Source: Candidatus Limnocylindrales bacterium (GTDB lineage Bacteria > Moduliflexota > Moduliflexia > Moduliflexales > JAUQPW01). Taken from it: a DNA stretch of 41,682 nucleotides. The stretch lies in the NCBI GenBank assembly GCA_035559535.1, contig DATMBG010000012.1, positions 248,001-289,682 on the forward strand, written 5' to 3'. Positions 1 to 41,682 of this stretch are shown piece by piece; the first letter of the stretch is position 1, and each line of letters opens with the position of its first letter. The translations under genes were made by a program, and so were the position numbers. Below the pieces are notes generated by a model. It searched no databases and was not told the origin of the DNA. It worked only from the letters and a program-made list of their open reading frames with translations.

Positions 1-1
1 C

Positions 2-79
2 GGATTGGCGGTTATTGTTTATCTTTTTCGAAACAAAAATACGGTCAACGACGATGAGTTTAGCTTAATGCGCTGGTAA
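2..79 (+). CDS. nuoK: NADH-quinone oxidoreductase subunit K, C-terminal fragment (5'-partial)
   Basis: Manual translation from base 2 gives GLAVIVYLFRNKNTVNDDEFSLMRW*, the typical NuoK C-terminus; lies directly upstream of nuoL. Confidence 0.9.
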   Translation, partial: GLAVIVYLFRNKNTVNDDEFSLMRW

Positions 80-170
80 AACCTGTTAGATGATGGGTAT
101 TGGATGACAAGTTTACCCTATTTCTTCTTTATCACCCAGTACCCATCACCCGGTGTTCATTACTTTCTTT

Positions 171-2090
171 ATGGAAACCATGTTATGGGTGATCCCGGCG
201 TTACCTCTTCTAGCGAGTATTGTAACCATCTTATGGGGTAAGCGCTGGATTCGAGAAAAAAGCCACTGGCTTCCGTGTATAGGAGTGGGGATTTCATTTC
301 TTCTTTCTCTGATTACGTTTTTCCAGGTATGGAATCGAGGGACCCTTCAGCAGGTTCTCTACTCCTGGATCTCCTCTGGAGATTTTCAGGTGAATCTGAC
401 TTTACAGGTAGATCCTTTAACAGCGATGATGGTGGTAGTGGTTTCTGGAGTTAGCTTTCTGATCCATATTTACTCCATCGGATATATGCATGGGGATGAG
501 GGCTATCATCGCTTTTTCAGCTTTATTTCCCTGTTTACGTTTTCCATGCTGATGCTCGTCATGTCTGCCAATTTTCTCCTGCTTTATGTATTTTGGGAAG
601 CCGTAGGGCTATGCTCCTATTTATTGATCGGCCACTGGTATTATAAAAAATCGGCGGCCGATGCCGGAAAGAAAGCTTTTATTGTTAACCGGGTCGGAGA
701 CTTTGGATTTGGGTTGGGGGTTATGTTATTGTTTACGACTTTTGGAACCCTGGATTATCGGACCATATTTTCTCGATCCGGGGAATTCGTCGGTAAGACT
801 TTCACCCTTTTTGGGATAGAATTTGATTTACTAACCCTCACCTGTCTGTTGCTTTTTATGGGGGCTATAGGAAAATCGGCCCAGTTTCCCCTTCACGTAT
901 GGTTACCGGATGCCATGGAAGGTCCTACCCCGGTCAGTGCTCTTATCCATGCTGCAACCATGGTTACAGCCGGGGTGTATCTGGTTGCCCGCTGTTACCC
1001 CCTTTATAATCTGGCCCCCAAGGCTTTATTCACCGTCGCCCTCATAGGTGGCTTCACGGCCTTCTTTGCAGCCACCATCGGTTTAGTACAAAACGATATT
1101 AAGCGGGTTTTAGCCTATTCTACCATCAGTCAGTTGGGTTATATGTTCATGGCCTTAGGGGCTGGTGCCTATGTAGCTGCCATCTTCCATCTGGTTACCC
1201 ATGCTTTTTTTAAAGCCCTTTTATTCCTGGCTTCAGGAAGCGTGATTCACGCCCTGGGGGGCGAGCAAGATATGCGGAATATGGGAGGACTTAAAGATAA
1301 AATACCGGGAACCTATTGGACCTTTTTAATAGGTGCCCTGGCCCTTGCCGGTATACCTCCTCTGGCAGGCTTCTGGAGTAAAGATGAAATTTTGATGGGA
1401 ACCTTTCAGGCAGAATACTATGTTTTCTGGATCTTAGGGTCCGCAACGGCTTTTATGACGGCATTTTACATTTTCAGGTTAATTTTTATGACCTTTTTTG
1501 GAGACTTTCGAGGTAGGCACGGGGTTGAGCATCCTGTTCATGAGTCCCCTCCGGTCATGCTTTATCCGTTAATCATTCTGGCTATTTTATCGATCTTTGC
1601 CGGATGGATGCTGGGATTTCCTCCAGAACATGGATTTATCCATACTTTCCTGGCTCCAACTCTGGCCGAAACGCAAAGTACTGCTTTCCCGCACGAGGTA
1701 ACTCAAGGAGGTACCGGACTCATGTTTTTCTCGATTCTTGTGGCAGCCCTGGGGATCTTGACCGCCTGGATATTTTACGTAAAAAGACCGGAAATGCCCC
1801 TAAAGCTCGCAGAGACTTACCCCTCCACCTATGACTGGCTGCTTCATAAATATTGGTTCGATGAAATGTACGATGCCTTATTTGTGAATCCGACGAAGCA
1901 GTTTGCTAACTTCCTCTGGCAAGGTTTTGATAATTCCCTTATAGATGGTGTTATAAACGGTATTGCCCGTGGTATAGACCTTATGAGTGCTAAGCTACGA
2001 CGTCTCCAGTCCGGTTATCTCCAACAATATGCCTTAAGCATGGTTATTGGAGTGATAGTGATCTTGGGTGTTTACTTGTTGATAGTTTAA
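171..2090 (+). CDS. nuoL: NADH-quinone oxidoreductase subunit L
   Basis: Motifs GKSAQFPLHVWLPDAMEGPTPVSALIHAATMV, DIKRVLAYSTISQLG and HAFFKALLFL; many TM helices. ATG at 171 preferred over GTG at 153. Confidence 0.96.
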   Translation: METMLWVIPALPLLASIVTILWGKRWIREKSHWLPCIGVGISFLLSLITFFQVWNRGTLQQVLYSWISSGDFQVNLTLQVDPLTAMMVVVVSGVSFLIHIYSIGYMHGDEGYHRFFSFISLFTFSMLMLVMSANFLLLYVFWEAVGLCSYLLIGHWYYKKSAADAGKKAFIVNRVGDFGFGLGVMLLFTTFGTLDYRTIFSRSGEFVGKTFTLFGIEFDLLTLTCLLLFMGAIGKSAQFPLHVWLPDAMEGPTPVSALIHAATMVTAGVYLVARCYPLYNLAPKALFTVALIGGFTAFFAATIGLVQNDIKRVLAYSTISQLGYMFMALGAGAYVAAIFHLVTHAFFKALLFLASGSVIHALGGEQDMRNMGGLKDKIPGTYWTFLIGALALAGIPPLAGFWSKDEILMGTFQAEYYVFWILGSATAFMTAFYIFRLIFMTFFGDFRGRHGVEHPVHESPPVMLYPLIILAILSIFAGWMLGFPPEHGFIHTFLAPTLAETQSTAFPHEVTQGGTGLMFFSILVAALGILTAWIFYVKRPEMPLKLAETYPSTYDWLLHKYWFDEMYDALFVNPTKQFANFLWQGFDNSLIDGVINGIARGIDLMSAKLRRLQSGYLQQYALSMVIGVIVILGVYLLIV

Positions 2091-2166
2091 AGCAGTGAAT
2101 TGTGGGTCGTAAGGCCAGTCAATGGCTCACTTCTAATGTCTACGGCCCAGAGTTCACTCCCTCAAC

Positions 2167-3720
2167 ATGCTTTTATCTCTTATTATCTTCGTTCCTTTAT
2201 TGGGCGCTTTGGGTATTTTATTATTCGTTGAAACCGATGAAAGTGCCAGAAAGACTGCCTTTGGAGTCTCCATAGTAGACCTTTTATTGACCCTTCTTTT
2301 GCTCGCCACATTTGATACTTCTACCTCCCAGATGCAGTTTGTAAAGCAGACTCCTTGGATTCCCAGTTTTGGCATTCAATACTATATAGGGGTAGATGGC
2401 ATTAGTATTTTAATGATCTTCTTGACGGCACTTCTATCTGCCATCGCGATCCTCTCTTCCTGGACGGCTATTACCGATCGGGTTAAAGAGTATACCCTGG
2501 CACTTCTTGTTTTGCAGACCGGTATTTTGGGGGTATTTGCCGCCCTGGATTTTTTCCTGTTTTATGTGTTCTGGGAGGTTATGCTGATTCCCATGGTCTT
2601 GTTGATCGGAATTTGGGGAAGTGAAGGGAAGCGAACCATCCTGGGGAGGTGGGAGATGGAGAGTCGAATCTATGCGGCTTTGAAGTTCTTTCTCTACACA
2701 CTGGCTGGAAGCCTTCTGATGTTGGTGGCTATTATCAGCTTATATTTTACCCACCAGAAAATAACCGGTGGAGAATTGACGTTTGATATGCTTAGGCTGA
2801 TTCAATCGGCCCCCCAGTATAGCCCTGATTTTCAATTTTGGGTCTTTTTAGCCTTTTTCCTTGCCTTTGCCATCAAGGTTCCCTTGTTTCCCTTCCATAC
2901 CTGGCTGCCCGATGCCCATGTGGAAGCCCCAACAGCCGGAAGTGTTATTCTGGCCGGAGTCTTACTCAAAATGGGAACCTATGGATTTCTGAGAATTTGT
3001 CTCCCCCTGCTTCCCCAGGCAACTAAGCAATTTGCGCCGCTCATCATAACCCTGGCGGTTATTGCTATTATCTACGGTGCGCTGGTTGCGATGGTTCAAC
3101 CGGACCTGAAAAAGCTCATTGCCTATTCCAGCGTCAGCCACATGGGCTTTGTGATGCTGGGACTTTTTGCTTTCACCCAACAAGGTATAGAAGGGGCTAT
3201 TTTACAAATGTTTAATCATGGTACCATTACAGGAGCTTTATTCTTGATAGTTGGTCTCATTTATGAGCGGACCCATACTCGCCTGATCGCCGACTTTGGA
3301 GGTCTTTCCAAATCACTTCCTGTCTATGCTGCCTTCTTTGGAATCTTTACCTTTGCTTCTCTGGGATTACCCGGTTTGGGGGGGTTTATAGGGGAATTCT
3401 TGATCTTAGTCGGAACTTTTAGAGTTAAACCAACCGTAGCAGTTCTGGCAACTATAGGGGTTATCTTGAGTGCGGCCTATCTGCTTTGGATGTTCCAAAG
3501 GGTTATGCTCGGAGAGATTACCCATCCTCGAAATAGAGAACTTATAGATTTGAATCTTCGGGAAATAGCTACGCTGGTTCCTCTACTCATTTTGGTCTTT
3601 TGGGTGGGTATCTATCCCAATACCTTTTTGCAATTTTTACACGCTTCGGTCGGACATCTTATCCATCAATTAGGAGTAAGTTCGGAAGCCCATCAAATGA
3701 TCCAGACAGCTTTTAAATAA
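2167..3720 (+). CDS. nuoM: NADH-quinone oxidoreductase subunit M
   Basis: Motifs IKVPLFPFHTWLPDAHVEAPTAGSVILAGVLLKMG and DLKKLIAYSSVSHMG; operon order L-M-N. Confidence 0.96.
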   Translation: MLLSLIIFVPLLGALGILLFVETDESARKTAFGVSIVDLLLTLLLLATFDTSTSQMQFVKQTPWIPSFGIQYYIGVDGISILMIFLTALLSAIAILSSWTAITDRVKEYTLALLVLQTGILGVFAALDFFLFYVFWEVMLIPMVLLIGIWGSEGKRTILGRWEMESRIYAALKFFLYTLAGSLLMLVAIISLYFTHQKITGGELTFDMLRLIQSAPQYSPDFQFWVFLAFFLAFAIKVPLFPFHTWLPDAHVEAPTAGSVILAGVLLKMGTYGFLRICLPLLPQATKQFAPLIITLAVIAIIYGALVAMVQPDLKKLIAYSSVSHMGFVMLGLFAFTQQGIEGAILQMFNHGTITGALFLIVGLIYERTHTRLIADFGGLSKSLPVYAAFFGIFTFASLGLPGLGGFIGEFLILVGTFRVKPTVAVLATIGVILSAAYLLWMFQRVMLGEITHPRNRELIDLNLREIATLVPLLILVFWVGIYPNTFLQFLHASVGHLIHQLGVSSEAHQMIQTAFK

Positions 3721-3850
3721 TCCGTTGTCTGTTGTTCGTTTCTGGAATTAGTTCGTAGTCATAACTTTAATGGCCTGCCCTACAGGGCGGAAGAAACCCA
3801 TCGGCTACGGACTAAAAAACAACGTACAACGTGCAACGGACAAACTTACA

Positions 3851-5356
3851 TTGAATTTGAATTGGACCGCTATATTACCTGAGATTTTTATCACCTTAAC
3901 AGCCTTGGGCGTGTTAGGCATGGATTTGTTTTATACCCGATATCAAAAGGATAAAACTCTTAATGCCATTGTAGCTCTTTCAGGAATGGGTATTGCGTTT
4001 CTTCTTCTGCCCTTTCTAAGTGCCAAAACCCAAATTTTTACCTCGCTTTTTGTATCGGACCCCCTGGCTATTTTCTTCAAAATGGTTTTCCTCATTGCGG
4101 CAAGTATGACCGTCTTGATCTCCATGAATTATTTAAAGATGGAAGGATTCGACCTAGGGGAATACTACGCGGTTCTCTTGTTTAGTATTTTGGGTATGAT
4201 GGTCATGGCCAGTGCCAATGATTTTATCCTTATTTATCTTGGTTTGGAGCTCATGACCGTATCTTTCTATGTTTTATCCGGGTTTTTCAAAACCGATTTG
4301 AGATCCAATGAAGCTGCTCTCAAATACCTGATTCTGGGTGGATTTGCATCGGCTCTCTTTCTTTATGGTATCTCTCTGTTATATGGGGTAACCGGTTCAA
4401 CTGAAATTTCCTATATTGCCGGTTATCTTACCGAGCAGACCAGAACCGGAGTTGATTCTAGAGCCGGAGTCGCTTTGGTCGTTTTGAGTCATCCTCTCTT
4501 ATCCCTTTCACTGATTATGCTACTGGCAGGACTTTGTTTTAAAGTAGCAGCGGTTCCTTTTCATATGTGGACTCCAGATGTTTATGAAGGGGCTCCTACC
4601 TCTGTAACCGCGTTTATGTCTGTAGGTCCTAAAGCAGCCGGATTTGTCGTTATGCTAAGGGTTCTTTTGGTGGCACTGGGTGCCTTGGAGAAACAGTGGA
4701 TGGTTATTTTGACCGTCATTTCTATTCTGACCATGACCCTGGGGAATATTGTGGCCATCGCCCAACAGAACGTTAAGCGAATGTTAGCTTATTCCAGTAT
4801 TGCCCATGCCGGCTATATCCTTTTGGGAATCGTTGCCAGTGCCAGGGTTCCGGCAGCAGGCTCAGCCAGTGTAGTGTTCTATATTTTGAGTTATGCTTTC
4901 ATGAATCTGGGAGCTTTTACGGTCCTGTTAGCTGTAAGAAAAGAAGATAAACAAACTGGATTGATGGTACCGGCTATAGATTTAGAAGACTTTTCCGGCT
5001 TATCTAAGCGAGACCCTTTGACAGCCTTTCTCATGCTGATATTTATGTTCTCATTGACGGGAATTCCCCCTACAGCCGGTTTTGTGGGTAAATTCTATCT
5101 CTTCATGTCAGCGGTTGATGCAAACCTGGTTTGGCTGGCCGTAATCGGAGTTATAAACAGTGCCATCTCGGCTTATTATTATCTCCGTATCCTGGTTTAC
5201 ATTTATATGAAAGAACCTAAGGTAGTTCAATCTGTAGATAATTCGAGCCCTCTTTGGGTGGCACTTTACGTTATGGCCTTAGCAACTTTGTTAATAGGTA
5301 TTTTGCCAAACCTTTTGTTTAATGCGGCCCGTGCATCGGTGGTTTCTCTTTTTTAG
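3851..5356 (+). CDS. nuoN: NADH-quinone oxidoreductase subunit N
   Basis: Motifs SNEAALKYLILG, FKVAAVPFHMWTPDVYEGAP and KRMLAYSSIAHAGY. Start placed at in-frame TTG 3851 (LNLNWTAILPE) because 3770-3850 translates a heptamer repeat. Confidence 0.93.
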   Translation: MNLNWTAILPEIFITLTALGVLGMDLFYTRYQKDKTLNAIVALSGMGIAFLLLPFLSAKTQIFTSLFVSDPLAIFFKMVFLIAASMTVLISMNYLKMEGFDLGEYYAVLLFSILGMMVMASANDFILIYLGLELMTVSFYVLSGFFKTDLRSNEAALKYLILGGFASALFLYGISLLYGVTGSTEISYIAGYLTEQTRTGVDSRAGVALVVLSHPLLSLSLIMLLAGLCFKVAAVPFHMWTPDVYEGAPTSVTAFMSVGPKAAGFVVMLRVLLVALGALEKQWMVILTVISILTMTLGNIVAIAQQNVKRMLAYSSIAHAGYILLGIVASARVPAAGSASVVFYILSYAFMNLGAFTVLLAVRKEDKQTGLMVPAIDLEDFSGLSKRDPLTAFLMLIFMFSLTGIPPTAGFVGKFYLFMSAVDANLVWLAVIGVINSAISAYYYLRILVYIYMKEPKVVQSVDNSSPLWVALYVMALATLLIGILPNLLFNAARASVVSLF

Positions 5357-5463
5357 TTCTTTGTCCAGGGTCCTTAGTCCGTTGCCCGTTGTTTTATAGA
5401 AGAGTGACAGGTAAGTTACTCTTCCAGCAATGGACAATGGACAATGGGTAACGGACAAAAACC

Positions 5464-6189
5464 ATGAAAACCCCAAAAAAGATTTCAGAATTAACCGTTT
5501 ATCGGTTATCCGTCTATGAAAGGTGCCTGGAGCTTTTAGAAAAAGAGAAAATTACGACAATTTCCTCAAAAGAATTTGCCGAACGATTCGGACTTAACTC
5601 AGCGCAGGTTCGAAAAGATCTTGCTTATTTTGGAGAGTTTGGAGTACGCGGTATCGGCTACGAAGTAACCTTACTAAAAACTGAAATCATGCGTATCTTA
5701 GGGATTTTAGAGAGCTCTTCTGGAAAAAATCCCTGGAAAACTATCGTAGTTGGAGCCGGAAAATTAGGATCTGCGATCCTTCGATATGAAGGATTCAAAA
5801 GTCATGGTTTTGAAATTGTAGCCGCCATCGATATAGATACCAGGGAATCCGAGTACCAGCGTACTTTAAAAGCTCAAGAACCGGTCGTCCCACTCTACCA
5901 TATCAGTGAAATGGAAGAAGTTATTAAAACTCAAGGTATCCAGATCGGTATTTTAACTGTTCCTGAAGAAAGGGCTCAGGAAATAGCTAAAAATATGGCC
6001 GGTGCCGGAATCCGAGCCATCCTCAACTTTGTCCCGGTCCAACTCTTCCTTCCTCGATCTGTCAAAGTCCGGCATATAGATATGACCGCAGAACTCCAGT
6101 GTCTCACTTACTTTCTATCCTCTCCGGAACACCAAATGGAAGATTATGACGTGAAGACCCAGAGACAAGAAGACACGGAGAGAAAATAA
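5464..6189 (+). CDS. rex: Redox-sensing transcriptional repressor Rex
   Basis: N-terminal winged HTH RLSVY...SSKE...NSAQVRKDLAYFGEFGVRGIGY, Rossmann GAGKLG, and ILNFVP motif. Confidence 0.95.
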   Translation: MKTPKKISELTVYRLSVYERCLELLEKEKITTISSKEFAERFGLNSAQVRKDLAYFGEFGVRGIGYEVTLLKTEIMRILGILESSSGKNPWKTIVVGAGKLGSAILRYEGFKSHGFEIVAAIDIDTRESEYQRTLKAQEPVVPLYHISEMEEVIKTQGIQIGILTVPEERAQEIAKNMAGAGIRAILNFVPVQLFLPRSVKVRHIDMTAELQCLTYFLSSPEHQMEDYDVKTQRQEDTERK

Positions 6190-6383
6190 TCATTGGGGTC
6201 CCATGCTTCCCTATTTCCACCATGTGACCGGAATCCGGATGGTCAATTCTCGAATGATAGGCTGCTTTCGATATAGATAATCCCGACGGCTATAGGCCAT
6301 GTAACCTGTCCGCTTCCTTTATAAAAATCTGTAGATTATCCAGGATTATCCTAAAAATTTTTAATTTGGTGAGGAGAAGGAAA

Positions 6384-6803
6384 ATGAAAAGTTATCGCAA
6401 AGAGCTTTGGTTTAATACATCAACCCGAGTTGCCTTTATCAACATCACTTCTCAAGTAGAGGAGTGTGTCCGGGAAAGTGGCATTCAAGAAGGACTGGTC
6501 TTAGTTAATCCTATGCACATTACCTCCTCTGTGTTCATCAACGATGACGAGCCGGGATTACACCAGGATTTTGTAAACTGGTTAGAGAAACTTGCACCCC
6601 ATGAACCTATTCAGCAGTATCGCCATAACGATACCGGGGAGGATAATGCCGATGCCCATATCAAGCGTCAGATTATGGGACGGGAAGTTGTAGTAGCGAT
6701 TACCGGAGGTAGACTGGATTTGGGACGTTGGGAGCAGATTTTCTATGGGGAATTCGATGGGCAAAGACAAAAGCGAGTACTGGTCAAGATTATAGGAGAA
6801 TAA
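6384..6803 (+). CDS. yjbQ: YjbQ/UPF0047 family protein (secondary thiamine-phosphate synthase-like)
   Basis: Motifs [27 protein letters not shown] and [16 protein letters not shown]-like GAGGAG/AAGG before ATG 6384. Confidence 0.9.
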
Positions 6804-7035
6804 AAGAGGATACGGTATGGACGTACTCTTCCCGGGAAAACTCTAATTTTTGAGCAGAAGATGCAGCCTCTGTAATGGATGAAGGAGAAATTAGCTAATC
6901 CCTATTCGCCTTAAAGAGGTTGCCTGAGGTATAGGGGAGACCCTACGAGGCTTCTATATTGAATGGGTATAAGAAGGACCCTCAAAAAAGTATTCCAGCC
7001 GATGAGAGACAGGGGTTAGTCCTGGAAAAGTAATC

Positions 7036-7065
7036 TTGTAAAGTCGACCCTACCTCTTTTATAAT
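7036..7065 (+). promoter_or_regulatory. Putative sigma70 promoter for the 7157 gene
   Basis: TTGTAA-N18-TATAAT. A TG-n-TATATT extended -10 candidate also lies at 7101-7109. Confidence 0.35.
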
Positions 7066-7156
7066 AAAGAGGTAAGAAAATATTCTTCCTTGACAGATGA
7101 TGCTATATTATTTAGGAAATGATGGATTTATAACTAAGGTGTAAGGAGATCGGTGA

Positions 7157-7972
7157 ATGGCTTTCACTATTCAAGAGTATCTAGATCTGGTACGGTTACT
7201 GGCGGAACATCCGGAGTGGCGTTCTGAATTACGACGCTTACTTTTGTCGGAGGATCTTCTGACTTTGCCGGAGATTGTCCGAGAACTGGCCGAAGCCCAG
7301 CGGCGTACCGAAGAGCAAGTGGCTGCTTTAGCCGAGGCCCAGCGACGTGCTGAAGAGCGTCTAGGTCGAGTGGAGGAGCGTCTCGATCGGGTTGAAGAAC
7401 ACCTGGTTGCTTTAGCCGAAGCCCAGCGACGTACCGAGGAACGCCTGGAGCGTTTACAGACTACTGTTGCGATCCTGGCCGAGCAGGTACGCGCTTTGGT
7501 TGAAGCCCAACAACGTACCGATGTAACTGTTGGTGGCCTCAAAGGTCGCATTTTAGAAATGACTTACCGTGACAAGGCTATGGCCTACTTTGGTCCGTTA
7601 TTACGGCGACTCCGTGTGGTCCCACTTCAGACTTTAGAAGAAACCCTGGAAGCCCGACTATCATCCGAAGAGTTTAAGGATCTCCTGTCTCTGGACTTGT
7701 TGGTTAGCGGTCAACCTCGCTATCATCCTGAGATGCCGGAGGTATGGCTGGCAGTGGAGATATCTGCAGTAGTGGATCAGGAAGATTTAAACCGCGCTCG
7801 CCGTCGAGCCAATCTGCTGCGTCAAGCTGGCTATCGGGCTATCCCGGTAGTGGCCGGAGAGCGAGCAACCCTTGGAGCGGAAGATGAAGCACGCCTTCAT
7901 AAGGTGGCGGTACTGCAAGATGGGCGGGTCTTCCTATGGGAGGAAGCCTTGCAGGCTTGGGCAACTCAGTAG
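7157..7972 (+). CDS. Hypothetical coiled-coil repeat protein with a putative C-terminal PD-(D/E)xK-like fold
   Basis: AAGGAG SD; repeated LAEAQRR(T/A)EE units; C-terminal DLLVSG...WLAVEIS...DxxRAxRRA pattern reminiscent of a degenerate restriction-endonuclease-like domain. Confidence 0.75.
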   Translation: MAFTIQEYLDLVRLLAEHPEWRSELRRLLLSEDLLTLPEIVRELAEAQRRTEEQVAALAEAQRRAEERLGRVEERLDRVEEHLVALAEAQRRTEERLERLQTTVAILAEQVRALVEAQQRTDVTVGGLKGRILEMTYRDKAMAYFGPLLRRLRVVPLQTLEETLEARLSSEEFKDLLSLDLLVSGQPRYHPEMPEVWLAVEISAVVDQEDLNRARRRANLLRQAGYRAIPVVAGERATLGAEDEARLHKVAVLQDGRVFLWEEALQAWATQ

Positions 7973-7999
7973 AAAAAGGTCCTTGGAAAATAATAAATT

Positions 8000-8506
8000 A
8001 TGCTTAAAGATGCTGCCTATTGGATAAAAAAACTTCAACTTTCGGAGCATCCGGAAGGGGGATACTATAAAGAGACCTATCGATCTCCTGAACTCATAGA
8101 AGGAGACTGTCTTCCTAAGAGATTTGGCGGGTCCCGTTGCTTCTCAACGGCAATTTATTTTCTACTTGAAGGGCCTCAATTTTCAGCCTTTCACCGGATA
8201 AAGTCCGATGAGGTATGGCACTTCTATACGGGTAGCCCCCTGACTCTTTATATTATCCATCCCAATGGAGAATTATCAGAGATCAAACTGGGGAGTAATT
8301 TTGAAGAGGGAGAGATGTTCCAGGCCGTGATTAAAGCAGGTTGTTGGTATGGAGCCCGGGTGAATGATCCTAATTCTTATTCTTTGGTAGGAGGTACTGT
8401 GGCCCCAGGTTTTGATTTCAGGGATTTTGAGCTGGCAGAAAGGAAAAAACTTATTGAACTGTATCCCCAACATCGTTCTATCATCGAAAAACTCACACAT
8501 AATTGA
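8000..8506 (+). CDS. Cupin domain protein (DUF985/Cupin_5)
   Basis: Motifs HPEGGYYKETYRS, STAIYFLL, SAFHRIKSDEVWHFYTG and VAPGFDFRDFELA. Confidence 0.92.
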   Translation: MLKDAAYWIKKLQLSEHPEGGYYKETYRSPELIEGDCLPKRFGGSRCFSTAIYFLLEGPQFSAFHRIKSDEVWHFYTGSPLTLYIIHPNGELSEIKLGSNFEEGEMFQAVIKAGCWYGARVNDPNSYSLVGGTVAPGFDFRDFELAERKKLIELYPQHRSIIEKLTHN

Positions 8507-8537
8507 AGTTAATAGAGTGTTAAAGAAAGGACGATAA

Positions 8538-10985
8538 TTACCTTTGGCCTCTTTCCCGATTCCAGGCAATACGTTCTCGCCATTCCTTAACTTCCTGCAA
8601 GATCTTAGGATGATTTTCATACTTGGGAAGTTGCTCAAAGTACTCAAGGGCTTGTTCCAGATGACCTGTTTGGAAGGCCCGTTTACCCAGGAGTCGTAGC
8701 AGTTTTACCTTTGCAAAATCTAGTTCAGGTTCTTCTTTCAGAAATTTCTCGGCATGCTCTTGGGTGGCTTTATCGACAGAAGTCCCCGGATTTTCGAGGA
8801 AGCACCATGCCAGGAGATAATGGGCCGGAGTTGCCAAAGGATCTTCCTCCAGCGCCTGGCGATAGAGATTTTGGGAATTCTGACTACAGGGATCAGAGGC
8901 TTCAATTCCCTGGATTAGCAGGGTTCGTGTCCGTTTATGAGAGAGGACAGCCCGATAGAAGGCTATCTGCTGCTTCGCCCCACGAATGTCGTATTCCAGA
9001 GTATTCCAATCATCCAGGGCTTTTACAGCTTCCTCAAATCGGCCAGCTTGTAAATATAATCGCGCTCGCACTTCAAGTACCTCGTTGAGGAGATCTCCAG
9101 AAGAAGGAGAGGAAGCGTAGAGAACTTCAATTAAACCGATGGCTTCATCATATAAACCCTGGCGACGAAGCGTTTCTATTTCCCGTAATCGGAAATATCC
9201 CGAAGAATCTCCCTGTTGGGCTAATTCGGCAAACAGAATTCGAGCCTGAGTAAATTGCCCGGTTTTTAAAAGCTGTTCGGCTAAAGCCTTCTTCTTCAGG
9301 AGGGGGTCTTTTCTACCCAGTCGGGGGCAAGACTGATGATAGAAAGGAGGAAATCGAGAATCATCAAACCCATATCGAATTCGCTGTTCAACTTCTGGTC
9401 TTACCGGAATTCTTTCCAAAAACCGGAACCAATCCTGTCCCAGTTCTTGAAGAGATCTGCCAAAGGAACCTTCGTAATCCAATGTGCGACAAAATAGAAG
9501 CAACCGGTCCATCCCATATTGATAAACCAGAAATCCATAGAAGGATCCTGCAATATCATAGGACTTATAAACCGATGTTTGTCCTAATCCAAACCCTTGA
9601 ACGGTCAGGACTTCAGGAGCAGGGGTTAGAACTCCGGCATGTCGAGCAGCAGCCAGTTCCTCATGGAAATCCTCTCCCCGCCAATAATCCTCCTCAATCA
9701 TTTCTGCCAACCCTTCCACAAGAGGTGGAAATACCCAAAACCGCCAGGACTTCTCGATCTGCCCTTCAAAAATATGGGCAATTTCATGCTTCAGTTTAAT
9801 TCCTAATCCGTCCGGTTCATAAACCACATGGATACTATTGGTAAAAGGATTCGCAAACCATGTTCCTCCCGCTATGGAAGTTAACCGATACTTTTGATCT
9901 TCAGAACTGTAAATATAAGAACTAATTTTTCCCTTAACCTCTTGACTTAAAAGTTGCTGGATCTGGTAATAATACCATTCATGTTCTTCGGCGAGTTGCT
10001 CCAATTTTTCCGATGCCGCAGATCTCGGTTCTACATGGAGGATAAAGTGCTTTGTTTCTTTTATCTCTGAAAGATGGCGCCGAATGGAGCCAGAACCTAT
10101 TGCAAATCCCACCTTTTCTGGAAAGAACCCGACCACAACCAGCAAAATTCCTACCCCAACGACCCCGGTGGTCAGGAAGGACTGTTCTGTTTTTTCTGTG
10201 AGAAGTAATTTTTCTTGTATAAAGTTCGGTTTTAGAGTTGACGCAATCTGAGGGTGAGATTTAAAATTTGTTTTTGCTTTCGGACTGTGCCGGAGCAGAA
10301 GAAGAATAGCCAGTAGAACATACCAGAAACCAAGCAGAAGGCTGATCATTCGATGCCAGTAATAAGATGGCGCCAGTTGGGTTAAGAAATTTCGACCTTG
10401 GGCCCAGGAGACGTCTGCAACTCCAAGAATGAGGTTATGAGGGACAACCCGAGGTCCCAGTATCCCTTCTAAGAGGGATATCATGGCGGTCAGAAGGAAA
10501 TAGGCTTTAAAGTATCCGCTGGCTCTTCTTCGATTAGGACAGAGGACACCTAAAAAGAACCCTACAAAAAGCCCGTGAAGGAGTGCCGGGAGTGTAACAA
10601 AACTGTAAATTCCTACAGCTGGAAGAAAATTGCAGTGACCAGTCCAGGAGTTATGGGTTCCATAAATCAGGAGCGGAAAAATCCAGGCTAAAAGGCCCAC
10701 ACCGAGATATCGCCGTAAATAATAATAGGAAGCTACGGTAGGACTTGCCAGAAATAAAAGTTTCCCGTTTTTCTGCCGAACAAGAAAAAAAGGATCTTCT
10801 CCACCGGTCTGGGCCAGTGTCTGCCCAACTTGTATTCCTCGACGTCCCATCATGAAAAAGAAAAGGATGGCAATCAGAGCGCTAGGTTCATAACCCAATA
10901 CATTCAAGAGGGGAAATTGGAGGAACAGAAGAGGGATGAAAAGGAAAAGAAAAAATTCAGCAACAAATTTTTCTTTTAAATTCAT
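8538..10985 (-). CDS. Membrane-anchored putative zinc metallopeptidase (gluzincin/MA-like) with C-terminal TPR-like repeats
   Basis: About 7 N-terminal TM segments; HEIAH followed by VEGLAE (HExxH...E); helical repeat C-terminus. Confidence 0.7.
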   Translation of the reverse strand: MNLKEKFVAEFFLFLFIPLLFLQFPLLNVLGYEPSALIAILFFFMMGRRGIQVGQTLAQTGGEDPFFLVRQKNGKLLFLASPTVASYYYLRRYLGVGLLAWIFPLLIYGTHNSWTGHCNFLPAVGIYSFVTLPALLHGLFVGFFLGVLCPNRRRASGYFKAYFLLTAMISLLEGILGPRVVPHNLILGVADVSWAQGRNFLTQLAPSYYWHRMISLLLGFWYVLLAILLLLRHSPKAKTNFKSHPQIASTLKPNFIQEKLLLTEKTEQSFLTTGVVGVGILLVVVGFFPEKVGFAIGSGSIRRHLSEIKETKHFILHVEPRSAASEKLEQLAEEHEWYYYQIQQLLSQEVKGKISSYIYSSEDQKYRLTSIAGGTWFANPFTNSIHVVYEPDGLGIKLKHEIAHIFEGQIEKSWRFWVFPPLVEGLAEMIEEDYWRGEDFHEELAAARHAGVLTPAPEVLTVQGFGLGQTSVYKSYDIAGSFYGFLVYQYGMDRLLLFCRTLDYEGSFGRSLQELGQDWFRFLERIPVRPEVEQRIRYGFDDSRFPPFYHQSCPRLGRKDPLLKKKALAEQLLKTGQFTQARILFAELAQQGDSSGYFRLREIETLRRQGLYDEAIGLIEVLYASSPSSGDLLNEVLEVRARLYLQAGRFEEAVKALDDWNTLEYDIRGAKQQIAFYRAVLSHKRTRTLLIQGIEASDPCSQNSQNLYRQALEEDPLATPAHYLLAWCFLENPGTSVDKATQEHAEKFLKEEPELDFAKVKLLRLLGKRAFQTGHLEQALEYFEQLPKYENHPKILQEVKEWRERIAWNRERGQR

Positions 10986-10997
10986 GATCAGATTTCC

Positions 10998-11471
10998 TTA
11001 AATCGCCATGATCGTAACCTGTTGGCCCCGATAGGTAGTACGCTCAACCACGGACCATCCGAGGCGAGTATAAAAACTTTCCTTATCTGTAGTAAAAAGA
11101 TACAGAGGTTGAATCCCCAGGATTCTGACTTCTTCAACAACCCGGTGAACAAGAGCCGAGCCGATTCCACATCTCCGGAATTCAGGAGCAACATAAACAC
11201 TGGCCAGCCAGGGAGACAGGTTCATCCGGGTATCCATATCATGGGGAATTAAACTGGCAGATCCCAGTAAAGTTTCTCCCCGCAAAGCGATAAAGGTCGT
11301 TGGAATTTGCCCAGGACCCCCATGACTCTGAAGCCAGGCAATACGCCGTTCTACAGAGTCTCCGGGATTGAGATAGCTCCACTCCCTATAATGCCAGCGG
11401 GCAAGTATCGGAATGTATTCCGGACGGTTTACAAGATATTCGATTTGAAAAGGTTGAAGGGATTGACTCAT
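10998..11471 (-). CDS. GNAT family N-acetyltransferase
   Basis: Acetyl-CoA motif A WLASVYVAPEFRRCGIGSALV, and FYTRLGW. Confidence 0.92.
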   Translation of the reverse strand: MSQSLQPFQIEYLVNRPEYIPILARWHYREWSYLNPGDSVERRIAWLQSHGGPGQIPTTFIALRGETLLGSASLIPHDMDTRMNLSPWLASVYVAPEFRRCGIGSALVHRVVEEVRILGIQPLYLFTTDKESFYTRLGWSVVERTTYRGQQVTIMAI

Positions 11472-11501
11472 CTTATTACCACCGATCCTAAATATCAGCC
11501 T

Positions 11502-12794
11502 TCAAGTAAGAAAAGGCCTGGGTGGCACATAATAAACACGGGCAGCGGGTACAGAAACCAATTCCATTTCCGGATAACGAAGCGCCGTGAGCTTACCTCC
11601 AAAAACGCATCCCGTATCGATATTAATAGTGCGGTTTATCCATTGAGGTTCTCGAACAGGTGTGTGGCCGTATACAACGAAGGCTTTGCCACGATAATGG
11701 GCGGCCCAATTATAGCGGACAGGTAAACCAAACTCATCGATTTCCCCAGTTGTTTCTCCATATAAGGCAAAATCGCGTACCCGGGGTGAACAACGTCCCT
11801 GCATTAATCTCTTCATTCCGGCATGGGCCACTACCAATCTACCTCCATCCAGGACGTAATGGCTGACCAGGTTATCAAGGAATAAGATAATTTGCTCCTT
11901 GAACTCCGGCGGTTCTAATTCTAACTGGGCCAACGATTCCGCCAACCCATGGGTGATTTGTACATTTCTTCCCTTAAGTTTACGTAGGAGTTTCATATCA
12001 TGGTTTCCAAGTACACAGAGGGCCGTACCAAACTGGACCATGCTCATAACCAGACGAAGAACACCCGGTGTGTTGGGTCCCCGGTCAACCAGATCCCCCA
12101 GGAAGATCGCTTTTCGGCCCTCCGGATGGCTAACTAGATAATAGTCAGAATTTCGGGAATCGTCTGATCGGATCGTTATCTTATAACCCAGTTTCTCAAG
12201 GAGAATAACCAATTCATCGAAACATCCATGTACATCCCCGATAATGTCAAACGGTCCACGTTCATGTTTGAGATTACACCGGAGGGGTCGGCGTTCCACA
12301 ACGGTCGCCTCTACTTCTTCCGGTGTAGAAAAAATATAAATATACCGGAAACCTTCCCGATGTAAACCTTCTAGGGAGAGTTGGAGCTGACGGTAATGTT
12401 GACTGATAACTTGAGGAGTGAGGTTGCGGTCAGGGCGCTGTCGAGCTCTTTCCTGGCATAGTTCTTCTGGAAGGTTGAAAACAATGGCAACCGGTATGTA
12501 ATGATATCTATAAGCCAGATTTAGAAGCGGCCTGCGAGACCTTTCTTGAACATTGGTTGCATCGATAACCGTCAATCTCCCTCTGATAAGCCTCTTTTCT
12601 GCAATAAGGTGAAGGACTTCAAAAGCATCTCGGGTGGCAGCCTGGTTATTTTCATCATCGGAAACCAATGCCCGGCAAAAATCGGATGATAGGACTTCTG
12701 TGGCTTTAAAATGCTTTCGGGCAAAAGTAGATTTGCCGGAGCTTGAAGGCCCTATGAGAACGACCAAAGATAATTCTGGGATTATTAATTTCAC
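11502..12794 (-). CDS. Polynucleotide kinase-phosphatase (Pnkp-like; kinase plus metallophosphoesterase, no ligase domain)
   Basis: P-loop GPSSSGKST, SSDFCR and IDATN; phosphoesterase motifs GDVHG, GDLVDRG, GNHD, HAG, GHTP, IDTGCVFGG; GTG start; 430 aa. Confidence 0.9.
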   Translation of the reverse strand: MKLIIPELSLVVLIGPSSSGKSTFARKHFKATEVLSSDFCRALVSDDENNQAATRDAFEVLHLIAEKRLIRGRLTVIDATNVQERSRRPLLNLAYRYHYIPVAIVFNLPEELCQERARQRPDRNLTPQVISQHYRQLQLSLEGLHREGFRYIYIFSTPEEVEATVVERRPLRCNLKHERGPFDIIGDVHGCFDELVILLEKLGYKITIRSDDSRNSDYYLVSHPEGRKAIFLGDLVDRGPNTPGVLRLVMSMVQFGTALCVLGNHDMKLLRKLKGRNVQITHGLAESLAQLELEPPEFKEQIILFLDNLVSHYVLDGGRLVVAHAGMKRLMQGRCSPRVRDFALYGETTGEIDEFGLPVRYNWAAHYRGKAFVVYGHTPVREPQWINRTINIDTGCVFGGKLTALRYPEMELVSVPAARVYYVPPRPFLT

Positions 12795-13016
12795 GGTCCG
12801 CTACGACTTTAAATTAAACAAGCATTAATTTCCCCGTAACTCAGGCACTTTCTCCATCTTGGAGAGCATCCTTCCGGATCCTTTTTCACGTATTAATGCC
12901 TATTTCCTTTTATTTTATACGTTTTATAACGATAAGAATATTTACCTGCTTAACTTTTGTCAAGCTTGGGATAAGGTTTCCTGATCCGGAATTACTTTCC
13001 TTCTACGGACGAGAAG

Positions 13017-13041
13017 GGAACCTTTTATCACTCTTTACGTC
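13017..13041 (+). promoter_or_regulatory. Putative ECF sigma-factor promoter
   Basis: GGAAC-N16-CGTC ending 45 nt upstream of the 13087 start codon; SD AAGGAGG follows. Confidence 0.5.
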
Positions 13042-13086
13042 TTTTTATGCAGAGAATATAAAGCTTAAAAGGAGGGATTAAACATT

Positions 13087-13392
13087 ATGAAAAAATTAGC
13101 GGTTTTTTTAGCCTCTATGATGATGATTCTAAGCCTCAGTACCCCTTCCATGGCTGGTACCCCCTATGTTAACGCACGCTTGTTGGGGCAGCATTGGCGG
13201 ATTCATAGAGGACTCATGAGTGGTCAATTATCCCCTGTGGAAACCAACTGGCTGAGAGGGGAACAACGAGCAACTCGATCCTATGAGATCATAGCAAAAT
13301 CCGATGGTCGAGTAACAATGTCCGAGCGTGCGCACCTGGCTTATATGCAGAGGGTAAACAGCCGGGATATTTACAGAATGAGACATAACTAA
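13087..13392 (+). CDS. Small exported hypothetical protein
   Basis: Signal peptide MKKLAVFLASMMMILSLSTPSMA; two helical repeats (G...SGQLS..E / SDGRVT..ER) ending DIYRMRHN; strong SD. Confidence 0.8.
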   Translation: MKKLAVFLASMMMILSLSTPSMAGTPYVNARLLGQHWRIHRGLMSGQLSPVETNWLRGEQRATRSYEIIAKSDGRVTMSERAHLAYMQRVNSRDIYRMRHN

Positions 13393-13493
13393 ATCCCCTT
13401 AACCGAAGGATTATTTCTACCTGGAGGGCTAAACCCCCGAAGTTTTCCGAATCTCAAGGGATTGTCGGTTGAGATCGCTTCAAATATCCCTGG

Positions 13494-13528
13494 AAAGGGA
13501 AAGGTATATCCTTTCCCTTTTTGTTTTT
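13494..13528 (+). terminator. Rho-independent terminator
   Basis: AAAGGGAAAGG-TATAT-CCTTTCCCTTT hairpin followed by TTGTTTTT. Confidence 0.65.
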
Positions 13529-13583
13529 GTAAAGGATTTCCTTCCAAAGCGGACGAAAAGACCTCTTTTCTTTCACTTTTCAG

Positions 13584-13612
13584 TTGAAATCTGTTTGAAT
13601 TTCCTCTATGCT
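13584..13612 (+). promoter_or_regulatory. Putative sigma70 promoter for the ATP-grasp gene
   Basis: TTGAAA-N17-TATGCT. Confidence 0.5.
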
Positions 13613-13656
13613 TAAAGAAAGGAGAATATGTTTAGCTATCTATCCAGGAGGTTTAA

Positions 13657-14919
13657 TTGAATTCCATAAACAGTAACCATCGGATTCTTCTTCTCTTACC
13701 TACCCGAACTTACCGGGCAGGGGCTTTCCTTAAAGCGGCCCGACAATTGGGCATCGAGGTTGTGGTTGGTTCTAATCAGGCGCAGACATTGTCCAGGTAT
13801 CTGCCTGCGAGGTCACTAACCCTTAATTTTCATAAACCTGAGCAGGCAACCCAGAAAATCGTTGAGTTTGCCAGGAAATATCCCTTCGATGCCGTCGTAG
13901 GAGTCGACGATGATTCAGTTCTGCTGGCAGCCATGGCCTCTGCAGCGTTATCCTTACCCCATAATTCCATTGAATCCGTTATAGCGACCCGAAACAAGTA
14001 TCGAATGCGGGAAATTCTGACCAGGGCCGGAGTTCCTTCACCGGATTTTTGGCTTTTCTCCCTGGAGGATCCTCCTACCGATCTGGCTAAAAAAGTCACC
14101 TTCCCCTGTGTGGTCAAACCCGTGTCTCTGTCGGCCAGTCAAGGGGTTATCCGGGCAGATGATGAAAAGCAATTCGTCCAGGCATTCTACCGGCTGGCTT
14201 CTATCCTGGAAAACCCGGAAGTTCGAGATCGCCTGGGTACCGCAGCACGGCAAGTCCTGGTCGAAGGTTTTATTTCCGGACCGGAATTTGCTTTAGAAGG
14301 GCTCCTCATTCAAGGAAAGCTTAAAGTATTGGCCCTTTTCGACAAACCGGATCCCCTGGAAGGCCCGTTCTTCGAGGAAACCCTCTATATCACTCCTTCT
14401 CGATTCCCTACCTCCATTCAAGAAGCCATCGCTGCCTGCACAGCTCAGGCTGCAGAAGCACTTGGATTGAAGGAAGGACCTGTGCATGCGGAGCTTCGGT
14501 ATAACCATCGAGGACCCTGGATAATCGAAATTGCGGCCCGATCCATTGGAGGACTCTGTTCCCGAACACTCCGTTTTGGAACCGGCCTCTCTCTGGAAGA
14601 ACTCATCCTCCGCCATGCTGTAGGACTCGAAATTGAATCCTTCGACCGTGAAAAACCTGCAGCCGGGGTAATGATGTTACCCATTCCCCATGCGGGAATT
14701 CTACAGGCTGTACACGGAAAAGAACGCGCCGCTCAAGTGGAAGGTATTGAGGAAATCGTTATCAGCATTCCTTTGGAACAGGAAGTTCAGCCGCTACCCG
14801 AAGGCTCTAAGTACCTGGGTTTTATCTTTGCCCGGGGTGAATCCCCCGCCTTTGTGGAAGAAGCCCTACGAGAAGCTTACCGACGACTTGAGATTGTAAT
14901 CATACCGCAAAAATATTGA
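13657..14919 (+). CDS. ATP-grasp domain protein (L-amino-acid ligase/carboxylate-amine ligase-like)
   Basis: Motifs RNKYRMR, FPCVVKPVSLSASQGV, LVEGFISGPE, HAELR and IEIAARSIGG; SD AGGAGG before the TTG start. Confidence 0.88.
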   Translation: MNSINSNHRILLLLPTRTYRAGAFLKAARQLGIEVVVGSNQAQTLSRYLPARSLTLNFHKPEQATQKIVEFARKYPFDAVVGVDDDSVLLAAMASAALSLPHNSIESVIATRNKYRMREILTRAGVPSPDFWLFSLEDPPTDLAKKVTFPCVVKPVSLSASQGVIRADDEKQFVQAFYRLASILENPEVRDRLGTAARQVLVEGFISGPEFALEGLLIQGKLKVLALFDKPDPLEGPFFEETLYITPSRFPTSIQEAIAACTAQAAEALGLKEGPVHAELRYNHRGPWIIEIAARSIGGLCSRTLRFGTGLSLEELILRHAVGLEIESFDREKPAAGVMMLPIPHAGILQAVHGKERAAQVEGIEEIVISIPLEQEVQPLPEGSKYLGFIFARGESPAFVEEALREAYRRLEIVIIPQKY

Positions 14920-15202
14920 GCCGGGAGAAGTTGGATAAAACCTCTCCCAGCCGGTTTACCTGCTTTAAGCTCCTCATGTTTATAGAATTTTAAATTCTTA
15001 ACAGATGGACTTTTTCGGTAAAAGGTGATATCCTATTATCTGTAGGGGTTATACCCATTTCGGTTGAATAGGTTGTAGATTACCCATGGAGTGGTTTCTA
15101 TCCTTCTATCCCCTCTAAATTTAAGTCTTTTGTTAAACTGGCATATTGATAGGTCCATTTTTCTGGATAAAATGATATGATCAACTCAATGATGATTTAA
15201 CC

Positions 15203-17428
15203 GTGCAATTGACTTTTCAAACTACGCTGACGGCCCTTCTACTGGTCTTACTGATCCCTACGGTATCGGTAGTAGGCTTTTTCTCCTACTTTAATACGCG
15301 ATTCACCGCAGATGACCTCTCTTCGCAAATCCTCGATCAAACCTTTAAGTTAATCGACCATCAAATTGAGACCTTACTGGATGCCGCATCCAGACAGAGT
15401 CAGATGGATCTGGTCATCCTCAGCAAGAAATTGCTGACTACCAACAATAAGAGGCTTACGGCAAGCGATTTTGGGTGGATCACCGACTACTTCCATGAGA
15501 TGATGAAAATCCACAAACATCTGACCTTCCTCTCCCTGGGTTTAGAAGCTACCGGAGAGTACTGCCATGTGAGGCGTATGCCTAAAGATTGGATGCCTTC
15601 TCGGGCACTCACTGGCAGCAAAGAAGAGGAGATGGTGAAGTTCCAGCCCAGGTTGACCATTCAATATGCTATTCGAGATCCGTCAGGAAAGATCGTAAGG
15701 AGTGAGTTTTATCTTACCGAAGACGGCTCGCGAGAACTTTATTTGGTGGATCCTGATTTTTCCTACGATCCAAGGACGCGACCCTACTACCGGACAGCCC
15801 AGACTGCAGGGACTCCGATCTGGACTCAGGTCTATATTTTTAATGCCCCCCCGGAACCGGGTATTCCCGGCATTACTTACGCTACGCCGGTCCGGGGATC
15901 GGATGGTTCATTGATAGGGGTATTGACCGCTGATCTGGATATTTACAACCTGAGTGAATTCCTCCAAACTCTCAAAATCGGCCAGACCGGTTTTGCTTTT
16001 GTTGTTGAAGTTCGTCCTAAAGGCAATCTGGAGGAAGAACAAAGGCAGGTGATTGCCTATCGTGATCCAAAGAACTTTATAAGGATTGTTCAACGAGGGA
16101 GCCAGCAGGTGCATGAGTTGGTTCCAGGCAAAGAACTCTCCGATCCACTCCTGCGTTCGTTTATGCAAAACCTTCCACCGACAATCGATTTCGACAAAAT
16201 AAAATATCCTGTACCCCTGAGGTTTATCCAGGGTGGGGTGGAATATATGGGGGGTTATCGTCCCTTAGGAGGCAAACACGGCTTAAAGTGGCTGATCTGT
16301 ATCGTAGTTCCCAAGATAGACTTTATGGGACATGCTGATAGAAACAACCTGATTACTGCGAGTATCGGCCTGGTCAGCCTGGTGATTGCAACTCTTCTCA
16401 GTATCTTGCTGTCTATGAGGATCTCCCGGCCACTGAAACAATTGGCCAGAGAAACAGAGGCGATCGGTCAGTTCTACCTTCAGCCCAAGCCCATAGTACG
16501 TACCATTGTGAAAGAGGTGGACCGTCTTACCCTGGCAGTAGAAGAAATGAAGACCAGCCTGAGATCTTTTCAGAAGTATGTCCCTGCAGATTTGGTACGT
16601 TCTTTGGTGGCTTCAGGACAGGAAGCCCGATTGGGAGGGGAACTCAAAACCCTTACCATTTACTTCTCGGATATCGCCAATTTCACATCTATTTCAGAGA
16701 AACTTCCCCCCAACGTATTGGTAGAACTCCTCGGAGAATATCTCAGTGCAATGAGTGAACAAATCCTCGAGAGTGGTGGCACGGTGGATAAATACATGGG
16801 GGATGGAATTTTAGCCTTTTGGGGTGCACCCTACCCAAATCCTCAACATGCCCTCACGGCCTGTATAACCGCCCTCCGCAGTCAAGAAAAACTTAAAGCA
16901 CTGCGTGAGAAGTGGAAAGCCGAAGCCAAGCCACTCCTCTTTTCCAGGATTGGCCTGAACACGGGAGAGTTGATAGTTGGCAACATCGGGGGGGAATCGA
17001 GATTAAATTATACGGTCATTGGGGACCCGGTGAATTTGGCCAGCCGCCTGGAAAATCTGAATAAATATTATAACACAGCGATTCTAATTAGTGAAAGTAC
17101 CTATCTCCTTGTAAACCAGGAGGTTGTGGCCAGGCCTCTGGATTGGGTATCCGTCAAGGGGAAGACAGAAGGGATTTTGATCTATGAATTGCTGGGACTC
17201 AAGGGAGAAGTAAGCCAGAAAGAAGAACGGTTGGTTGAGCTTTACTCTGCAGCGCTTACCGTATACCAAACTCATCACTGGAGCCAGGCTATCGAATTTT
17301 TTCAAAGGGTTATGGAGTTATATCCCAAAGATCTTCCAACTCAGTTAATGATTAAGCGTTGCAAGAACTACCAGCAGAATCCCCCTCTAGAGGATTGGGA
17401 TGGTATCTGGCGGATGCAGAGCAAATAG
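15203..17428 (+). CDS. Membrane class III adenylate cyclase (Cache-like sensor, HAMP, cyclase, TPR tail)
   Basis: TM, YDPRTRPYY Cache-like region, TM and HAMP; catalytic FSDIANFT, DKYMGDG and YTVIGDPVNLASRLE (K/T specificity residues indicate ATP). Confidence 0.9.
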   Translation: MQLTFQTTLTALLLVLLIPTVSVVGFFSYFNTRFTADDLSSQILDQTFKLIDHQIETLLDAASRQSQMDLVILSKKLLTTNNKRLTASDFGWITDYFHEMMKIHKHLTFLSLGLEATGEYCHVRRMPKDWMPSRALTGSKEEEMVKFQPRLTIQYAIRDPSGKIVRSEFYLTEDGSRELYLVDPDFSYDPRTRPYYRTAQTAGTPIWTQVYIFNAPPEPGIPGITYATPVRGSDGSLIGVLTADLDIYNLSEFLQTLKIGQTGFAFVVEVRPKGNLEEEQRQVIAYRDPKNFIRIVQRGSQQVHELVPGKELSDPLLRSFMQNLPPTIDFDKIKYPVPLRFIQGGVEYMGGYRPLGGKHGLKWLICIVVPKIDFMGHADRNNLITASIGLVSLVIATLLSILLSMRISRPLKQLARETEAIGQFYLQPKPIVRTIVKEVDRLTLAVEEMKTSLRSFQKYVPADLVRSLVASGQEARLGGELKTLTIYFSDIANFTSISEKLPPNVLVELLGEYLSAMSEQILESGGTVDKYMGDGILAFWGAPYPNPQHALTACITALRSQEKLKALREKWKAEAKPLLFSRIGLNTGELIVGNIGGESRLNYTVIGDPVNLASRLENLNKYYNTAILISESTYLLVNQEVVARPLDWVSVKGKTEGILIYELLGLKGEVSQKEERLVELYSAALTVYQTHHWSQAIEFFQRVMELYPKDLPTQLMIKRCKNYQQNPPLEDWDGIWRMQSK

Positions 17429-17479
17429 TATTTGTTGCAAAAACGGCTACCTGATCCACATTGATGAAGAAGTAGATAA

Positions 17480-18922
17480 CTAAACCAGAGCAAACTGCTC
17501 TTCCGTAGGCTCGGCTCAGCAATACCAGGGTTCGCTTAAGTAAGGAACGCTGGTGGAAGGGTGTAGATCCAAAGGTTCTCTTGCCGATTCGGGTTGATTT
17601 AAAGCCCTACGGACACAAGACCGAATAGCATCAAAAATCTCCCGTCGGGTTGATTTCTTCATAATACCCTTACGGACGAGTTTAGTTACTTCCTGGTACA
17701 ACTGTTCAACCCGGGGATCACGATGGGTCCAGCGATAGCTTAACCGCTCTACCTCAAAGGGACCTATCAAGGCCCTGACCTCAGGGAGTTCCAGAAGCTT
17801 TGAGCCTTCAGGAATCAATAAGCGAATGGCTAACTGGATAGGAGCTACGTGGTCTATCAAATTCAAGTCATCTAGTAAGGTAAGTAACTCCAGATAACCT
17901 TCCAGGGTCGTCCACGGGGTGAAGGTCACAAAGGTTGGATTAAGGGTTAAATCGTGCTCCTGAAACAACTGCACGACCTTTATGAAATCTTCTCGAGTAT
18001 GGCCTTTGTTCAGGATCGCCAGCACATGATTATCGATGGATTCTACAGCTGTTGTTACAATAGCACAGCCGGTTTCACGCAGGACAGGCAGATAAGAAGC
18101 ATATTTCAGCAGATGCTCCACTTTGATGGTTACGTCGTAGGAAAGATGGGGATATTCCCGATGAAGCGCCTGAACCAGGGGAATGGTATGACCGATACCG
18201 TTGAAAAAATCCGGGTCGCCAAAGGTGATATGCTGAGCACCGGCTTCTACTTGCTGACGAATGTCCTGTAAGACGACCTCTTGTTGTACAATCCGAAATT
18301 TCCCTTGATAAACAGGTACAATAGGGCAATGGCGGCAGAAATGTTTGCAACCTCGACTGGCTTCTACATAACCTACTTTTCGGAAGGTTCCTTTCCCAGT
18401 ATAGAACCGTGCATAATTGGATAGATCTGGAAGATCCCGCCGATCTGGAACCAGAAATTGCTGACGATTTCTTGAGATAACAGGCTCGACCTGCTTTGAA
18501 GGTCGAGGGACCTGAGTTGGGAGACCTCCGGCTTCTGAATACGCCTTTTCGATCTCCCTATAAAACCGTTTACAGAACTGTACCAGACCCTCTTCAAATT
18601 CCCCTCCAAGAATCACCTCTACACCCAATTCACGTAAATACCTTTCGTTCAAGGGAGCATATAACCCATAAAAACAGATGGATACTGTCGGGTTAAGTGC
18701 TTTGATCTTAGCAATGAGTGGAATGGCCAGGCGTGTGGCAGTATGCATTGGAACGTAAAGTGCTACCACATCTGCCGTCTTAAGGGTCTCTTCGGACAAT
18801 TCTTCAACGGCCAGATCCAGGCAGACCACCTCAAATCCCTCACGTCGTAACCATGCAGCCGGTGAGGCAAGACCAAAGGGTTGACGACCCAACTCATAAG
18901 TTGAGATCAAAACAATTTGCAC
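17480..18922 (-). CDS. CUAEP-tail radical SAM selenoprotein (B12-binding-like N-domain plus radical SAM; Sec at TGA 17516-17518), 480 aa
   Basis: CxxxCxxC (RGCKHFCRHC). Reading through the TGA gives EPWYC-U-AEPTEEQFALV-TAG, with a SECIS-like hairpin directly downstream of the TGA. Confidence 0.88.
17481..17518 (-). promoter_or_regulatory. Bacterial SECIS-like element
   Basis: mRNA UGA-GCC-[GAGCC]-UACGGA-[AGAGCA]-GUU-[UGCUCU]-[GGUUU]: 6-bp upper stem, apical loop starting with G 20 nt after the UGA. Confidence 0.7.
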
Positions 18923-19021
18923 CTGCTACCCTGCTGATTGTCGTAACACCTGGAATCGTTTTAATAATTAAAAACAATCGAAGGTGTTCGTACAAGCCCT
19001 TACAATCCTTGAAGATTTCAA

Positions 19022-19609
19022 CTACTTGGAGGGTTGGTAATAGGGATTCTTTCCACCTGCATGGTCCGTTACATCAAGAACCTGTGTAATCTCAGGTACC
19101 TCTTCTTTAATCATAACCTCGATGCCCTGTTTCAAGGTAACGTCCACCATTCCGCATCCCTGGCATCCTCCACCCAGTTGCACATATACCACGTTATCTT
19201 TGATATCTATAAGGGATACATAGCCTCCATGCGCTGCTATGGCAGGGTTAATTCGGGTATCGATCAACTGCTGGATCCTCTGAGCTACAGGTCCTGTAAG
19301 ATGGGCCGGCAGCTTTTTAGGTGCATCTATTTTGAACCCGCTACTCATGATATTATCGACGTAATCCAGGGTTGCGTTTTCTAAATACTGGGCACTTTGA
19401 GGATCAATATAAATATCAAATCCCTCAACGGGTACAACGATATCTTCCGGTTGTTCCTGTCCCTCGACGATAAAAAGCAGACGGTGCTCAACTTTTAAGG
19501 GTGATTTGGCCTCAGCAATGACCCGTAGCCCTTTGATAGGCTTTCCGGTCTTTTGCATCAGCTCAAGCACCTTTTCTCTGGCAACTTCGGTAACTGTTAT
19601 CATAGACAC
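19022..19609 (-). CDS. nfuA: NfuA-like Fe-S cluster carrier (degenerate A-type domain plus NifU domain)
   Basis: N-terminal ITVTEVAREKV...LDYVD...GFKI lacking A-type cysteines; C-terminal INPAIAAHGG...GGCQGC...DVTDHAGG. Confidence 0.85.
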   Translation of the reverse strand: MSMITVTEVAREKVLELMQKTGKPIKGLRVIAEAKSPLKVEHRLLFIVEGQEQPEDIVVPVEGFDIYIDPQSAQYLENATLDYVDNIMSSGFKIDAPKKLPAHLTGPVAQRIQQLIDTRINPAIAAHGGYVSLIDIKDNVVYVQLGGGCQGCGMVDVTLKQGIEVMIKEEVPEITQVLDVTDHAGGKNPYYQPSK

Positions 19610-19739
19610 CTCTTTTCTTTTTACAAAATAGGGAATAAGGTTTATAGAAAATTTAAAATAATTAAGAAACGTTCTTATCTTAGTATAAGACCCTATTACC
19701 GGTTAGCAACTTATTTCTTTACTTCGGTAAAGCAATTTC

Positions 19740-19767
19740 TTGATTTGTGGAAAATGAGAAGTATACT
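19740..19767 (+). promoter_or_regulatory. Putative sigma70 promoter for the dehydratase gene
   Basis: TTGATT-N16-TATACT in the AT-rich divergent spacer. Confidence 0.35.
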
Positions 19768-19935
19768 GTGCGTAATAATGCAGAAAGAATCCCCTAAGTT
19801 TGGGTAAAAAGGAAACAACTTTTTGTCCATAAGGATACCGGAATCTGAAAGATTCCCGAAAAGGTTTCATAAGGGATCATTCTTTGTGTTCTGGTATCTT
19901 TGCGGTTCTTTGTTGACCGGGAAGGAGATTTATCC

Positions 19936-21942
19936 ATGGTTTTGAACTCAAAAGTATGGCCTGATTATTTACAATCCTCCGAGGATATTTTTGAGGTTAG
20001 AACAAAAGCTCCAGGGCCTCAGGGTATGTTACCCTTTACAGAGGAGATGCTTCGGGGAGAACCCAGCGGTAATTTGTTTGCAGGATCACAGAATGCGGGG
20101 ATGGGCTGGAACCCTGCCCGGGTATTTGGGAAGGATATGCTGATCTTGAGTACAATGGGGGGCCTTCGGGAGAGGGACGGTACCCCGGTTGCCTTGGGTT
20201 ATCATACGGGTCATTGGGAACTTGATTTGCTTGTGAGGGAAGCGGCGAATACCCTCAAGGATCTGGGCTACATCCCATTTGCCACCCATTGTACAGATGT
20301 CTGTGATGGGCGAACCCAGGGGACTGTGGGGATGATGGATAGCCTGGCTTATCGTAATAGTGCGGCTGAGGTTTTGGGGAGATTGATTCGTTCACTACCC
20401 AATCGTAAAGGCCTTATAGGCATCGCAACCTGTGATAAAGGCCTTCCGGCCATGATGATGGCTCTGGCAGCAGCTCGCGATTTACCGGGTATCCTGATTC
20501 CGGGCGGAACGACGCTGCCTCCTATAGCAGGTGAAGATGCCGGTAAAGTCCAATCGATAGGGGTTCGGTTCTCTCACGGTGAATTAACGATCCAGGAAGC
20601 TGCTCAACTGGCTTGCTCTGCCTGTGCCAGTCCGGGAGGAGGATGTCAGTTCTTAGGGACTGCCGCCACTTCCCAGGTTATAGCTGAAGCTTTAGGCATA
20701 GCTTTACCCCACTCTGCCCTTGCTCCCTCAGGTGAACCTGTCTGGTTAAACCTGGCTCGCAGCTCTGCCATGGCACTTCAACAATTGGAGCAGAAAGGCC
20801 TGACACTTCGTCACATTCTGACACCTGCTGCTTTTGAAAATGCTATGGCGGTTCACGCTGCCTTTGGAGGTTCTACCAATCTCTTATTGCATCTTCCTGC
20901 TATCGCTCACTCGGCAGGTGTTAAAAGACCGACTGTGGCGGATTGGGCCCGGATCAATCGAATCGTTCCCCGGATTGTTGATGTACTCCCTAATGGTCCG
21001 ACCAACTATAAGACGGTTCAAGTATTCTTGGCAGGGGCCGTTCCCGAAGTCATGCTCCATTTGCGAGATCTGGGAGTTTTGGATTTGGATTGCCTGACCG
21101 TTTCCGGTATGACAGTTCGAGATAATCTGCTGTGGTGGGAAGAATCCCCCCGTCGGGCGCGATTCCGTGAAATACTGCGTGAACAAGATGGGGTCAATCC
21201 CGATGAGGTCATTATGAGCCCGGCCCGTGCCAAACAACGGGGACTTACCAGCACGGTAGTTTTTCCCCAGGGTAATTTAGCCCCCGAGGGATGCGTAGTT
21301 AAGAGTACTGCCATCGACCCCAGTCTTTGTAAAGATGGAGTCTATGACCATATAGGTCCGGCTCGAGTCTTTGTCTCGGAAGATGATGCCATAGCAGCCG
21401 TTAAATCCACCGGGCCCGATCGTATTCAACCCGGAGATATTATCGTTCTTATCTGTCGCGGTCCCTTAGGGGCAGGTATGCCTGAGACGGCTCAGATTAC
21501 CTTTGCCCTGAAATATACCAAAGCCCTCAAAGGGGTCGCATTGATCACAGACGGGCGATTCTCCGGTTTCTCAAGTGGCCCCTGTATCGGACACGTTGGT
21601 CCAGAAGCCCTGGCAGGAGGACCTATAGGAAAGGTTCTAGATGGAGATATTCTCCACATTCGAATTGATCGCAACCAACTGAACGGCACGATTAACCTGA
21701 TCGGAGAAGCCGGCTCTCCAAAGGAATCCTGGAGTGTCGAAAGGGGTCATCGCATCCTCGCCGAACGTGCTCCCCGCAAAGACTTGCGGCCCGATCCGCA
21801 TTTGCCTCTTGCGGTCAAACTTTTTGCCGAACTCCAATTGTCCGGTGGCGGTACCTGGGGCGGCTGTGTTTATGACGAAGAAGCCATCATTCAAACCTTA
21901 AGGGCAGGAAGGGCAGGTCGAGAAGCCAAACAGAAAAAGTAG
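19936..21942 (+). CDS. YjhG/YagF family D-xylonate dehydratase-like protein (IlvD/Edd family)
   Basis: Motifs [39 protein letters not shown] and TDGRFSG; AAGGAG SD before ATG 19936. Confidence 0.88.
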
Positions 21943-21972
21943 CCCCCTGAGGTCCTATACCACCCTATAGAC

Positions 21973-22054
21973 CTAACAAATGTAAAATATATGATCGAAT
22001 ACTTGACATTTTATCTAACAAATGTTAAATAAGCCAGACAATATCTTGACATTT
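21973..22054. repeat. Tandem direct repeat of about 42 bp, each unit an imperfect palindrome containing TTGACA
   Basis: CTAACAAATGT(A/T)AAATA-N(12-13)-CTTGACATTT occurs twice, at 21973 and 22015. The second TTGACA (22046) is followed after 16 nt by TAGCAT. Confidence 0.7.
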
Positions 22055-22164
22055 CCCCTGTTAGAAGTAGCATAATTTTTGTGAAGGTAGGTAAAGGGCA
22101 ATATAACGTAAATAGGCCAAACTCCGTGAATCTGGGTTTGGCTGTAGGGAGAAGACTTTAGCCT

Positions 22165-24249
22165 ATGAAAGTACTCCTTGTAGAAGATGATCCCTTGACA
22201 CGACGGTTGCTGGAGACGGTTATCCGGTCGTGTGGATATGAAGTTACGGCTTGTGCTGATGCTGAAACAGCCTGGGAGATTTATCAACAGGAGGCTCATC
22301 CCTTGATTGTCCTGGATTGGGTGCTACCAGGAATGGATGGTTTACAGCTCTGTCGTCGAATGCGACTGCTTCCCCAAGGAAATTGGAGTGTGATTTTGAT
22401 CATCACGGTGCGGGATCAGGTGGAAGATCTCCGAGAAGTACTTGAAGCCGGTGCGGACGATTATTTATCTAAACCAGTAGATGTCAGGCTTCTAAAGGTG
22501 CGACTGGCTATTGCTGAGCGACGAATACGTGATCTCCTGGAACGCAAGCGAGCCGAAGAGGCGATGCGACTGCGAGATCGTGCAATTGCAGCCGCCAGCA
22601 GTGGAATTGCCATTACGGATCCAAACCAACCCGATAATCCCGTGATTTATTGTAATCCGGCTCTTGAAAGGATAACCGGCTATACCCAGGCAGAGATCTT
22701 GGGGCGTAACCTGCGATTTCTGCAAGGACCCGACACGGACCCGGCGACTATCTCAGAGATTCGAAACGCCCTACGGGAGGAACGGGAATGCTGGGTGGTT
22801 TTAAAAAATTACCGTAAGGATGGGTCTCCGTTCTGGAATGAATTGACCATTGCGCCTGTACGGGATGAGAAAGGGCGCCTGACCCATTTTATTGGGGTAC
22901 AGACGGATATCACCCAACGTAAGCGGGATGAGGAAACGATTCGTCACCTGGCTTATGACGATGCTCTGACCGGTCTACCGAATCGAACGCTCTTTAATGA
23001 CCGCCTTACCCTGGCTTTAGCTCAAGCCCATCGTAACCAAGGAAGGTTGGCGGTTATGCTCATGGATTTGGATCGATTTAAAATTATCAATGACACTTTA
23101 GGACATGCGGTAGGTGATCAGTTATTGCGAGGAGTTGCCCGGCGATTGATAAACTCTTTACGCGAGGGAGATACCGTAGCCCGTCTGGGAGATGACGAAT
23201 TTGCGTTTCTGTTGCCGGGTATGGACCAGGTAGAGGATGTGGCAAAAACCGCTCAGAAAATCATTGAAATTCTTAAATCTGCCTTTTATTTCGAAGGTCA
23301 TGAGCTTCATGTTACGCCCAGCATCGGGATTGCCCTTTATCCTAATGATGGAGAAGATGCTCAGACCTTACTCAAGAACGCAAATACAGCCTTACATCGG
23401 GCCAAAGAACAGGGCCGGAACACTTATCAGCTCTATACCCCTGCCATGAATGCTACCGCCTTGGAACGATTAGCTCTGGAAAGTCGGTTATACCGGGCAT
23501 TAGAGCGGGAAGAATTTGTGATTTATTACCAACCTCAGATAAATATCCATACCGGAAAGGTTGTCGGTGTAGAAGCTCTGGTCCGCTGGCGTCATCCCAA
23601 ATTAGGTTTGATCCTTCCAGGTAAATTTATCCCGCTGGCAGAAGAGACCGGTTTTATTATACCTCTTGGGGAATGGGTTTTACTGACAGCCTGTGCTCAA
23701 AATAAAGCCTGGCAAGATGCCGGTCTTCCTCCTTTGCGCATGGCCGTAAATCTTTCGATAAGTCACTTTAAACGAGAAGATTTAACCAAAATGCTGGCCC
23801 AGGTATTAGAAAAGACCGGTCTTCACCCCAGTTATCTGGAGCTGGAATTGACCGAAAGTATTGGCATGGAAAATGTGGAAAGAGCTATTACGAAGTTGCA
23901 GGAATTGAAAGCCTTAGGGGTTAAACTTTCCATCGATGATTTTGGAACCGGCTACTCCTCCCTGAGTTATCTCAAACGCTTTCCTATTGATACTTTAAAA
24001 ATTGATCAATCCTTTGTTCAGCATATTCCTACAAATCCCAATGATGCAGCTATTACAACGGCTATTATTGCCATGGCTCATAGTCTAAACCTGAAGGTCA
24101 TTGCCGAGGGTGTTGAAACCGAAGAGCAACTGACCTTTTTACGTCCCTATCGCTGTGATGAAATGCAGGGTTTTCTTTTTAGTAAACCTATGCCGGCTGA
24201 AGAGTTTATCCAATTCTTTCGAGAAAAAATGACAGACAACCCCCGGTAA
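22165..24249 (+). CDS. Response regulator with LOV-like PAS, GGDEF(GDDEF) and EAL domains; probable c-di-GMP phosphodiesterase
   Basis: REC (VEDD, LDW, T, KP); PAS GRNLRFLQG...NYRKDG..FWN...GVQTD; RLGDDEF; EALVRW, ELTES, DDFGTGYSS, LKID, EGVE. Confidence 0.93.
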   Translation: MKVLLVEDDPLTRRLLETVIRSCGYEVTACADAETAWEIYQQEAHPLIVLDWVLPGMDGLQLCRRMRLLPQGNWSVILIITVRDQVEDLREVLEAGADDYLSKPVDVRLLKVRLAIAERRIRDLLERKRAEEAMRLRDRAIAAASSGIAITDPNQPDNPVIYCNPALERITGYTQAEILGRNLRFLQGPDTDPATISEIRNALREERECWVVLKNYRKDGSPFWNELTIAPVRDEKGRLTHFIGVQTDITQRKRDEETIRHLAYDDALTGLPNRTLFNDRLTLALAQAHRNQGRLAVMLMDLDRFKIINDTLGHAVGDQLLRGVARRLINSLREGDTVARLGDDEFAFLLPGMDQVEDVAKTAQKIIEILKSAFYFEGHELHVTPSIGIALYPNDGEDAQTLLKNANTALHRAKEQGRNTYQLYTPAMNATALERLALESRLYRALEREEFVIYYQPQINIHTGKVVGVEALVRWRHPKLGLILPGKFIPLAEETGFIIPLGEWVLLTACAQNKAWQDAGLPPLRMAVNLSISHFKREDLTKMLAQVLEKTGLHPSYLELELTESIGMENVERAITKLQELKALGVKLSIDDFGTGYSSLSYLKRFPIDTLKIDQSFVQHIPTNPNDAAITTAIIAMAHSLNLKVIAEGVETEEQLTFLRPYRCDEMQGFLFSKPMPAEEFIQFFREKMTDNPR

Positions 24250-24457
24250 GCAGAAAGCAGTAAGGACAACCGGTCAGTTGCCTGTACTAACAGGCCACAG
24301 GTAATAGACCATCGTATCAATTTCTGAGAGATGAGGATTTAGCGTCAGAAATTTCCATGGCTATAAAGGCAGGTTTCAAACCTGCTCTTACCCATAGGGA
24401 TGAACTTTAATATTGAATCGGCAAAGGCAGCTTCTGGACTTTCTACTCCCTTATCTC

Positions 24458-25507
24458 CTATTCCTTTATCCATGACCCAGAGTTTTTAACATCCCGGGCC
24501 ATTACGGCCACGCAATCTCCCCTCTCCACCAGACCGGGACCTCGTCTGCAAATCATGAGTCCGTCGCTTTCGGCTCTTACCTCTTCCGGTTCCCAGTCCA
24601 CGCGGTCTAAAAAATGAACCTGACCGATGGGTTGACCCTTTTTGACTTCTGTACCCAGCTCATAGAAGGATTCGTAGATCCCATCGGCAGGAGACATGAC
24701 ATAGTCTTCCCGGTTGGGTGATTCGACCAGGCGGGTAGGCGGGAGACCCTGGGATTCCCGGGTAGCTATCTCACCGTTTAACAAACCGAAATGGATGAGG
24801 ACATTACGGGTGCCTACTTCGGCAATTTTCAAAGCAGTCGGGGAAACCTGTCCACTTCCGGCCAGCTCGGTCCCGATAACAATCTTACCCATTTTTTCTG
24901 CTTCCTCATTCAGAAGTCCTTCTCCAGCAACCTCCCGCATGAGAAAACCAATAGGGGCATTAAAGACAAGAAGTGCTTCCAACATCTTTTTATACTGATC
25001 GGGGTTTTCTACTTTATGCATCAAAGCACAGGGGATAAACTGCATGGAATAACCCCCGGAGTGGAGGTCTAAGATAATATCTGAGATGGGAAGGAGAAAG
25101 TGCGTTACATAATGGGCAATAAGGGAGGTCATGGTACCCTGTCTTTCTCCCGGAAAGGATCTGTTCATATTTTTGCCGTCTACAGGCGATAATCGTTTCC
25201 CAGCTTTAGCTGCAGGAAAATTCAGAGCCGGAATCAGGATAATCCGACCGTTGACCTCCTCCGGTCTCAAAGATCGGGCCAATTTCATGATACAAACTTG
25301 CCCTTCAAACTCATCGCCATGGTTACCGGCAACAATAAGTGCGGTGGGTCCTCGACCGTTTTTAATAACAGTTATGGGTATAAAGAGATTTCCCCATCCT
25401 GAGCTATCCCTGGAATGAGGAATTCTTAAATATCCCTGTTGTTTACCTTCCTTGTCGTAATCAATATCTGTGTAAACCTGGGTCTTTATCATTTGTCCAT
25501 GGCTCAT
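24458..25507 (-). CDS. Succinylglutamate desuccinylase/aspartoacylase family deacylase (DoeB-like)
   Basis: GNHGDEFEG, NMNRSFPG and DLHSGG zinc-carboxypeptidase-fold motifs. Start is ATG 25507 or 25492; the longer ORF-track N-terminus reads through a repeat. Confidence 0.88.
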   Translation of the reverse strand: MSHGQMIKTQVYTDIDYDKEGKQQGYLRIPHSRDSSGWGNLFIPITVIKNGRGPTALIVAGNHGDEFEGQVCIMKLARSLRPEEVNGRIILIPALNFPAAKAGKRLSPVDGKNMNRSFPGERQGTMTSLIAHYVTHFLLPISDIILDLHSGGYSMQFIPCALMHKVENPDQYKKMLEALLVFNAPIGFLMREVAGEGLLNEEAEKMGKIVIGTELAGSGQVSPTALKIAEVGTRNVLIHFGLLNGEIATRESQGLPPTRLVESPNREDYVMSPADGIYESFYELGTEVKKGQPIGQVHFLDRVDWEPEEVRAESDGLMICRRGPGLVERGDCVAVMARDVKNSGSWIKE

Positions 25508-25583
25508 GGTTGTGGGGGTATGGGCATGTGGGAGTGTGGGAGTAAATTCTTCCATACCCCCATACTCCCATACCCCCACACTT
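25508..25583. repeat. Octamer-unit palindromic repeat (GAGTRTGG-like units followed by CCAYACYC-like units)
   Basis: ggttgtgg gggtatgg gcatgtgg gagtgtgg gagtaaat ... ccataccc ccatactc ccataccc ccacactt. Confidence 0.8.
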
Positions 25584-25648
25584 CTATGAACCTCCACGTA
25601 TGGAAAGTCAATAACGAGAAACAACGAATCACAAACCATAAACCGAAG

Positions 25649-26080
25649 TTAAATATCCAGGATAACCTGGGCCCACCATCCTTCAGAGGTTTTTTTAACC
25701 TGAAATTGATGAAGGGTAACGGCTTTTACATCCACCCGGAGATCATGCTTTTCAGGATTTAACTCTTCCCCATATGCTTCTGCTCGAAGCTTAAAACCTT
25801 TCTGAGTTTTTTCGATATGGATGTTATCGATCCGGAGGAGGAGCCTTTGGGCGTCTTTATAATAAATCAATTCCTGTAAAAAATTAAACAACAGCAAGTC
25901 CAGATTCTCCTCTTCCAGCTCGATACGTCGCTTTTCTCCATCTGCAATGGTGCTCAAATCGGCTACCATGACATTCATCGTCGCATCGGCTGCGGCTTTA
26001 AAGAGTTCTTCCGGTGTGGATCCCCACGCCTCAAAGGCTATATCGGCAATAGCTATTTCTTCAAGGTACTTATAAGGCAT
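25649..26080 (-). CDS. Archease
   Basis: YKYLEEIAIADIAFEAWG...ELF..AA, DVKAVTLH and terminal LDI; directly downstream of rtcB. Confidence 0.92.
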   Translation of the reverse strand: MPYKYLEEIAIADIAFEAWGSTPEELFKAAADATMNVMVADLSTIADGEKRRIELEEENLDLLLFNFLQELIYYKDAQRLLLRIDNIHIEKTQKGFKLRAEAYGEELNPEKHDLRVDVKAVTLHQFQVKKTSEGWWAQVILDI

Positions 26081-26193
26081 TTTGAATCTTTTGTGAGGGA
26101 ACTTCCCTTAAAAGAACCTTACCTCTTCTTTCCTGTTCTTTCCTGCAACTGCAGGAGAAAGGAGGAAAGACTTTTTATCTGAAGGGTATAAAG

Positions 26194-27651
26194 TTAACCT
26201 TTTACATTTCCGATGGGGATGAATCGAGCCACGCGTCGACTGATTCCGGCTCGTTCGGTAGCTTCAACCACCTGATCCACATTTTTATAAGCTCCTCCGG
26301 CTTCTTCGGCCAATCCGGCAAACGAAACACTCCGAACATAGATTCCCCGTTGGGCCATCTCTTCTTGAAGTTTTTTACCCTGAAATTGCTTTTTAGCTTT
26401 CGTACGGCTCATGGTACGCCCGCTTCCATGCGCCGTGCTGAAAAAAGTCTGAATGCCACTTTCCACACCGGCTAACAAATAGGAGCCGGTTTCCATACTT
26501 CCTCCAATAATGACGGGTTGCCCAAACTTTTTATAAATATCTGGAATCCCTTCCATATCAGGACCAAAGGCTCGAGTGGCTCCCTTTCGGTGAACCAATA
26601 CGTTTCGCACCTCCCCATTAATTTCATATTTCTCTAATTTAGCCGTGTTGTGAGCTACATCATAGACCATATGCATACCTAAATCTTCAGGGCTTCGATG
26701 AAGAACGTCTGAAAATACTTCTCGAATTCGATGGAGAATCACCTGACGATTCGCAAAGGAAAGGTTGATGGCACATTTCATGGCGGCAAAGTAATCCTGC
26801 CCTTCCGGGGAATGGAAAGGTGCACAGGCCAGTTCACGATCCAGAATTTTGATCTTATATTTGCTTTCCATGACCTTCAAAAAGGCCTGAAGGTAATCGG
26901 TAGCTACCTGATGCCCGAAGCCCCGGGAACCACAATGAAACATGATGACCACCTGATTGGGGATGGTAATTCCAAAGGCTTTAGCCAGCTCCGGGTCAAA
27001 GATATATTCGGGCTTGGCCACCTGAATTTCCAGGTAGTGGTTTCCGGAACCCAAAGTTCCTACCTGATCTTTCCCCCGCTCGATGGCTTTCTTACTGATT
27101 TTTGAGGCATCAGCTCCCTGGATGCACCCATTTTCCTCGGTTCTGGTTAAATCTTCTGCCCATCCTAGGTTATTTTTTATACACCACCGGGCTCCGGTCT
27201 CTATCACATGGCAAAATTCATCCTGGGAAAGTTTGATAAACCCGGTACACCCCACCCCGGCCGGAACGCGTTTAAATAAGTTATCCACTAAAGCCTGGAG
27301 ATGGGGCTTGACTTCCTCGTAGGTTAGATTGGTAAGGACCAGCCGCATTCCACAATTTACATCAAAACCTATTCCTCCCGGTGAAATCACGCCGGTCTCT
27401 GCATCCATCGCCGCCACCCCCCCAATGGGAAAACCATAACCCCAGTGGGCATCGGGCATACAGTAAGCATAGTTAAGGATACCCGGTAGCGTAGCAACGT
27501 TGGTAATCTGGTCAAAAACCCCTTCATCCATAGAAGTTAAGAGTTCTTCGGTGGCATAAATCCGGGCAGGAACCCGCATTCCTTCTTTATAGGAAGGTGG
27601 TATTTCCCAGATGGTGTCCGAAATTTTTTTGATAAATTCGGGAATCGCCAT
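26194..27651 (-). CDS. rtcB: RNA-splicing/repair ligase RtcB (archease-partnered type)
   Basis: Motifs PDAHWGYGFPIGG, DVNCGMR, GSGNHYLE, HCGSRGFGH, HN, HRKGATR and HGSGR; AAGGAG SD. Confidence 0.96.
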   Translation of the reverse strand: MAIPEFIKKISDTIWEIPPSYKEGMRVPARIYATEELLTSMDEGVFDQITNVATLPGILNYAYCMPDAHWGYGFPIGGVAAMDAETGVISPGGIGFDVNCGMRLVLTNLTYEEVKPHLQALVDNLFKRVPAGVGCTGFIKLSQDEFCHVIETGARWCIKNNLGWAEDLTRTEENGCIQGADASKISKKAIERGKDQVGTLGSGNHYLEIQVAKPEYIFDPELAKAFGITIPNQVVIMFHCGSRGFGHQVATDYLQAFLKVMESKYKIKILDRELACAPFHSPEGQDYFAAMKCAINLSFANRQVILHRIREVFSDVLHRSPEDLGMHMVYDVAHNTAKLEKYEINGEVRNVLVHRKGATRAFGPDMEGIPDIYKKFGQPVIIGGSMETGSYLLAGVESGIQTFFSTAHGSGRTMSRTKAKKQFQGKKLQEEMAQRGIYVRSVSFAGLAEEAGGAYKNVDQVVEATERAGISRRVARFIPIGNVKG

Positions 27652-27793
27652 ACTCTGACATCTCCTTTTTTCAAAATTTTAATCTTTTTGCTCTCCTATG
27701 CTGAGAGTCCTATATTATTATAATATAACATAATCCCTGATACATAAAAAGATCCTAGACCGTTATCTTAAAAGTTTGGAAAAGGAGTTTAAA

Positions 27794-28198
27794 ATGAATC
27801 GTAGACAATATGGTTTCCTGGTAATCCTGGTAATCCTCTCCAGCTTCGCAGGTGGAGCTATAGCCTCTCAGGAGCGCAGGCATGTGGCCAATCCTATCCA
27901 GCAGATTCAAAAAATTATTGCTTCGGAAGATTTCCTTCTTTTGGATGAGGCCGGTAAGGTTCATGGTAGATGGGGGACATTAGAAAACGACCAACCGGGC
28001 TTGTTCTTAAAAGACTTCAACGATAAAGTCAGGGTCATAATCATCTTATCAGAAGCCGGAAGTCCGAGTTTAGCTTTTATAGATGCAACCGGTAAAACCC
28101 GGATGAGGATTTCCCTCTCCGATGAAGGAGACCCTAGCCTGGCTTTGATGGATAAGGATGGGGAAGTCTTCTGGGCCACTCCAGAAATCCAAAAGTGA
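27794..28198 (+). CDS. Exported or membrane-anchored hypothetical protein with short beta-repeats
   Basis: AAGGAG SD before ATG 27794; hydrophobic N-terminus; repeats of the type P.L.(F/L).D..GK.R. Confidence 0.7.
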   Translation: MNRRQYGFLVILVILSSFAGGAIASQERRHVANPIQQIQKIIASEDFLLLDEAGKVHGRWGTLENDQPGLFLKDFNDKVRVIIILSEAGSPSLAFIDATGKTRMRISLSDEGDPSLALMDKDGEVFWATPEIQK

Positions 28199-28330
28199 TT
28201 ATTTAGCTTGACAGGTATCTCAGTATCAAGACTCCTTAGATCACCAGGGAGAAACAGGAAAATGAATCTATATCAACTTAATGGGTGGAACAGGTTATTA
28301 CTTTGTTAAGTTAAATTTGTGGAATTCTCT

Positions 28331-28443
28331 GCCCTCACTCCAGCCTCTCTCCCGCGCTCCTGAGAGGGAAGTCAACGGATTTCCGGGCCAATTTCCTAAC
28401 TGCCCTCCTCTCCCGCTTCGGGAGAGGGACCTGGGGTGAGGGC
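28331..28443. repeat. REP/MITE-like palindromic element (CCCTC.../...GAGGG type)
   Basis: Outer inverted repeat GCCCTCACTCCAG / CTGGGGTGAGGGC enclosing inner CTCTCCC / GGGAGAG hairpins. Confidence 0.7.
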
Positions 28444-28509
28444 CGCTTAAAAGTTAAGCAAAACTAGGTAAACAAAGTACTCCACCTATCAAGTTGATAC
28501 CAACATCCC

Positions 28510-31107
28510 ATGAACGAAGATCATCAGACCTCTCCATCCCCAGAGGGTTGGGTTTATACCGATGACATAGTAAAAAAATACTGTGTAGGAAAAGGCGTCG
28601 AGATAGGTCCGTCGGATAATCCGGTTAAAGGTGTTGATACGGTATTGGTGGATAACAAGACCGATTTTGCAGGTAAACACTATCGCGTCGATTATGTTAT
28701 GGAGGCCGATAACCTGTATCAATTTCAGGATAATCAATTTGATTTTTTGATCGCCTCCCATATGCTGGAACACTTTCCCAATCCCATTAAGGCCCTCAAG
28801 GAATGGTATCGGGTCGTTCGAGATGGCGGGGTCCTTTTCATTGTTGTCCCCCAAAAAGGCCGTACCTTTGATAAATACCGCGGTGTTACTCCACTATCTC
28901 ATTTCATCGAGGATTACGAGAAGAATGTGAGTAATCCCGATCCTACCCATATTGATGAGTGGTGTAATTATTCTGTTCCCGTTATTGAGGCTGAGCAGAG
29001 GGATAAAACCATTCTGGTCGATCCCTTAAATGGATCAGATCCTACTTCAAAGGCCAATTCTTTCTGGGAAAAAATCGAGGGCTTTCGAACTATTCTGAAA
29101 CAGCAGGTCAAAGAGGGGACCAAGATCGATATCCATTTTCATACCTGGGAATGGCCAGAGGACATGCTAGCATTGATGGATTATCTGGGATGGGAAGTTA
29201 TTGAAACAATAGGTCATTATGCTATTGGAAGACCTGTGGGTGAAGGAAATGGAATTTTAACGGTTGTACGGGTTCATAAATCCAAAGTACCGACTGTCAA
29301 AACTCGAATACTCTTCTTATCTGTTGAAGAAGGTTTAAATCGCGTACCTGAAGTCGGAACCCGATTTTATGAAATGGCCAGAAGGCTGAGCAAGTTATTT
29401 CCGGTAACCCATGTAACCATCGGGATCTGTTCCCAAGAAGAAAATACCTTCAAAGAATCGGGAAACCTTTATTTAGCCCGATGTAATCCAGGAGACGAAA
29501 ACACCCTCAAAAAGTATGTGGATGCCTGTGAGGTGGTCGTCCTTCAAAGGCAGATTCTAGATTTGTTTCCTTCCACGGGGTTTTTGGAAAAAATTTCTGT
29601 GGTGGATCTGTCCCTTCCTCCCTTCCTGGAAAACCTGGATAAAGCGAAAGACCCGATGGTTAAAATCCAGATCCATCCTGAAGCCATCTCGCAACTCAAC
29701 CACCTATTACGGATGGGAGACTATTTCCTGTATGCCCATGAAGCTCAACGGGACTTCTGGCTGGGAATGCTCTACTCCCAAAACCGGATTACCTCCAGAG
29801 TTTATGAAGAAGATCCATACCTCAAAAATCTTATCGATTTGGTACCCTCCGGGATTCCAGAGGAGAAGCCCGTTCATTCTCGACAGGTACTTAAAGGCGT
29901 CTATCCGGGTATCAAACTCACCGATAAACTTCTGATCTGGACGGCTGAAGCTTCCGGTACCGGGGGTTCGATAGAAGGATTAGATCCTATAACCCTCCTA
30001 AAAGCTTTTGTGTTAATCCGGAGAGAACGAAGCGATATTAAACTTCTTTTCATGGGTCAGGAAAGGCTGTTTGATGCCATCGATATGGCTAAAACCTTTG
30101 CTTTATACAATACGATGGTGTTTTTTAGCCCTCGAGTGTCCTCTGAAGAGAAGTCAAATTACCTTCTGGAAGCAGATGTCGGTGTCAGTATTCACTCGGC
30201 CAGTCTGGCGGCCCAATTTTCTTCCAGGAATCAAATACTGGACTATATTTGGGCAGGCCTCCCCATCCTGACCACAAGGGGAGACTCCTTCAGTTATCGG
30301 GTTGATTCGCAGCCCCTGGGACTCAGTGTGGCACCCGGTGATGCAGAAGGGTTGGCTACCGCTATTTTGAAACTGATGGACGATGAAGATTTCAGACAGC
30401 GCTGTACCCATAATATTCAGGCTATTTCGAAAGAGTTCACCTGGGACAATACCCTAAAGCCCTTGATCAAGTTTTGTAGAAATCCGAGAAAATCTAAGAA
30501 AGAAAGTATAGGAATGGAGGAGTATGGGAGTAGGGGAGTAAGGGGGTATGAGGGTATAAATACCTACACTTCCCCACTCTCCCACTCCCACACTTCCCCA
30601 CTTTCCCGCTTCCCTACTCCTAATATCCTCGGGTTCTTCGCCAACCTGAGAACCTTTCGACGGCGAAAACAGTTAAAATTGACAGAATATCCTTCCTGTG
30701 GAATATGGGGTAAAAATCAGGTTGGTCAATCTTTTATTGCTTCCTATCCCAATCTTTATCGAATTGATATTAAATTTGCAACCTATTTCAGACGAAATAC
30801 TCGAAACCTGACTTTTTGTCTCAGGAAGGATGGGAAAAAAGGGGAAGAAATTATCTCCCTTTCCCTTAAGGCTTCTGAGATTCGGGACAACAGATTTTAT
30901 TCCTTTGTTTTTCCACAGCAACCTGATTCCCAGGGAAAACTCTATTATTTCTACCTGGAATCCCAGGATTCTCCTAAGGAAGAGGCTATTTCCGTTTGGT
31001 GTACAGAGTCCTATTCCCCCATCCAGTTTGGCTGCCAACCCATTGCTGGCTATGAACGGGGATGGAAATCCAGGGGTCATGTCATCTTCAGAGCTTATTA
31101 TATTTGA
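28510..31107 (+). CDS. Class I SAM methyltransferase - GT4-like glycosyltransferase fusion with a C-terminal beta-rich 'GQSF' module
   Basis: GVEIG, DFLIASHMLEHFPNPIKALKEW (MTase); QRDFWLG, ADVGVS, LDYIWAGLPILTT, FTWD (GT-B fold); C-terminal VGQSF...IRDN module. Confidence 0.82.
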   Translation: MNEDHQTSPSPEGWVYTDDIVKKYCVGKGVEIGPSDNPVKGVDTVLVDNKTDFAGKHYRVDYVMEADNLYQFQDNQFDFLIASHMLEHFPNPIKALKEWYRVVRDGGVLFIVVPQKGRTFDKYRGVTPLSHFIEDYEKNVSNPDPTHIDEWCNYSVPVIEAEQRDKTILVDPLNGSDPTSKANSFWEKIEGFRTILKQQVKEGTKIDIHFHTWEWPEDMLALMDYLGWEVIETIGHYAIGRPVGEGNGILTVVRVHKSKVPTVKTRILFLSVEEGLNRVPEVGTRFYEMARRLSKLFPVTHVTIGICSQEENTFKESGNLYLARCNPGDENTLKKYVDACEVVVLQRQILDLFPSTGFLEKISVVDLSLPPFLENLDKAKDPMVKIQIHPEAISQLNHLLRMGDYFLYAHEAQRDFWLGMLYSQNRITSRVYEEDPYLKNLIDLVPSGIPEEKPVHSRQVLKGVYPGIKLTDKLLIWTAEASGTGGSIEGLDPITLLKAFVLIRRERSDIKLLFMGQERLFDAIDMAKTFALYNTMVFFSPRVSSEEKSNYLLEADVGVSIHSASLAAQFSSRNQILDYIWAGLPILTTRGDSFSYRVDSQPLGLSVAPGDAEGLATAILKLMDDEDFRQRCTHNIQAISKEFTWDNTLKPLIKFCRNPRKSKKESIGMEEYGSRGVRGYEGINTYTSPLSHSHTSPLSRFPTPNILGFFANLRTFRRRKQLKLTEYPSCGIWGKNQVGQSFIASYPNLYRIDIKFATYFRRNTRNLTFCLRKDGKKGEEIISLSLKASEIRDNRFYSFVFPQQPDSQGKLYYFYLESQDSPKEEAISVWCTESYSPIQFGCQPIAGYERGWKSRGHVIFRAYYI
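30504..30619. repeat. Octamer-unit palindromic repeat (7+7 units) inside a CDS
   Basis: aagtatag gaatggag gagtatgg gagtaggg gagtaagg gggtatga gggtataa / ctacactt ccccactc tcccactc ccacactt ccccactt tcccgctt ccctactc. Confidence 0.85.
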
Positions 31108-31162
31108 ATCCTATACAGCCCGTCCTATGCGTAATGACTAGTTAATCGATAGGGAATGACCT

Positions 31163-34100
31163 ATGACTGGTAATGGATTAGGTGTTGTTCCTCCCTTGCG
31201 GAAACTGCTGCTGGTTGTACTGATTGGTCTGGCCTTTCTCTTTGTGGGCTTTTATGTATTTGCTTCAAAGCTCCTTTTAAACCACGGCCTGGTAGGAGTT
31301 TATTACGCAAATCCTCAATGGAAGGGAACCCCTCAATTTACTCAGATTGATCCTGAAATTTCAGATGAGATTCTCCGAAAACACCGTCCTGCTTTCTCCA
31401 GTAATCGATTCAGTGTAGAATGGCGAGGTTTTATTGCTCTTTCCCATTCCGGGCTTTATACTTTTGCCACCCGCTCTGATGACGGATCCTGGTTGTATAT
31501 AGATGATCAGCTTGTAGTGGACAACGGCGGAACCCACGGGTTGGAAGAAGTACGGGGGCAGATCCAACTGGAGAGAGGGATCCATGAAATTCGGGTAAGG
31601 TATTTTCAGGCTGGGGGTTATTACCGTATGGAAATAGCCTGGATCCAACCTTCAGGGACAAATTTCAAAGTCACTCCGGCCCTGCAAAAAATTCCTTCCC
31701 ATGTACTTTTTCCTTCTCCCCTCAGTTTCCGACATTATCAGGTTCAGAGAGCAGTAGAGATAATCCTTTTTTTGCTTCCCAGGGTGTGGGGTTTACTGGG
31801 GTTATTTTTTGTAATCCGTTGGATTTTGTCCCTTGTCCGACGTCCGATCCTCATCATCCAAAAGATTTACAACCCCGCAGGGAGCTCATCGAACCTGCTG
31901 CCCCCAGGTAGAGGGCAACCAACAAGAAGTTGGATGGCTATAATCGCCCTGGTGCTGGTGGTATGTGTTTTTTTCTATGACGTGATCTTTTTGAGAAGGA
32001 CTCTGTTGACCACCAATTTGGTTCCCAGCACAACCCCTTCGGGAGCTTATGGTTACTCGGGCCGTCGTATTACCACTTCCCCTGTGATGGATCCCTTTGC
32101 TTCGGCATGGATCCATGAGCCGGCTACCCATTTAACTTCCTTGCTCTATCATCGAGGTATCCTCCCCCTATGGGACCCTCATACCGGACTTGGTACACCC
32201 CTCAATGCAGACATGATTTCCACGGTGTTTTTTCCTTTAAGTTTTTTGCTCTACCTGACCCCGCATCCGGCCATGTGGGATTTTTACCTTATACTTCGGA
32301 TCTTCTTAGCCGGAGTTCTTATGTACCTGTTCCTCAGAAAAGTTTCTCAACTCGACCCACTCAGTGCCTTAGTGGGAGGAATGGCCTACATGTTTTGTGG
32401 ACACATGGTTCTCCATATCAACATCGTCTTTATCCATGCTGCCATGCTACTGCCGGGCTTGATGTACACAACCGAGAAACTCTATCAAGAGCCTGGAGTC
32501 AAACGGGTTGTACTCCAGGGAGGTATGGTGGGATTGATGATTTTAGGAGGTCATCCGGAGCCCAGTTTTTTTGCTATGTTCTTTGCCACCGGCTACTTTC
32601 TCATGCGCTGCTTATTTGCGGAAAAGGAGAAGTATGGAAGACCCTTCACCTCCCGGTTCCTTGACTCTTCCACTCCCTTACTTCTTTTTTTGCAGCGATT
32701 GTTCTGTCTGGCAGGGTCCTATGCCATAGGGTTGCTACTCTGTGCGATCATGGTTCTTCCTTTTTTGGAGTTTGTTCAACTGTCTTATCTCGGTCGGCAT
32801 GATCCCAATCTTCTGGTAGGTTTATGGTCTTTACCTCCCCGGGATCTCATTTTATTGGTACTTCCCTATTTCTTTGGACCTCTTCATCAATCCTGGGATG
32901 GAGTCGTTTGGGACTTCCAACCCGGTTATCTGGGGTTTGGAGTTGTTCTTTTGGTCGCTCTGGCTACCCTGGAGGGAATCAGCTTCCGAAAAAAACATTT
33001 GTTCTTTACCCTTATGATTACTTTTTTTCTCATCCAGGGTTACAATCTCATCCAGAGCTTCCATGACTTTGTGGGTCATCTTCCCTTCTTTAAGGTAAGT
33101 CATTTCACCCGATATTTCCCTCCGGAGCTGACGTTTTCCGCCGTTGTCTTAATGAGTACTCAGTTAAACCGTATCAGACAGGGAAAATATCGGGGCTGGT
33201 TGTTGGGAGGATTGGTTTTACTCGGCTGGCTTCTGATTGGTCTGTTATGGAAAGTGACCTATCCCAGGATGGTGGAAAAACCCAATGGGGCCATTTTATT
33301 GAAGGATGCCTTTTGGCAAACCTTACCCGCCTTAGTTTTAGGAGGACTCATTCTACTCGGGTTGTGGTTAAAGTCTCTCAGAGTTCTGACCCAGACAGGT
33401 TTTGCGACCTGGATAGGGCTGGGGCTGATAGGAGAGTTATTTATCTTGATGCCCCACGATCATATGGATCGATATCCTCCTTTCGTAGAACCCCCCTTTG
33501 TTAAGTTCTTAAAGTCGGATCCGGAGACATTCCGGGTATATGCTCTGGATGGGTATTTGTATCCTAATACCCCCAGTGCCTATGAGTTAAACAGTATTGG
33601 GTTTGTGAACGGATTGATCAATCGGCGGTTCTGGATGTTTGCAGCCAACTTAATCGACAAAGAGCTCTATACCAACTGGTTTTTTACAGGAGGCCTTCCG
33701 GTAGGGGAGATTCGGAATGTGGACAATCGGTTTTTCAATCTCTTGAACCTGAAATATGTAGTGACCGATAAGCAAGGAGCTCCCCCTTATTTTCATTTAG
33801 AGAGTAGTGTCTATCCCATGGGAGGTGGAGCGGTTCCAGCGGAATCTCTGGTCCCCGGAGTCTCGGTAGGTCAGACGTTCATCTCCCATGGAGATCTTTG
33901 TGCCATCGGTCTTTTTTTTGGAACCTATCAGCGGTTTAATACCGGAAGAGTTTTATTTAAACTGAAAGAATCTCCCACCAGCGAGACCATTTTATATACT
34001 ACCTGGATCCCCATGACCGACATCCAGGATAATACTTATTATACCGTTTCATTTCCACCTATTCCGGGATCCAAAGGTAAGACCTTCTATTTTGAATTAA

Positions 34101-34858
34101 CGGCCCCTGAAGCCACCGTATCCAATACGGTAACTCTCTGGACAAATCAATTAGACCTTTACCCGGAGGGACAACTTTACCTGAACGGACAACCTGCCCC
34201 AGGAGATGCCGGCTTTAAAGTCTATAGCTTCGCCTCCCAGGCTTCCTTTGAAGAAGTTTATGATGGAGAAGTAAAAGTATATCGGAATCATCGGGTATTA
34301 CCCAGAGCATTTATCGTTCATCAGGCCGAAGTCATCTGGGATCCGGAACCTTCGGTACGAGAAGCGAAGGTGTTGGAGCGATTGAAAGATGATCACTTCG
34401 ACCTGGGTCGTCAGATCATTCTTGAGAAGGAACCTTCGGTGCGGCATGACGATCTCTTCAGGTTGGAAGACTATAACACCACCTCAACCCTCCCGGGTTC
34501 TACTACCCTGGAAGATAATTCCCAGGCCCGAATCGTCCGCTATGAACCGACCAGAATCTCCATTAAAACTAAGGCAGAACGCCCAGGCTTCCTGGTTCTG
34601 AGTGATTCTTTCTATCCCGGCTGGCGGGCTTATATAGATGGAAAAGAATCGGAGATCCTTTTGACGGATTATTTTATACGGTCTGTTTTCCTACCTTCTG
34701 GAGAGCACGAGGTCCTGTTTAAATATGAACCTGCTTCCTATAAAGTCGGGGCCTGGTTAACCCTTATGGGATTGGGCTCTTTCATGGCTACTCTTTCCGG
34801 TACGTGGATTCTTAAGGTAAGGGGCTCGAATGGATGTAAGGAAGAAGATGAGGGTTAG
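31163..34858 (+). CDS. PA14 domain plus YfhO-like GT-C membrane glycosyltransferase
   Basis: PA14 FSVEWRG...SDDGSWLYIDD..VVDNGGTHG; PLWDPHTGLGTP, GGHPE and many TMs; C-terminal LVLSDSFYPGWRAYIDG...GEHEV typical of YfhO. Confidence 0.85.
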   Translation: MTGNGLGVVPPLRKLLLVVLIGLAFLFVGFYVFASKLLLNHGLVGVYYANPQWKGTPQFTQIDPEISDEILRKHRPAFSSNRFSVEWRGFIALSHSGLYTFATRSDDGSWLYIDDQLVVDNGGTHGLEEVRGQIQLERGIHEIRVRYFQAGGYYRMEIAWIQPSGTNFKVTPALQKIPSHVLFPSPLSFRHYQVQRAVEIILFLLPRVWGLLGLFFVIRWILSLVRRPILIIQKIYNPAGSSSNLLPPGRGQPTRSWMAIIALVLVVCVFFYDVIFLRRTLLTTNLVPSTTPSGAYGYSGRRITTSPVMDPFASAWIHEPATHLTSLLYHRGILPLWDPHTGLGTPLNADMISTVFFPLSFLLYLTPHPAMWDFYLILRIFLAGVLMYLFLRKVSQLDPLSALVGGMAYMFCGHMVLHINIVFIHAAMLLPGLMYTTEKLYQEPGVKRVVLQGGMVGLMILGGHPEPSFFAMFFATGYFLMRCLFAEKEKYGRPFTSRFLDSSTPLLLFLQRLFCLAGSYAIGLLLCAIMVLPFLEFVQLSYLGRHDPNLLVGLWSLPPRDLILLVLPYFFGPLHQSWDGVVWDFQPGYLGFGVVLLVALATLEGISFRKKHLFFTLMITFFLIQGYNLIQSFHDFVGHLPFFKVSHFTRYFPPELTFSAVVLMSTQLNRIRQGKYRGWLLGGLVLLGWLLIGLLWKVTYPRMVEKPNGAILLKDAFWQTLPALVLGGLILLGLWLKSLRVLTQTGFATWIGLGLIGELFILMPHDHMDRYPPFVEPPFVKFLKSDPETFRVYALDGYLYPNTPSAYELNSIGFVNGLINRRFWMFAANLIDKELYTNWFFTGGLPVGEIRNVDNRFFNLLNLKYVVTDKQGAPPYFHLESSVYPMGGGAVPAESLVPGVSVGQTFISHGDLCAIGLFFGTYQRFNTGRVLFKLKESPTSETILYTTWIPMTDIQDNTYYTVSFPPIPGSKGKTFYFELTAPEATVSNTVTLWTNQLDLYPEGQLYLNGQPAPGDAGFKVYSFASQASFEEVYDGEVKVYRNHRVLPRAFIVHQAEVIWDPEPSVREAKVLERLKDDHFDLGRQIILEKEPSVRHDDLFRLEDYNTTSTLPGSTTLEDNSQARIVRYEPTRISIKTKAERPGFLVLSDSFYPGWRAYIDGKESEILLTDYFIRSVFLPSGEHEVLFKYEPASYKVGAWLTLMGLGSFMATLSGTWILKVRGSNGCKEEDEG

Positions 34859-36371
34859 AGGATTCAAAGAAATAGCGTTTTTCCAATATGCTGTAAAAGT
34901 CTTACCGGTTCTTGTATTACCCATCCTGGTGCTTTTCAGATACGGCTATATCGTCCAGAGCTGCTTCCAATATGACGATTTTGTCTATCTTTTTGATTTA
35001 CATTGGATGAAGCTAACCGACTATCTGTCGGCCTCATTGGGCGGTCATTTTTATCCACTTTTTAAGTTAGAAGTTTTAATCCTTTATAAGTTGTTTGGGT
35101 ACGACAGTCATTCTTTTTTTGTCATTCTCCTCACGGTTCATATCCTTAATTCTCTTCTTTTCTATTCCATTCTCCAAAAAATGGATGTTCATCCTTTTCT
35201 TGCTTTTCTTTTTTCAGGACTATGGGGTACCAGTGCGGTATTTTACAGAGGAATGGAATGGCATGCGGCCCTGGGAGCCCTTTCGTTCTCAACACTTTTT
35301 TTCCTCCTGGCCATACTCCTTGCCAGAAGGGCTTTTAGATCTGATTCTATCTCGATAAAATATTATTTTTCGGCGCTTATACTGGCCCTTGGACCGATTT
35401 TCTTTATTTCGGGTTATGTGTATACCATCCTGGTATTTCCCCTGGCCTGGAGTATGGGTTATACCCAGGGTTTAAAATTCAGATCGAAAAAGGTCCTGGG
35501 AATGTTATTTCCCTTACTTCCTTTGGCTATCCTGACCATTATCCATCTTTCCCTGGCTCGAACTTCCACTCTCCTGGACAGACAGATCATCCTGAATTAT
35601 TTTCCAAGGGTACTTCTTTATTTTACTTCAAACGGATGGGCAGGGTTCCTCGGATTTCCCGAGCATAGTACCCTGGCCGGTGTCCTCGCGATAGGTACAT
35701 TCTTTGTAGGGGTCGGGCTAAGTCGTCCCGGCAAAACAGCTTTATTTCGATTCGTCTTACTATTTGCGGTGATCCTTTGTTTTTACACAGTTGTCCATAT
35801 AGGACGAACGACCCCTTATCTGATTTTATATAATTTTAACTCAGAAACTGCCTTAAAGGCCCTGACCGAATATAGTCGCTATCAATATTTTCCATCTTTA
35901 CTCATCGCCATGTCTCTGGCTCTCCTCTTCGAGCAGTTCCGTAAGATTTTACAGAAAGCGCGATCTTCCTCTGTTTCTACTCTCTGGTTAGGGAGTATCT
36001 TCCTGCTTTCGGCCGTTGTTTTTTGGGGTAATACCCTTAATCTAAGGGCCAGTCGTATTGTTATGGAATGCGCCATCGCCGATAGTTTCGATCAAAACTT
36101 CATCTCCCGCATCCGCTCAAACGGAACAACTCAACCCATCTATTTTTATAACAGTGAGGAGCCTATCAACGGTTTTGTGGGAAAGAATATTTATCCGGGG
36201 CTTGCAGCAAAATTTTGGGTTATGCAATCCCCTTATACCTCCCGGTATAATATCCGCTTTATTGAGCCGGATCCCCATGTGGTCACTTACTGGCAAAAAG
36301 TATTCCCTGAATTTGGAAAATTATTGATTACAAAAGCCCCAAAGGATATAGAAATTCATAAATATTTCTAA
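34848..36371 (+). CDS. Polytopic membrane protein, probable GT-C-type glycosyltransferase
   Basis: YDDF acidic motif after TM1, H(F)YPL, about 11 TMs, RYQY motif; overlaps the previous gene. Start is 34830 or 34848. Confidence 0.62.
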   Translation: MRVRGFKEIAFFQYAVKVLPVLVLPILVLFRYGYIVQSCFQYDDFVYLFDLHWMKLTDYLSASLGGHFYPLFKLEVLILYKLFGYDSHSFFVILLTVHILNSLLFYSILQKMDVHPFLAFLFSGLWGTSAVFYRGMEWHAALGALSFSTLFFLLAILLARRAFRSDSISIKYYFSALILALGPIFFISGYVYTILVFPLAWSMGYTQGLKFRSKKVLGMLFPLLPLAILTIIHLSLARTSTLLDRQIILNYFPRVLLYFTSNGWAGFLGFPEHSTLAGVLAIGTFFVGVGLSRPGKTALFRFVLLFAVILCFYTVVHIGRTTPYLILYNFNSETALKALTEYSRYQYFPSLLIAMSLALLFEQFRKILQKARSSSVSTLWLGSIFLLSAVVFWGNTLNLRASRIVMECAIADSFDQNFISRIRSNGTTQPIYFYNSEEPINGFVGKNIYPGLAAKFWVMQSPYTSRYNIRFIEPDPHVVTYWQKVFPEFGKLLITKAPKDIEIHKYF

Positions 36372-36759
36372 TTTAATCCAGCTCTTCAAAATTTTTTTCT
36401 AAAGGTATGTTAAACCTTGACTATTTATTCTAATGAGAGAACTTTTATAACAGTAAAGAAGTAAAAACCGAAAAATCATAAAACAGGATCCTTTAGTTAT
36501 AGAGATAGTCCCTTTCCTATTTCGGAGGCTAAGGGGTTATTTAGCTGTGTAATTCTGTAGCTAGGGAATTATACCTTTTCAAGCTGATGGGGAGCCTGTC
36601 CTTGCACGGAGCGACAGGAGTTGGCATCTACTGGAGTGAAAGGGACAAAGCCATCTCTTTGCTTTGTGGAATTGTTTTGCTCCTGTTGTCACTCGTCGGG
36701 GTAAGTTTGGGGTATCCTTTTCAACTTGAAAAGGCATTACAGGAAAGGTGAAACAGATC

Positions 36760-37344
36760 ATGAAAAACAAAGTTTTCATCGGAAGTCTTTGTCTTTTACT
36801 TATAGTAGTGACGGCAGGGTGTGGAGGAACTACCGAGAGACATAAAGGTGCCATTATCGGTGGTGCCGCCGGTGCAGGGGCAGGTGCAGTTATTGCGGGA
36901 GTGGCCGGGGGAAACGAATTGGTGGGTGCTCTGCTGGGAGGTTTGGCAGGGGCTCTGTTGGGGGACTACATTCAGAAACAGGAGGCCACTCGGGAAGCGA
37001 CGGTTAATAAATACGGCAGTCCTTCGGGGACCCTTGTCAAGTTAGAAGAGGTACAGGTTATTCCTTCCACCGCTCGCCCGGGAGATCGGGTAAATCTCCA
37101 AATGAGGTACGCGGTATTAGGAAGCACTCCTCCAACAGTGGTCACCGAAGAGTGGCGGATCAGTCAGGGTAACGAAAATATTGGAAATACCAGTATCCAG
37201 GTCCAACGCCCGGATGGGACCTATGTAACCACTGTTCCTATCACGCTTCCCTCAAACGCCAGACCGGGTACCTATACCCTGCAGGCCAGAGTCAGTGCCA
37301 ATGGGGTTGTAGATACAGAGACGACCCGTCTTCAGGTTCGATAA
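36760..37344 (+). CDS. Lipoprotein with a glycine zipper and a C-terminal Ig-like beta domain
   Basis: Lipobox TAG-C; GAIIGGAAGAGAGA...GALLGGLAGALLG; beta-rich C-terminus. Confidence 0.82.
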   Translation: MKNKVFIGSLCLLLIVVTAGCGGTTERHKGAIIGGAAGAGAGAVIAGVAGGNELVGALLGGLAGALLGDYIQKQEATREATVNKYGSPSGTLVKLEEVQVIPSTARPGDRVNLQMRYAVLGSTPPTVVTEEWRISQGNENIGNTSIQVQRPDGTYVTTVPITLPSNARPGTYTLQARVSANGVVDTETTRLQVR

Positions 37345-37361
37345 AACCTTCTACCTTATCC

Positions 37362-37420
37362 CCCTTTCCCCTCTTTCGAAGCTTCGGAAGAGGGGAAAGG
37401 CTTTTAGGAGTATTTTTTTA
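37362..37420 (+). terminator. Hairpin between convergent genes, putative terminator
   Basis: CCTTTTCCCCTCTTTCGAA-GC-TTCGGAAGAGGGGAAAGG followed by T-rich sequence. Confidence 0.5.
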
Positions 37421-37634
37421 ATTTTAGACCGTTCCCCTCGTCCCGAGCCCAGTTGAAGGGGTGAATTCCCGGCCAGAGGCTGAGGGTCGTCCTCCGACCA
37501 GCTCAATGCAAACAAGGCAGGGGATTCGCAAACGACTGACTCAAAAAAATACCCCTGTAAGGAGGGGAAAGAAGCATGGGAGAAAAGGGTGAGGTTGTTT
37601 TTATAGCCGGAACAACCCGGATCGTTACGACCCG

Positions 37635-39794
37635 TTATTTTACCGTAACAGGTACTTCCAGAGTCTGTCGGGTATATTGATGGAACCAGATTTGGTTGCC
37701 TGAGAGGAGGTCCCATTTAAGTAGGTAGCGACCGCTTGTTTCAGGAGCTGTAAGCCGGGCCTGGATGGTTATTTCTTGTAAAGGAAGTAAATCGTGAGGA
37801 AGTAAGGTTCTGGTCCCTTCACATACCAGGGATTCATCTTCTGCACGGAACCATTGATAGGAACATTGAACAGCGTGGGGCCCACTTCGGAACCAGGGAC
37901 TGAAACTGGTATTTTTAAAAGTCAAAGGAATCGTATAAGTTTGTCCGCTTTCCATTTCTTTTGGAGTACCATGATTAATATATTCGACCCGATAAAAGAT
38001 CTCTTCGGCTTTTCTTAAAGGAACTGATTGGTCATAAGATTGGGCCATTTGATCTCCCAAGCTATTCCATAAGCAGTGCCAGTAGTCTGTGGAGGATTCT
38101 AGAAGAATCTGGAGGCTCCGCTCGAGTTCATTCCCTTGTCGGGCCAGTAAGTTCAAAGCCCGGAGAGTATCCCCATTGAAATCTATCTGCCTTTCGAAGC
38201 TCTTTCCGGTGTATTCGGTGAGATGGTTGAGATATTTGACCACAGTCGCATTAAAGTCCCTTTGGCGCTTCAACATAAGCTCACAGAACTGTATGACCTG
38301 GAGATTGAAGAGTTGTTGATTTCGGAGGATATGCTCCAGGTACGCCCGAAGAGGTCGAAAGAGAAGCTTCTTCGCAAATACAATCAACCGACCGAGAAAA
38401 CGCCGATGGGACTTGATCTCATAATTAAAATCAGGAGCCTGGGTTTGTTTCATGGTAGTTACGGCATCCCCCAGCTCATCCGGCAAAGTATGGGATTTCT
38501 CCAACCCAGGGCTTCCTTTTCGATCCTCTGAGAGAAGCTGCCATTTGGTATTTAAAGCTAGAGTCTGATTCCCCAATTTAAGGTTTAAGGGAGGGGGATG
38601 ACTCCAGGGGCCCGGCTCGGTATAATCGGTATCCAGTCGGTACATCCGCTTGAGGGAATTTAAACGGATCTCAATGGGAGTCGTCTCGGCATCTGGATAC
38701 AACGGTTCGTAGGAGGTAAAAACTTTAGCTACAATGCCACATTGTTTACAATCCGAGAGATCATGATTTAAGAGCTTACGCCGGATCCTTTGATAATTTT
38801 CGTTATTCCAAATTTCCAGAGGGGAAGCCTCTTTGACATTACCCATAATATTGGGCATAAAACAGCAGGGGCGTACATTGCCGTCTACATCCACCAGCAT
38901 CTCCTGCCAGGGAGAACGGCAGAAGGGTATGTCTCGAATTCGAGATTCTATAAAAGGTCGATGAATGGTTCGATAGGGATAAGGTACACGGCTTGATGCC
39001 AGTAACGAGGAAACCTGTTCGGTTTCGGCGTTCTGAGAATCTCGCAGTAATTCCTCATCGGTCCAGGCAATATGGCAGAGCTTAATTCCCAACTCATCGG
39101 CTTTCTTCTTGGCGATTCGATAATAATGCTTTTCGACAACCGGATCGAGGGTTTGGTAGAGTTGGACCCCTGTAGGAGCCGTTAAAAGCCTCAAAACGTG
39201 GATCTCCCTGGCTCCAACCTCGTGGGCCAGTTCCACAAAAAGCGGCAGCTCCTGGATATTTTTTTTCATGGCCACAAAGACCAGAGTTATATAGGGTATT
39301 TCGGTTTTCTTCTGTTCTTTATAGGCTTTAATCAGCTTCAGGTTGTTGACGACCCGTTCGAAGTTACTCCCAACCCGGATGGATCGATACGTCTGCGGCG
39401 TGGCCGCATCCATAGACACACTAATATGGGTCAAACCACCAGCCACAATTTTATCGATATATTTATCCGCTGTCAGAAGGTTCGTAGAAACATAACTCTT
39501 GGGGGGTCGGACTTCATTGATAATGTCCAGATAGTACTCCGGATTTTTGGTTGCCAGGATCTCCCCCGCATCGTTCCATCGGATCTCCATGGGATAAGGG
39601 AATATTTGCCGGACACTTTCAAAAACTTCCGGGCTCATATCGTGATGGTTCATGTACTTGGTAAAGCACATGATGCAGTCAATATCACAATCGTTGGTAA
39701 TGGCTACATCCAACGTCAAAGGTTTAGATTCCAATACGATCTTCCTTTGAGCAACTTCTTGCTTGTTAAGAAGTAAATTTTGCTGTCTCAGCAT
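37635..39794 (-). CDS. Radical SAM/SPASM-type protein with a central coiled-coil region and a C-terminal Ig-like domain
   Basis: CDIDCIMC; CRSPW...DGNVRPCC...MGN...CKQC; SHRRFLG...QxxFN repeats; KNT...W...G.Y.LKWDL C-terminal domain. ATG 39794 has an AAGGA SD. Confidence 0.85.
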   Translation of the reverse strand: MLRQQNLLLNKQEVAQRKIVLESKPLTLDVAITNDCDIDCIMCFTKYMNHHDMSPEVFESVRQIFPYPMEIRWNDAGEILATKNPEYYLDIINEVRPPKSYVSTNLLTADKYIDKIVAGGLTHISVSMDAATPQTYRSIRVGSNFERVVNNLKLIKAYKEQKKTEIPYITLVFVAMKKNIQELPLFVELAHEVGAREIHVLRLLTAPTGVQLYQTLDPVVEKHYYRIAKKKADELGIKLCHIAWTDEELLRDSQNAETEQVSSLLASSRVPYPYRTIHRPFIESRIRDIPFCRSPWQEMLVDVDGNVRPCCFMPNIMGNVKEASPLEIWNNENYQRIRRKLLNHDLSDCKQCGIVAKVFTSYEPLYPDAETTPIEIRLNSLKRMYRLDTDYTEPGPWSHPPPLNLKLGNQTLALNTKWQLLSEDRKGSPGLEKSHTLPDELGDAVTTMKQTQAPDFNYEIKSHRRFLGRLIVFAKKLLFRPLRAYLEHILRNQQLFNLQVIQFCELMLKRQRDFNATVVKYLNHLTEYTGKSFERQIDFNGDTLRALNLLARQGNELERSLQILLESSTDYWHCLWNSLGDQMAQSYDQSVPLRKAEEIFYRVEYINHGTPKEMESGQTYTIPLTFKNTSFSPWFRSGPHAVQCSYQWFRAEDESLVCEGTRTLLPHDLLPLQEITIQARLTAPETSGRYLLKWDLLSGNQIWFHQYTRQTLEVPVTVK

Positions 39795-40065
39795 GGGAGA
39801 TCCTTTATATAAAAAGATGATGAACCTTGATAAAGAGATTTTACCTTGAATCAAAGTTATTAATTATCCCTGCTCCTGTCAAGTTTAAAGAGAGAAGATT
39901 TGTGTTATTTTTGATGTTTCTTCTACAAGGATTAAAAAACACTTTAACTTTTTCCTTGCCGGAATCTCAATTCCTGCTTCATACTATAGGTCATGGTAAC
40001 CGGATCTATTTTAGGCCCATGGATTAAAGAAGCATCTGTGAGATTTCTGAAATTTCGATAGAAGA

Positions 40066-40764
40066 ATGGTTATGATAAAAATTCATTATTTACAACATGT
40101 TCCGTTCGAAGGTCTCGCCAGCATCGAACAATGGGCGAAGACCAGAGGTCACTTGCTGTCTGTCACCAGGTTTTATCAAAACGAACCGTTACCCCCGGTT
40201 GATGAAATTGACTGGCTGGTGGTTTTAGGTGGGCCCATGAACATTTACGAAGAGGACAGGTATCCCTGGTTGTCCAGGGAGAAACGGTTCATTGAGCAGG
40301 TAATTTCAAAAGAGAAAGTTGTTTTAGGCATCTGTTTGGGTTCGCAGTTAATTGCTGATGTTCTGGGTGCAAGGGTGTTCCGAAACCGTTACAAGGAAAT
40401 AGGCTGGTTTCCCATTGAATTTACCCCTGAAGCCCAGACCTCGCCGCTTTTCAACTTCTTACCCCCGCGACTCACAGCTTTTCACTGGCATGGTGATACT
40501 TTCGAATTACCACGGGGTACGGTCTGGCTGGCTCAAAGTGAAGGATGTCAGAACCAGGCGTTTCTCTATAAAGAAAAAGTTCTCGGCTTACAGTTTCATC
40601 TGGAGTCCACAAAGGAAAGCGTTGAACAACTCCTCGCCAACTGTGCAGATGAGCTTGTTGAAGGCAGGTACATTCAAAAACCAGATGAAATACTGTCCCA
40701 CGAGACTGACTTTGAGAAAATCAACCAGGCCCTGTATGGTATCCTGGACAGAATGTCCCGTTAA
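40066..40764 (+). CDS. Class I glutamine amidotransferase-like protein
   Basis: LGGPM, GICLGSQL (Cys nucleophile), WHGD, QFHLE (His-Glu). Confidence 0.92.
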   Translation: MVMIKIHYLQHVPFEGLASIEQWAKTRGHLLSVTRFYQNEPLPPVDEIDWLVVLGGPMNIYEEDRYPWLSREKRFIEQVISKEKVVLGICLGSQLIADVLGARVFRNRYKEIGWFPIEFTPEAQTSPLFNFLPPRLTAFHWHGDTFELPRGTVWLAQSEGCQNQAFLYKEKVLGLQFHLESTKESVEQLLANCADELVEGRYIQKPDEILSHETDFEKINQALYGILDRMSR

Positions 40765-41004
40765 CTGGATGGTATTAAAGGGTTCATAAAAATTATTCCA
40801 CCCTTCTGGTTTTTGATTTTCAAGTTTTGAGTCGGGGTGAAGAAAGCTAAGACGGACCGGTATCCACAAAAAATAAAATTTGAGTTTGTCCAATGTTTTA
40901 ATTTTGTAAAATCTCGGGGATATATCCCCGCATATCTCTTTAAAAACCCTCTCTATTTTGAGTTCTCATACCATTTCTATGTTGAAGTGAGGGGTATCTT
41001 TTTT

Positions 41005-41214
41005 CTAACCCCTCTAGGCGCCGGGATACGAGTGAGGTACCTGAGGGGCACCTCCCTTCCTGACCTTCCTCCGCTTTACAGGGGAAGGAACTTTGAAGCG
41101 AAGTTCCCTCTCCCTCCCCCTCTCACCCTCCCCGTGGACGGGGAGGGTGAGAGGGGGAGGGAGGTGCCTTAACCCGGTACCTATACCACCTAACCTCTCT
41201 TAAGCGCCAGGATA
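41005..41214. repeat. Palindromic REP/MITE-like element flanked by imperfect direct repeats
   Basis: Perfect 21-bp stem 41112-41132/41140-41160; outer IR GGCACCTCCC / GGGAGGTGCC; direct repeats at 41005-41028 and 41190-41214. Confidence 0.72.
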
Positions 41215-41476
41215 GGAAGGTTAGTCCCAGCGGAGCGACCTGTTTAACAGCTACGGAGCTTGAAAAAATTCTAAATGACTGAATCCTCCGATTTACGTCA
41301 GAGGCTATTAACGGTTCGTCCCTTGGCGGAGCTTTTCAGCTTATCCTGACGTGGAGGTGGTAAAGCGTCTAGACCCCATGCCTGATCCTTAGCTTGATGC
41401 CTATGGGGGTAACTCCTTGTGGCTACCCTGTTTAAGGGCAATCCTGGGGGATCGTCCTGCAGGTTATACGACATTT

Positions 41477-41682
41477 CTATTTAGAGTTGGTATCGGGCAG
41501 TAAATACCGGTCTTCTTGTAAAAGTTTCTCACAGGCTTCTGCCGGTACAGGTTTACCAAACAGGTAACCCTGGGCCTCATCACACTGTTGGGCACATAAA
41601 AAAAACAACTGCTCCTCCGTCTCCACCCCCTCCGCTAAAACCTTCAACTCCAAAGCATGGGCCATGTCTATGATTAACCTGG
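41477..41682 (-). CDS. EAL-domain protein, C-terminal fragment (5'-partial)
   Basis: RLIIDMAHALELKVLAEGVETEEQ...CDEAQGYLFGKP; the frame is open to the window edge. Confidence 0.9.
   Translation of the reverse strand, partial: RLIIDMAHALELKVLAEGVETEEQLFFLCAQQCDEAQGYLFGKPVPAEACEKLLQEDRYLLPDTNSK

Follow-up and report, generated by a model that had tools for sequence, protein, structure and literature searches.

The window analysed here, a 41,682-nucleotide stretch of a contig assigned to Candidatus Limnocylindrales, carries on its minus strand a gene for an NfuA-type Fe-S carrier (19022..19609; 195 aa; Pfam Fe-S_biosyn and NifU), followed after a 99-bp spacer (18923..19021) by a co-oriented gene for a radical SAM selenoprotein (17480..18922; 480 aa, including Sec469). 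Converging on the latter from the plus strand is a gene for a LAL-type ATP-grasp ligase (13657..14919; 420 aa), and the only gene between the two codes for a Cache-domain adenylate/guanylate cyclase (15203..17428, plus strand; 741 aa; Pfam Guanylate_cyc and dCache_1). The open reading frames and Pfam matches thus agree with the original prediction as to both the spacing and orientation of nfuA and the orphan ATP-grasp gene facing the radical SAM gene across a cyclase. A consensus scan returned no terminator-like site in the nfuA–radical SAM spacer, and the two genes are probably co-transcribed. The same scan gave two promoter-like sites upstream of nfuA (19599..19709, minus strand; 9/12 matches each), which fall in the divergent spacer common to nfuA and a YjhG/YagF-family Fe-S dehydratase gene (19900-21942, plus strand; TIGR03432, 1043 bits), and a weak candidate for a terminator, a hairpin with a 14-bp stem right after the stop codon of the ligase gene (14919..14952), lying between it and the cyclase gene.

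The radical SAM reading frame (18922..17516) stops at a TGA (17516..17518); with TGA translated as Sec, codon 469, it runs for 11 more codons to a TAG (17480-17482), giving the C-terminal tail EPWYC-U-AEPTEEQFALV. The protein passes the NCBIfam model for the 'CUAEP/CCAEP-tail radical SAM (seleno)protein' (NF040546; 631 bits, cut-off 500), a family called 'uncharacterized' in the Haft preprint (10.1101/2022.07.06.499078). Several lines of evidence make the decoding of this UGA as Sec credible and bear out the earlier claim of a Sec tail. The genome encodes one tRNA-Sec, along with selA, selB and a selD that itself contains a TGA, and across 80 related loci the codon at position 469 is TGA in 75 and Cys in 5. 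Further, a SECIS hairpin, whose core in the window (AGAGC-AGUUU-GCUCU; 17487..17501, minus strand) starts 15 nt past the UGA, presents the apical loop A-G-U/G-U at +23..26 in all 76 of 76 Sec forms, and it is more stable than shuffled sequences (mean z -2.4; window z -2.1). Its stems vary on both sides by lineage (GAAGAGC/GCUCUU, GGGGACC/GGCCCC, GAGGAGC/GCUCCU), these covarying changes tracking the shift of the encoded tail between TEEQFAL and TGDQLAP.

Upstream of its tail, the enzyme has a Radical_SAM domain (Pfam, 50.6 bits) with the motif CKHFCRHC, and an N-terminal B12-binding-like domain that scores 29 bits, under the Pfam gathering threshold of 32.1. In an alignment of 81 family sequences Cys 83, 192, 196, 199, 286 and 468, together with U/C469, are invariant or nearly so. 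Among characterised families, the NCBIfam profile comparison places it nearest to ArsL (NF040542), whose model aligns over positions 2-418 of 423 with 309 bits, under its cut-off of 450, as against <50 bits for the other families.

The ligase matches ATP-grasp_4 (114 bits), ATPgrasp_N (62 bits) and LAL_C2 (54 bits) in Pfam, and no NCBIfam model reaches its cut-off against it, leaving the clade uncovered by that collection. Its orthologues form a clade of their own, scoring >380 bits on their own profile versus 57 for the next ATP-grasp protein. Among relatives of solved structure, BL00235 (3vot) matches best (E 1.8e-49, residues 25-412), and BacD matches at E 2e-15. The clade has an invariant motif, R-x-I-G-G-L-C-S-R, whose Cys301 is conserved in 30 of 30 aligned sequences; the corresponding residue is Ser in BL00235, His in 30vh and Met in BacD. 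At the codon level it is Cys in 51 of 55 loci and TGA in the other four, all from Tectomicrobia. The products of BL00235 are given as Met-Gly and Met-Met, with Met taken at the N-terminal position, in a review (PMC6920838), and this preference would fit a methionine-like substrate for the ligase studied here.

The two enzymes belong to one conserved module, in which the ligase is the dedicated partner of the NF040546-family selenoprotein. Of the 80 related loci, 71 offer at least 1500 bp of downstream sequence, and in 58 the flanking sequence fetched includes, beside the radical SAM gene, an orthologue of the ligase gene (39-96% identity), which mostly starts about 100 bp past the radical SAM gene; by clustering of neighbors it was recovered in 57 loci, co-oriented in 42 and on the opposite strand in 15. 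The pair is kept through at least six gene orders, in both relative orientations and in records naming at least five phyla, and is widespread among uncultured Acidobacteriota, Latescibacterota, Tectomicrobia, Methylomirabilota and others. We also surveyed 301 genomes of the phylum of genome G009 and 121 of that of genome G010; as related genomes are not independent, these counts, like those of loci, are not probabilities. In the former, 51 genomes have the radical SAM gene and 60 the ligase gene: 49 have both, 2 only the former (one being a weak partial hit), 11 only the latter and 239 neither. The two genes lie <5 kb apart in 25 of the 49 and are not so linked in the other 24; likewise, two genomes in which no ligase gene adjoins the radical SAM gene carry one elsewhere. 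In the latter sample, both are found in 23 genomes, and these are the identical 23. Adjacency in 58/80 loci and co-occurrence in 49/51 and 23/23 genomes thus stand against the outcome under which the original prediction was to fall, namely that this ATP-grasp clade would show neither, and a larger, phylogeny-corrected profile is unlikely to show no association.

The suggestion that a gene pair has been split in this genome is supported. The window has the Latescibacterota-type layout, nfuA> radical SAM> <ligase, with the convergent pair pushed apart by the cyclase gene, a genus-specific insert that lies outside the module and is decaying in a sister lineage. Among the 80 loci the cyclase recurs only once, as a fragment, in a 94% relative (L022), where positions 15585-17166 of the window have no counterpart; a contig from sequencing run X3 joins 15583 to 15898 and 16043 to 17167, and nearly identical segments from within the cyclase gene are present in run X2, which belongs to a different study.

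Fe-S and iron helper genes, in the form of nfuA, yggX or a suf operon, stay beside the pair across genomes. A yggX gene lies within 3 kb in 38 of the 80 loci, its products passing NF003817 (123 bits, cut-off 74), and a comparison by hand finds it moderately enriched in genomes with the radical SAM gene (30/51) relative to those without (85/250). sufS, sufB, sufU, Rrf2 and DUF169 genes are each found in 11/80 loci, a full suf operon stands upstream in about 10, and in 17 an nfuA gene on the same strand directly precedes the radical SAM gene, with one more, fragmentary case where a contig ends. The neighbors acnA (25/80), G6PD and a TIG-domain gene occur in a single lineage and hence may reflect inherited synteny; a methyltransferase gene follows the radical SAM gene only in five Bryobacterales loci. 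The NfuA of the window combines a Cys-free A-type N-domain with an Nfu domain bearing CQGC and scores 154 bits against TIGR03341, under the cut-off of 269. It is the sole two-domain NfuA of its genome, and its type is common in genomes lacking the pair (79/121), which points to a housekeeping carrier stationed beside the module rather than a dedicated subunit. Hence, the earlier proposal that NfuA assists the radical SAM enzyme stands as to adjacency here but falters elsewhere: when the pair is unlinked, nfuA adjoins the ligase gene in seven of eight genomes and the radical SAM gene in none, yggX accompanying the ligase gene in the remaining one, and in the genomes with the ligase alone it is adjacent in 8 of 11. 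Repair of the radical SAM cluster by NfuA would leave this pattern unexplained.

We advance the following mechanism by analogy with ArsL, giving it a probability of about one in two. ArsL, according to two preprints (bioRxiv 10.1101/2024.02.01.577332; 10.64898/2026.04.29.721666), generates MTA and an ACP radical from SAM, binds As(III) on its RCCLKC tail and frees its product only on oxidation. The selenoprotein would similarly cleave SAM at the C-gamma–S bond and transfer the 3-amino-3-carboxypropyl moiety to a soft atom bound by the adjacent Cys and Sec of its flexible tail. The resulting methionine-like amino acid (2-amino-4-X-butanoate) would, like the product of ArsL, remain tethered there until the ligase coupled it with another amino acid into a dipeptide, with the Cys/Sec of the ligase motif potentially taking over the soft atom. 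The earlier idea that an ArsL-like enzyme makes an amino acid for an ATP-grasp enzyme to ligate finds an independent parallel: an ATP-grasp gene sits inside the plasmid ars cluster in 7 of 8 inspected RCCLKC/ArsL-family clusters and is of the LAL type where tested, as by Pfam in B. cereus. These proteins are homologous to the ligase of the window (E 2e-26, 2e-22 and 2e-12) and lack its motif Cys. As the tail has two ligands against the three of ArsL, and no arsenic genes lie alongside, X might tentatively be a two-coordinate chalcogen (S, Se or Te) and not As, though we would put this at only about one chance in four. Given the sub-threshold score against the ArsL model and the same difference in ligands, ArsL-type cleavage of SAM by this enzyme is an extrapolation. 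As to function, the product could, with about even chances, help to maintain Fe-S clusters or to withstand stress of an oxidative or thiophilic kind; in the alternative reading, it is the enzymes themselves that would be serviced by the Fe-S helpers.

The distribution of the two genes is asymmetric, the ligase occurring without the radical SAM enzyme in 11/60 genomes versus 2/51 for the converse. The ligase is thus not strictly dependent on what the radical SAM enzyme makes, and the data are compatible with either order of the two steps. The ligase might act first, making from ordinary amino acids an amide or dipeptide that is useful on its own beside NfuA or YggX, with the radical SAM enzyme an optional tailoring step, such as aminocarboxypropyl addition or another radical modification. 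The presence of nfuA next to most lone ligase genes, and of an Fe-S helper with the ligase gene in all eight unlinked genomes, speaks for this order, which we nevertheless hold to be distinctly the less probable: in the ArsL clusters it is the radical SAM enzyme that makes the amino acid, so that a ligase acting afterwards is the simpler reading; some of the ligase-only genomes are small or fragmentary assemblies (1.2-2.5 Mb); and a tethered product needing the ligase for its release would yield the same asymmetry.

NfuA is known to rebuild the auxiliary cluster of LipA, and C83, C286 and the tail could instead hold such a cluster here. The enzyme would then be a canonical 5'-deoxyadenosyl radical SAM protein with a sacrificial or labile cluster on C83, C286, C468 and U469, inserting S or Se into a substrate as LipA or MiaB does, with NfuA and Suf restoring the cluster. 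The four invariant Cys/Sec positions outside the radical SAM motif, the upstream nfuA (17-18/80 loci) and suf operons, and weak matches to MiaB/RimO-family models (E 1e-8 to 1e-4) are consistent with this; yet the far closer kinship with ArsL, the unchanged Fe/S content of ArsL lacking its Cys tail (bioRxiv 10.1101/2024.02.01.577332) and the tracking of the ligase by NfuA when the genes are apart make it improbable.

Still less probable is the role first proposed, in which As(III) or Sb(III) is captured by the tail and the ligase acts on an arsinothricin-like amino acid, the purpose being detoxification or the making of an antibiotic. The homology to ArsL and the pairing of ArsL with LAL-type ligases would accommodate it, as would a GNAT gene (10998-11471) with a weak ArsN2 match (44 bits, cut-off 125), but that gene recurs only in the 94% relative. 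Moreover, within 10 kb of the 80 CUAEP loci genes for Acr3, ArsB, ArsC, ArsD, ArsH, ArsN1, ArsQ, an aquaglyceroporin and a CobW-like GTPase are found in none, an ArsR-like match in one and weak methyltransferase matches in three; the 301-genome sample yielded no true ArsL; and As(III) is bound by three tail ligands in ArsL, as one preprint describes (10.64898/2026.04.29.721666), against two here. Hence, the arsenic or metalloid role is not borne out. Lastly, that the two enzymes are uncoupled, their adjacency and co-occurrence being inherited synteny and shared ancestry, might be argued from the many loci of related lineages and the lineage-bound acnA, TIG and DUF7948 neighbors, but is close to refuted by the diversity of gene orders, orientations and phyla, by co-occurrence without linkage in 24/49 genomes and by the exact match of presence and absence in the second phylum.

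The proteins of the region have counterparts among known systems. MerA and thioredoxin reductase carry a vicinal Cys-Cys or Cys-Sec pair on a C-terminal tail, and HgcA and the SAO-system proteins have CU motifs. The selenoprotein resembles them in the adjacent Cys-Sec pair on its C-terminal extension but differs in being a radical SAM enzyme. The Haft preprint counts NF040546 among the few CU-motif selenoproteins and connects this motif with the handling of heavy metals (10.1101/2022.07.06.499078). The carrier shares its two-domain architecture and Nfu CxxC with NfuA and other Nfu-type Fe-S carriers. The ligase has its three Pfam domains in common with the L-amino acid ligases BL00235, BacD/YwfE and RizA, but constitutes a separate clade with its invariant motif Cys, replaced by Sec in four loci. 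The nearest characterised relative of the selenoprotein, ArsL, which acts with ArsM in arsinothricin biosynthesis and whose plasmid members show 29-34% identity to it over residues 1-423, shares the CxxxCxxC motif, a Cys-rich flexible C-terminal tail and the frequent LAL-type ATP-grasp partner. In contrast to the RCCLKC of ArsL, the tail here reads C-U/C-A-E-P and then continues into a conserved acidic stretch; of its two ligands, one is usually Sec. C83 and C286 are additional invariant Cys, and the CUAEP loci offer an Fe-S gene context free of ars genes, with the LAL-type ligase in the place of ArsM.

The gene layout is as the original prediction described it, in order and in coordinates, by the ORF listing and family scans: an L-amino-acid-ligase (LAL) type ATP-grasp gene (13657-14919, + strand; Pfam ATP-grasp_4, ATPgrasp_N and LAL_C2) is followed by a gene for a Cache-domain adenylate/guanylate cyclase (15203-17428, +) and, on the opposite strand, by the radical SAM gene, which starts at 18922 and whose open reading frame stops at a TGA (17516-17518, -). 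An NfuA-type gene (19609..19022, -) lies 99 bp upstream of the latter and is itself divergent from a gene for a YjhG/YagF-family Fe-S dehydratase (1043 bits). If the TGA is read as selenocysteine (Sec469), the frame continues for 11 more codons to a TAG, yielding the tail ...EPWYC-U-AEPTEEQFALV. With U read as C, the protein scores 631.1 bits against the whole-protein HMM NF040546, passing its cut-off of 500 bits (624.4 bits with one TGA inside in the genome scan), and 50.6 bits against the Pfam Radical_SAM model; the second-best radical SAM family is that of the arsinothricin-biosynthesis enzyme ArsL (NF040542), at 309.2 bits and under its cut-off of 450 bits, with every other family below 50 bits. 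Elsewhere the window codes for a half-size polynucleotide kinase-phosphatase of 430 aa without the ligase half (11502-12794, -; 714.7 bits, cut-off 750, against the Pnkp model, of whose 851 positions it covers 1-425), for RtcB and archease (25652-27651, -), and for a second radical SAM protein of 739 aa with a SPASM domain (37638-39854, -), which is unrelated to the CUAEP-tail enzyme.

This radical SAM family is already catalogued, without an assigned function: in a search of the literature outside subscription journals for the function of the CUAEP-tail family, the one paper to name NF040546 (10.1101/2022.07.06.499078) terms it uncharacterised. The family is large, with at least 8000 candidates at 90% clustering in a protein search (all at E <= 1e-20), named by their source 'radical SAM protein' or 'CUAEP/CCAEP-tail...'. 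Among the best 80 related loci from species-representative genomes, the C-[U/C]-A-E-P tail motif is present in all 80 (73 CUAEP, 5 CCAEP, 1 CUTEP and 1 CUSEP), and the cluster motif C192-x3-C196-x2-C199 is invariant in all 81 sequences; two additional cysteines outside the cluster motif and the tail, Cys83 and Cys286, are likewise invariant or nearly so. In the small phylum to which the window's own genome belongs, only two of nine genomes, both of the same genus, carry the gene, which suggests that it may have been acquired by transfer.

The window's genome (58 contigs, 95.8% complete) has the means to decode Sec: one tRNA-Sec, selA (622 bits), selB (409 bits) and selD (C29:76668-77594), the last of which contains one in-frame TGA and thus also codes for a selenoprotein. 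The codon homologous to Sec469 is TGA in 75 of the 80 related loci and a Cys codon in five. Each of the 76 Sec forms (75 loci and the window) has a covarying SECIS hairpin 3' of the UGA, with A-G-U/G-U at +23..26 in the apical loop and stems that vary on both sides by lineage (GAAGAGC/GCUCUU, GGGGACC/GGCCCC, GAGGAGC/GCUCCU), in parallel with a change of the encoded tail from TEEQFAL to TGDQLAP. Folded one sequence at a time, these hairpins have a mean z of -2.4 relative to shuffles, with 84% below -1.5; per-sequence folds were used since loops of different length put the 3' sides of the lineages out of register, which leaves RNAalifold with nearly nothing (-0.26) on the ungapped 42-nt alignment. 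The fold of the whole region around the window's hairpin is unexceptional (z -0.57). Taken together, the sequence evidence identifies the TGA as a genuine Sec codon at which Sec incorporation is predicted.

The original prediction held that the radical SAM and ATP-grasp genes form a pair that has been split in the window, and named a lack of both adjacency and co-occurrence as the evidence that would speak against this. With the window LAL as a tblastn query, an orthologue (39-96% identity) was found within the fetched flank of 58 of the 80 loci, usually starting about 100 bp past the radical SAM gene. In de novo ORF clustering, likewise, no other neighbour comes close to it in frequency: it is present at 57 loci, in 42 of them co-oriented and in 15 on the opposite strand. 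The downstream sequence reaches at least 1500 bp in 71 of the 80 loci, and seven of the 22 loci without a match have less than this. In two genomes with no LAL beside the radical SAM gene (G012 and G013), the orthologue is at another site and scores 556 and 564 bits, versus 57 for the next ATP-grasp. In five Bryobacterales loci (L059, L070, L072, L085 and L087) a 441-444 aa TIGR04290-like methyltransferase with a Solibacter C-terminal domain follows the radical SAM gene in place of LAL, and a divergent ECF sigma/anti-sigma pair precedes it; in the one Bryobacterales genome examined, LAL is elsewhere in the genome. These methyltransferases share a conserved Cys, which is uninformative since the five sequences are 68-78% identical.

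The association extends to whole phyla, for which we compared the genome lists of the two genes by hand; the figures are counts and not probabilities, since related genomes are not independent. In the phylum of a Candidatus Acidiferrales record (G009, locus L036), which we take to be Acidobacteriota, 51 of 301 genomes have the radical SAM gene and 60 have LAL; 49 have both, two the radical SAM gene only (one of these a weak, partial match), 11 LAL only and 239 neither. In the phylum of a Latescibacterota record (G010, locus L024), the same 23 of 121 genomes have both genes, none has one without the other, and 98 have neither. The counts include two unpublished genomes, G037 (LAL-only) and G165 (yggX-positive). 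The genes are less than 5 kb apart in 25 of the 49 Acidobacteriota genomes with both and farther apart in the other 24; hence, the association outlasts the loss of linkage. The 11 LAL-only as against two radical SAM-only genomes further indicate that the radical SAM enzyme depends on LAL more than the reverse. Adjacency in 58 of 80 loci and co-occurrence in 49/51 and 23/23 genomes thus strongly support the split pair. Our search of the literature outside subscription journals found nothing in print on this partnership, on the Cys/Sec site of the ligase or on the Fe-S neighbourhood, both discussed below.

What separates the pair in the window is a genus-specific gene: the local order is the Latescibacterota-type nfuA> rSAM> <LAL with the cyclase wedged between the convergent genes. 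A cyclase counterpart occurs in one of the 80 loci, that of a 94% relative (L022), where it covers residues 16-130 only; by DNA alignment, window positions 15585-17166 have no counterpart there. The same gene with internal deletions is seen in a contig of about 94% similarity to the window from sequencing run X3, in which position 15583 is followed directly by 15898 and position 16043 by 17167. Thus, the cyclase is intact in the window and caught in decay in the sister lineage, which has lost about 314 and 1123 bp from its interior in two deletions. Near-identical pieces from a run of another study (X2) include the cyclase interior, so the full-length gene is not an assembly artefact.

The partner has all three domains, ATPgrasp_N, ATP-grasp_4 and LAL_C2, and is homologous to L-amino acid ligases of solved structure; it is classified as such an enzyme, with ATP-dependent dipeptide formation from free amino acids as its predicted activity. 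Its clade is marked by an invariant R-x-I-G-G-L-C-S-R motif, the Cys of which is Cys301 in the window. Of the 58 matches, 55 cover the motif (of the other three, contig ends truncate two, and the motif pattern missed L060): 51 have Cys and four have an in-frame TGA exactly there (L037, L044, L058 and L084, all Tectomicrobia/Entotheonella records). This suggests an ATP-grasp selenoprotein in these four loci. A hairpin follows the UGA in each of them and folds no more stably than shuffled sequence (z -0.3 to +0.6), so the Sec reading rests on the conserved Cys/TGA column. In the 301-genome sample described above, fourteen LAL hits carry flagged internal stops, none of them within the tblastn alignment except a TGA at query residue 6 (L113), and hence none at the motif. 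One genome with the TGA-containing version (IGGL-U-SR; G011:C1:1806763-1807992) also holds a second LAL paralogue without a TGA. Taken with the radical SAM tail, the motif means that each enzyme of the pair has a Cys/Sec position. HMMER alignments pair Cys301 with Ser of BL00235, His of 30vh and Met of BacD; it would lie two residues past the position that we take to be Trp332 of BacD, which is described as a key pocket residue (PMC6920838).

The neighbours of the radical SAM gene, beyond LAL, are drawn largely from Fe-S and iron-related functions: yggX within 3 kb in 38 of the 80 loci (NF003817, 123 bits, cut-off 74); a divergent acnA in 25, all of one Acidiferrales-type lineage; nfuA directly upstream in 17, plus one fragment; and sufB, sufS, sufU and an Rrf2 regulator in 11 each, with the radical SAM gene closing the suf operon in Latescibacterota. 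DUF169 is found in 11 loci, frequently between the two genes; it (PF02596) lies between or beside them in about 10 of the 80, including L055, L057, L061, L065, L068 and L088, and a 38% identical copy is on contig C42 of the window's genome.

The original prediction had NfuA servicing the radical SAM enzyme. The 17 loci with nfuA directly upstream agree with this; against it, in the eight genomes with the two genes far apart, LAL is adjoined by NfuA in seven and by YggX in one, and neither occurs within 2.5 kb of the radical SAM gene in any of the eight. Likewise, in the 11 LAL-only genomes an NfuA or Nfu-domain gene abuts LAL in eight, the contig ends at LAL in two, and one has none. Hence, the idea is incomplete: the link of LAL to the Fe-S carriers is no looser than that of its partner. 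The window's NfuA is the sole one of its genome; at 154 bits it falls below the TIGR03341 equivalog cut-off of 269, and its architecture, a degenerate A-type domain without Cys followed by an Nfu domain with CQGC, fits. A role for NfuA as a dedicated subunit was rejected, as full-length copies of the type occur in 79 of the 121 genomes of the Latescibacterota sample, so that the type extends beyond the module. We likewise rejected YggX as an obligatory third member, its gene being only enriched (30 of 51 genomes with the radical SAM gene versus 85 of 250 without). As for a link to low-molecular-weight thiols, gshB is present in the window's genome and was not found in four other carriers, a GCS2-family gene occurs in four of the five carrier genomes, and gshB is found in none of the 121 genomes of the Latescibacterota sample, so that no contrast is possible there.

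The arsenic flavour of the original prediction is not borne out by the gene neighbourhoods: Acr3, ArsB, ArsC, ArsD, ArsH, ArsN1, ArsQ, aquaglyceroporin and the CobW-like GTPase have no match in the 80 loci or the window, where the remaining hits amount to an ArsR-like match in one locus and weak methyltransferase matches in three. A GNAT acetyltransferase gene in the window (10998-11471, -) gives a weak, partial match of 44 bits to the ArsN2 model (cut-off 125); as its sole recurrence is in the 94% relative, it provides no evidence for an arsenic link.

No true ArsL was found in the 301 Acidobacteriota genomes, and we therefore took ArsL sequences from plasmid records. A tblastn search of a plasmid collection with the window's radical SAM protein returned 37 records: one CUAEP protein and 36 ArsL-family proteins with the RCCLKC tail, the latter at 29-34% identity. 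Of these 36, eight loci were inspected, and seven have an ATP-grasp gene in the arsenic cluster, in many cases alongside MFS, ArsM, CobW-like GTPase and aquaporin genes (L117, L118 and L120-L124, from B. cereus, A. acidocaldarius, Pantoea, P. megaterium, K. pneumoniae, P. ananatis and P. filamentosa). The order is CMD-ATP-grasp-ArsR, a few kb from the radical SAM gene, in B. cereus, P. megaterium and P. filamentosa; CMD-ATP-grasp-MFS-ArsM-rSAM in A. acidocaldarius; and rSAM-hyp-ATP-grasp-MFS-ArsM-GTPase-aquaporin in P. agglomerans, P. ananatis and K. pneumoniae. The sole inspected locus without an ATP-grasp gene, that of P. amygdali, is the canonical arsQ-arsL-arsM cluster. The B. cereus protein is LAL-type by Pfam, and the three plasmid ATP-grasps that were compared are homologous to the window LAL (E 2e-26, 2e-22 and 2e-12). 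Thus, the combination of an ArsL-superfamily radical SAM enzyme and an LAL recurs where an amino acid is the known product of the radical SAM enzyme. The presence of these genes in ars clusters may point to a ligated arsinothricin that has yet to be described; our search outside subscription journals found nothing linking arsinothricin clusters with ATP-grasp ligases. The one CUAEP protein, at 39% identity, is on the megaplasmid of Thermomicrobium roseum DSM 5159 (NC_011961.1; L116:8935-10450), where it is annotated to end at the TGA and has the read-through tail C-U-AEPLED.... This cultured carrier has genes for a PLP aminotransferase, an MFS transporter and a GNAT protein beside it, and no LAL orthologue is on the megaplasmid record.

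To our knowledge, ArsL is the only canonical-motif radical SAM enzyme so far to make an aminocarboxypropyl radical. On our best reading, by analogy with it, the CUAEP-tail enzyme would add the 3-amino-3-carboxypropyl group of SAM to a soft atom held on its Cys-Sec tail, and LAL would then join the resulting methionine-like amino acid to a second one; this order of the enzymes is a proposal that the data leave unfixed. We infer that the atom is two-coordinate (S, Se or Te) rather than As, a choice for which the two-ligand tail and the absence of ars genes argue. Cys83 and Cys286 would also allow an auxiliary cluster and another radical SAM chemistry. A bolder reading, unlikely at a probability of roughly 15%, is that the pair constitutes a widespread, unrecognised pathway to a dipeptide of a chalcogen (S/Se/Te) methionine analogue: the aminocarboxypropyl group would be added to a chalcogen bridging the Cys-Sec tail, the tail would serve as a swinging arm that passes the tethered amino acid to the Cys/Sec of LAL, and the product, a new low-molecular-weight thiol/selenol or sequestered Se/Te, would protect or supply Fe-S clusters. 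Such a product would explain the company of nfuA, yggX and suf.

The same logic would predict an arsinothricin-containing dipeptide from the plasmid-borne ArsL clusters of Bacillus, Priestia, Alicyclobacillus, Pantoea and Klebsiella. Our results also suggest that ligation is a probable missing step in many arsinothricin-type clusters. To the much larger sister family of ArsL they add a partner enzyme that looks obligate, a further Cys/Sec site within this partner and an Fe-S/iron setting instead of an arsenic one. The function of the family is directly testable, as its natural Cys-only variants could be expressed without the Sec machinery.

In the accounts of ArsL in 10.1101/2024.02.01.577332 and 10.64898/2026.04.29.721666, SAM is converted to MTA and an aminocarboxypropyl species, As(III) is bound by three Cys of the tail, and the product remains protein-bound until its oxidation or methylation. 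The window's enzyme differs in three respects: it scores 309.2 bits where membership of the ArsL family begins at 450; its tail offers only C468 and U469 in place of the three Cys of RCCLKC; and it lies outside any ars cluster, whereas ArsL is set among ArsM, ArsQ/MFS, ArsN1, ArsR and efflux genes. On the ligase side, the best solved relative of the window LAL is BL00235 (E 1.8e-49), for which Met-Gly and Met-Met are the products listed in Table 2 of PMC6920838.

Follow-up and report, generated by a model that had tools for sequence, protein, structure and literature searches.

Does the radical SAM protein encoded on the minus strand of this locus end where its open reading frame ends, or does the apparent stop codon specify selenocysteine, and what might a protein with such a C-terminus do? 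In the window, by which we mean the whole stretch of 41,682 nucleotides that was analysed, the table-11 open reading frame runs from 18922 to 17516 (minus strand), comprises 468 codons, has PYLSEPWYC at its end and stops at 17516. The minus-strand letters of this region are TGG TAT TGC TGA GCC GAG CCT ACG GAA GAG CAG TTT GCT CTG GTT TAG, and translation through the TGA gives W-Y-C-U-A-E-P-T-E-E-Q-F-A-L-V followed by a stop. The earlier note on this DNA had placed the end of the frame at TGA 17516 and had given the same continuation, exactly in both coordinates and letters; it was also correct in stating that gene callers truncate the protein by 12 residues, that is, by the TGA codon and the 11 sense codons that precede the TAG. 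The relevant parts of the gene are the following.

17480-18922, minus strand: predicted full gene of the radical SAM selenoprotein, with a GTG start at 18922, the Sec codon, an 11-codon tail and TAG at 17482-17480 (480 residues)
18326-18349, minus strand: CxxxCxxC motif (C192, C196 and C199; sequence CKHFCRHC) for the radical SAM [4Fe-4S] cluster
17516-17518, minus strand: in-frame UGA, read as selenocysteine U469, directly after the invariant Cys468
17483-17515, minus strand: tail codons AEPTEEQFALV, whose translation depends on decoding of the UGA
17482-17512, minus strand: SECIS-like stem-loop, with the upper stem 17501-17497/17491-17487, the loop around G24 (17495) and the lower stem 17512-17508/17486-17482

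The read-through protein matches the NCBIfam family NF040546 (CUAEP/CCAEP-tail radical SAM (seleno)protein) with 631.1 bits (cut-off 500), residues 3-478 being aligned with profile positions 1-467 of 468, and a six-frame search of the genome with the same profile yields a match of 624 bits with one TGA inside. The C-[U/C]-A-E-P motif of the family is present as WYC-U-AEP at residues 466-472. The named CUAEP/CCAEP-tail family to which the protein had initially been assigned is matched end to end above the cut-off. The window gene has in common with the family the full-length HMM match, the CxxxCxxC motif, the EPWYC-U-AEP tail and the alternation of Sec and Cys at one codon, and nothing essential differs, except that a Cache/adenylate cyclase gene in the window separates the usual ligase partner from the radical SAM gene. 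The window gene is a further member of a curated NCBIfam family and not a discovery. A literature search for the family name returned only the preprint of Haft and Gwadz (bioRxiv 10.1101/2022.07.06.499078), the available text of which names the family in one sentence, as uncharacterised, in agreement with the earlier claim that the reaction of the family is unknown; supplements, which are outside the reach of such a search, may list the family. A table in a 2026 review lists other radical SAM selenoproteins (TIGR04167, TrsS), and "CUAEP" occurs 0 times in the main text of that review.

The catalytic part of the protein is that of a radical SAM enzyme. The Pfam domain Radical_SAM (PF04055) is matched with 50.6 bits and the B12-binding domain with 29 bits, under its cut-off of 32.1. 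C192, C196 and C199 are invariant among the aligned family members, as are, beyond the CxxxCxxC motif, C286 and C468. The AlphaFold model (mean pLDDT 85.3, pTM 0.87) consists of a Rossmann-like N-domain and a radical SAM core; its confidence falls toward the C-terminus, where the 10-residue blocks of residues 441-470 have mean values of 62-71 and the values of residues 472-480 lie below 50. A Foldseek search with this model retrieves only generic B12-type radical SAM folds, the best solved structures being AprD4, TsrM and OxsB, and a sequence search of the PDB found no solved ArsL or CUAEP-family member (best match 9ccb, E 1.1e-5).

The codon in question and the tail that follows it can be traced through the family. 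Of the top 120 homologues in the database, 108 have ..W[YF]C as their very last residues and the other 12 run on into CCAEP(T)xxQ. When genomic loci from named public records are compared instead, the codon at the position of U469 is TGA in 67 of 80 loci and TGC or TGT in 13 of 80, and the conserved AEPxxxQ then follows. Both the CCAEP variants and the conservation past the UGA that the earlier note had expected of an alignment of homologue C-termini were found. In the codon-position analysis, which comprised 66 TGA rows (locus L113 was left out here and kept in the 67-row hairpin counts below), the first and second positions of the A-E-P codons are invariant (65-66 of 66 rows) and the third positions are occupied by 2-4 different bases. 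Invariant first and second positions combined with free third positions indicate that the tail is a translated sequence; at the level of sequence comparison, this pattern shows that the predicted tail after the UGA is under protein-level selection. An alternative genetic code was considered and ruled out because TGA serves as the stop of 3 of the 19 other long open reading frames in the window. In one locus of Anaerolineales (L062), the codon is TGT, yet the genome keeps selA and the downstream sequence keeps part of the hairpin; this locus may represent a recent Sec-to-Cys replacement.

The letters that encode the tail also fold into a hairpin, AGAGCA-GUU-UGCUCU (nt 18-32 from the U of UGA; 17501-17487), set on a lower stem GAGCC/GGUUU; the upper stem comprises nt 18-22/28-32, and G24 lies 20 nt after the UGA. 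For the window alone, the minimum free energy is -18.3 kcal/mol (z -1.01), a value reached by 30 of 200 shuffles; since the single-sequence fold is no better than chance, the significance of the hairpin rests on comparison with relatives. Conservation across the family extends only to the upper hairpin; the lower stem occurs in the window and in its nearest relative. No SECIS or other relevant Rfam family was matched, either by the whole window at gathering thresholds or by positions 17380-17620 at E up to 10; a match to mir-196 (E 3.6) was dismissed as chance.

Across the family, the hairpin spans nt 16/17 to 33/34 from the U of UGA, starts 12-13 nt after the UGA and has the loop AGKUK. G24 is invariant in the 67 TGA sequences, whereas only 8 of the 13 Cys-codon loci have a G there; it is the synonymous third base of the Gln codon CAG (in 66 of the 66 TGA rows of the codon-position analysis). 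At least five contiguous loop-closing pairs are formed in 57 of 67 TGA sequences vs 0 of 13 Cys loci, and the mean folding energies are -10.0 and -3.7 kcal/mol, respectively (Mann-Whitney p 2e-8, which is overstated because the compared sequences are related). Compensatory changes, counted in one fixed register, amount to 41 cells changed on both sides, compared with 17.1 in shuffles and a value that high in 0 of 500 shuffles; the pair 17-33, for example, is AU in 27, GC in 20 and CG in 4 sequences. No such signal is apparent in the Cys loci, in which 45.1% of cells are paired vs 43.8% in shuffles. The fraction of cells paired in one fixed register is only 75.8% because two registers, with 4-nt and 5-nt loops, occur, and a per-sequence pair count accordingly replaced the single fixed register. 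This comparison shows that the predicted hairpin with its invariant loop G is confined to loci with UGA at the codon in question. The earlier description of a bacterial SECIS-like stem-loop with a G 20 nt past the UGA is thereby borne out, its letters being confirmed and its support coming from the G24 and pairing counts across the family.

In the SECIS element of Escherichia coli fdhF, the upper stem-loop lies 11 nt from the UGA and contains an essential G and U in its loop. The family hairpin resembles this type in being a short hairpin inside the coding region, 12-13 nt after the UGA, with an apical G then U, and differs from it in having no sequence similarity, no Rfam model and two registers; binding of SelB here is putative. 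By the mechanism established in bacteria, SelB-GTP-Sec-tRNA(Sec) would bind the hairpin inside the coding region and deliver Sec to the ribosome at the UGA, whereupon translation would continue for 11 codons to the TAG.

The machinery for this decoding, predicted earlier as selA/selB/selC/selD, is encoded in the genome of the window. SelA (622 bits), selB (409 bits) and selD (389 bits) are all detected above their cut-offs, and so is tRNA-Sec (74.5 bits), which ARAGORN likewise reports as tRNA-SeC with the anticodon tca. The SelD protein of this genome (locus L010; C29:76668-77594) is itself a selenoprotein, with one in-frame TGA near its N-terminus (ECGGUAAKL). All five of the compared genomes that carry the TGA form of the family have selA, vs one of the five that carry the Cys form; because the assemblies are incomplete, these absences are soft.

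The machinery, the Sec/Cys homologues, the selection on the tail, the hairpin, the co-occurrence with selA and the unchanged code leave Sec insertion as the only reasonable reading. To judge from these genomic data, the apparent TGA stop almost certainly encodes selenocysteine, so that the real protein is 12 residues longer than the open reading frame. We put at about 0.9 the probability that the product is a radical SAM selenoprotein of 480 residues belonging to the NF040546 family. The opposite view, that the TGA is a true stop, that the protein ends at Cys468 and that the downstream similarity is a relic, finds some support in the 108 of 120 homologue entries that end at that very point and in the unremarkable character of the window hairpin by itself. 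Against it stand the conservation of the A-E-P tail with free third positions over 66 rows, the tie of the hairpin and of G24 to the TGA, and the presence of the Sec machinery, with selA tracking the TGA form; a true stop is very improbable.

This is a large family, with relatives encoded in at least 598 matched stretches of a collection that holds a single genome for each species; the main sources of the loci are records of Acidobacteriota, Methylomirabilota, Latescibacterota and Chloroflexota. In the small phylum of the window, the family occurs in two of nine genomes, both of the window's genus, and this restriction to one genus suggests that the window gene was acquired by transfer. In a quick FastTree phylogeny (83 rows, rooted on a Bacillus RCCLKC-tail protein, with the two longest branches meeting), the window protein groups with locus L052, to which it is 95% identical, followed by a sequence from Latescibacterota as the next nearest row (support 98). 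The Cys forms are placed at at least 6-7 separate positions among the TGA forms (minimum of 7 changes, 6 of them forced by well-supported branches), and this scatter suggests that Sec was repeatedly replaced by Cys. A cultured carrier of the family is Thermomicrobium roseum DSM 5159, in which the gene TRD_RS12835 (L132:6935-8440) on the megaplasmid NC_011961.1 is annotated as ending in ESWFC; the DNA runs on with TGA GCG GAG CCG and can form a GGACCC/GGGUCC hairpin, so the RefSeq entry is probably that of a truncated selenoprotein. A PLP aminotransferase and an MFS transporter are encoded next to this gene.

The function of the Cys-Sec tail has to be considered in the context of the gene neighbourhood, for which three further features of the window are relevant.

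13657-14919, plus strand: ATP-grasp L-amino-acid ligase, the conserved partner of the family, with ATP-grasp_4, ATPgrasp_N and LAL_C2 domains
15203-17428: Cache/adenylate cyclase gene, between the ligase and the radical SAM gene
19022-19609, minus strand: NfuA-like Fe-S cluster carrier with NifU and Fe-S_biosyn domains (NfuA TIGR03341, 154 bits, under the cut-off of 269)

The ligase is the most frequent neighbour of the family, being present in 46 of 81 loci. When the count is confined to the 64 loci that extend 2.5 kb or more downstream (six loci whose radical SAM gene the ORF filter failed to parse being left out), the ligase is present in 44, and 43 of 47 ligase ORFs begin -300 to +1500 nt from the end of the radical SAM gene. 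In the window, the ligase gene is convergent to the radical SAM gene and parted from it by the Cache/adenylate cyclase gene. The window ligase reaches no NCBIfam equivalog; it matches the L-amino-acid ligase BL00235 (PDB 3vot) over residues 25-412 with E 1.8e-49 and BacD with E 1.7e-15, with the LAL_C2 domain in common. The NfuA-like gene lies 99 nt upstream of the radical SAM gene on the same strand, an arrangement found likewise in 9 of 81 loci, and its product is a probable helper for cluster loading. Other conserved neighbours among the 81 loci are aconitase (26 loci), DUF169 (11) and YggX (11), alongside NfuA (9), and also G6PD and HAD. In 12 loci (e.g., L092:9173-9598 and L060:9501-9947), the ligase gene is followed by a gene for a protein of roughly 150 residues, on the same strand in 8 of the 10 that were counted; this protein matches nothing in Pfam at E up to 1 and may be a further member of the module.

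Several other ORFs of the window can be described briefly. The minus-strand ORF at 11502-12794 matches polynucleotide kinase-phosphatase (714.7 bits vs a cut-off of 750) over the first 425 of 851 profile positions only, the ligase-like half being missing; it ends in TGA, and the next minus-strand ORF (10998-11471) is an unrelated GNAT. The ORF at 26194-27651 (minus strand) encodes an RtcB-family RNA ligase that best matches the model for intein-containing RtcB, over profile positions 578-961 of 961, with 688 bits, under the cut-off of 1150. The 815-residue ORF at 8538-10985 (minus strand) has no NCBIfam match at E 1e-5.

The second-best family for the radical SAM protein is ArsL (NF040542), with 309.2 bits over residues 4-423, under the cut-off of 450, and the third-best reaches 49 bits; identity to the RCCLKC-tail proteins is about 34%. 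ArsL, an enzyme of arsinothricin biosynthesis, splits SAM to methylthioadenosine and a 3-amino-3-carboxypropyl unit that is joined to As(III), and its RCCLKC tail, which binds arsenite, is dispensable for SAM cleavage and essential for the C-As product, according to the available text of the two ArsL preprints (bioRxiv 10.1101/2024.02.01.577332; bioRxiv 10.64898/2026.04.29.721666). The two proteins have in common the catalytic body, with a Rossmann-like N-domain and a radical SAM core, and a Cys-rich C-terminal tail, which in the window protein is predicted with low confidence. They differ in that the RCCLKC arsenite-binding motif is absent from the window protein, whose tail reads EPWYCUAEPTEEQFALV (the B. 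cereus member of the ArsL family ends in KRCCLKC); CUAEP follows an extra stretch of about 45 residues and offers two chalcogen ligands vs the three thiols of ArsL. Furthermore, ArsL is not a selenoprotein according to the available text of the ArsL papers, in which "selen" has 0 occurrences. No arsenic gene context (arsM, arsQ, ars resistance genes) was found among the neighbour clusters of the 81 loci, and the sole ArsN-like match in the window is a weak match of a GNAT to ArsN2 (44 bits vs a cut-off of 125), about 6 kb away.

An ATP-grasp gene is also found close by in the arsenic islands of Bacillaceae. On each of the 3 Bacillaceae plasmids examined, the RCCLKC-tail gene sits in an arsenic island with an ATP-grasp gene close to it; the islands are syntenic with one another and so are not independent. 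The ATP-grasp protein of these islands is 25% identical to the window ligase (E 2e-26). In the islands of the Bacillus cereus and Priestia plasmids (L133, L134, L135), the ATP-grasp gene lies beside ArsR and an MIP channel, and a GNAT acetyltransferase encoded there is annotated as ArsN1 in the two Priestia records and as plain GNAT in B. cereus. This arrangement hints at a possible ligation of ArsL-type products to a further amino acid in the Bacillaceae islands as well.

By analogy with ArsL, the protein might transfer the 3-amino-3-carboxypropyl unit onto an atom held by the Cys-Sec tail, with dipeptide formation to follow, a proposal that we make tentatively. In this scheme, the vicinal thiol and selenol of the EPWYCUAEP tail, which is presumably flexible like the tail of ArsL, would grip a soft heteroatom substrate and bring it to the [4Fe-4S]/SAM site; the amino acid so formed would pass to the neighbouring L-amino-acid ligase to yield a dipeptide, and the NfuA or YggX neighbours would service the Fe-S cluster. 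Several observations speak against an ArsL-like mechanism: the protein falls short of ArsL membership in score (309 vs 450), in its tail and in its gene context; ArsL uses three Cys residues whereas the tail here has only Cys and Sec, the family-invariant C286 being a candidate third ligand; the ligase of the window is displaced and convergent; and the ATP-grasp proteins of the CUAEP loci and of the ArsL islands are only distantly alike. The more specific form of the proposal is somewhat doubtful, namely that the tail would act as a selenium-based substrate clamp, with the 3-amino-3-carboxypropyl unit being joined to a soft heteroatom other than the arsenic of the ars islands, and that together with the ligase (and in some lineages DUF169 or YggX) it would constitute a pathway to an unusual amino acid or dipeptide.

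The main rival to an ArsL-like mechanism is a redox function. A C-terminal Cys-Sec pair forms a selenenylsulfide on a swinging tail in mammalian thioredoxin reductase, and a redox-active selenenylsulfide on a comparable tail could quench or reduce a substrate radical by donating a hydrogen atom or electrons, in otherwise canonical 5'-deoxyadenosyl radical chemistry, with no heteroatom bound. Such a role would fit the conserved neighbours, which are not metalloid genes, the repeated exchange of Sec for Cys (at least 6-7 events on the tree), a usual feature of redox Sec/Cys pairs, and the best structural matches, AprD4, TsrM and OxsB, which are ordinary B12-type radical SAM enzymes; it would also fit the statement, in review abstracts, that most bacterial selenoproteins are redox enzymes. 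Yet no other family comes nearly as close as ArsL, whose tail serves to bind substrate, and CU dipeptides are described in the available text of one preprint as rare and as occurring mostly in proteins thought to touch heavy-metal atoms (Haft and Gwadz, bioRxiv 10.1101/2022.07.06.499078); on balance, we consider the redox role rather unlikely. Less probable still is that Cys468 and Sec469, perhaps with C286, ligate an auxiliary iron-sulfur cluster or a structural metal, in the manner of the extra Cys motifs of many radical SAM enzymes. The invariance of C286 and C468 outside the CxxxCxxC motif would be explained in this way, and genes for Fe-S helpers are repeatedly found nearby (NfuA in 9 of the 81 loci, YggX in 11); however, only two or three ligands would be available on a tail of low confidence, a small number for a cluster, and deletion of the ArsL tail leaves the iron and sulfur content unchanged, as stated in the available text of the ArsL preprint (bioRxiv 10.1101/2024.02.01.577332).

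For annotation, the outcome is that the window gene and most database homologues are cut at least 12 residues short and thereby lose the residue that is likeliest to matter; this truncation affects 108 of the best 120 homologues as well as the RefSeq entry of the cultured T. roseum. The significance of these observations belongs to the whole family, with nothing peculiar to the window. To our knowledge, ArsL is the only canonical-fold radical SAM enzyme that makes the 3-amino-3-carboxypropyl unit, and the CUAEP family is its nearest relative, large and uncharacterised, with a chemistry that is directly testable. If the tail indeed clamps a substrate in the manner proposed above, the family would be the second example of a non-canonical, ArsL-type radical SAM enzyme and would join the few cases in which selenocysteine binds a substrate instead of performing redox chemistry, and it would define a widespread, unstudied pathway.
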